Below are positions 1 through 64,000 of a stretch of DNA of 64,000 nt, one piece after another (positions within the stretch are counted from its first letter, which is position 1; each line of letters opens with the position of its first letter). The stretch comes from Zygnema circumcarinatum SAG 698-1b (Eukaryota; Plantae; Zygnematophyceae). The position numbers were made by a program, and so were the translations under genes. Below the pieces are notes generated by a model. The model had not been told where the DNA came from. It ran no database searches and saw only the letters and a program-made list of their open reading frames with translations. Where the stretch lies: contig CM074806.1 in assembly GCA_037447605.1 (NCBI GenBank), forward strand, positions 4,526,001-4,590,000. Direction: 5' to 3'.

Positions 1-99
1 CCTCCGCTCTCCCTCCCTCTCCCTCTCTCTCCCTCCCAGACTCTTCAACAGAGCCAACTGCATCAGGAGGCTAAGCTCCGACTCTGAACTCTCTGCCAT
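1..99 (-). CDS. Possible 5' end of a gene running off the left edge (MAESSESELSLLMQLALLKSLGGRERER...)
   Basis: ATG at 99-97 in a good context (gccATGG), open to the window edge, with promoter/5'UTR-like sequence at ~100-900. No recognisable domain. Confidence 0.25.
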   Translation of the reverse strand, partial: MAESSESELSLLMQLALLKSLGGREREREGERR

Positions 100-2453
100 G
101 GCTCTCTCCCTCTCCTTCTCTCCCTCTCCCTCTCCCTCCCTCTCTCCCTCCCGCACTCACTCTCTCTCTCTCCCTCTCTCTCTCTCTCCCTCTATCTCTT
201 TCTTTCTGTTCGTCTCCCTTCTTCCTCACACCCTCTGTCTCCCTCCGTTCCGACTCCGCCTGCACTCCTTCTAGAGAACGTCCTCGGTCAGCCCTGAAAA
301 AGAGCCTCCGGGCAGCGGGCAGCCCCAACTTGAAACCTTTTCCCCTTTCCCGTCCTTCCTGCCCGCCTGCCCGTCCGCGCCCCCCCGTCCCCAATTCCAA
401 GCGGCCGCCGGCGACTGCCAGAGCCGCGCCCGCCGCCCGCCCTTGTACCCGCCCGCGCCTTGTCGTTTTGAGAGGGGCGCGGGCGGCGGCCGCGCGACAC
501 GTGGGCCCAGGGGGGACCGACAAAGTGCAAGGGCGGTAGGGAGTAACGGTGGAACACGTGGCAAGTTCTGGCAGGTGGAAATCGTACAGGATGACGTGGA
601 AATTTTGGCGGGTAGTGAAGGGACAGGGCGGTAGGAGTAGGAGAGGGCGCCACGCGGCGACGAGCGGGGGAAGCAGACAGAGGGACTGGGCGGTAGGCGA
701 CGGCTTCAATGAAAAGTTGGATTTTTCGAGGTGGACAGAAGTGAAGGGTCGGATTTGAGGTGATGATCATGATTAGGGATCTGGATGGATTCGCTGACGT
801 GACCAGAAGCGACAAGAATAGGGTGCGTTGGCGGCATGAACGTGAATTTTGGGACACGTGATCTCCCCAAGATACGGGAGGGCAAATCATTGGGGGGACC
901 GGCCGCGTGCGGGCTGGAAATTTTCTAAAACGACAATGGTCACAGTACGAGCACATTATAAACAGGTAAGGGCACATTTAAAATGTGCGGGCGAGCCAAT
1001 CACACTGCCCGAGGAAGATTGCGTGATAATTTGTAATGTGCGAGGGGAAGTATATATCCAGATATCGGCGGCGTATCGCCTTGCACAGGAAGTAAAGCTG
1101 CCGGCTGGCTGTCGGCCGGTCATAGAAATGAGCCATGTTTAGTGTCCGCCGTGAAGGGCGCAGGGCCAGGGAACGGCAACTTCTGTCAACGACAGCCAAT
1201 ATGCCGGCGATGTCGCGATATTTCATCCACTTTTGGAAACGACAAGGAATACCGCCCCATTGCCAACGCGCCAGGGACCTCGACTGCCCCGAAACTTTTG
1301 TCCATAAGTCGGTGGTTCCTGATTGGTCCCTTGACGGTTCGATGTGCCCGTAGCATGGCCTTATGGACAAATGTACGGATGTGGATCAGGTACAGCCAAG
1401 GGAACGGGGAGGTGATGTACGGACAAGTTCATTGCAGTCACGTGAATTTGGCGCAATTGCGAGCCGTACGGTACGGTCCCGACACGAACGCGACTGTACG
1501 GCCTCATTGAATGAGGGGTTCCGGATCTTGCTGAATCCGTATTTTTCGCGCGCGGAGAGGGGGTCGACCCGGGCAGAAAAAATTCAATGGTCGTATGGAC
1601 AAGAAATTGTCGCCTCCCATTGGCTACCGAACCGTCCCGAGGACCTAAAAAACGTACAAATCGCCCGTGCCCGACCAATTGGTTTTTTCGAAAATTCTTC
1701 CGTTGCTGACGCGCGTGGTCCTGTCCAGATTCCGCCGGGCGCGTGCTGCCGCCAATGAAGTCCTGTAACGACAGCTCCACGCCGCATAATCCGACAAAGT
1801 ACTCGATCCCAAAAAACAACAAGCAGTCGTACGGACGCATCCTCCGCGCCAGAACCCCTAACAGCCAGATCCCACCGACATCCTTCCGCCCAACCACGTG
1901 CGACAATTTGATTCTGTTCTGTACCTCACCGCCTTTGGCACTTTTTGTCGCACGTGTTTCGTACAGGCCTCCCCGCCCTTCGAGGACCGGCGGCGCAAGC
2001 GGCCAGGAAGCGCCGGAGCGCTGCTGACTCGGAAAGGGCGGGCGGCGGCAGCCGGCGCTTCCTGGCCGCTAGCGCCGCCGCGGGATCGCCAAATATCGAA
2101 ACGAGAGGCGGGCGAGGTCCCGTACGGACAGGAACGGACGGGAGGGGGCGGTCGCCATAATGATGGCTGTCCGATCTGCACTGTACGGTAAGGGATGCCA
2201 TGTGATGTGTGTGACATGGCCACATGGGGACATGGGGAAATGGGGACATGGCATGTGATGTTGGGGACGATTGACTAAACGACAAATGTGTACGGTCGAT
2301 GATGTGTGGTACTACAGTACTGCTTATCCGGATCCGTGGAAATGTGTTCACACGTAGAGAGAGGATTTGGGTTTCGTCGTTGTGCGGGTGTTCACTAGGG
2401 ATGTCCATTTGCCGCACAAACTTTAGACTTTTAGGCAAATAGGGAATGGATAA

Positions 2454-2685
2454 GGCATTGATCTCACGATGGCGATGACGCCATCAAATGTGCATGGCCA
2501 ACAACAGCATGGGGAATCACGAGGAACTAACCGGTCGCAAAGGACAATTGGACAAAGTGGAAGATGGGGCATTGATCTCACGATGGCGATGATGCCATCA
2601 AATGTGCATGGCCAACATCAGCATGGGGAACCACGGGGAACTAACCGGTCGCAAAGGACCTAAGGATAAAAGGAAAAAGCTAGAG
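2454..2685 (+). repeat. Two tandem copies of a ~100-bp dispersed repeat (GGCATTGATCTCACGATGGCGATG...CATGGGGAACCACGAGGAACTAACCGGTCGCAA)
   Basis: Copies at ~2454-2555 and ~2568-2685 align by eye with each other and with copies at 17751-17840 and 22528-23032. Confidence 0.9.
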
Positions 2686-3308
2686 AGGAAGAGTTTTCAG
2701 ATTTCAGAAAAACATTCTAAGAGGGCGTACGGTTATGCCGTACGGTCCGCAACTTTCCGAGTAAACGTCCGTCAAGCCTGCGCCCCCGAGCCTACCCGTG
2801 ATCGTGACGTGACGTGACGTGACCGTACGCCGCGTTTTCAGGGTTCGAAATCCGCCCGCGCGCACTCGAATTTGGGACCGCCCTCCCTCCATTCGTGGTC
2901 CGGTTCAATTTTACTTTCAACATACGCCAATTACGAGTCGCCACGTTTGCGAAACAGATCCAGAGTGCCACGTGTCTGGTTCCCATTGGGTTATTTCTAA
3001 AAATAAAAATTATAGTGAAAGCCCGTCCTCCTTAGAAATCCGTCAGACATTGAACTGCGGTCTATGTTTCTGAGTACAGTAAAAAAGTTTGTACGGAGGT
3101 ACTTGCGGGGTTTTAGGTGACGGAGTAGCGGTCAGTTATTGGACCGGTGGAACTGACCGTTGAACTGCTGCGCAGTTTACGTGTGAGCAGCTGCACACGT
3201 CACTGGGACGCGTGCTGACGTGAAGGTCGGAGTGGAGTGCCAGGTGGCGCGAGCTCGTGAAGCCAAGTGTGTTTGCGCTGCCACGTGGCAGCTGGACAGC
3301 GGCATCAA

Positions 3309-5881
3309 ATGTACGGCGGTGGTAAGCGGCCGTCCTCCCTGGTACCGTCAGGGTTTAGGGTTTAACGTCCTCAACCTTTCGGCAAGGCATTTCGGTGGAA
3401 GGCCTTAGGGTTCAGCAGCTAGAAGTAGGAATAGGGACAGGGTTAGGGTTAGGGTTAAGCATTGAGCTCAGGCCCTAGTTAGGGATCCAGCAAACTGCGA
3501 GATGATGGGCAGAAAAAGTCTGAATTTAGGGCATAGTGTGTGAAGCGTCGGGGTCGGCATTGGGTGCCGAGGTTTAGGGTTTACGGTTTAGGGTTCAGCC
3601 CTTGGCTGGGTCAGCACGCTGATGCGCACTCACCCATGCAAACTGGCATGGCCCATGCATGCATGCCCCCTTCTCGGCATGCCTCTTTCCACTGACGACT
3701 CATCCCAATGTCATCCCATCCCATGCATGCCACGCCGCGGCATTCTGTGGTGTGCCATGCCATGCCATACTATACCCTAACATGCTATGTATGTAGGCCA
3801 TTCTATGCCATTCCATGCATACATGGGGGGGGGGGGGGGGCATGGGAGCCTTGCACAAGCCTACATTTATCCTTTAATCAACTCCACATGACATGGTGCA
3901 AAGTGCATGGCATGACATTGCATGGCATGGCATGCAAGGCCCAGTGCCATGCCATGCCATGCCATGCCATGCCATGCATGCATGCATGCCAGAGTCTGAG
4001 CGAGCACGGGTCCCATGCAGACGAGGTCTCCGCCCTCGTGCTCGACCTCGGCTCGCACTGCTGCCGGCGGGCGGCATGCGGGGAGTGACGTGCCTGCTGC
4101 GGTCTTTCCCCTTCAGTCAGCGCCTCCCTCCCTCCTCCCTCCCTCCCCCTCTCCCTCCCTCCCTCCCTCCCTCCCTCTCCCTCCCTCCCTCCCTCTCCCT
4201 CCCTCCCTCCCTCCCTCTCCCTCCCTCCCTCCCTCCTCCCTCCCTCCCTCCCACTTACGTTGCTATACACATACAATGTCGGCTTTTAGGGTGTCATCTC
4301 GTCTTGTCTCTTGGCTTGTCATTCGGTTCTCCATTTCTCTCTCTTCCCTTCCTTCCTTTCTCTCTCTCTCTCTCTCTCTCTCCCCCTCTCTCCCTCCCTC
4401 CTCACTCGCCCATGAAGCCCAATGTTGGTCGGCGCATGAGCGAAGGTTGTGGGAGCCATCGCCGGCACGGCGGAGGACGATACGGAGAACGGAGAGGGCG
4501 GACGGAAACGGAAGCTCTATGTGGGAGTCAACGCACTCGGCTACCGGCGGGACCACATGGAGGTACCGGGGGTGGGTGGTTAAGGGTCAGGGCTAGGTTC
4601 AGGGGGACGAGGGTAGGGTTTAGGGTTTACGGTTTAAGCGAAAGCATTGAGAGTTTAGTGTTTCTGGAAGGACGGAACGCTGTATATATAATTGTCGACA
4701 CATGGACGTGTTAAAATCTTATCTAACCCTACCTTTCTCCTCCTTCCTCCCTCCCCCGTCTCTCTCTCTCTCTCTCCCCCTTCCTCTCTCTATCCCTCTA
4801 CCTCCTCCGCTATATCCCCCTCTCCCTCTCTCTCTCCGTCTCTCACTCTCCCTTCCATTCTCGCCCTCGCCCTCTCCCCTCTCTCTCTCTCTCCTTCTCT
4901 CCCTCCTAGCGGTGTGCAGGTGGTGCCCTCAGTGCAGGACGGGCTTCTTAGCAACTGGGAGGCGGTGGAAGCCATTTGGGACCACGCCCTCAGGTTCAGA
5001 ATTTCACTTCAGGCCCGTTACTATGCAGCCAAAAAAAAAAAAAAACTAAAAAAATAGTAAAGAATCTTTGCAAATTCTTTAGGAAAATGATTTTCATTTT
5101 TTGTGTGTTTTTGGGCTGCCCAGAGACCGATTATTGGTGGACCCACGGGAACATCCCATGCTTCTTGCAGAGCCCTCCTTGCCACTGCACCTTCTTCGGT
5201 GTNNNNNNNNNNNNNNNNNNNNNNNNNNNNNNNNNNNNNNNNNNNNNNNNNNNNNNNNNNNNNNNNNNNNNNNNNNNNNNNNNNNNNNNNNNNNNNNNNN
5301 NNTNNNNNNNNNNNNNNNNNNNNNNNNNNNAATTTTTTATATGATTTTCCCAATGCAGGTTTTGACATCTTTTGCTTCTGGGCGGGCGGCCTCTCTCGTC
5401 GTCGATAGGTGAGCTCATAGCATTCGAGGGGGAAGGGATTGTGAATACGAGAAAAAATGATTATGGGGGAAAGGAAGTAAAGAAAGAGAGAAAAAAATAA
5501 AACAAGGAAGCGGAAGCACTTTCATTTCACATCTCCTCGAAGAAAAAAATTAAAATCGTTTTGGGGTGTGGTTACATTTCGAAAATTCAGCGGAGGAGGT
5601 TCAACTACAGTGGCTGCTGTAAGCGATGGCTATGTCCTGCAAAAGGTGATTATTTTTTTACCTTTTGCTATATTTTCTAAAGTTGTATTCTTGCTGTGTT
5701 TTGTTATTATCAATCTTTAAATATAAATATTGCTAAAAATAGTAATAAAGATTATGTATTTTTATGAAAAATAAATTTGCACATTGGGCTGAATTTGCAG
5801 TCCATTGTGCGCTCACCGATCGGCGGAGACTTTCTCACTGAGTGCATGTTCCACTGCCTCCAAAACCGAGGAATCAAGGTG

Positions 5882-5912
<31 letters not shown>

Positions 5913-6642
5913 TCCCCCTTTCTCTCCCTCTCTCTCACTCGCTCTCTCCCTCCTCTCTCTTTCTAGCTCGCCCTCTCTCTCACATACACACTTTCTCCCT
6001 CTCACACAGACACGCGCGCGCTTATTAAACACACATGACTTCTATTGTTTCCTCTCTTTTCTGCTCTCAACCCCTCCCCCCGCCTCTCCCTCTCTCTCTA
6101 AGTGCTAGTGTGTGTGTATGCGAGAGAGTGAGAGACACAGAGAGAGGAGAGAGAGGGGTCTCTTGTTCCACACTCATTTCTGCTCTCAACCCCTTAGCGT
6201 CCCTCTTTAACTACCATCCCGTGTCTCTCTCTCCCCCCCCTCCCCGCTCTCACTCTCCCTATCTCTCTCTCTCTCTCTCTCCCTGGCTCTCTCTCCCCCC
6301 TCCCTCCCCTCTCTCTCTCTCCCTGCCTCTCTCACTCTCTCGCTGCTCTCCCTCGTGTGAACGAGCGGAGTTAAGACCTCCTTTGGGGGTCGGAGCAGGT
6401 CCGCCCTCGCTTCTCCTTCAAACGAAAAGAAATCGCCGCAGGAGAGTTTGAGGTCCGACTCGCCCCTTTCTCCTCTCTATATATACACATATATAGACAC
6501 GCTTATGTATACATATATATACAGAGAGAGAGAGAGAGAGTGAGAAGGAGAGAGAGAGAGAGGGAGAGAGAGAGAGGAGAGAGAGAGAAAGAAAGAGAGA
6601 GAGCGAGAGAGAGAGAGAGTGAGAAGGAGAGAGAGAGAGAGG

Positions 6643-6691
<49 letters not shown>

Positions 6692-7132
6692 AAGACCAGG
6701 AACACCTGATAATCCCAAAGACTTTGGGGAGGAGAGGATTCGGCCAATTGGGGTATAACGAGGGAGAGGGAGTTGGGGTACATTTCAGGTTACGGATTTG
6801 GACGTGTCGAACACGACAGAGAGTTATCGGAAATATATGCAGGTAGAGACATTTTCCAAAAAGAAAACGGCGGAAAATTCAAGTAAACATTGCTTGACTA
6901 ACATGTACGTTTTTTTCTTACTAATCTGCGACTTCATGACGAAAAATATTTCATGCTTCAATTCTCCTCTTTCTCCCCATACTCTCTCTATTCTTTTCTC
7001 ACTCTCTCTCTCTCACCAGCGTTTGCGTGTGCTGACGTGGACCAATGGCGTGCTGCCAGCTGGCAGTGGTGGCAGATATGAAGGAGACGGTTTGTCGCGT
7101 CCCGGAATCGGCGTTTGATGGTNNNNNNNNNN

Positions 7133-7195
<63 letters not shown>

Positions 7196-7656
7196 CTCTC
7201 TCTCCCTCCTCTCTCTCCCCGTCTCTCTGTCTCTTTCTGAATTCCTTTCTCACTGCCCGTCCCTCCTCCCTTCTCCCCCATTTTTTTTTTTTGAAGAATT
7301 TTGTTGATGGTCTGTGCAGAGAGCTCATATGCAAACATACCCACAACTCCTTATGAACTTCCAGACGGGCAGTAAGAAAATATTCCTCTCTTTTCCTTTT
7401 CCCCTTCTTTCGGGGTGATGTTCAGAGTATAGAACTCTTAAAAGGTCTAACTTTAAGTACGAAGGTTTAAATGTCATCAAACTTGAAAACCATAAACTAA
7501 CCCTACAACCCTACACCCTAAAATCCTAAACCCTAAAACTCTGAACTTCAAACTGCAATTTTTTCCGGGGTGGGGACAGAGTGATTGAAGTCGGCAGTGA
7601 TCGCTTCAAGGTGGCAGACATCATGTTCAATCCCTCCATAATTAAGGTCTCTCTCG

Positions 7657-7713
<57 letters not shown>

Positions 7714-9778
7714 CCTCTCTTTCTATATCTCTCTCTTACTCTCTCCCTCCCTCTCTCCCCCCTCACCGTCTCCCTCCCTCGGGCCCTCTCCCTCGCCCCT
7801 CTGTCTGCCTCCCTCCCTCTCTGAATGTGAAGTCAGCTGCAATCCATTTGCTGTGGTCCATAAAGTTGACGCTTATCAATCCGAGCAAAATGACAAGGGA
7901 CATTTAAATAGTTTTTAGTTTTGGGCGCTGAAATATATTTTGTTTTGTCCGACAGACAATTCCCGCAATGGAGCGAGTGCTTCCGGATGGCGGGGCCAAC
8001 CTTGCAGGCCTCTCCCACATGGTGAATGGCCCTCTCCCTCTCCCTCTCCCTCTCCCTCTCCCTCTTCCTCTCCCTCTCCCTCTACCGCTCGCGTTCCCTC
8101 TCCCTCTCCCGCTCCCGCTTTTGCCCTCTCCCTTTCTCTCTCCCTCCGTGTCCCTCTCCCTCTGCCTCTGCCCCTTCTGCCTCTCCCCCTCCTTACATCC
8201 CTCCCCTTCCCCCTCCCCCTCCTCCTCCTCCTCCTGCTGCTGCAGGTGGTGGAGAGCATCAACAAATGTGATGCGGACATGCGGAGAGAGCTTTTTGGAG
8301 GCGTACTGGTGGGGCCCTTTTTTTCTTTCAGTGTCTTTATTTACGATTACATAGCTCCCTTCGTTTACTTCTTTTGTGTGTACTTTCATTATATTGGTCT
8401 ATTTTCTCCCTCCTGTAAATTTTTTTACATGAACGATGAAATTTGAAATAGTGCCACTTCGCGCCTTCTCTAATTCTGAAAAAAATGGGGTTGGGGCAGT
8501 TGGCAGGCGGAAACGCAGTCATGCAGCAAATGAAGGAGCGCCTCGAGAAGGAGCTTCTGGAGGTCTTTTTTCCTTTCTGCTGAACCCTAACCCTAACCCT
8601 AAACCTTATTCTAAACCTAACCCTAAACCTTATTCTAAACCTAACCCTAAACCTAACCTAAACCTTACCCTAAACATAACCCTAACCCTAAATCTCACCC
8701 TGAGCCTAACCCTAGACCTAACCCTAGACCTCACCCTAACCTTTATCCCAAACCCCCCCTAATCTAACTCTAACCCTGACCCTGAACCTGACCCTAACCC
8801 TAACCCTAACCCCTAACCTAACCCTAACCCTAACTCTAACCCTACACATAACCCTAACCCTAACCCTGACCCTTAACTTAGCCTCAACCCTAAACCTAAC
8901 CCTAACCCTAACTCTAAACCTAACCAGCCCTGAAACTTTCCCAAACTCAAAACCCTAAAAATGGAACGAAACTTTAGGAAAACCCTAAAATCCCTAAAAA
9001 GCCAGAAACCGTAATTTTTTTTTTTAGGCTTCAATTTATATTTTGGGTTTTTTTCCTGCGTGGCGGCAGGAAGCGCCCCAAGCAGCGCGAGTCAAAGTGT
9101 TGGCGAGTGGGAACAGTATAGAGCGCAAATTCAGGTTCGAACTGTCCGAATTTTTTCTTGTTAGTTTTCGTCTTTCGATTTCTTTTGGAGTGAGTGAAAC
9201 TTTCCTATTTTTACTGAAGGAAATGGGATCTAATGGAAATGGGTGTTTTTCTTTCCCCTTTTTTGGGAGGCCGGGGGGGGGCGTCTATTTTTCGATACAT
9301 GTAATAATGAGCAGCGTGTGGATTGGGGGAAGCATTTTGGCCTCGTTGGGGTCCTTCCAACAAATGTGGCTCTCCAAGCTCGAGTGCGTCGCTTTCCTCC
9401 AATCCCAAATTCCTCTCCGCTTTCTTTTCTTTATTTGAAATGGGTTTTTAGTAGCGCAGAGACTATGTATTTGGAGAGTCGGAAGATGTGTAGGGTTCAA
9501 GGTAAGGGAGGGAACGAAACGGAGGGAGGGGTAGAGGGACATAATGGGAGGGAGGGAGAGAAGGGAGGGAGGGAGGGAGGGGAGGGAGTGAGATAGGGGA
9601 GGGAGGAGGTGGGGAGGGAGAGGGAGAGAGGGAGAGTGGGAGAGAGGGAGAGAGGCGAGGGAAAGGAGGGAAGGAAGGAGTGGGATATAGCTTTTCATGC
9701 TGAGAACGATTCTTGCTTGTCATTTTTTGCAGATACGAGGAACATGGAGCCGCTTATGTACACAGAAAGTGTCCGTGA
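3309..9778 (+). CDS. ARP4: Actin-related protein 4 (nuclear ARP; NuA4/SWR1/INO80 subunit), ~19 exons
   Basis: Exon 1 ATGTACGGCGGTG|gtaagc (3309-3321). Spliced peptides: [161 protein letters not shown] (TGA 9776-9778). Exon 2 has indels and an N gap (5203-5330) hides part of the CDS. Confidence 0.93.
3640..3992. repeat. (CATGC/GCATG)-type pentamer repeat region in ARP4 intron 1
   Basis: Dense degenerate GCATG and CATGC units, e.g. gccatgccatgccatgccatgccatgcatgcatgcatgcc. Confidence 0.85.
8583..8925. repeat. Degenerate interstitial telomere-like (CCCTAA)n tract in an ARP4 intron
   Basis: ~340 bp of CCCTAA, CCTAA, CCCTGA and CCCTAAA units. Confidence 0.85.
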
Positions 9779-11209
9779 TTGCGATTGAGACCGTTCCGAT
9801 ACATTTTAGGTTTTAGAATGGAAACTGGAGCGTAGCGTAGAGCTCGTTAAAAAAAATACAAGAAGTCGAATCCAACAAGGAGATGTAAGATTTTTCAAGC
9901 CTATCAAAATTTGCTATTTTGGAGGATCTGGATTGTTACTCTTATGTACAGAGCTGTCAAGTTTCTACCCGCAAACCTGGTTGCAGGTTTTTGGGCGAGG
10001 TTTGTACTCGTGGTTTCTGGGGAAAAAGCCGAAAACCGTCCTATGGTTCGAGTTGGAGGCAATTGGAATGGGAAGGCAGGTACCTCGAATGAGGTCGCGC
10101 CACATGGCTGTGGACTGATCCGTTGAGCATTTGGAATTGTCTCCCCAAAAAACAAAGGCCTTTTTCTCCTTGTGGCAACCAATAGTAGCGTGCCATGTGC
10201 CGAACTTCAGCCAAGACATTACTTAACCTCGGTTGCATTCATGTCTCCAAGAAGAACCAACAGACCCAACACAACAGACAGCAGTACCGATAGTTCAATC
10301 GCTTATCCGATGTTGACATCATGACTGATCAACAAAGCGTCATTTGGTTCAAGCCTTTACTGCAACGCGCACGGCTGGCCTTAGGTCGAATTTTAGTACA
10401 GGATGCAAAAGGGAAGTGCTTTCATGCAATGTCGTAGTCAGGTGAAGGGTTTGCAATGCGATTAGAAAACATGTTGCAGAGAGAGAGGGGGAGAGAGAGA
10501 GAGAGAGCGACATCGAGAGATTGGGAGGGAGAGAGAGTGACACAACACAACCAACCCTCAACCAATCCTGTGTGCCCACGACATCGTAAAGTGACTCCTT
10601 TGCGCAGTCTTTACTTACACTGAGCCAACGCATATGGGAGGCCAGCAATGCTAGAGAAGTCAGACAGACAGACAGCGGCCTTGAAGTGGACGGCCTTGCA
10701 AACCCTCAGCCCTAAACTCTCCCGTCCCATAATGCAATGCATATATAGACCCTACAATTTGAAACACCCCCAACTACAATCCCTTTGCATACAAGTCGCA
10801 AGTCAAATTATACAAAAAACAGCGTTCCCATATCCTAAATCCTTCAGTTTCTCGAATCAACGACACTTGGAAATGCTCCAACCTTGAAAAATCGACCCCT
10901 GTGCAAATGTACAGTTGTCACGCTGATATTGGTCGAACCCTTCATCCACCCTTCCCAGTGCTATGATCACTTATCTCTCTGCATTCACCTCGCCTCCCTC
11001 TCCTCTCTCCCAAAATCCCGTTCATTTTTTGCCTATATCCGCAGTCCCCCTCTCCAGCTCCCGCCACCGCTCTCCCTCTCGCTCCACATCTCACTCGGCC
11101 CCCCCTTTTCCCCTCCCCGTTTCTTTCTCCCCTTTTTTTTAAACACCGTCGATTATAACGATTAATTAACAATTAGAAAGTATCAAATAAGTTATTTGCT
11201 ATATTTGCA

Positions 11210-14200
11210 TTAAGGAGCACAGGAGCCGGCTGCTTCTGAGCACTCCAACGAACAGCAAAGCCGATATGACGGTTTGACCCCAACCTCACAAGGCTTGAAA
11301 GGCCATCCACTCTACACATTATTCATCCACCTTCAATTCTCCCGTTCCGCGCGGAAGGGGAGGGGGGAGGGGGGGAGGGGGTGGAGGGGGGGGNNNNNNN
11401 NNNGGGGGGGGGGGGGAACTGAGGGGTGAGGAGAGGGAGGGAGGGAGAGAGGGAGAGAGAGAACATAGAGAAAGAGAGCGAGAGCGAGAGGAGAGTGGAG
11501 ATAGGTGGTGGAAGCCTAAGAGAAGGGAGGGAGGAGATGGAGAAGAGGAGCAGCAAAGCCATGTCCTTCCCGCCAAACCCTCCAAAGACAGCCCTCCCTC
11601 TCTCCACAACCTCAGCTCGAAACCCTCAATGCTGCAGAGGGTCCCTCCTCCCTCCTTCCCTCTTTGCAGCCCTCCCCCTCCCTCTCCCCTCCCTCCACCT
11701 GTAACTGCGAGAGTGCCTGGCGAAGGCCCTCCCCTGAGAGCGGCTTTGTGAGGAAGCCGTCCATCCCCGCCCGCTTGCACTCCCTCCGCGCACCACTCAC
11801 CACATCCGCCGTCACGGCGAATATGGGCACACGTGGCGCACAGGGATTGGAGGATGCGTGCTCTGCCTCCATTTTGCGCACCATGCGCGTAGCTTCGTAA
11901 CCATCCATGACAGGCATCTGCAGGAGGAGGAGGGAGAGGGGGGGGGGGGGGGAGAGAGGGAGGGGGGATGAGGGAGAGTGTTTGTGTGTGTGAAAGTGAG
12001 AGTGAGGGAGGTAGAGCAAGAGGCCCCGGACGTCTCACTTCACCTTCACAAGGGATATGTATCTGAAAAGAGAGGGTTTTTTGTGCACCTGCAAGTCCAT
12101 GAACACGCAGACGAAGTTGTGCAGATGGGGCGGGTGCAGCTGCTCCACCGCCCTCTGCCCGTTCTCTGCATGCGAGACCTGCACTCCATAGGGAGCCAGT
12201 TTCGCAGCCAAAACTTTTCTGTTTACGGGATTGTCGTCGACAACCTGCATGGCGGAAAATATATAGAAATAGACGAATTACGAAATAAAAGAAAGTCCTC
12301 GATAAGCAACTTGTGAGCTGACAACATCAAAACGTAAGTGGTTAAGTTGTTTCTCGGAACTGTGCACCATGGTTTTTAATTGTTTTGCCAACTCCGTGGT
12401 TTGGGGGGGGGGGGGGGGGTTGGGAGACAGTGGCAAGTACGAAATGGTGGCAGCAGAGGGCGCCTGCTGAGAGAGGAAGGGAAATGAGAAAGAGGGAGGG
12501 GAGACGGGAGAGGGCGAAAGAGAGAGAGAGAGGACGAAAGACGGAGGTCGAGAGGGAGGGACTGAGAGGGAACGGGAAATGGACGAGAGGGAGAGGGAGA
12601 GGGAGAAAAGGGAGAGAAGGGATGCGTTCCACTCACCAAGCACCGCTTTCCTTTGAGTGCTGAAAGCACGGGAGACGCATGCACTCCCCTCTTCAAAGAT
12701 TCAGTCCGGTCCCCTAACCCTAATTGTCTCACCTCACTCTCTTCCCCCTCTGTCACAGCCGTCGGCTGCGCTGACAGCGCTCTCCTGAGAGGCGGAACAG
12801 CAGAAAAAGTCCGATGAATCTTTGGAATTTCAGAATGAGCTCTGCGTATACTCGACTCTGAGGGTTCTTCGTAGTCGATTTCAGCGGTTTCCGAGACTTC
12901 ACTCCTCTCTCCCTCCCTTCTGCCTCTCCCTCTACCTTCCATCTGAAATTCTCCCTCGTCGTCGCAGAGAGTGAGAGCTTCACTCCCTCTCTCTTCCCCA
13001 AGCCCTTGTACATGACCTCCCACACTCCACATCACTCCCTCTCTTCCTGGCCCGTACTCCTCTAAGCCTGTAACGGGCTCCTGAATCCTATCACTCACTA
13101 CCAATCCCACGTTATCATCGCCTAAACTCCGACTCCACAGCTTGAAATCAGCCACAGTTTGAGGAGTGCTCGCATCACTCTCCCTCACATCACTCACTTC
13201 TTTCTCTATCTCCCCTCCCCTTTCACAACGTTCTCTCCTGCAAGATTCTAACAGTGCCCTTTCCTGTTCCTCTTTACCTGACCCCGCAGCCTCTATACAA
13301 GAAGAATCCCGCCCTCCTTCTATCCTTCCATTATAATTTACTTGACCTGTACTTTCACTTCCCTCCTCACCCGGAGAGTCTCTCCCTTCAGCACTAGCTC
13401 CACAGCCCTCCTCCTCCTGAAGAGTAGGTAGAGGATCATAAGTCATATGTGCTTCTTGCTCTACACTTCTACATAGGACCACTCCCCCCTTTCTCTCCCT
13501 TCCTTCCCATCCCTCCCACCCATCTTCATTTCCTCCTCCAGCTTCCCCAAGTTCCCTCAACCCTCCCTCTACTCCAGCTTCCGCCCCACCATCCTCGCTT
13601 TCTGAAGCCAACCCCCTTCCTATTTCCACTTGAAAAATCCTCACAAGCCCCTTCTCCTTCTCCCCACTCTCCACCTCGATCTCCCTCTGCCTCTCGCCCT
13701 CCCCATCCCTCTCCCTCTCCCTCTCCCTCTCCCTCTCCCTCTCCCAATCCCCATCCCTCTCCCTCACCCTCTCCATATCCATATCCATGGGACCATCAGT
13801 TTTCTCGCCCCCGCCATCCTCCGAGAGGGTACATAGACGCCCTGATCCCGTTGGTTGCAACGGAACGGTGAGTCCAACATGGTGCCATAGAAAGTGTGCT
13901 AGCCAGTCATTGAGAGCCCAACAGGAAGCGAGTGCCGTCTCCAAGTGCTCTATCTGCTTCGGCGTTAAAGGGCCGTCCTCTTCTAGCGTGCCCAACATAC
14001 CTGCAACGCCGGCGACATCACCTCCAAAATGATGCAGGGAAGAAAGAGAGGGAGAAAGCAAGAGGGGAAGAGCAAATGGATTGGGAGCGAGAGAAAGTGG
14101 TCGGGCGTTTCGGAGAAGGGAGGTCAGAGAGGGGTAGGGAGAGGGGAGGGAGAGGGGGAGAGGGTATGGGGAGGGGAGTGAAGATGCAAGACCGGAAGGA

Positions 14201-15662
14201 CTACAGAGAGGGGGAGAGAGAAAATGCGAGATAGAAATAAAGAGTGCAAGCGAGCGAGAGAGAGTGCGAGACAGAAAGTGGGAGAGGCTGAGAGAGCGAG
14301 AGAGTGAGAGAGAGGGAGAAGAAGTGAATGGGAGGGGAAGGGGGGGAGGGGGAGACGGAGTGAGATAGGGCACGAATCTCAAGAATCACAAAGCTTGACT
14401 ATTCAGAAGGGAGTGAAGGCAGGAAACACACCAATTATTCCGTTAAGCGGAGTCCGTATCTCGTGTGAGATACATGCAAGAAATTCCGTTTTCGCGCATT
14501 CTGAATTCTTTATTTCAGCTTTCGCCCGGTTGAGCTCCTCCAACAAATGGCCAATTCGCTTCTCGGTAGAATTGGTACATTGCCACGTGGCCAAACCACA
14601 GACAATCACAGCGACCAAACTCAAAAGCACACTCGTCCATGCTACTGACCTGAATCCCGACCAAAGAAAAAAAAAAAAAAAAAAGGGGGGGGGGAGGGGG
14701 GGTTGGGGGGGAAGTGAGCGAGGAAGCGGGAAATGGAAAAATCCTAAAAAATGTCTCACAGTGTGATGAAGACAAAACTCATGATGAAATAGCAAAAAAA
14801 AAAAAAGAAACCGAGTAAAATGTTGGCACGTTGTCTTTTAAAAAAGGAGCAAAACAAAACTGGTTTGAGAGCATTGCTATGAATTAAATCATCAGAAATA
14901 ATTGCGGAAGTGAACTGACCTCAAGAACGAAGGATCGGAGATGAAATAAGTCGAAAAAAAGTTGAAGGCTGAAGTACAGACGACTACAGCAGCTCCGAAA
15001 AACAAACTCCAAATGATTCTTTTTCGATCTCCCGAAAAACAATCAAAGAGAGCCTTCTCCTCCAGCAAAAAATCTTTATCCGAAGCTGAAGAGTGCTGCC
15101 CGGACTGCCCAAACTGCCCGAAAATTTCTTGAGAAGGTAAACGTGGGTTTGCTGCAGATTGGCTCTTTGCCGAGGTTATGACGTTTCTCACATTTTGAAG
15201 AACTGACTGCATAGAACCGACGGAAGTGGTGGAAGCTTCTTCAAGCGTCTTTCCTTTGTATAAGTTCTCTCTCAATATGTCCTCCTCCAGATTCTTCTGA
15301 ACCCTCATAGTATCCAGATTCAACGAATCTGGACCTCCATTGCATTCCGACCTTTCCAAACTTATTCTTGCAAAGTTTACACATTTCAAACTCTTCCCTG
15401 AGCCGTCTGAACTTGGAACCAGTATACAGCAGCAGCATGCGTTCCACGGGTCTGTAGAAACCTTAATGGCTTCATCTTTTTCAACATTTCCTCCTCGAAA
15501 AACCACGTCTTTTGCGAGATACCAATTCCGAGTTCTCTCGCTGAGCGGCGTCTCCTTTCCCCTATCTCCTCCTGCCTCCCTATTCCTCTCTCCTCCTCTC
15601 ACTCCAGTTCTCTCCTGATCTTCCTCCTCTACTCCCGGCATCGGCACCTTCTCTCCCTCCAT
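11210..15662 (-). CDS. Hybrid histidine-kinase-like protein: N-terminal region, 2 TM helices, HisKA, long acidic linker, C-terminal receiver domain; no HATPase domain seen
   Basis: Exons 15662-14920, 14649-14432 (KTEFLACISHEIRTPLNGIIG H-box), 14000-12637, then REC exons VVDDNPVNRKVL...FMDLQ|MPVMDGYEATR...AVTAD...LTKP. The C-terminus is uncertain (stop at 11612 by read-through, or at 11210 via one more exon). Confidence 0.8.
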
Positions 15663-17750
15663 GCTAAGAACCTCTACCACAGCTGTTTTTTCCCTTCGGT
15701 AATAAACATATGGAGCGGCTCTCCTTTCCCCTGAACCTCCGCTTCACTGCCTTCCAGGGCAAAGAAAACGAGAAAAGAAAGGGGAAAAAATATGAATATT
15801 AATAAACACAGGCTTGTTGAGAAAGGCTTCAAAAACAGGAGGGCGAAAAAGAGAAAACAGTGCTATTACGCGACAATGGAGGATGTCTTGAAAGGAATGT
15901 TGGACATTGAAAATTACAGAACGGAAAGAAGAAGGGGCGCAACAAATGACGGAAGACAAAAAAAAGAAAAAGAAAAAATGACGAGGGGGTGCAGAGAAGA
16001 TATTTTGAAAGCACACTTAAGTTGGATTTAAATTTAGAACGGTTAAATGCCATCTTTCTTCCTTTGGAACGCAGTCAATTAACTTGGAAGCTACGCTGAA
16101 CAAGAGGGAGGGAGGGAGGGAGGGAGTGAACGACGAAAGAGAGAAAGGAGGGAGGAAAAGAGGCAGTGCACTGGGCAAGAGAGAGGGGGGTTGAGAGAAA
16201 GAGCGAGAGCACAGTGGAAGTGGGAGAGAGGAAGGAGCACATGAAATGTCGTGAAAAATTCATAGCATTGATAGCATAGCAATGATCCTAAAACAAAAAA
16301 AAACATCTCCTTCCTTTCACCCCTGAAGAGGAGCTTCAACAGCAAAACAAACAAACGCATTTTGAAAAAGACTTCTCCATTGACGACCACTAATCCCAGA
16401 CCAGCAGGGATCACGGAATAAACAGAGCGCAGTCAGATAATTAGGTTTGAAGGCGCAGCCCCTCCCTCCCTCCCTCCCTCCCTCCCTCTCTCCTCCCACC
16501 CTCCCTCCCTCCCTCCCTCCCTCCCTCCCTCCCTCACCTTCCGGGGCGCCGCGTGCAGGCCCTCCCTCCCTCCCTCAGCTTGCGGGGAGCCGCGTGCAAG
16601 CCCTCCCTCCCTCCCGCTCTCTAAGGTCTCTCGCTCTCTTGAGTCTTCCTTTCCAAGAGAGGGCGCCCTGCAAGGTTCAAACTCCAACCGGCAAACCGGA
16701 GCGAAAACTTTGCAAACCGGCTCGAAAGTTTGCAACCGGCTCTGCAAGACTCGACTCTGGGGGCACTCAACGCTGATTGGCTGCGGGCACGTCGTCTTGT
16801 TCGGGATCCGTACATCCAGACGGCTTTTTACATTTTTATAGTTCGAACTAATAGGGAAGTAGGCTCTGTATCCCCTTTTTTGGCGTATTTATACCCCTTT
16901 TGTACCCGATAGTCGAAAATAAAATGGTAAATGTAATACGATTTGGTCGTGGGTACGGACAAAAATGGGTTGACCGTCAGATCCTTACTTAAACATGACG
17001 TGAACATGACGAAGGCATGGCGTAAGCAAACAACTGAGCGCGCGACACCTGGCATCCTGCATGGGCATTTGTCGGCAAGTCCTTTTTACCGTACTATTTG
17101 CCGTACATATTTTTGTCCGAATTCGCCATCATGCCTCAGGCGATCTTAACTACATGCGCGTCACATGACGTCACAATAAAGAACTTTTCCTGAAACTGAC
17201 CTTTCTGGAAGCCTAAAATTCGCCACGTCAGCAAAAGATCTGGTAGCCGGATTTGAAAAAGTTTGCCGGCATATTCGGGTGAAATAATCAATCAATTTGA
17301 CGACGTCAACAGTCGGCGCCTAACAGATCGTTCACAATCCAAACCGCATTAAACGACAAATCGTACAGCCCGTTTATGACGTCAGCTAATGGGTCTCAGC
17401 ATGCCGATTCGCAATATGCAAATATTCACCGATCAACAGATATTGGCGATATTTCCAATACACGAATCTCTTTACGAGTCATTGCGATTCCTCCCCGAAC
17501 CATTTGGTCGTACGGACAGCCATTTTCCGTACAACGGTGAGCCTCCGGCTTGGCTCCGCAGGTCCGCGCGGCCGTCAGATATACGACAAAATATGCCGCC
17601 CGGGAAAGCTGGCGCAAGCGTACGAACTGCCGGTACTGTACTGTAGAGCGCCACTTTTGTCGTACGTGGCGAGGTGGACACGACAGCGCGATCTCTAAAC
17701 GAGCCCGGATTGGCTGGGAACGATTCGTCCTGCCTGCCGCTCGTGTGCGG

Positions 17751-17840
17751 CTCCTCGTGGTTTCCCATGTTGTGTTGGTGTTGGTGTTGTTGTTGCTGGC
17801 CATGGGCATTTCATGGCAGGCCATGCGTGAGACCAATGTC
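17751..17840 (-). repeat. Diverged inverted copy of the ~100-bp dispersed repeat
   Basis: Reverse complement reads GACATTGGTCTCACGCATGGCC...AAATGCCCATGGCCAGCAAC...CATGGGAAACCACGAGGAG. Confidence 0.75.
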
Positions 17841-18273
17841 AGATCCATCCCCGTTGTATTCAAATGGACGATGTGATACCATCCAACGGTGCAACCGATA
17901 GAGGCTTGATTCGGGTCTACATGCTCAGGAGTTTCACCGTAAAACCGAACAGGTTGAGAAGTTGGAAAACGAATCTACTTAATTTCTAAATTCTCAATCA
18001 TATTGAGTAGAGTTGAACTTTGAACACTCGAAGTCGCAACTTTTTTGATTTAAGAAAGCGAAAAGTTCAAAAAAAAAAATTCAAAGACTCAATATGTTCA
18101 GTCGCACGTGTGCATTCTAGTTTTTGCCACGTTGGCTCCATGCGATCCGAGGGATCTAGTTAACCCCCACGTTTGCCGTACATCGGGGTTAACCTCTTCC
18201 TGCGAGAGCCAATCAACAATTTCTGTACAGATCTCCAGCCAGGTCCACACGTGCTTTGCGATTCGCTAAAACC

Positions 18274-21200
18274 TCAACCAGTTCGGTTATACGGCACTGC
18301 CAACGGACCGTCCAACAGTACGGAGGAATCCATGCACAGCCCCAACTTCCTCACATGGATCAGCCATGACCCCCAACACGTGTCCGCCTCTAGCGTCCTC
18401 CCATTCCCCACCACAACAAGCCCCCGCCGGGCCCTTGTGATAGCCACATTCATCCTCCTTGGATCCACAACGAATCCTAGCCGTCCATTCTTGTTCGCCC
18501 GGACAGTCGACAAGACGATCACCTCCTTTTCCCGTCCTTGGAACCCGTCCACCGTTTTGACCTCCAACAAATCCAAGTTCTCTCTCTCATGCCCATTCAT
18601 GCTTTGCGCGAACAAATCGTGCAATAGCCGTATTTGCGCACGATATGGGGCTATGACCCCTACGTCCTCATAGCCTCCCTGAAGGTCCCCCGCCGCCATA
18701 AGTCCCTTCACCACCCTCACCACCGCCTCCGCCTCCGCCCTATTAAAAAAAGAGGCCCCTTCGCCGCTGCTCTCCTCCTCTCCCTCCCTACAATCGACGA
18801 ATACAAGGGGGGCCTCCCTATCGGGCCAACCAAAACCGTACGGTGCCAACCGATCTGCCGGTCGCGGTGCCGACCGCAACCGATTTCCGTAGAACTGAGC
18901 CGACGGAAACGCTGCGATCTTTGGATGCATTCTGTACTGCGTGTCGAGAAGGTACGGTTCCATTCCGTACGACTGCAACCGTACGGACAGGCTCTCCGCC
19001 AGACCCAGTTCCATGGCCTCAGTTGAGATTACCGTTGGCGGCAACTGCGCAGGGTCCCCAACAAGCACGGCGCAGTCGGCGCGGCTCCGGACCAATGGGA
19101 TGAGGGCAGCTGGCTCAGTTGCTTGCGTGGCTTCGTCTACGACGCACACGTGGAATCGCAAGCCGTCCAAAACGGGATCTCCGGCGCCGACACATGTAGC
19201 CGCCACCACGTCTGCCTCCCCCAGAATCTCCTGCGCCGCGTCATCAGCCAATGAGGCGGCGCGCTCCCACGTGTCGACGGCTCCCTGTGCCGCTTCGGTC
19301 CGCCGTTTTGAATTATTTATGGAACGCGATTCCATGCGCTGTATTACGGCCGCTCCGCGCAGTTTAACGACCTGTTCCATCGACGGGTGGTTGCATAGAA
19401 GGGCTTCCAGCGTGACGTCACGTACGGAAACCTTGACTTTGGCAGGATGCCCGATCCGTACGACTCTGAGCCCTAGAGCCAAGAGCCCCTCCACCAAATT
19501 GTCGACCGCCACGTTGCTGTCCGCACATGCGAGGACGGCCGCTGATTTGTCCAAAGATTTGACGGCGGCAACGAAGTTCAGCAGGGTCTTGGTCTTTCCT
19601 GCACATCAAAAGAGGAAATTTTTTAAGATTTTTTAAGAAAATTTGTAAAAAATCTGTAAGAAATTTTCAAGATGTGGGGTTTTCCGTTCAGTTTCTGGGG
19701 TCCAAGTTTCCAAGGTTTAAAGTCTAAAATCTTTGAAGTTTTTCCAAGTAAACCTAAAGGTTCACTTAAAGGGAAGCGCGAGCTCTGGGTCCCTTGGGGC
19801 TCACACACACAGAGCAAAGGCTCCAAGGGTTCAGGAATGGGTTTATAGGGCTGCCATGGGCGACAGAATTATTAAGGTTCAGGGCCGAGCCCCCACTGAC
19901 CGGTTCCGGGAGGGCCTTGCCAGAGCGTGAGCCTCCTTGAAAGCGCCGCCTGTACGGCCGCCAGCTGGCTCGCGTTCAGTGTGCCACGTGGCACCTCCTT
20001 CATGGCGGCGCCCGCCCTCCCCTTGAGCCATTCCGGCGCTTTCGCAGCATAGCTCAACCCCTCGGCTGCCTCTATCTGCCTCCTCTCCCTCTCTCCCTCT
20101 CCCTCTCCCTCTCCCTCTCCCTCTACCCCTCTCCCGCTTCTTCCATCCCCTTCTCTCCGCTTCCTCCAACCCTCTTTCTGCTCCTCCCACTCTTCCTTCT
20201 CCTCGCCCTTCTCCGCCTCCTCCTCTCCGTCTCCCTCATCTTCCTCTTCCTCGCCCTCTCCCACTCCCTCTCCCATCCTAACCCTCTTCTCTTCTGACCG
20301 CATTACAAGGGTCCAGGCAGCCATGGCTGCCTCTCCAGCAAGGACCTCTCCCGGTCCTGCTATAAGACTATTCCTTTTCTTCCTCTCCTCTCCCTCCTTC
20401 TCCCTCCCTTTTGTCCCCACAAGCTGCCCCCGTCGGAACATCTCCCTCTCTCTCCCTCTCTTCTCTCTCTCCCTCTTCTTCTCCGCCTCTGCCACCTGCA
20501 CTCCCATCTTCAAAACTCCTCGTCCCGATCGCGGAGACGGAATGGAACAAAAAGTTTCAACTGCTGCAACACACCGTTTGAATGTAGTTTCGTTCCCCGT
20601 TAAGTCAAGTCTCAATAGAAGTCGCAAATCAACGCTATCCTTGGTGTCTATTGCAACCCGCAAAAATCTGCAATTTCCCAAAAAAACCGAACAACCAAAT
20701 CCCAAACGACAAGGACTTATAAGCTGATACTCCAACCTTTCCCTGAAGTAAATACTACACCTTTGACGTTATAAGTCCATCAGCAAGGAGAAGCTTGCTT
20801 GCTTGCTTTTTGAAATATAAAAAAGAATGACGGGATTACCTCCTTCCTCGCTCCAATACCACGCCTTTCACCGCATCCTCTTCTTCATCGAGGGGATTTT
20901 TTTTACTAATTACAACCATGTCCCCCTGCGCTGCCCTAAAAAGCGCCTCCCAGAAAAAGAAATAAATAAATGTACATGGAATGCAAACGAACAGCCTACG
21001 GTCGTCAGTTTGTCAGAACATTTTTGCTCAAAAAGGAGCATGAATAGAGACGGAGAAGGGAAAAGGCATCCACAAAAGAACGACAATATCTAAAGGATAT
21101 CAACACATGCGACTGATGTTGCGATCTCCGTTTCCGTCCCCGTTTCCGTTACCGTTAATACGGCCTCTCACATGTGAAAATTGGTGTCCTGACGGAAGAA

Positions 21201-22440
21201 ATCCGTCAGACGTGTTACTTGTGAACTGAACTATCCGGAACCTGCAGCCCCCACCTCACATGGAACCACCTTCCAGTAAGGAATTCGAACTGATTTCCAA
21301 GCAAAACCCACAAATATCCTCAGGTAAACCTTGACCTAACAAGAGGCAAACTGAATTTGAGGGGCTTGCCTGAAAAGAAACCCATCCATTTTTGCACGCA
21401 GGTTGAACAAAGCGTAGCCCTCCTGCTCCAACCTCTCAGGCAGCCAATTTTGCAGTCTCTCCTTCAGCAATTCCATCTCTGTGTCCTGGAACAGCCAACG
21501 GAACAGCCAACCGAACCGGCAGAGAAAGCCCCCCTCCGTAGCTTTCATAAGGTGCTTGTGTGAGCTTTTCAGAAATTTTGGGAATTGGGAGGCCTTCCCC
21601 GTAAGGGAGGTACTCGAATATGTGTGTGAATACAGGCCAACGTATGCTACATTTGAGGAAAAAAAGAAAAAAGTTATGTTTCGATCACAATGTAAGTAAA
21701 TTTGAGTAGATTGCATCCAATGTTTTCTGGATGAGAGTATTCGCAAGCATGAATGCATTCAAACAGAAATTCAGTCAACTTCACGACCCTAAATCTATAA
21801 CTCAAGAACGCGAAGGGCCGACAACGACAGCTCTAAATAAGAAAGCAATGCTAAATACGAAGTGGTTATAATTTAAGAACCTTAAAACATAAACTCTGAA
21901 CCAACCTTGAACCTACGTGGTTCCCTCCCCCCTCTCTCCCTCTCAAACCCTTTATCTCTCTTCCCATTACTCTCCCCCCCCCCCTTTCTCTCTCTCTTTC
22001 ACTTCCCATCACTCTCTTCCCCTCTGTCTCCCTACCTCCCCTCTCTATATATCTCTCTCTCTCCCCCGACTTACAAGCTCCGCCTTGAGCGCTGTCGTTA
22101 AGCGCTGGCGGTAGCCCTCCCGCGCGCGGACCTTTACCTCGCCCTTCTCCCCCCTCCGCCGCGTGCCTCCCTCCTCCCCCCCTCCCTCCCCCTTCCTCCT
22201 CCGCCTCCGCTTCTCCCCTCCCTCTCCCCCCTCTGCAGCTATCCTCCATCCTCCCTCCCTCTGATCCTTAGGGTTTCTCAGCTGTCTAGGGTTCAGGAAA
22301 ATTCTAGGGTTTCTAAGGATCGCAGTGTCTGTAGGGTTCGCAGTGACGGATGGAATGAATGGCGACGGATGGGCGCCATGCGGTCCACGTGTCAGCAGGA
22401 GGAGGGCTGCCCCGGGGGCGAGGCTCCCAGCGAGAAGCAT
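18274..22440 (-). CDS. Superfamily-1 helicase, UPF1/IGHMBP2-like (AAA_11/AAA_12 core)
   Basis: LNASQLAAV, QGPPGTG|KT (Walker A split by an intron), SNVAVDNL, VVDEATQ, LVGDPAQLPP, QYRMHPKI, TVDGFQGREKE, RRMNVAITRARRGL. Upstream exons give DTEMELLKERLQNW and SH|GDMVVISKKNPL. The start ATG at 22440 is tentative. Confidence 0.9.
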
Positions 22441-22527
22441 TTAGGGTTAGGGTTTTGAAGGCTTTACGGTTTAGGGAGGAGGATTGGCAATCTATCGCCT
22501 CATGAAACATTCGCCGGAGGGGGTAGT

Positions 22528-23032
22528 GGCATTGACTTCACGATGGCGACGATGTCATGAAATATACATGCACAAATCAGCATGGGGAACCACGAAAAAC
22601 CGGTCGAAAGGGATCTAAGCACACAAGAAAAATGGGTAAGGTGGGGCATTGATCTCACGATGGCGACGCTATCAAATGTACATGGACAAAGCCAACATGG
22701 GGAACCACGAGGAACAGGTCAAAGTCAAAGGTCCCAAGGACAAATGAAAAAAGGGCGAGGTCTGCGTTGTTGAGCCTAGGGCCTAGGCGTAGTTTTCCGC
22801 TCCTCGCTTTTTTCTTTTGTCCTTGGGTCCCTTGCGGCCGGTTAGTTCCTCGTGGTTCCCCATGCTGATGATGTTGTCCATGTACATTTGATGGTGTCGC
22901 CATCGTGAGATGATGATGGGAATGGGAATGATGATGGGGTGCGGCATTGATCTCACGATGGCGATGATGCCATCAAATGTGCATGGCCAACATCAGCATG
23001 GGGAAGGAACCACGAGAAACTAACCGGTCGCA
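22528..23032. repeat. Cluster of four copies of the dispersed repeat (orientation + + - +) in the helicase/PEX4 divergent promoter
   Basis: Copies at ~22528-22620 (+), 22644-22760 (+), 22800-22912 (-) and 22943-23032 (+). Confidence 0.9.
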
Positions 23033-23798
23033 ATTAAGCATTTTTTTGAAACGTTGCCCCGGTCGCTGATCGAGAGTGGGTGGGGCAGAGAGAGAGGGCA
23101 GTTTTCGTCTGCCTCGTCACTCGTCTCGCTCGCTCTCTCTCTCTCACACACACACACTCCCTCTCTCTCTCTCTCTCTCCCTCTCTTTTTCCTCTCCCCA
23201 CTTTCCCCATCCATCCCTCTGTTCTCCTCTCTCTTGGAGCTGTGTTTGGACGTGAAGGCGCCTTACAGGGTTTCATGGCAAGTGCCCTTACCATCTCCGA
23301 AAAGGCCGCTACATGGCCATTTGTGGTTGCCAGCACTTCTGCAAATAAGGAATTAATTATGATGTAACCTTTTTCTTACAATCGTAACAAGCTTGCGCCC
23401 CTGCAGTTCCATGTATCTATTCAAAATTAGGGTTTGCTTCTCCCAAATTCAGCGTTTTCCAAAATTGCTGAAGCGCCTCAGCTGGTTGCCCTAAAGAACA
23501 AAAAAAAAAAACTACGCTTAAATGCAAGTGGGCGAATTGAATACGGTGCGGCAGCGCACAGTAGTAGCAATGTCTTAGATTTTAATATTCTCTTTGGAGA
23601 TTCTCAGGGCCTACAGTTTGGTTACAGGCGAGCATCTCAAGCATGAGCCTCAGCATTCACAGAGCGCATAACTTGCTGCTTGATGCCATGGGGGTTGGTT
23701 TCTACTTACCATGACTAACATCACCATAGCCTACCTTTTCTTTGCAGTTTACGTTTGAACTTAGTCATGCTGAGCCATGTCTGCTTGGGGAGGTGCAG

Positions 23799-24822
23799 GC
23801 ATCGCGGTCAAGACTTTTCAAGGAACTGAAAGAAGTGCAGCGAGAATCGTCACAAGAGTCTGACATTCGCCTCATTTGTGACGAGCATAACATTTATCGA
23901 TGGACAGCTTTCATAAAAGTAAACAACAAAGAAAGTAAACGGGGATTGAAAATGAAAACTTGAAAGAAAATCTGCCTTTCAAAACGGAAGAATTGTTGCT
24001 GATCTTCTGCTGAGATGCTTCTGACAGGTGATATGTCATTGATGTACGGTGATGTAGGGCCCTGCAGAGACCCCCTTTGAGGGAGGCGTGTTCCAGTTGG
24101 CGGTGAATGTTCCAGAGCAATATCCACTTGTTGCTCCACAGATTCGCTTTCACACTAAAATCTTTCACCCAAATGTGCATTTCAAGGTTAGTTTCAAGCT
24201 CCACATGTGATTGGAAAGGCAAAAGAAGTTGAAATCCTGATGGCCAGCCCCTGATGAGTGAAGGAAATTTTGAGGACGAGCATAGGAGGAATATGCAAGA
24301 GAAACGAGTGCCCAGCTTCTGTGAGTTCTCACTCGGGTACTGAAACGTGTATGCTTCGAATTTTTGGGGTTCTGAGCGGTGTCTTGCTTGTTATGGAGCC
24401 TCTGCAGACAGGAGAGATCTGTCTGGACATTTTGAAGGCGCAGTGGAGCCCTGCTTGGACTTTGCAGTCAGTGTGCCGGGCAGTGATCACGCTTCTTGTG
24501 CATCCAGAGCCAAGCAGTCCTCTCAACTGTGACTGTGGTGAGTCCCTCTCTCTCTCCCTCTCTCTCTCCCTCTTTCTCTCTCTCTCTTTCGTTCTCTCTC
24601 TCTCTCCCTCCTCCCCTACCTCCTCGTCCTCCTCCCTCCGCCCCACCTCTCTCTCTCACCCCTCCCCCGCCTTCACTCTCACTCTCTGCGTCCTTGTTCT
24701 GATTGTCTGAACTGTGAAGCTGGCATTGGCGTTGGGTGGCAGGGAACCTTTTGAGAGCGGGAGACCACAGGGGGTACTACTCCATGGCTCGAATGTATAC
24801 TCGCCTCTTGGCTCTTCAATAG
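23799..24822 (+). CDS. PEX4: Peroxisomal ubiquitin-conjugating enzyme E2 (PEX4/UBC21-like)
   Basis: Exons 23799-23918, 24058-24186, 24408-24537, 24743-24822 give ASRSRLFKELKEVQRE...GPAETPFEGGVF...KIFHPNVHFK|TGEICLDILKAQWSPAWTLQSVCRAV...PLNCDC|GNLLRAGDHRGYYSMARMYTRL. The catalytic Cys is present. The first mini-exon is not fixed (candidates ATG|gcaagt ~23274, ATGCAA|gtgggc ~23522). Confidence 0.93.
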
Positions 24823-25849
24823 AGCTCGTCGGATCGAGATATTAGAGGTCAAACTTGATACATATCGGTCCAAACTTGTGTATTGTTCTATGTAACAAAA
24901 TTTCTCAGAATGTAAATTTTCTTGTCGATTCTTACACTCTTATGGCCCACTTATCCGTAAAGAAGTTTATCAAGAGTACGTACTTTGGTGAAGGAAAGAT
25001 TAAATTTCATATTAGTACGAATTTCTGGAATATATATATCGAAGGCGAGGAAGGTTTGAAGGCGAGGACAACAACCAGAACAGAAAGAAGAAGAGCAGCC
25101 AAAGTGTAATTTTTCACATTTTTTTGCGATGATGAAAAAAAGAACTTATTTTCAGATGTAGTCCTCGAATTTGCGGACCCATCCATACAATGTTCAGCTT
25201 TACATGCTCTGAGTGTGAAATGCTCCTCTAACTGTCTTGTTGAACATGGACGTGCCAAGTCCAACAACTTCAAAACCATCTCAAAACCCGTCTTTGTGAG
25301 ACTTGCAAACAACAACAACAACAACAACAGCAACTAGTCGCAAGTTCATGCAAACTTGGAGCTAACAAGAGGGGGTTCAAATAGGTCCATGTTCTTTAAA
25401 CGTGGCCCCAACACTCAGCTGGAGGGGTCCAGATACGTAAAATGTTACAGTATGGATGAAATTGCCAAAATTGGGTTAAAAAATTGCAGTGCGCAGTGCA
25501 TTCTGTATGCATGGCCGGCCGGCCGCGCAACAGAGCGCTTTGGCGCGATGAGGATTTGAAGGCCGCCTGCTCCTGCTCTTGCTCTTGCTGGGCTCGTTCG
25601 CTCGCTGCGCAGAAAGCAAGCGCTTAAACAAGTAGTTTGCAAGCGAAGTCTTAAGAAACGATCTGTGTTCTCCAGCATGAGGTACAGTGCACATTGACCG
25701 GTCCTTCTCCAGAAGCATGTTTCGACATGATCAAAGTATCAAATGCTATGATTGTACCTGGAGTGATCAATAGCGAGCTTAGCAGTGTCTGCAGGAATGC
25801 GTACCATTCTGCTAGTTGGAGATTGTTGTTCGCTGATAGCTGAAACCTG

Positions 25850-26056
25850 GTTGCAGGTTGCAGATTGTTGATTGCAGCTTGCAGGTTGTGAACGATTTAT
25901 TGTTGATTGTCGATTGTTGATAGTCAATTGTTGATTGCATATTTCAAATTTCTCCTCGCTGCAGATTCCAGATTGCCATTTGCAGATTGCAGACGATTGC
26001 TGATTGCTGATCGCTGATTGCTGATTGCTGATTGCAGATTGCAGATTGCTGATTGT
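25850..26056. repeat. Degenerate GATTGC(T/A) heptamer tandem repeat
   Basis: gattgctgattgctgatcgctgattgctgattgctgattgcagattgcagattgctgattg. Confidence 0.8.
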
Positions 26057-26284
26057 TTACTGCTGCGAGATACTGAGCTTGCAAGCTGCTGGATCTCTAC
26101 CTAAGAAAAAAAATTTAGAGGTCTGATCATTTCTGCTGATGGAATTGCTTATGTGTCCAGTACTTGTAGTATTTGAGAAATGAGTTAGCACTTTGAGCAG
26201 GCCTAACGTGATAGAGGTCATGGTGCATGCACGGTAATGCAATCGTGTGTGCTTTTCGCATCACTTGTTCTCTGATATTTTCAG

Positions 26285-27333
26285 ATTAGATTGCAGGAAA
26301 AAACAGTTGTTGGAAAAGCAAAGTCGCAAAAAGCAAGAGCGGCTATCTTTGACCAAAGAAGGGCTCTCCGAACTTCCAGGAACAAAGGCAATTGTTGGTA
26401 CGCAATAAAGCAGAACAAGTGATTTATTTTTAGAAAATTCATAGAGTAACCAACTCCAACAATTAATCTTGTCATTCAAATTCCCCGCAGGAAATCAAAC
26501 TAGGTGAATCACACAATGAATCGAGAATTCATTTGACCAGTAGGTTGTTGCAAGCTGTTGAATCTCGCTTCAGTTCTGTCTTACTTTGAGAGGAGGACTA
26601 TTTTCGAGAGTAGCGTTTGTCCTTCTATCATGAATGACTGGGAAAGGCAGGGAACTCTGGTTGGAATCATGCAGAAAGGCGTCAGATTACAGCAAAAAGA
26701 AAGGTGGTGCAAGTAAAGGAAGAAGTTTGTGATCTTCCGCAATCTGAAGTGCAGAATGTTCCAGCCTCTTCCTTCAATGTGCATGAAAGTGTGAAAGTAT
26801 CAATGCATCACAGTAAGCGAATACATGCACCGATTTCTGGAGAAAATGTCAAGCAGGAATTGGATTTAGAAACAACACTGGTAGACAAGGTTACCAGCGG
26901 TAGGCATCCTCGAGAGGGTGATCTGAGTTGTTCAGGGAAGGAAAACGAGCCTTTGATGCGTGTTGATGAACCAAGCAAGCCATCTGAAGTGTGCAGCCCT
27001 TTCACAACCCCGCAGCGGCGCCAACTCTATGCACAAGTTATTATTTGCAACAGGCTGAGGTTTGCCTCCTTGCACTTGCCTGTTCCCGCGGTAATGCTCC
27101 ACAACGGCAACGCAGACTATAAGCCATTCTCTTACTCTTGTTTTTTTGCCCATTCGTTGTGCATCAGGTGCGAATTTGACGCAAGGTATCGATTTCCGAA
27201 TGAGCTCCTCAAAGCAGCTGGATGTGGAGTAAAACCTGAGGAAGCTGAACTATTGAATGAGATTTGTTTGACATTGAATGAAGAGATCATGGAGAATCGA
27301 CGCAAATTTCAGAGGAAATCAGACTCTGCTTGA
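26285..27333 (+). CDS. Hypothetical protein, partial model
   Basis: Exon-like block tttcag|...LDCRKKQLLEKQSRKKQERLSLTKEG...|gtacgc and a non-repetitive 209-codon open frame ending ...FPNELLKAAGCGVKPEEAELLNEICLTLNEEIMENRRKFQRKSDSA*. Start and phases are unresolved. Confidence 0.35.
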
Positions 27334-27707
27334 ATGCCACTGACGACTAAATACACGTGTGCTTTTTCATTGGCATATATATATATGTGCATTTTCATGA
27401 TGAGGCAAAGATATGGAGCTATGTATGTAGCTGTCATCTGTGATTTTCATTGCTTCGATGGAACTTCCCGACAGCGGTTATCATCCAGAAGGAGATGAGA
27501 TACAAGAACGTGTTCAAAATTCATGTTTCGGTTTTGGATTATCAATGTCCAAAGTAGACAAATCATTTCCTCTTCATTCTTTTATTCCTAACAAACAAAG
27601 GCTGAAGGCTTTCCATGCCTTTACAAAAATCTAAGTCGATCAAGTCGCCTCGTCTAGTCACATCACTAATTGTTCAAGTCTGTACTGTTAAGTGTAAAGC
27701 CTAAGCC

Positions 27708-30700
27708 CTAACTTTCAACCGTCCGTTTCACAAGTATGAACTCGCCAAGGAACTTCTTAGGAGAGGCTCCCTCCTGCCCTTCCTCCCTCCATGACTGCCC
27801 CACAATCACTCCAGGACCCGCCGCTCTCACATAGTCTCGCATGCCTTCATTGAAGGGCCATAGAGGCCATCCTGCATGCAATCATATACATAGAATAAGT
27901 CAGAGAAATAAGAGGGATTCAGGGTTAAAGATTTGATAGGATTCAGGGGCCTCAAGCTTTTAGAGTTCCAATTTTATCAGGATTTAATCAAAAGAATCAT
28001 AAATCAAGCCTCCAGAATCTGGAAGGCCAAGTGAGAGCTCTGCTTACTGGGCGTAGGGAAGTGCAGGGGGACTCCGAGGTCGTTCAAATGAAGCTGCCCT
28101 TCTTCGTATGCAAAGGAGGCGTCACAGAGCTCCCCTGTGCTCTTAACGCGCTGCGCCGACTGAACTTTAAAGTACAGCGGAGCCACAATGTCGGCAACTC
28201 CTTTTAACAGGGGACCGCCTGAAAACAGGCAAGTCAAAGGCAGGATTGCAAAGCTTTAAAAAAATTCAATAACTGCCCCACAAGGGAAACGAAGAAGAAG
28301 GGGAAGAAGGGGAAGGAGGGAAGGGCGGAAAGGGGAATGGAACTGAAAACAACTTAAGCCCAAAGAACGAGAGTCTAAGTACCATGATGAATCGTGCTAT
28401 TCATAGAGAGCAAGATAAGACGGGTTTCTGTCATTGGGATTTGATTTCGACACTTTATTTCGGTCTGAATTTGGGACGAAGAGGTGGGCCCTATTATTAT
28501 TGGAAAGATGGGCCCAAGGAAGCATGTCACGCTAACGTACCTGAAATGACTCTTCCATAGAGCTCGCCGTCGGTCCCGAGAAAGAACGCCTGTGCTGCAC
28601 CGACCAAACATTACGAGAAAATGAAAGAAAGAAGATTCGCTGAAGTTGTGAATGTGGGGGCGCAGACTGTCATGCTGTTCTTCTTCTCTCCCTCTCGCGC
28701 CCTCTCCCGTGCACATTCTTCCCTGTCTCCCTCTTCCCCTCCCTCCCTCCCCCACTCTCTTGCTCTGTCCATTCTTTCTCCCCTCCTCTCTCCCTCCCTC
28801 CCTTGCTGCCTCCCTCCATCTCCCTGTCTCCTACTTTGTCTGCCTCTCTCCCTCTCCCAGTCTTGCTCTCCCATCTTCTCCCTCGCGATCATACCTGTTG
28901 GAATCGGCTCAACCACTCAAACTGCCAGTTCACTGTCTCCGCCCAAAACGTTCGTTACCCGTTGTAAGGAAATAGGGATTAGGAAAACAAATGGGTGAAA
29001 TGCACAGCTTTGGAAAACTAGACGAAACAAAATTCGAACAGACTAATCAACCAAACGCGTACCACTTCATTGCATTAACTTCATGAAAGTTTTCGCGTTA
29101 TAGCCCATAGAGCAATATAACAAGCGTTAAACCCACTGAAGAAAAACCCTAAAAGTTCACTTCATCACTTCATCTTCCTTACGAGATGATTACTTGTACT
29201 GAAGTGATGGGGGCAGCAGGTTTGAGCATCGGAGCACATACATCCGATGACCCGACCATCCCATACGTCGGCCTCCAAAGGCTTGGCAGTGCCGCCACGT
29301 GGCAGCATCTCATAGGCTCCCTCCCCGAACTCGCCTGCCAGATAGCGGTCGCCAGCCACCGTCCATAGCTTTGCTATGTGCCTGCCATGCAATTGCACAG
29401 GAAAACTCAAAGACTTTTAACGGGGGAGAGAGAGGGAGAGGGAGAGGGAGAGGGAGAGGGAGAGGGAGAGGGAGAGGGAGAGGAGAGGAGAGGGAGAGGA
29501 GAGGGAGAGGGAGAGGGAGAGGGAGAGGGAGAGGGAGAGGGAGAGGAGAGGGAGAGGGAGAGGAGAGGGAGAGGGAGAGGGAGAGGGAGAGGAGAGGGAG
29601 AGGGAGAGAGGGAGGGAGAGGGAGAGGAGAGGAGAGGGAGAGGAGAGGAGAGGGAGAGGAGAGGGAGAGGGAGGAGGGAGAGGGAGAGGAGAGGGAGAGG
29701 GAGAGGGAGAGAGGGAGAGGGAGGAGGGAGAGGAGAGGGAGAGGGAGAGGGAGAGGAGAGGGAGAGGGAGAGGGAGAGGGAGAGGGAGAGGGAGAGGGAG
29801 AGGGAGAGGGAGAGGGAGAGGGAGAGGAGAGAGGGAGGGAGAGGGAGGTGGGAGAGGGAGAGGGAGAGGGAGAGGGAGAGGGAGAGGGAGAGGGAGAGGG
29901 AGAGGGAGAGGGAGAGGGAGAGGGAGAGGGAGAGGGAGAGGGAGAGGGAGAGGAGAGGGAGAGGGAGAGGGAGAGGGAGAGGGAGAGGAGAGGGAGTGGG
30001 AGAGGGAGAGGGAGAGGAGAGGGAGAGGGAGAGGAGAGGAGAGGAGAGTGGAGAGGGGAGAGGGAGAGGAGAGGGAGAGGAGAGGAGAGAGGGAGAGGAG
30101 AGGGAGAGGGAGAGGGAGAGGGAGAGGAGAGGGAGAGGGAGAGGGAGAGGGAGAGGGAGAGGGAGAGGAGTGGAGAGGGAGAGGAGAGGGAGAGGGAGAG
30201 GGAGGGAGAGGGAGGGAGAGGGAGAGGGAGAGGGAGAGGGAGAGCAGTAATGAAGGAAGTTATCAGTCATAAAAAAGACTCGGGAGGCACCTTGGAAGGA
30301 GAATGTCCAAAAGCCGATGGCGTCGGTCCTCGGGAATGTCACCTATCTTTTTCCTGGTGCAGGACGGCACAGAAAAAGGAAGTGAGAGAGAGGAAGATAG
30401 AGAGAGCCAGAGAGGGGGACCGAGAGCAAGGAAGAGAGAAATTTGGGGGGAGGAGGGGCAGGGGCAGAGACAGAGGGGGGGAAGGGGGGGAGGGAGGGGG
30501 TGAGTGAAGGGGGAGAGAGAGAGAGAGAGAGGAAGAGAGAGAGAGAGAGGAGAGAGAGAGAGACCACAAGTAGGCGGCTGCATTGTATCCTTGGGGGTCG
30601 AAGGGGCGGAGCACGCCGTAGCCATCCAGCAGCGCTGCCACGTGGAGCTCGTCCACGTACGCCTTGCGCCCCCCCACCAGGCGGTACGCGGCCTCCCCTT

Positions 30701-31351
30701 CGTTCCCCAATGGGCTCTGGGCTTTGCCTTCGCCGCTTTTTAGGGTTTCTCCCCCATCCTCCTCCTCCTCCTCCTCCTCGTCCACTGGTGTTTCGCCAGG
30801 TGGAACTCTCCCATTTGTCCTCACTTTGACAGGTGGCGCTCTGCCGTTGGCTGAATCTGCCACGAGGCATCGACTGCCTTGCTTTGAGGAAGCTTCGAGG
30901 AAGGTTCGTTTGGGAAGGAGGGGGAGACCTTTCAAAAGGGAAGGCGATGCTGCAAGAGACCGAAAAATGGGGGCGAGGATACATAAATATATGTTTTTTT
31001 TTTTTGATAGATTAAAAAAAACAAAAGGAGGTGGTAAAGGGAGGATGAGGAGGGGGGGAGGGACTCATTTTCACAATGGGGACTTAGCAAAATCTGAATA
31101 TTTCAAACCCTAAAACTCTGAATCCAACGAAAAAGCAAAGCCCTGGAACCCATAAAAAAATTCAAAACGCTGAAAACCCTAAATTCTGGACCCTGACATG
31201 AGAAAGTGCTCGCAAGCTCACCGACAGGGTTTCGGGCCACGCAAAGAGCTGTGCCGCCATGGCTGCCAGAAAGGCGCAGGGAGGCGCTGTAGTTAGGACG
31301 CGTGGCGTCCTGGAGTACCGCCACGTGGCAGGGGGACGGAGCGGCAGCCAT
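27708..31351 (-). CDS. Unidentified protein, probably plastid-targeted, ~8 exons
   Basis: Mostly phase-compatible spliced peptides: [13 protein letters not shown]... (transit-like), [32 protein letters not shown]|[21 protein letters not shown]|[10 protein letters not shown]..., [16 protein letters not shown]|[20 protein letters not shown]..., [27 protein letters not shown]...[12 protein letters not shown]. One small internal exon is ambiguous. Confidence 0.75.
29426..30245. repeat. (GGAGAG)n intronic microsatellite, ~820 bp
   Basis: Directly visible; lies between two exons of the 27708-31351 gene. Confidence 0.95.
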
Positions 31352-32121
31352 GGCCGACCGGAACCCTGAAACCTCGTTCCTTGTTCGCAATCTTGTTGAA
31401 AATCCGTTCAAAACGGGCCAATTTTTTTGACTCTATGGACGTGCGTTCACAGTCCCGTAACTATGATGTGGTTACTGTAAATTACGCAGTTTCATTTTCA
31501 ATATGGAAAGGGCAGCAGGAGCTTCCGTGGTTTCCAGTAGAGGACAAAATTAACCGCCCGACGCTGTGACTGTACGAAAATATCGGTACAGTAGTCGTGT
31601 CTTGGGCAGGTGCCACGTCAGCGCTGACCGCCGCCAAAAAATCGCCGCGGTTTGAAAGGCTCACCGCTGACAATCGCAGCCAGCCAATCGGAAGATTTGT
31701 CATCACGTGCGAAAACGACATCAACCAACCAAAGACCCCTATCCCACGTGCGTCAACAGCTCTGCGCCGCGTGGAGATTGCTCGGGACACGTCAAACCGA
31801 AGGCCCAAAAGAGTAATTTCTGTTTTGGATGGTGGCGGCGGGAACGATTCACAGCAGTCCGATCAGCCCCGATGAGGGCCGATCGCGCTGAATCGACGGT
31901 TCAGATCACCTGTCAGCGCGCCACGCAAAATCGGCGACGTGCCCTGAATTCGGCCCTGGACCCCTCGGGACGCCGCCGCGCGGCGGGCGCTGAGAGGCGC
32001 TCTCGTGTGAGATCGCCACGTGCAAGGTCCGATCGGACGGCTATCGTTGCGTGGTGGGGACGGCAACGCGTGGGAGCCCCCCGGCCTCAAAACCCCCTTT
32101 AAGGTCGCCGCCCTCCTCGAG

Positions 32122-32127
32122 TATAAA
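32122..32127 (+). promoter_or_regulatory. TATA box of the SAMDC-ODC gene
   Basis: TATAAA upstream of a CT-rich 5'UTR exon that ends CTG|gtgagt (intron 32325-32836, tcgcag acceptor). Confidence 0.55.
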
Positions 32128-32861
32128 GCTAGGGTTTTGGTTGCAGAGAAGCCCCGCTTGCTCAGTGCTCTCTCTGCCGCTACCTTTCCCTCATTCTCTC
32201 TCACTTGCTCGCTCTCAGTCTTGGTCTTGGTGGTTTATATTGGTTTTGGTTTCGTTGAAGAGATTATTTTTTATTATTGGCGTTGGAAGGGCGGGTGGTT
32301 GGAACGCTCTCAAGGAATAGTCTGGTGAGTCCACGTGGGAGGGATAGGGAGGGAGAGGAAGGGTAGAGGGAAAGGGATGGTGCGGGAGACGGGAGGATGT
32401 GCGTGTGTTGGGAAGTAGGGGGAGGGGGTATTGGGAAGTTGAGCATGGTTGGTTGGTTTGGTTGGTTGGTTGGTGGGAGTGTGGGAGAGTCGAAGGCAGT
32501 TTGGATTGAAGGTAGAGTGTGTAGAAGAGGGACTATTTAGGAACCAAGGAAGGAAGAAGGGCACGATGAGAAGGGAAAACATGAGGGAGAGGGAGAGGTC
32601 AGTTTGGATGTGCTGATACGATAAAGTATGGGGAGGTATTCAACTGGAGAAGAGAGAAGCGATAATGAGAGGCTGGAAGGAAGGGAAAGAGGACAGACGG
32701 AGGCTTTCATATAGATTTCCTTGTGGAAGGGATGAAGGCTACAGGGGTGTGTTGAGAGATGTTGTAACCATGGTGAGCGGGCTTATAGATGATAAATGAT
32801 CGGAGAACTGACATGGGGTTGCTTCTGTTTTCGCAGAAATTGTTTTCTTTAAAATATCTGA

Positions 32862-32870
32862 ATGAAGTGA
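32862..32870 (+). promoter_or_regulatory. 'Tiny' uORF (ATG AAG TGA) overlapping the small uORF start by one base (TGATG)
   Basis: AATGAAGTGATGGAG; same architecture as land-plant SAMDC leaders. Confidence 0.85.
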
Positions 32871-33160
32871 TGGAGCCCAAGGATTCAAGTAATTGTTCCT
32901 TAATTAGTAAAAGTATTCAGCAATACGAGACGCCCTTAGGGTTTGTGGTGGAGGACGTGCGCCCTCGCGGAGGAGTCGATTTCTTCCGAACTGCTGCTTA
33001 CTCCAACGTCAGCTTCATCCCCCTCCCCTTTTTTTCCCTTCTTTTATCACCGCTTTCTTCTATGTCTTTTTTTGGCTTACTCCTTCCACGTATTTTATAT
33101 CTTGTTTGGCTCACATTTTCTCCTCTTTTCTGGATGCAGTGCGTGCGAAAGCCCTCCTGA
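32870..33160 (+). CDS. SAMDC conserved-peptide 'small' uORF, 52 aa, two exons
   Basis: 32870-33007 plus 33140-33160 (GT-AG intron) give MEPKDSSNCSLISKSIQQYETPLGFVVEDVRPRGGVDFFRTAAYSN|CVRKPS*, matching the plant consensus YEAPLGYxIEDVRPxGGIxKFRSAAYSNCxRKPS. Confidence 0.95.
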   Translation: MEPKDSSNCSLISKSIQQYETPLGFVVEDVRPRGGVDFFRTAAYSNVSFIPLPFFSLLLSPLSSMSFFGLLLPRILYLVWLTFSPLFWMQCVRKPS

Positions 33161-33354
33161 TATTTGCTGCGAGTGAACCCTCTTAACTAGGTTAGGGATA
33201 GACCATCTTTAGAAAAGCTGTCCTGCTTCCTCTCCTCTCTCTCTGCCCCCTTAGGCTTCACCAATTGTAGCTAAGAGGGTTTCTTTACAAGGTCAGGTCC
33301 GCACCTTCCCCCTCTCTTAGCAGATTGGTGGACTTCTCCAGTAGGCGTAGAATC

Positions 33355-36225
33355 ATGGGCGGACTTTTCCCCCCAGAGGAGAAGGCAGCCAAGGGTGCCG
33401 GAGAAGATGGAGCAGGAGGCTTGCCTGTAGGTGGTCTTCCCTGTCCGGGCTTTGAGGGTTTCGAAAAGAGGCTGGAGGTAGAGTTCTGGGAAGTAGAAGT
33501 GGGAGGGGCAGTTGAAGTGGGAGAGGCGGAGGAGGGGCTTGGGCTCCGCCGAATGAAGAGGGAGGCGTTGGATGAGATGCTCACGGCTGCTGCTTGCACC
33601 ATTGTGTCTCACCTTCCGAACGAATATTTTGACTCGTACGTCCTCTCTGAGAGCAGTCTGTTCGTGTACCCGAAGAGGGTGGTTATCAAGACTTGTGGAA
33701 CGACGAAGCTGCTGAATGCTATTCCAAACCTTCTGAAGGCGGCGGAGGCGGTGGGATATCTTCCCCGGAGATGCAAGTATACTCGTGGAACCTTCATGTT
33801 TCCGGCGGCTCAGCCGAGCCCTCACAATTCTTTCGAGGAGGAAGCGAAAATTTTGGAGAAGCATTTTGGAAACTTGGGAGCGGGTGGAAAGGCGTTCGTG
33901 CTGGGAGATGCTTTGAAGTTTCCCAACTGGCACGTGTACGTGGCGGATATGCAGGCTGCTTCTAAGAAGTGTCAGGAGAAGGAGAAGCCACTCTTCACGT
34001 TGGAGATGTGCATGACGGAACTGGACAGGAAGGTGGCGGGACAGTTTTATCAGGAAGCAGGTTTTCAGTCCTCTGCCGATTGCACAAAGGTGTCGGGAAT
34101 TGGAGAGCTTCTCCCGAAATCTCACATTGATGATTTCCTCTTTGAGCCATGTGGGTATTCGATGAACGGCATCGAGGAGAACGCGCATTCGACCATCCAC
34201 ATCACGCCCGAGGATGGGTTCAGTTACGCATCGTTTGAGACTATGGGATACGGAAATGGAGGAACGGATCTTGGCAAGTTGGTGAAGGATGTTGCTACGA
34301 CTTTCAAGCCGGGGAAATTTTCCATTGCTTTGCATACAAATGGAGAGGTGGGACCGGAGGGACCTGGTTCTTGGGGAGGGAAGCTCCCTGTCTTGGAGAA
34401 TTACATATGTGAGGGAACTTCTCGACAGGAGCTTCCTCTAGGAGCTGCGGTTGTTTTCCACACATTTAAGGAAGTACATGGAGCTTCCGATGTCGAGCAG
34501 GCGGTGGCTCCACTCCCTCTCTATCAAGACGTGGGTCTCTTGCAGAAATTCGGAAAGTCGGAGGTTAATTTGAAGGAGTGTGTACCTCAGTTCGATGTTC
34601 ATTCGCCTGTGCACGACTCGTACAAGAAGTTTGGAGCAGCCGCTGCAAATGCGATCGCTTCGATTGAGCCAGTGTTGGTGGGGGCTGGGGCCACTGACAT
34701 TGACAATTATATTTCGGCTGTTATTGCCGGAACGAAGGCTGAGGAGGCGTTTTATGTGATGGACCTTGGAGTCGTCATGCAGTTGTGGAAGCTCTGGACG
34801 GAATCTATGCCGAGAGTGAAACCGTTTTATGCTGTGAAGTGTAATCCGGATCCTGCCCTTCTCTCTGTTCTCGCATCTCTAGGAACTGGCTTCGATGTGG
34901 CGAGTAAGGCAGAGTTGGATGCAGTGTTGCAAGCCGGGGTCTCTTCCGACCGCATGATTTATGCGAATCCCTGCAAGTTACCTTCTCACATCCGCGCTGC
35001 AGCAGAGAAGCAGGTGACTTTGACCACTTTTGACTCAGAGTCGGAGCTCTTTAAGCTAAAGAAGTATCATCCAGGAGCTGAAGCGGTGCTTCGAATCAGG
35101 GCGGACGACAGGGAAGCTCGATGTCCTCTTGGAGTGAAGTATGGTGCAGAAATGGAAGACTGTGAGGACCTGCTTAAGCTTGCGAAGAAGCTCGGAGTTA
35201 AGGTGGTGGGAGTGGCCTTCCATGTTGGAAGTGGAGCCTCCAATGGAGCTGCCTTTGCAGACGGGATAGAAGCAGCCCGCGAAATCTTTAACATGGGAGT
35301 GAAGTTGGGCATGGAGAAGATGTCCCTTTTGGATATCGGTGGAGGATTCACATCGAAAGGAGGTCATGGAGTGGGCTTCAACGCTGCAGCATCTGCTATC
35401 AACGCGGCTCTTGATTTGCATTTCCCGGAGAAGATGGGAGTGAAGGTGATTGCAGAGCCTGGGCGATTTTTTGCAGAGGCCCCAGTGACTCTCGCCACGC
35501 ATGTGTTCGGATCAAGATTCAGAGGGAAGGGGATGGATCGGACATACGAGTACTGGATCAATGACGGTATATACGGGTCTATGAATTGCCTCCTCTACGA
35601 TCACGCACAGCTCTCTACGCGCCCCCTCGCATCTCCAGGAAAGCTGCGGGAATCGAATGGGAAGCCATGGGTTGGGGAGAAGCTCTACCAATCGACCATT
35701 TTTGGACCCACTTGCGATGGACTGGATACTGTGCTTCGTGACGCGTGGCTCCCTCAGCTTGATTGCGGGGATGTGCTGGTAAGTAGACTTTTCCTAAAAT
35801 ATTTTTGTAAACTCTTGTTCGTAGTTTCTTCTTTTTTGTTTTCGTCTGGGCCGTCTTTTATTTCTCATCTGGTTGTAGAGACATTTCCGGAATCTCAAAC
35901 ACTTCCGGTTTGGTGAGTGTAGGTGTTCCCTCGCATGGGTGCATATACGCAGGCGGCAGGATCTTCGTTCAACGGATTCAGTACTGCAGATATTGGCACG
36001 TTCTATGTGTATTCGACGGAACCTAGTGAGAGCAGTGAGCTGCTGCTCGAGGGCCTGCAGGGAGAGAACGATAATGACAGCAGCTCTGGGGGAGATGAGT
36101 CGCTGGTGGAATTGTCCGGAGCCTTCGGAAGGGAGGGCGAAGGCAGCGGAGACTCTTCCTCAGACTTTGGGGATGCTCCAATGGACCAAGGGTTCAGCAG
36201 CGGTAGCGACGATGACTCGTTTTGA
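33355..36225 (+). CDS. SAMDC-ODC: Bifunctional S-adenosylmethionine decarboxylase (N-term) - ornithine decarboxylase (C-term) fusion, ~908 aa, 2 exons
   Basis: Exon 33355-35778 (808 codons) plus 35923-36225. AdoMetDC motifs: GFEGFEKRLEV, YVLSE|SSLFV, KTCGTT, FEPCGYSMNG, TIHITPEDGFSYASFE. ODC motifs: AFYVMDLG, PFYAVKCNP, YANPCK, FHVGSG, LDIGGGF, AEPGRFFA, NDGIYGSMNCLLYDHA, FGPTCDGLD, DVL|VFPRMGAYT, SFNGF. Confidence 0.97.
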
Positions 36226-37762
36226 GTGAGAGGGTTTACCAGCGATAGCGATGATGAAACGTTTTTGAGGGCTCAGTAGGGGTAGAAGCGATGAAGGGTT
36301 GTGAGAGTGGGGATTTCAGAGAGCAGCAGTTAGCAGCGGTTGGAGGGGGTGGACTGTTGGCAGAGGCCATACAGTGGAGGGTGTGGGGGTAGTAGGTAGA
36401 TAGAGTACTGTGGGTGGGTGAGAGGGGGTAACAATGTACCCCTCAAAGCTCTCTAGCACTTGCGTTTTTCGGTTTTTTCTATTGTCCTTTGTTTTTGGTT
36501 TGGTGGGAAAAAAATTAAAATATATATGATTTTTGTTGGGTTCATTTTCTTCGTCTCAAATGGGCTGATAATTCGTGGCAATGAAAAGATCAGAAAAAAA
36601 TGTCTTTCTTATTAGTCCATTTTGAAAAGTTCTCAACTATGGATCGGAATTTATGAAGTCTGCTGAACCTGCTCACATTCAATACGGAGAGTCAGACTTT
36701 GATTACTGAAAAAAAATCAAGTAAGCCTGTACGGAGGGAAAATAGAACACTCGTCGATACGGCAATTTTGTGCCGCGAATTTAGGAGAGTAATTTAGTAA
36801 CCTAGTAATTTAGTAACCTCCTCTATCTCCGGGCAATGTCTGAACCCCTTTTTCCACCCCGCCACGCTCTCTTTTGTCGCCACGCGCGAGAGAGGAGAGG
36901 CGTTCGCAAGTGCGTGGCGCGCATGGCGACGAGGCGCGACACGATTTCTCATCGGCGGAGTGCTAAATTTGCAATTCAGCGTCCTCCAGAGGTCCTGCGC
37001 TTGGGCATGCTGAATCAGCTTAATTCGGGCCCTTTTTGGAGGAATTTTAGTAGTCCCGGTAATCACGGAACGGTACAGACAGGTTTGGGGGAGCCGCGGT
37101 TTCCAACACGAATTTTTCAATCGAAATGAGTGCCTTTTAGCATACTAAATTCGGGAATTTAGTACGTGATGGTCAAAGTCTGACTCCCCCTAACGGAAAA
37201 TAAAAAAAGGACATGAATGGAAAAATATCAAAGGAAAGGCCTGAATGGAAAAAAAAAAACACCAAGGGGAGTGAAGAGTGGGAAAACGAATGGCAGAAAA
37301 AGAAAGAGATAGAGATAGGTAAGACAAATTTCATATCACAAAAAGTAAAGCAACCTTTTGTTAATATAACATTATTTGCCCTAAAACTCGGGCAACCTTT
37401 CATTTGGGCCCTAATCCCAGTCCATAAATTACCACTTCAAAGCCTTATTCCAGGCGGCTCCTCCGTCTACCGCTCTGAGGAAAAGCGTCTAAAGCACACA
37501 AGAAAGGGAGATAACAACAAAAGCCCCCCCAAGTCTACAGCGTTCAGATGTACAAATCAGAAAAATCACTGACCCTAAACCCCTAAAACCTTCAACCCCT
37601 AAAACCCCTAAAAGCCCTAAAAGCCCTAACAAGCCACCATCATCCTCCGCACGCCACACTTTCCTCAACAACCACCACTCTCCACTTCCACCCTCAGCAC
37701 TCCGCTGAACCCTAAACCCCAAACCCTAATTTTCCCTCGCCTCCCCTCCCTTTACCGACTAA

Positions 37763-53868
<16,106 letters not shown>

Positions 53869-55800
53869 GCTGTGATGCGACTGCAGCTTCTCCCACGAAG
53901 AAAGAGAGAGAGTGTCACCACATTCCCCTCGGGATCCCTTCTCGCCTCCCTCTCGCGATCATCTCCCTCTATAGCTAAAGAGCCTCTCACCTCCTCTAAC
54001 AGAGAAGGAGACTCCGTCCTCGTGCTGCCAGCTGGCAACTCAGCTAGTGCCGCGACTCTGACTTCCTGAGCTCAAGAAAAGCGGGAAAGAGAGAGATGAC
54101 GCGAGAAGGAGAGGGCAAAAGAGAGAGAGAGAGAGGGAGAGGGAGAGGGAGAGCGAGAGAGGAAGCGGGAGAGAGAGAGCGTGGGAGGGAGCGGGAGGGA
54201 GGGAGAGAATGTGAGGTGATTGCCTTGGAGAGGAGAAGAGTGAGCAGAGAGTCCCAAAATTAGGGCTGGAAGTGGCCTTTCCATGTGACAGTTGCGCGTT
54301 ATGATGTCTACAACGGGACTGGCGACATAAAACTTGGACCGTGGCGGCACGCGAGTGGTCTTCGTGCAACCAATGAAGCTGTGCCACGGCAACTACCGCT
54401 CGCGTTCCATTGGCCGACAGACGATCCTAATGCCACGTGACTCTGTCTGATTGGGCACCGACTTCTGTTGACAACGGCGCGTAGGAACTTCGTTGACTTC
54501 AGATTCTGCATCTGCGAGCCGTTCCATGTCGCCGTTGGTTCCAACGGGAGCTGTGAAACTGTGGCTGTGAAACAGTAGCGCATGTGAAAAGTTTGCGCTC
54601 GACGAAACCTCGAGGAATGGCAATGGTTCCAATCGTTGGATTACAAGCGTTGGCAATGAGCTAGGGTTCTGCCAATAGTTGGCATAGGCTCAAATCAACG
54701 GATCCAGTGATTTGACCTACGCCATTGGAAGTCTTCACTCCTAGGCAACCATTGGTTGGCAGCCCTAGCCAACTATTGGCTATGGTTCCAACCATTGGTG
54801 ACAAATCGATTGGCCACCAATGGCTTTGAATGTACCGTTGCACAGTGACTTCAGTACAAAGGAATGCATGTGATCATCCGTTCTACAGTGAGCCGTTTCT
54901 CAGTTCTGTAAATCATTACTAAAAACCTGGTGTGCTGCTTCATATCCAGTTTTTTAAACTTCAGAGGACGCTGGTTTTCCACTGGGATCCCGGCTTGTGG
55001 ACACGTCACACGTGGCATAGGGTCATTTGCCAACCGAACATTTAAAAAAAAAAAAGTTTTTTTTTCAAGCCCGCAAACTGATCATCAGAAAATTTGTGAC
55101 GTCAGCAAGCGTCAGAAAGTTGTAAATCTTTGGACAGCACAATGGAGAAAGGAACTTTTTAATTTGAGACCAGTTTGGAAACTGGGCGCACATGAAGACA
55201 AAAAAAACCTTAATTAACTGAGAGCTTCACATGGAACTGCGTATTCAGTTGAAAAGTTAAACTGAACAGTTTCTATGATCAAGAGGAGTTTCGCTTGCAA
55301 CAGAACTGAAACTGACATAGAAATGTCACAACGGGAACATGGAAACCAACAACCCTAATTCGAGTCTTTTTTTTTAAACCCTGGGAGGGGTTCAAGGCTC
55401 AGTGGTTTCAGATGCAAAGGTTTTCTGTACAATGAATGGAACCCTAAATACCGGAACCCTAATCCTTGTCAGCCTGACGATCATGCACCCCAACCAAATG
55501 AATTTCAAAAAAAAAAAAAAAAAAAAATTCAAGAAATAATAGCACCCAACTGCAAAGTTCTGCCCCTGGAACTAATCCGACTGTATTCCTTCAAAATGAG
55601 GAAAAGAAAAGAAATAGAAAAGGGAAAAGGGAAAAGGGATGAGGGAAGCGGACTGTAGAGGGAGAGGGAGAGAGGAGCAGGGGCAGGGAGAGGGAGAGGG
55701 AGATGGAGAAAGGAGCAGGAGCAGGGAGAGGGAGAGGGAGAGGGAGAGAGGAGCAGGAGCAGGGAGATGGAGATGGAGAGGGAGAGGGAGCAGGAGCTAT

Positions 55801-57402
55801 TCAATCGGAGGCCACCAACTCCTTCAAAAGGTCGATCACTTTGTCGATGGAGGGGTCGTTCTGCGCGCCGGCGATGCATGCATGGCTCAATATTTTTGAG
55901 ATTTCAGTTTTTCTTTCTCCATTTTTTCTCAATCATTTGGATTTGACATGTATTATTATGTTCGGCTCAAGCTTGACGATGAGCCGTGAAAGTGTTCTAT
56001 GGCTTTGCCTTTCAAACACTCCCCAAACCCTAAAACCTTCAAACCCTACATCCCTGCAACCTTGGAAGGAGTTTCGACAGAAGGAGAATGAAAGCAGGGA
56101 GGGGTCACTCACCAAGAGCACGATGTCGAACGCCTCCAAATAACTCTCGAGCTGCTGCTCCACATTGTCATTCCTTTTCTCTCCAACACACAAGAAGGAT
56201 CTCAAATTAGGGCTTCAATTATATCCAGTTGGAAAACCCTAAATAAGTAAACCATAACATCCTAATGACCACTTTAACCTTAAGAAAACATAAATATCTG
56301 GAGTAGTGAGACACTACACCTTGAAAACTCTAAAATACGTAAACCCTTACAGAATGATGAAACAGGTAACCCTAATTTCACATAAACATCTCCAGTCATA
56401 AGGCCTTACACCCTGCAAACCCTAAAAGTCTTAAAGTCCGTAACCCTAATAATCTATTGACCTCCAAAACCCTAAAAACTGAAACGATCACTCCTCATCT
56501 CACACAAGCAGATATGCAAAAAAACGTTCTAGTTTTGATAATCCAAAGTGTTTATGAAATCAAATGCTTTACAGATAAGCTCTAAGAGATTAGGGTTTGG
56601 CAGATGAACAGAAGGTTTAGATTTTCCGGTTTAACAGTTCTATGAAGCTCCTGTTAAAGCTTTGAAAGCTGAGCCAAAAACAATAGGAAGGCTGCAGCAT
56701 TTTGGATTTGGCTTGAAGGAATTTGCTCACAAGAACCCAATTGTAATTCTGTGGTCGTAATTTACTCCATCCGACATTTTCAAGTCGCCCAAATGGTCGC
56801 CCAAGAGCACAACGTTGGTTCTATGCAGGACCTCCTCCGTTTCCGTTGAGTCCATGCCGACCGTTTCCGTTACCGAAGCCGTTGAATTCAGTTCTAACGC
56901 ATGCTCGTTTTTGTTGAGCACATGGATCACACGTCCTGAACCACCACCCCATTTATAGCGCGCCATTATAATCCTTCATTATTGTAATACCCTTACATCT
57001 GTGGGCATGTACTTCTCAAAAAAATCGAACAGTGGATAGGTCTTCCCTTTGATCCATTCAAATACTCGAAAGCAATTTAGATTATTTAAGATTTTTCAGC
57101 TTCTTTCGAGTTTTTAGAGATAGAATGACATCCGGCCCCACTAACTACACTTGGAACAAGAAAGGTTTTCTTTCTTTATGATTGGAAAATGTGAAGAAGA
57201 GAGAGAAGGGTATTGGTGGATAAGGCACAAACCTTTAAACCCCACCAGCCGGCCGCTGCTATCGAATTCCATTCGGTTTGAAATAACGCGAACATTTTCA
57301 AATTTGCGCTTCAGTTTTTGTTTCAAAACCTGCAGGTAAAGTTTGGCACGAGGAGAGGAGTTGGAGAGGGATGAAGAGAGAGAGAAAGAGAGAGAGAGAG
57401 AG

Positions 57403-57447
<45 letters not shown>

Positions 57448-59723
57448 ATATATCTTCTGGAGTTCCTTATGGGACGAAAAAATTCTCAGCAAAGCAGTCT
57501 GACTTGGAAAATTCCCAAACTCGAATATATTCATGAAAATCCTAAACGCCAAGACCATAAAACAACCCTAAAACCGAAAAACTAAAACTTCAATTTAACT
57601 CAAATTTGGTTTGCAGTAGAAATAGCCGACCTCTTCGATGATGTCAGCAAGGCCTGCTGAAAAGATGAGTACGGGTACGCCGTGACGCTGCGTTCACCAA
57701 CCGTACCGTGTCATCGTTACACAGACACAGAGGGAGAGGGAGAGGGAGAGGGAGAGGGAGAGGGAGAGGGAGAGGAGAGACGGAAAGAGAGAAGAGAGAA
57801 AGGCACAACCATGCCCTTTGTTTGTTGGCTCAGAAAACGAAAAGGTAAAGCTACAGGCCAGATGGCGGAGGACCTATCACTCGCATCGGAACTCGTATTC
57901 CCAAAGAATTGTCTTGACTCAGGAAACGCTTTTCAGGTCATTCGAGTTTTCTAATGTTCAGACTTTGAGGGTTTCGATGTTCACATTTAGCAGTTCGAAC
58001 ATTTGTGCCGACTTCTCTCGAAATCCGATGTTTGCATTGGCCACCGACCGCTGAATGGCCTGCATAGTGAGGCCGCCCTTTACTATCAGACGGTGCGATT
58101 CAGCCCACCTGCATAGAAGAGAGGGAGGGAGAGGATCTCATAGCAGGAGGGAGAGAGTGAGAGAGAGCGGGGGGGGAGAGTGAGAGAGTGGGGAGAATGG
58201 GAGAGAGAAGTACGCCAGAGAAAGACGAGAGGGGGAGAAAGACGGATGGGAGAGAGATATGGAGGGAGGGGAATTTTCGAGCTTCCCAAGTTTTAGGGTT
58301 CCACGTTTTTCGGGTTTTTCAAGCTTGAAAGGCCGTCAGGATGTTCTACTGTTAACCATGCGCTATAAGCTTTCTACAAAATTATTAAACATTCTAAAGG
58401 TTCCAAAATTTCAAAGGTCGCTGATTCTGTTTAACATGTGTAGGTTTCACTACATTTTAGAGTTTGCAGAGTTTACCATTCCTCCATGAATACAAGCTTT
58501 TCCTCGAATGAAATCGTGGCGTCAATTTCTTTTGGATAATACTTCGCGTGAAGTATGCGTCGATCTTCATTCACCGCTTCGTCTTCCGTTGTCACAAGCG
58601 AATGGCAGCCTGAAAATAAGTAAAGAAGCACAAATAGGCATATGATTAGATAAAAAAAAACCATGCAAATAAAACACTCGAGGGTTTTAACGCTACGTAG
58701 TCTAAGAATGTAGCCTATTGCTGCTGCAAAAATCCGCAAATCTCGCCGCCGGATTTAAAAAAAAAAAAACAGTTCTTTCCACCAAGAACATAAACCATAG
58801 CGCCTGCAGTCTCGGAAAAGTTAAGAGAAGAGGGGAAAGAGGAGAAAAGAACAGCCTTTTTAGTATAACATAGATATCCTTTTCGAACTCTTTCCTTTTT
58901 CCATCTCTCCCTTTCCCCGCCTCCCCTTCCTCTTCCTCTCTCCCCCTCCCTCCTTCCCCCGTTTCGCACTCTTTTCTCTCTCTCTCTCTCGCTTACTATT
59001 GTGCAACTTCACTTACTCTGTCCTCGCTTTCCATTGAACACAAACTTAGTCAGCGTCATGTCGAAATCTGCGATCACCTGAAAAATCCGGAGAGGATAAA
59101 AATAGAACATTCAAAACTCAAAATTTTATCTCCAACCCTAATCCTAACCCTAACCTAACCCTTTATGATCTTGACCGCAATAAAGCGAGAAATCATTTGA
59201 ACAAACAGATAGCGAAACCTTTCCCATTTTATTCCTTCTTTACTCATTCAGATATTCTCCATTTACTCCAGAAAGAAAGTCCCTTTTTTTCATATTCACG
59301 TACTTGAAGCTTCTTCGTGCCGGCCTGCTTTATCGCCTGCTTTTTCCTCTCCAGCTCGGCGAAATCTCTTATTAAAATGCCTTCATTTCTGTCCGTCAAA
59401 CCTTTTAAATCTCCTTCTCCGACATCCATCTGTTTGTGGCCCATCTCTTCAGATACGGACAATATATTTTCAATTGCAGCTCCTTCTGCTGCTGTTGCTG
59501 CTACTGGCGCTGCTAATGCTCGTCTTGAAACACTCGCATTCAAATATTTCAATCCATTTTTTTGTTCTCCAAAGTTTGCATTTATAGATAATGGCGAATT
59601 CAAACTGTAAATACTCCGTGAAATAGAGAAGAGATTTGCGCCTGGACTGCTTCTGAATATCTGCTGCGAAATGATGCTGCGCGCAGAGAGAAGGAGGCTG
59701 CAGCTCATCCTCCGGCCCCGCAT
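55801..59723 (-). CDS. Cytosolic/pyrimidine 5'-nucleotidase III (HAD family, cN-III/UMPH-1-like) with N-terminal extension
   Basis: KKLQ|VIADFDMTLTKF (DxDxT motif), YYPKEIDATISFEEKLVFMEEW|WAESH, HGVPVLIFSAGLADIIEE, VISNRMEFD, IHVLNKNEH, NVVLLGDHLGDLKMSDG, IGFL|NDNVEQQLESYLEAFDIVLL|NDPSIDKVIDLLKELVASD*. The start codon is tentative. Confidence 0.92.
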
Positions 59724-60635
59724 CTCTCAAACACTTTCAGACTTTAGCAATAAGACACAAAAAAAAGAAAACATATTTTCAGATTCAGATTCATTTGCAG
59801 TTCAGAAAGCAATGTATCATAGCTGAAAGCATTTCCCAAATTTCTTTCAAAATTTCCTTATCGCTTTGCGGGATCTTCCAACGACAACTGGCTCAAGGCT
59901 ATAGAAGTGTGCCTCTACCGCGAGGCTATAGGTCAGAAAATATAACCAATCACAAACACCACGTGTCCAATATTATGACATGGCGCCCTCCGATTGGCTG
60001 TAAAATAATCACAGCTCTCGCATACCAAATACCTTCACAGGGGAAAAACTGGGAACGGTTTCTATGTGAATATTATCAAGCGCAGTTTCACAGTGAACTG
60101 AACAAGCTCATAGAACGTGCGCAGAATCTCAGCCGTCGCGCAAATGCGACAAAAAATTGAATCGAACGGCTCCACGAGCTCTTTTCGCCAGACGGCCGTT
60201 ATCGCAAGTGTGAAAGACAGTGAGAAAAAAGCGAAGGACATCGTCGTTCCACCGCTATTAGCAGAATTCCGATCGACGGCAGAGAATACGTTGACCAAAT
60301 GCATGACCAAAGTAGTCACTAAAGCCTCCAATCCCTCACTGACCGGAAAGATTAACCACACAAGACCACCTCTGTGACTAAAAAACGAATGAATCTTGGT
60401 GAAAAACCGATCAGGCACAGAGAGCAGCAAGTGCAGGACATTCAACTTCCAGCTTTGTCGGAATTTTTGTTTTGTTTTGTTTTTTAATTTGTAAACTACC
60501 TGCAAACTTCGAATTTTGAGACCTAAAGAATGCAGAAATTTTATAAACACTTAAAAAAAAAAAAATTAAACTTTTGGTAACCTTGACAGCAACATTTTCC
60601 GTTCCATGGAAACAGGTCCTCTCCCTTTCTCTGGG

Positions 60636-62292
<1,657 letters not shown>

Positions 62293-63234
62293 GGCTCCCT
62301 CCTCCCGCTCTCTCTCTCACTCCCCCCCCTCTCTCTCTCTCCCCGCGTGCCCTCTCGAGCTCCACTCGCTTTCTCTCCCTCCCTTTTTGTTGCTCCCCTC
62401 TTCCTCTCTCTCCCTTCTCTCTCTCTCTCTCCCACAACCCCTTCCTCCACTCACTCTCTCTCCCTCTCTCTCTCTCCCTCTCTATCTTTCCCCTCTCTCT
62501 CTCGCGCCCCTCTCCTTCTCCCCCTCTCTCTCGCGCTTCACTCCCCTTCCCTCGCTGGTTCTCTCTCGTCCCCCCTGCCTCTCGTCCCGATACATCTCGC
62601 CCATTCGATTCTCTCGATATATTCCGCATATGCAGACTATCGAATCTAACAGTATATTCGATATTGTAGATATTATCAATATATTCGATGTCGTCTTATC
62701 ATTCACACGTACGATTTCTATCGCGAAGCGTATTGGGTAGATATTATTGTGCACATGCCGATATCGTTCACCGATATCGAGATTCTGTGATCGATTTTCC
62801 AAAATTATTCTTAATGTTCATCGGACGGCTCTGAGCGGTCTTTTGACGATCCAACGGTCGACGGAACCTGAAAAAATTTCTGGTTTTTTGAGGCCGTTGG
62901 ATGGGATGGTCACTGAGATCGGACGGCTCGGCGGGCGTTCGTGCCCTGTCAGGAAGGTCAAGAAAAGTCAAGATTCACTGTTATTTGGAGACGTGGTACA
63001 CCGCCAAGGCCGCCGATCTTCCATCATGGCGTGCCCACGTGTCTCAGCCGAGCGGTGATCTCGAACGTCTATCCACTTTCGATCGATCAGATTGACGGTC
63101 AGGGTCGTCCGGCGTCCCTCCCGTTATCGCCCCCTCCGCCTCCCCTTCATGAGCGAGAGGACCTCCTCCATCTCCGCCATGGCTTCCCTCCTTGAGCTTG
63201 ACCTCCGCTTGCATGACACGTGGCGCTTCCTCCG

Positions 63235-63680
63235 AGAGGAGAGTACAGGAGAGGAGAGGAGAGGAGAGGAGAGTACAGGATAGGAGAGGAGGCGAAAGGA
63301 GAGGAGAGGAGAGGAGAGGAGAGGAGAGGAGAGGAGGGTAGGGGAGGGGAGAGGAGGGGAGAGGCGAGGGGAGAGCGGATAGGAGAGGGAGTTATTGGAG
63401 TCAATAGGAAGGGAGAGGAGAGGGGAGAGGAGGAGAGGAGGGGAGGAGAGGAGGGGAGGCGAGAGGAGAGGAGAGGGGGGGAGGCGAAAGGAGAGGATAG
63501 GATAGGAGAAGAGAGGAGAGGAGAGGAGAGGAGAGGAAAGGAGAGGAGAGGAGAGGAGAGGAGAGGAGAGGAGAGGAGAGGAGAGGAGGGGAGAGGAGAG
63601 GGGAGAGAGGAGAGGATGGGAGGGGAGGCGAGAGGAGAAGAGAGGAGGGGAGGCGAGAGGAGAGGAGAGGGGATTCGAAG
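63235..63680. repeat. Degenerate (GAGGA)n pentamer repeat
   Basis: gaggagaggagaggagag runs with variants. Confidence 0.9.
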
Positions 63681-64000
63681 GGGAGAGATGGAGATAGCTC
63701 TTCTGTTTCCAGTCATTTCAGCGACTTGGCTTCCTTTCCAAAAGAAAGCAACTGATGGCTTGGTTGGCTCCATGCTCGGAAAGTAAGAATTTTTTAAGTT
63801 GAATGTTTTTTTTGATTGTTTTCGTTGAGTTGATGAAAAAACATTTTAAATAATAATTGTTGACCAGAAATCCTGACCTAGAAGCCAGCAAACCAAGAGA
63901 AACCAATAATTTAAATATAAACTCACTAGGCACTTTTCAGCACGGAAGGATCCAACCATCACCACATCCGGAATTTTCGTCATTTCTGACATACGATGAA

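Follow-up and report, generated by a model that had tools for sequence, protein, structure and literature searches.

A plant-type dual-uORF leader precedes a predicted AdoMetDC-ODC fusion gene in the zygnematophyte alga Zygnema circumcarinatum

The expression of AdoMetDC (SAMDC) in angiosperms is controlled by a pair of upstream ORFs. In the model developed for this pair, the tiny uORF is used when polyamine levels are low, and termination there is followed by reinitiation at the main ORF; when polyamine levels are high, the weaker tiny AUG is skipped and the small uORF is translated, its peptide repressing translation downstream (PMC2811004). [quoted passage not shown] Chlorophyte AdoMetDC genes (Chlamydomonas, Volvox) have a small uORF upstream and a second upstream ORF overlapping it, as in the locus described here, and the tiny uORF of both algae has already been published (PMC2811004). 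The MAGDIS uORF of mammalian AdoMetDC is comparable to the plant type in that it mediates a polyamine-responsive, peptide-dependent arrest upstream of AdoMetDC, but it is a single uORF of six codons, shows no homology to the plant peptide, lacks the penultimate proline and had an independent origin. Antizyme, made by +1 frameshifting, shares with the uORF switch a polyamine-sensing translational feedback on ODC, and differs from it in acting post-translationally through a separate protein. In Plasmodium, AdoMetDC and ODC form one bifunctional protein, with AdoMetDC N-terminal and ODC C-terminal, as in a fusion from the green alga Micromonas that Green et al. reportedly described in 2011 (Mol Microbiol); to our knowledge, neither fusion is reported to have a leader peptide of the plant type.

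We analysed a 64,000-nt stretch of DNA from Z. circumcarinatum, hereafter the window, in which the forward strand carries what is very likely the zygnematophyte orthologue of the plant AdoMetDC (SAMDC) dual-uORF leader (PF08132; CPuORF homology group 3), placed ahead of a single ORF for AdoMetDC and ODC and presumably acting, by analogy, as a polyamine brake of the angiosperm type. The Arabidopsis SAMDC1 CPuORF (HG3), as far as Hanfrey et al. 2005 is represented in PMC2811004, resembles the pair in the window in its peptide family, in a tiny uORF of two to three codons and in the 1-nt overlap. A direct comparison with soybean extends the likeness to the weak and strong AUGs, the CxRKPS-TGA ending and a phase-0 intron before the last six codons. 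The difference lies in the main ORF: seed-plant genes encode AdoMetDC alone, whereas in the window AdoMetDC is fused to ODC.

The tiny uORF, ATG AAG TGA (M-K-stop, two codons), occupies 32862..32870 on the + strand, and seven relatives have an equivalent. The last A of its stop codon, at 32870, is also the first base of the small-uORF ATG, which gives TGATG at the junction (ATG AAG TGATG, 32862-32872). The small uORF, on the same strand, consists of a first exon of 46 codons (32870..33007) ending in ..RTAAYSN, identified from its translation, its Pfam PF08132 match and the purifying selection on it, a phase-0 GT-AG intron of 132 nt (33008..33139; GT at 33008, AG at 33138-33139, pyrimidine-rich 3′ end), and a second exon (33140..33160) that encodes CVRKPS followed by TGA. 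The penultimate residue is thus a proline, a general feature according to Ivanov et al., and the PS-TGA ending is invariant in 10/10 sequences compared. With 46 + 6 = 52 codons and a KPS-stop ending, the small uORF falls within the land-plant range of 48-55 codons (PMC2811004). The tiny AUG is in a weak context (T at -3) and the small AUG in a strong one (G at both -3 and +4). The tiny/small anatomy, the TGATG overlap and the split 52-aa peptide had been proposed in a first-pass annotation, and the sequence and its translations agree with that proposal to the base.

The intron within the small uORF is free of stops and in frame, so its retention would produce a uORF of 96 codons with the same CVRKPS-stop end. 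Retention alone would therefore not refute the switch, and the earlier suggestion that an unspliced intron 33008-33139 would do so fails, since the intron-retaining uORF keeps the same C-terminus. We also considered a regulatory role for the retained intron and rejected it: the in-frame, stop-free state is absent in other species and is probably due to chance.

The first exon of the small uORF matched the Pfam profile PF08132 (AdoMetDC_leader; E=5.6e-15; 55.4 bits, cut-off 25). Profile positions 12-45 of 51 are covered, and the remaining six correspond to the CVRKPS of exon 2. The exons of the uORF and of the enzyme were analysed singly. PF08132 was also matched by the upstream peptides of 8/8 streptophyte relatives tested (E=4e-14 to 2e-27). 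When the 46-aa peptide of exon 1 was used as the query of a word-based protein search, no candidates were returned, the peptide being too short and too diverged for the word index. Selection was examined, from mean pairwise values, in two blocks kept separate: 29 conserved codons from exon 1, and the five sense codons from exon 2. The mean pairwise pS was 0.64 vs a pN of 0.21, and nucleotide identity at codon positions 1, 2 and 3 was 0.74, 0.82 and 0.47, respectively, which indicates conservation at the level of the peptide, that is, purifying selection. YE, L, E, RP, G, F, AY and PS-stop are invariant in all ten peptide sequences, soybean included, and all are kept in the window, whereas the N-terminal third of the peptide shows no conservation. 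Among several small differences from the relatives, the window peptide shows Phe-Val at a site that is Tyr-Val/Ile in most of them. The leader had been called land-plant-type at first pass, and this description is borne out: it is a true homologue of the dual uORF, with the PF08132 peptide, the 1-nt overlap, the weak and strong AUGs, the penultimate proline and the intron position of soybean SAMDC.

Downstream of the uORF stop, a spacer of 194 nt (33161..33354, + strand) without any ATG (0 vs 2.5 expected) leads to the main AUG. The main ORF exon (33355..35778, + strand, 808 codons) begins in a strong AUG context (A at -3, G at +4) and its Pfam matches are SAM_decarbox (E=5e-107) followed by both ODC domains (Orn/DAP/Arg decarboxylase); the AdoMetDC domain extends over approximately 33448-34470 and the PLP-binding domain of ODC over approximately 34774-35475. 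The translation of the fusion contains LSESS, KTCGTT, HITPE, FYAVKCN, FHVGSG, DIGGGF, EPGR and GPTCDGLD, which we take, by analogy with the human proteins, to be the usual catalytic motifs of the two enzymes. The last coding exon (35923..36225, stop at 36223-36225, + strand), whose translation completes the ODC C-terminal domain and adds an acidic tail, is separated from the main exon by a 144-nt intron on the same strand (35779..35922, GTAAGT...tag), across which the homologues read ..LVF.NMGAYT... The joined enzyme has 908 aa. The tail, rich in Ser, Asp and Glu, adds some 65 residues beyond the ODC fold (36020-36222) and lies outside the Pfam coverage. No second copy of the uORF, of SAMDC or of ODC was found within the 64-kb window. 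Homologues of the fusion with the same three domains amounted to 561 strong matches, none with more than 64 % identity, from Mesotaenium, Spirogloea, Closterium, Klebsormidium, Chlorokybus, Mesostigma, liverworts, Selaginella, ferns and many chlorophytes.

We compared the DNA upstream of ten fusion-homologue loci and two stand-alone SAMDC genes. The tiny uORF with its 1-nt overlap was found ahead of the fusion in the window alga, Marchantia, Selaginella and Adiantum (two codons each) and in Closterium (three codons), as well as ahead of the stand-alone SAMDC of soybean (two codons). The intron that follows the ..YSN codon measures 132, 225, 65, 122, 109 and 95 nt, respectively, in these six. 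Klebsormidium, whose PF08132 match is precomputed on an annotated upstream gene, also has the intron ahead of its fusion (241 nt), and a tiny uORF is not evident in its genomic sequence. The intron is thus in phase 0 at an identical position in seven genomic loci, the position in the window being that of Klebsormidium, Closterium, Marchantia, Selaginella, Adiantum and soybean, and the exception is the stand-alone SAMDC of Chara, which has no intron. Likewise, every genomic locus except Chara has after the intron a last exon of six codons, (C/F)x(R/K)xPS, followed by TGA. All the sequences with a tiny uORF show the same asymmetry of start contexts: position -3 is a pyrimidine for the tiny AUG and a purine for the small one, which also has G at +4.

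Two zygnematophyte-like mRNAs, from ERR2041114 and ERR15302237, contain the tiny uORF with the 1-nt overlap (two codons in the latter) and a contiguous small uORF, with the last six codons joined, followed by the fusion ORF on the same molecule. They provide direct evidence, in relatives, that the uORFs and the fusion are transcribed together. In one further fusion mRNA the leader is truncated at 135 nt and contains no uORF. The first-pass annotation had recommended an alignment with algal and bryophyte leaders, and Closterium and Marchantia turned out to share the tiny/small pair, the 1-nt overlap and the intron. The fusions of Closterium, Klebsormidium, Marchantia, Selaginella and Adiantum, with their leaders, match that of the window and differ from it in sequence details only, apart from the lack of an evident tiny uORF in Klebsormidium. 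As read from these genomic sequences, the arrangement of uORFs plus fusion is not special to Zygnema; it is inherited, and is found also in these five genera.

In Chara braunii, the small uORF of the stand-alone SAMDC (L011 5080-5246) reads as uninterrupted in the genomic sequence, and an out-of-frame ATG ahead of it opens an upstream ORF of eight codons with a longer overlap, instead of the 1-nt type. Candidate upstream ORFs of the chlorophyte fusions of Micractinium and Cymbomonas gave weak matches, below the PF08132 threshold. Around the tiny AUG, (c/t)TGA-ATG-(A/T) was seen in the window (32857-32865), one zygnematophyte mRNA, Selaginella, Adiantum and soybean; the coordinates in the fetched loci are L010 168-176, L004 3548-3556, L006 4580-4588 and L012 approximately 2589-2597. 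The TGA directly 5′ of the tiny AUG is conserved in those five sequences, which fixes T at -3.

Splice and promoter motifs allow a model of the leader on the + strand of the window. A TATAAA at 32123..32128 is a candidate core promoter element, and a putative non-coding leader exon 1 would start about 30 nt past it, so that its start is approximate (32155..32326), and end at a consensus 5′ splice site. Putative leader intron 1 (32327..32836; 510 nt, GTGAGT...ttttcgcag) would then bring the tiny uORF close to an acceptor: the AG with its pyrimidine tract is 25 nt before the tiny ATG, vs 6-12 nt in Closterium, Marchantia, Selaginella, Adiantum and soybean. The 172 nt of putative leader exon 1 contain no ATG, vs 2.3 expected, and the putative intron has 14 ATGs, which matches the expectation from its composition. 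Over the predicted leader exons and spacer together (391 nt), where about five would be expected, there is no ATG beyond the two uORF starts, so the tiny and small AUGs would be the only ones ahead of the main AUG in the predicted spliced mRNA. Such an ATG-free spliced leader, as predicted, is exactly what a switch based on scanning and reinitiation needs. A third leader intron (approximately 33192-33322) was considered on splice-like motifs alone and dismissed as unneeded, the spacer being ATG-free either way. The transcription start, the splicing of both leader introns and expression in Z. circumcarinatum are thus predictions made from the genomic sequence.

Every sequence feature needed by the angiosperm model is present in the window. 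By analogy, scanning ribosomes would first reach the weak-context tiny AUG, and those that used it would terminate after two codons. Termination at this stop would bypass the small AUG, which overlaps it by one base, and reinitiation at the main AUG could then follow across the ATG-free spacer of 194 nt. When polyamines are high, more ribosomes would scan past the tiny AUG to initiate at the small one, with its strong context, and the nascent peptide (..EDVRP.GG..F...AYSN-CVRKPS) would stall the ribosome at its own TGA stop, blocking access to the main ORF and possibly triggering decay of the mRNA. With AdoMetDC and ODC in one polypeptide, the brake would act jointly on the synthesis of putrescine and dcSAM: ODC is translated from the same ORF as AdoMetDC, so the brake would necessarily cover it too. 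Both the polyamine responsiveness and the arrest we infer for this alga from the plant system. The first-pass annotation had proposed one switch for both enzymes. The single ORF that encodes both agrees with this part of the proposal, which also assumes that there are no stand-alone paralogues, yet relatives have both kinds of gene. Since relatives often keep a stand-alone SAMDC, this alga may have sources of either activity besides the fusion, and the coexistence of the two gene types in several relatives means that a single switch for both steps may account for just part of the regulation. In the open-access literature searched, we found no paper linking the uORF switch to an AdoMetDC-ODC fusion.

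The peptide might instead repress constitutively, or respond to an effector other than spermidine or spermine, such as putrescine or thermospermine, with a feedback logic unlike that of angiosperms. The polyamine response has been tested for stand-alone angiosperm SAMDC only, a fusion that makes putrescine could need a different logic, and the Phe-Val of the window, with the other small differences from relatives, could be read in the same direction. We nevertheless consider this unlikely, because the window retains both the residues invariant across the ten sequences and the asymmetry between the tiny and small AUG contexts that the polyamine model requires. It is also conceivable that the uORFs are conserved in the DNA and lie off the principal mRNA, owing to a downstream or alternative transcription start or to a separate short transcript, so that most of the fusion mRNA would escape the switch; uORF-avoiding alternative start sites are indeed documented in Arabidopsis, on the account given in PMC6064979. 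Against this, the absence of ATGs from the leader exons and the spacer suggests a scanned leader under selection, two related algae each have the uORFs together with the fusion ORF on a single assembled mRNA, and the architecture has been kept over hundreds of millions of years, which makes such an escape quite improbable.

A very remote alternative is that the 52-residue product is not a cis-acting arrest peptide and works as a free micro-protein or, through alternative splicing, as an N-terminal extension of the enzyme. Gene models from Chlorokybus (P0031, P0049) and Closterium (P0034) do place PF08132 inside the enzyme, and fusion-type HG3 sequences that join uORF and mORF are known in angiosperms (Takahashi et al.; PMC7106846). 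However, the merged models of Chlorokybus and Closterium may be annotation errors, and a window transcript spliced at 33007 to 33322, the one good acceptor further downstream, would meet a stop within seven codons. The invariant PS-TGA ending fits an arrest coupled to termination. In the public annotations of Klebsormidium, Selaginella and Adiantum, the fusion is preceded by separate PF08132 "genes"; a dual-uORF leader accounts for such calls, as well as for models in which the leader peptide has been joined to the enzyme by mistake.

The relationships of the fusions were examined with a quick maximum-likelihood tree of the SAMDC domain, from a short search. The window sequence clusters with two EukProt transcriptome proteins (SH-aLRT 97) and then with Spirogloea, in a wider group that has Mesotaenium and Closterium. 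Stand-alone SAMDCs are scattered among the fusions, and no fewer than five changes of architecture are needed to explain the supported branches, although the number of events is uncertain and some of the models taken as stand-alone may be truncated annotations. A single clade of stand-alone SAMDCs was rejected by the AU test (p=7e-8). Seed-plant SAMDC thus appears nested among uORF-bearing fusion genes, and on these sequences the direction of change is clear. The ancestral cargo of the dual-uORF architecture was probably the bifunctional enzyme.

That the uORF system is older than land plants, as first proposed for this locus, holds, but this was already published (PMC2075485, PMC2811004). The leader is a real, clean addition to a regulatory family that is well known, and it occurs where the lineage would lead one to expect it; its added value is modest and evolutionary. 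What is new is only the short form with the 1-nt overlap in Zygnematophyceae, which is present in four sequences of the zygnematophyte clade. The modern 1-nt-overlap form of a textbook plant translational sensor is thereby placed in the algal sister lineage of land plants, and the usual cargo of the switch outside seed plants is a fusion of two enzymes. We lean, by a small measure, towards a broader scenario in which the switch did not evolve for a stand-alone AdoMetDC. [quoted passage not shown] Repeated loss of the ODC half would then have left stand-alone SAMDC genes with the leader, and ODC would still be under AdoMetDC-type translational feedback in extant non-seed streptophytes, this alga among them. 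Should it operate as in Arabidopsis, the switch would place ODC in these organisms under the control of a nascent peptide and polyamines rather than of antizyme. The scheme is testable in Marchantia, which shares the architecture and can be transformed.

The fusion and a stand-alone SAMDC coexist in Selaginella, Adiantum and Calypogeia. Mosses were absent from the 120 fusion homologues listed, of the 561 obtained, and Physcomitrium and Ceratodon have several stand-alone SAMDCs. ODC is reported to have been lost in Physcomitrella, which fits the absence of mosses from the homologues listed. Elsewhere in the window, positions 37700-41200 contain long GA/CT-rich tracts of low complexity, whose ORFs read SLSLSL on one strand and ERERER on the other, and an assembly gap shows as a brief stretch of N around 40650-40700.

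Follow-up and report, generated by a model that had tools for sequence, protein, structure and literature searches.

The closest described counterpart of the gene analysed here is the bifunctional enzyme of Plasmodium falciparum that joins S-adenosylmethionine decarboxylase to ornithine decarboxylase (AdoMetDC/ODC), in which a single open reading frame (ORF) encodes an AdoMetDC of the eukaryotic type at the N-terminus, followed by a hinge and, at the C-terminus, ODC. The Plasmodium enzyme is reported to be a dimer of fused polypeptides, and its AdoMetDC is not stimulated by putrescine (PMC3253432, reviewing Muller et al. 2000). The benefit proposed for this fusion is a balanced supply of putrescine and decarboxylated S-adenosylmethionine (dcSAM) rather than channelling (PMC3253432). 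The polypeptides of ~170 kDa carry large parasite-specific inserts and assemble into a ~330 kDa complex. A second point of reference is the stand-alone plant AdoMetDC (SAMDC; structure 1MHM), the transcript of which has leader introns and a pair of upstream ORFs (uORFs), one tiny and one small, that overlap by one base, the small uORF encoding 52 aa and ending in Pro-Ser (uORF mechanism, PMC2811004). Two polyamine enzymes in one chain are also known from bacteria, in the form of AdoMetDC-aminopropyltransferase fusions (PMC11107197), and among domain-architecture clusters we found actinobacterial combinations of ODC with AdoMet_dc (PF02675) and of ODC with spermidine synthase. In these bacterial fusions, the AdoMetDC is of the PF02675 family and not of the SAM_decarbox family (PF01536), and the partners or the domain order differ; they clearly represent independent events.

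The window considered here is a 64,000-nt stretch of the genome of the zygnematophycean alga Zygnema circumcarinatum SAG 698-1b (contig CM074806.1), and all features described below lie on its + strand. As in P. falciparum, a single ORF on a single mRNA encodes both domains, with AdoMetDC first, then the hinge, then ODC. At 908 aa and 97.3 kDa, by contrast, the algal protein aligns to the stand-alone enzymes with few gaps and without large inserts of the Plasmodium type, and its gene is instead preceded by a plant-type uORF leader. It shares with the stand-alone plant SAMDC genes the one-base overlap of the two uORFs, the 52-aa small uORF ending in Pro-Ser and the leader introns, but differs from them in that the main ORF runs on into ODC. 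Compared with other eukaryotic ODCs (Trypanosoma brucei 1F3T, human 1D7K), the active-site residues are kept, but the enzyme is tethered behind AdoMetDC.

The coding sequence comprises positions 33355-35778 and 35923-36225. The ATG nearest the start of the listed ORF (33325-35916) is at 33355, and the first stop-free run extends from there to 35913, across the AdoMetDC/ODC junction. The initial annotation had described the whole interval 33355-36225 as one uninterrupted frame; this holds as far as 35913, junction included, but the interval as a whole is broken by a 144-nt in-frame intron (35779..35922, GT..AG) containing a TGA at 35914 and a TAG at 35920. Contigs from all four RNA data sets aligned to the region (X1, X2, X4 and X7) lack this intron, and RNA depth within it is 52-336 compared with thousands in the exons. 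The main coding exon (33355..35778), delineated by the ORF, the Pfam matches and an RNA contig, encodes aa 1-808, that is, AdoMetDC, the linker and most of ODC, whereas the last coding exon (35923..36225) encodes aa 809-908 and the stop codon, including the stretch that completes the ODC sheet domain (VFPRMGAYT...FNGF) and, after it, an acidic tail. The 3' UTR extends to approximately 36569 (36226..36569), with the X1, X2 and X7 contigs reaching 166-169 nt past 36400.

Upstream of the main ORF, the four-exon mRNA has a leader of roughly 550 nt with the overlapping uORF pair. Leader exon 1 (32157..32324, start approximate) contains no ATG and is preceded by a TATAAA box at ~32123-32128; the X1 contig extends 167 nt 5' of its joint with exon 2. 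The first leader intron (32325..32836; GT..AG, the cut being ambiguous by one G) was recognized from the unaligned contig ends at 32836 in X1, X2 and X4, which match 32294-32323 and place these letters just 5' of the second exon; depth is low over 32700-32823 in three runs, and an X7 contig keeps the intron. The second leader intron (33008..33139; 132 nt, GT..AG) interrupts the small uORF, and its joint (33007>33140) is present in the X1, X2, X4 and X7 contigs. A single 3102-nt X2 contig covers 32836-33007 and 33140-35780 unbroken and therewith the uORF, AdoMetDC, linker and ODC. The earlier statement that no stop interrupts the junction was borne out by 2424 nt without a stop across the join, and RNA across the junction, which the initial annotation had proposed as a check, is provided by contigs from independent studies that span it with zero differing letters. 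This evidence consists of assembled contigs, not single long reads, and contig depth poorly reflects expression. The AdoMetDC-ODC fusion is a real gene on a single, highly expressed transcript.

The interdomain linker (aa 373-445; 34471..34689) measures ~73 aa, close to the ~80 aa first estimated, and is poorly conserved, apart from a short V-A-P-L-P-L motif behind the AdoMetDC domain that recurs among streptophytes. In an AlphaFold2 model, both enzyme domains are confidently folded and the linker is disordered, with pLDDT <50 at aa 393-414 and helices at 418-437; with a pTM of 0.53, the model does not give the relative placement of the two domains. In one X4 contig, position 34683 within the linker is joined to 255 foreign letters. 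An alternative first exon at this position was considered and set aside as unsupported, given that there is no AG acceptor at 34683, that the window does not contain the 255 letters and that the break occurs in only one of the four runs. The poor conservation and predicted disorder of the linker might be taken to mean that the fused mRNA yields two separate enzymes, through proteolysis of the linker or internal initiation; in addition, three of the four runs show greater contig depth across the ODC half, and one has the odd break at 34683. However, the points at which depth steps up vary by run, expression is poorly captured by contig depth, and no splice acceptor is present at 34683. Furthermore, the fusion persists across green lineages without drifting back to two genes, which argues that the covalent link matters, and the Plasmodium enzyme remains fused (PMC3253432). 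We thus consider it unlikely that the two enzymes are released from each other, and favour a polypeptide that stays fused.

The AdoMetDC domain (aa 32-372; 33448..34470) matches positions 3-343 of the 343-position SAM_decarbox profile (PF01536) with an E-value of 5e-107 and is hence a full-length member of the family. The best structure match is potato AdoMetDC (1MHM, E 3e-70), and the similarity to the human proenzyme is also high (E 1e-49). Alignment with the human and potato enzymes shows that the equivalents of human Glu8, Glu11, Cys82, Ser229 and His243 are present, together with the Y-V-L-S-E/S-S motif, in which the cleavage site falls between Glu99 and Ser100. The motif positions first reported are correct, with LSESS at aa 97-101 (Ser100 at 33652-33654), KTCG from aa 112, PCGYS from 265 and HITPE from 282, and the sizes first given for the predicted cleavage products agree with those that we computed (beta chain, 99 aa and 10.5 kDa; alpha-ODC chain, 809 aa and 86.8 kDa). 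Without exception, 31 fusions ranging from chlorophytes to ferns have E34, E37, S98-S101, C114, S269 and H282. Also invariant in these 31 fusions is Arg39, within an EKRLE motif, which aligns with potato Arg18, whereas Lys141 replaces potato Arg114. We take these two arginines of 1MHM to be the basic residues tied to putrescine independence in plant-type AdoMetDC. The presence of Arg39 suggests a plant-type enzyme that would not need putrescine, but Lys141 in place of Arg114 makes this independence uncertain.

The first part of the ODC domain (aa 446-808; 34690..35778) contains, in the same frame, matches to Orn_Arg_deC_N (aa 474-707, E 2e-75) and Orn_DAP_Arg_deC (E 2e-14). Over the whole fold, the ODC half matches the enzymes of T. 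brucei (1F3T, E 1.6e-92) and human (1D7K, E 1e-91). The features of the family (PF02784 and PF00278) are all in place, namely, the PLP lysine Lys495 (34837-34839), the glycine loop G662-664 and E701, R704, D737, C787 (35713-35715) and D788, the last five being the equivalents of Glu274, Arg277, Asp332 and Cys360/Asp361 of ODC; His623 is present as well. Here too, the motifs lie where they had initially been placed (YAVKCN at aa 492, NCLLYDH at 744 and GPTCD at 784, with Lys495 at 34837 and Cys787 at 35713). Retention of Asp737, the Asp332 equivalent, fits ornithine as the predicted substrate. The ODC catalytic residues are invariant or nearly so in the 31 fusions, and the C-terminal strands contributed by the spliced last exon (MGAYT and FNGF) are similarly preserved, MGAYT and FNG being nearly invariant. 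The domain lacks a C-terminal degron of the mammalian type and ends instead in a tail that is acidic and rich in Ser (aa 841-908; 36019-36222), with 19 D/E, 16 S/T and a single K/R (pI 4.05), a feature common to other streptophyte algae. Similar Ser/Asp-rich endings are found in Mesotaenium, Klebsormidium, Spirogloea and Marchantia, and the tail is missing in ferns, Selaginella and chlorophytes.

Dead paralogs that regulate active ones are known in polyamine metabolism (PMC6221367, PMC3663545), and one of the halves could in principle be such a dead regulatory domain, akin to the trypanosomatid prozyme or the antizyme inhibitor, leaving the protein with a single activity; the stand-alone copies that many green species carry beside the fusion could then provide the missing one. 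Known dead paralogs, however, have lost the very residues that are present here and conserved in the 31 fusions, both in AdoMetDC (Glu34, Glu37, Ser100, Cys114, Ser269, His282) and in ODC (Lys495, His623, Glu701, Arg704, Asp737, Cys787, Asp788), so that we regard a dead half as distinctly improbable. Because the fusion is carried by a single transcript and all catalytic residues are kept in both halves, reading the protein as bifunctional, with the predicted autoprocessing products, appears reasonable.

The leading AUG of the spliced leader opens the tiny uORF ATGAAGTGA (M-K-stop; 32862..32870), identified by reading and translating the sequence, the last base of which is the A of the ATG of the small uORF. 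The latter (32870..33160, spliced as 32870-33007 + 33140-33160 in four runs) encodes a 52-aa peptide ending in CVRKPS-stop that matches the Pfam family AdoMetDC_leader (PF08132, E 5.6e-15). The same peptide is encoded 5' of the Klebsormidium fusion and 5' of the Marchantia fusion, where the uORF has its intron at the identical position, and it has been absorbed into the gene models of Chlorokybus and Closterium. The conserved-peptide uORF pair of plant SAMDC thus precedes an AdoMetDC-ODC fusion gene.

The domain-architecture search suggested in the initial annotation revealed that the fusion is widespread, which removes its novelty and leaves the fusion itself standing. In a database protein search, all 120 of the best 120 matches listed had the three-domain Pfam architecture, the closest being 64-66% identical to the window protein. 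Among these best 120 matches are algae, including Mesotaenium, Spirogloea, Closterium, Klebsormidium, Chlorokybus, Mesostigma and many chlorophytes, as well as the land plants Marchantia, Riccia, Calypogeia, Selaginella, Adiantum and Ceratopteris. In all, the fusion was found in liverworts, one lycophyte, ferns, many chlorophytes and every streptophyte algal class sampled apart from Chara; those MMETSP matches that could be named are all from prasinophytes. The Marchantia polymorpha ‘S-adenosylmethionine decarboxylase’ (P0010), Selaginella LOC9650684 (P0012) and the Klebsormidium nitens ‘ornithine decarboxylase-like’ protein (P0013) carry automatic names and are orthologous fusions, with the same Pfam order, 53-56% full-length identity, the same catalytic residues and the same uORF peptide; the Marchantia coding sequence is intron-less, whereas that in the window has one intron near its 3' end. 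Mis-modelled entries also occur in the family, with uORFs merged into coding sequences, truncated Closterium ‘ODC’ models nearly identical to fusions and tandem ODCs in a frog and a mayfly. Outside the green lineage, AdoMetDC-then-ODC fusions were detected in a gene model (P0384) of the glaucophyte Cyanophora, in the CRuMs flagellate Diphylleia, in a rhizarian (Leptophrys) and in two apicomplexans, Selenidium and Cardiosporidium.

Separate trees of the AdoMetDC and ODC halves both follow the species tree, with the window gene grouping with those of the Zygnematophyceae Mesotaenium, Netrium and Spirogloea, which points to a vertically inherited copy of the fusion. Judging from these trees, the fusion is at least as old as Viridiplantae. 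In trees rooted by non-green fusions or at the midpoint, in which fusions are the only non-green AdoMetDC sequences and Selenidium and Cardiosporidium represent the apicomplexans, the stand-alone land-plant SAMDCs nest within the fusion clade, and constraining them to one clade was rejected (AU p 7.6e-6). In both trees, the fusions of Selenidium and Cardiosporidium sit on long branches outside the green clade; with these two apicomplexans sampled, the green and apicomplexan fusions may share an origin or may have arisen separately.

The initial annotation had held that the two enzymes are encoded by separate genes in land plants and had inferred an independent fusion in a streptophyte alga. 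Such an origin, in the present alga or its nearest relatives, would agree with the stand-alone SAMDCs of seed plants and mosses, with the stand-alone ODCs of seed plants, Sphagnum and lycophytes, and with a review of Plasmodium polyamine metabolism that calls the fused form a unique arrangement (PMC3253432). Neither claim survives the comparison: orthologous fusions of the same order are present in liverworts, the lycophyte Selaginella and ferns as well as in streptophyte algae and many chlorophytes, both halves track the species tree, and the uORF and its intron position are common to Marchantia, making an independent origin highly improbable. That adjacent genes were merged here through an error of the assembly or of the gene model, as might be supposed from the mis-modelled family entries, is a negligible prospect in view of the stop-free junction, the identical RNA contigs crossing it and the Marchantia ortholog, which is one intron-less 2580-nt ORF on a chromosome-scale contig. 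The gene in the window is a further ortholog of a family already deposited under automatic names and not a new invention of this alga.

In all likelihood, an ancient gene for AdoMetDC and ODC in one polypeptide is represented at this locus by its zygnematophycean ortholog, which would operate as follows. By homology, the proenzyme would cleave itself between Glu99 and Ser100 into the 10.5-kDa beta chain and the 86.8-kDa chain, the latter with an N-terminal pyruvoyl group serving as the AdoMetDC cofactor and a C-terminal part acting as a PLP-dependent ODC. Because ODC is an obligate dimer, arranged head to tail and with active sites shared between the subunits, two processed fusions would most likely pair to form the complex, in line with what is reported for Plasmodium. 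A single translation event would deliver the putrescine- and dcSAM-making enzymes at a fixed 1:1 ratio, and the products of both are substrates of spermidine synthase. When polyamines are high, the uORF pair would, again by homology, repress translation of both enzymes. Plants are not known to have antizyme, and the fusion would stand in for it as a feedback on ODC. In other eukaryotes, ODC is under antizyme control (PMC2811004).

We came across no account of an AdoMetDC-ODC fusion in the green lineage in the open-access full-text literature, a scope beyond which, in subscription papers, an earlier description is possible; a review of polyamines in microalgae names SAMDC-aminopropyltransferase fusions only (PMC6356823). 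A single locus changes little, adding one more ortholog, and the main interest lies in the family as a whole. On a broader scenario, our judgement is evenly divided: both enzymes of Viridiplantae would originally have been encoded by the uORF-controlled fusion, possibly older still, the stand-alone SAMDC (and perhaps ODC) of land plants would have emerged from it by repeated fission or truncation, and the enzyme of Plasmodium would be a remnant of an architecture common among eukaryotes rather than an innovation of the parasite. Should the fusion prove ancestral, the SAMDC genes known from plant textbooks would, together with their uORF switch, go back to a bifunctional gene. As predicted from the leader, the fusion would put ODC under polyamine-responsive translational control, and Marchantia, with its intron-less ortholog, offers a tractable system in which to address the purpose of the covalent link, a question that is hard to approach in Plasmodium.

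The AdoMetDC-ODC gene is real and occupies the plus strand. The six-frame ORF list contains an 863-codon ORF at 33325-35916, with its first ATG at 33355, and a single translation carries three Pfam domains, SAM_decarbox (aa 32-372, profile positions 3-343 of 343, E 5e-107), Orn_Arg_deC_N (aa 474-707, E 2e-75) and Orn_DAP_Arg_deC (E 2e-14). Scripted motif location placed the motifs of the initial annotation exactly where they had been read, namely LSESS with Ser100 at 33652, YAVKCN with Lys495 at 34837, GPTCD with Cys787 at 35713, and KTCG, PCGYS, HITPE and NCLLYDH. The junction between the domains is open, as had been claimed, since no stop interrupts 33355-35913. The description of 33355-36225 as one uninterrupted frame fails for the full span, which contains in-frame TGA (35914) and TAG (35920) stops, but the rest of the anatomy is accurate. 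Both stops lie within a 144-nt GT..AG coding intron (35779-35922, plus strand), the removal of which fuses ...GDVL to VFPRMGAYT..., a conserved sequence that completes the ODC fold, and yields a mature protein of 908 aa (computed mass 97.3 kDa). Very long purine-rich microsatellites, (GGGAGA) x141, (GA) x637 and (AG) x432, lie on either side of the gene (29422-30244, 42488-43757 and 46227-47086), together with shorter GA/GGGA and C-rich arrays (38683-39832 and 47733-49991).

The region is present in seven of ten public runs of one organism, and contigs from four different studies were aligned to 32700-36400. Two canonical joints, 33007>33140 (132 nt skipped) and 35778>35923 (144 nt skipped), recur in the contigs of all four studies. 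Contig depth is 52-336 in the second of these introns versus thousands in the exons, which identifies the contigs as assembled RNA from a gene with strong expression. A 3102-nt contig from data set X2 covers 32836-33007 and 33140-35780 with zero differing letters, so that one contig runs from the leader through AdoMetDC and the linker into ODC. In a contig from data set X4, 255 foreign letters, absent from the window, are attached to 34683, within the linker. There is no AG acceptor at 34683, and the foreign letters were seen in one run of the four. In three runs the ODC half has a greater contig depth than the AdoMetDC half. The join is probably an assembly chimera or noise, an ODC-only transcript being less likely.

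Upstream contig letters in three runs match 32294-32323, which places a first leader exon at roughly 32157-32324 on the plus strand, downstream of a TATAAA box, and a first leader intron of about 512 nt at 32325-32836. The first AUG of the spliced leader opens a tiny uORF, ATGAAGTGA (32862-32870, plus strand), the last A of which is the first base of a small uORF of 52 codons (32870-33007 and 33140-33160, plus strand) encoding a peptide that matches Pfam AdoMetDC_leader (PF08132, E 5.6e-15). Beyond this pair, the spliced leader contains no further ATG before 33355. The layout is that of land-plant SAMDC genes (PMC2811004). A contig from data set X7 reads unbroken through the first leader intron, representing either a retained-intron isoform or pre-mRNA, and an additional upstream ATG lies inside this intron at 32789. 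The small-uORF peptide is also found by tblastn upstream of the Marchantia fusion (74% identity, E 1e-15), where it is split after ...AAYSN, with the ...CVRKPS end about 220 nt further on; the intron position is identical to that in the window. In Klebsormidium, an 80-aa ‘gene’ with PF08132, called directly upstream of the fusion, contains the peptide, and the protein models of Chlorokybus and Closterium have the leader peptide merged into them. Judging from these sequences, the unit of uORF and fusion is older than the split of the lineages leading to Zygnema, Marchantia, Klebsormidium, Chlorokybus and Closterium, because the leader peptide lies upstream of, or is merged into, the orthologs.

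Potato AdoMetDC (1MHM, E 3e-70) and the human proenzyme (E 1e-49) both align with the AdoMetDC half, in which Glu34, Glu37, Ser100, Cys114, Ser269 and His282 correspond to human Glu8, Glu11, Ser68, Cys82, Ser229 and His243. Arg39 occupies the position of potato Arg18, which in the potato enzyme substitutes for the putrescine activator, and Lys141 that of potato Arg114. The ODC half matches the Trypanosoma brucei and human enzymes at about E 1e-92. When 31 fusions spanning chlorophytes to ferns are aligned, the AdoMetDC residues named above, as well as Lys495, His623, Gly662-664, Glu701, Arg704, Asp737, Cys787, Asp788 and the MGAYT and FNG motifs, are invariant or at least 90% conserved, whereas conservation is poor in the linker (373-445) and in the tail (841-908). 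An AlphaFold2 model based on this alignment (mean pLDDT 82.6) scores mostly 80-97 per 10-residue block in both domains, with a few lower loops, and below 50 at 393-414; with a pTM of 0.53, it does not fix the mutual orientation of the two domains. The 68-aa tail (36019-36222) is acidic and Ser-rich (19 D/E, 16 S/T, 1 K/R) and ends in ...SGSDDDSF. Similar ends occur in Mesotaenium (...SGSDDDNF), Klebsormidium (...SGSDDDAYY), Spirogloea, Netrium and Marchantia, and the tail is missing from ferns, Selaginella and chlorophytes; it could be a phospho-regulated element or a turnover signal.

The 808-aa exon product retrieved 2338 matches. In the best 120, PF01536 and PF02784 are always present and PF00278 is missing from a single one. 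The fusions include those of the Zygnematophyceae Mesotaenium endlicherianum (63% identity), Spirogloea and Closterium, the streptophyte algae Klebsormidium, Chlorokybus and Mesostigma, and the chlorophytes Trebouxia, Micractinium, Nannochloris, Coccomyxa, Bryopsis, Cymbomonas, Tetraselmis and Nephroselmis; the MMETSP entries that could be named are all prasinophytes, and one EukProt entry is Netrium. Fusions are also present in the liverworts Marchantia, Riccia and Calypogeia, in Selaginella and in the ferns Adiantum and Ceratopteris, so that the premise of separate genes in land plants is wrong for liverworts, lycophytes and ferns. AdoMetDC precedes ODC in 32 of 32 named fusions, with linkers of about 55-165 aa. 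An exhaustive HMMER search of 1.84 billion cluster representatives returned 1918 proteins at E<=1e-30, and about 53 of the best 150 are fusions of uniform domain order. Gene structure varies: in Marchantia the orthologous ORF of 2580 nt (AP031342.1, positions 3001-5580 of the extracted locus) has no intron, versus one coding intron in the window, and the Klebsormidium gene spans 4.3 kb for 864 aa.

Each half was excised and placed in maximum-likelihood trees with stand-alone SAMDCs and ODCs. Two careful AdoMetDC trees (55 and 85 rows, the latter with non-green fusions as outgroup) were built. Chlorophyte fusions are followed by those of Mesostigma and Chlorokybus, the Klebsormidium fusion with a stand-alone Chara SAMDC, a Zygnematophyceae fusion clade (99/95), in which the window sequence lies beside two unnamed transcriptomes, Mesotaenium and Netrium, and finally an embryophyte clade (100/99) mixing liverwort, Selaginella and fern fusions with stand-alone moss, lycophyte, fern and seed-plant SAMDCs. 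In the 85-row tree, the land-plant stand-alone SAMDCs fall deep within the fusions; forcing ten named ones, a group chosen after the tree was seen, to be monophyletic against streptophyte fusions lowers the log-likelihood by 81.8 units (AU p 7.6e-6). The careful 60-row ODC tree has the same species-tree order; in it, the streptophyte fusion clade has as its sister a group of stand-alone enzymes (Klebsormidium, Sphagnum, lycophytes, seed plants), both inside the wider green fusion set; in a quick 150-row tree, seed-plant ODCs lie within the green clade at an unresolved position. The independent algal fusion initially proposed is refuted by this widespread architecture and by the species-tree order of both halves. 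Truncated models of fusion genes evidently account for some ‘stand-alone’ entries, such as the Closterium ODCs, which are almost identical to Closterium fusions; the argument from the trees relies on the moss, seed-plant and lycophyte entries. Another possible cause for stand-alone and fused copies grouping by lineage is gene conversion between paralogs.

Outside the green lineage, Pfam-confirmed fusions of the same order were found among lower-scoring HMMER representatives in five named organisms (P0384, P0381, P0436, P0437 and P0474): the glaucophyte Cyanophora paradoxa (P0384, a genome model), Diphylleia rotans (CRuMs) and Leptophrys vorax (Rhizaria), both from transcriptomes, and the apicomplexans Selenidium serpulae and Cardiosporidium cionae. 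This fused architecture, described as unique to plasmodia in a review of protozoa (PMC3253432), is thus not confined to Plasmodium and Viridiplantae. The non-green fusions lie outside the green clade in both trees, several on long branches, and the overall distribution is compatible with a very old fusion followed by many fissions or, alternatively, with several fusions or transfers. The sequences of the two predators could conceivably come from prey, but neither is close to that of any green alga in the sampling. Among ESM Atlas clusters, Actinomycetota join ODC domains to bacterial-type AdoMet_dc (PF02675) or to spermidine synthase, fusions that are analogous to that in the window but independent. 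Two animal entries, P0377 (Gastrophryne) and P0382 (Ephemera), contain two tandem ODC units and are probably merged models of tandem duplicates.

The locus produces one mRNA, which carries a conserved uORF pair and a single ORF; the catalytic residues of both halves are intact. By analogy with the enzyme families, self-cleavage at Glu99|Ser100 would yield chains of 10.5 and 86.8 kDa, the ODC part would mediate dimerisation, the two enzymes feeding spermidine synthase would be produced in equimolar amounts, and the uORFs would subject both to polyamine-dependent translational repression. The Plasmodium fusion provides an experimental precedent; it is reported to be a dimer of fused chains with a putrescine-insensitive AdoMetDC, and its benefit is proposed to lie in balanced output, not in channelling (PMC3253432). 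We found no description of green-lineage AdoMetDC-ODC fusions in the open-access full-text literature, and a review of microalgal polyamines does not mention them; the family may be under-reported. Taken alone, the locus is unremarkable; what merits specialist attention is the evolutionary and regulatory picture.
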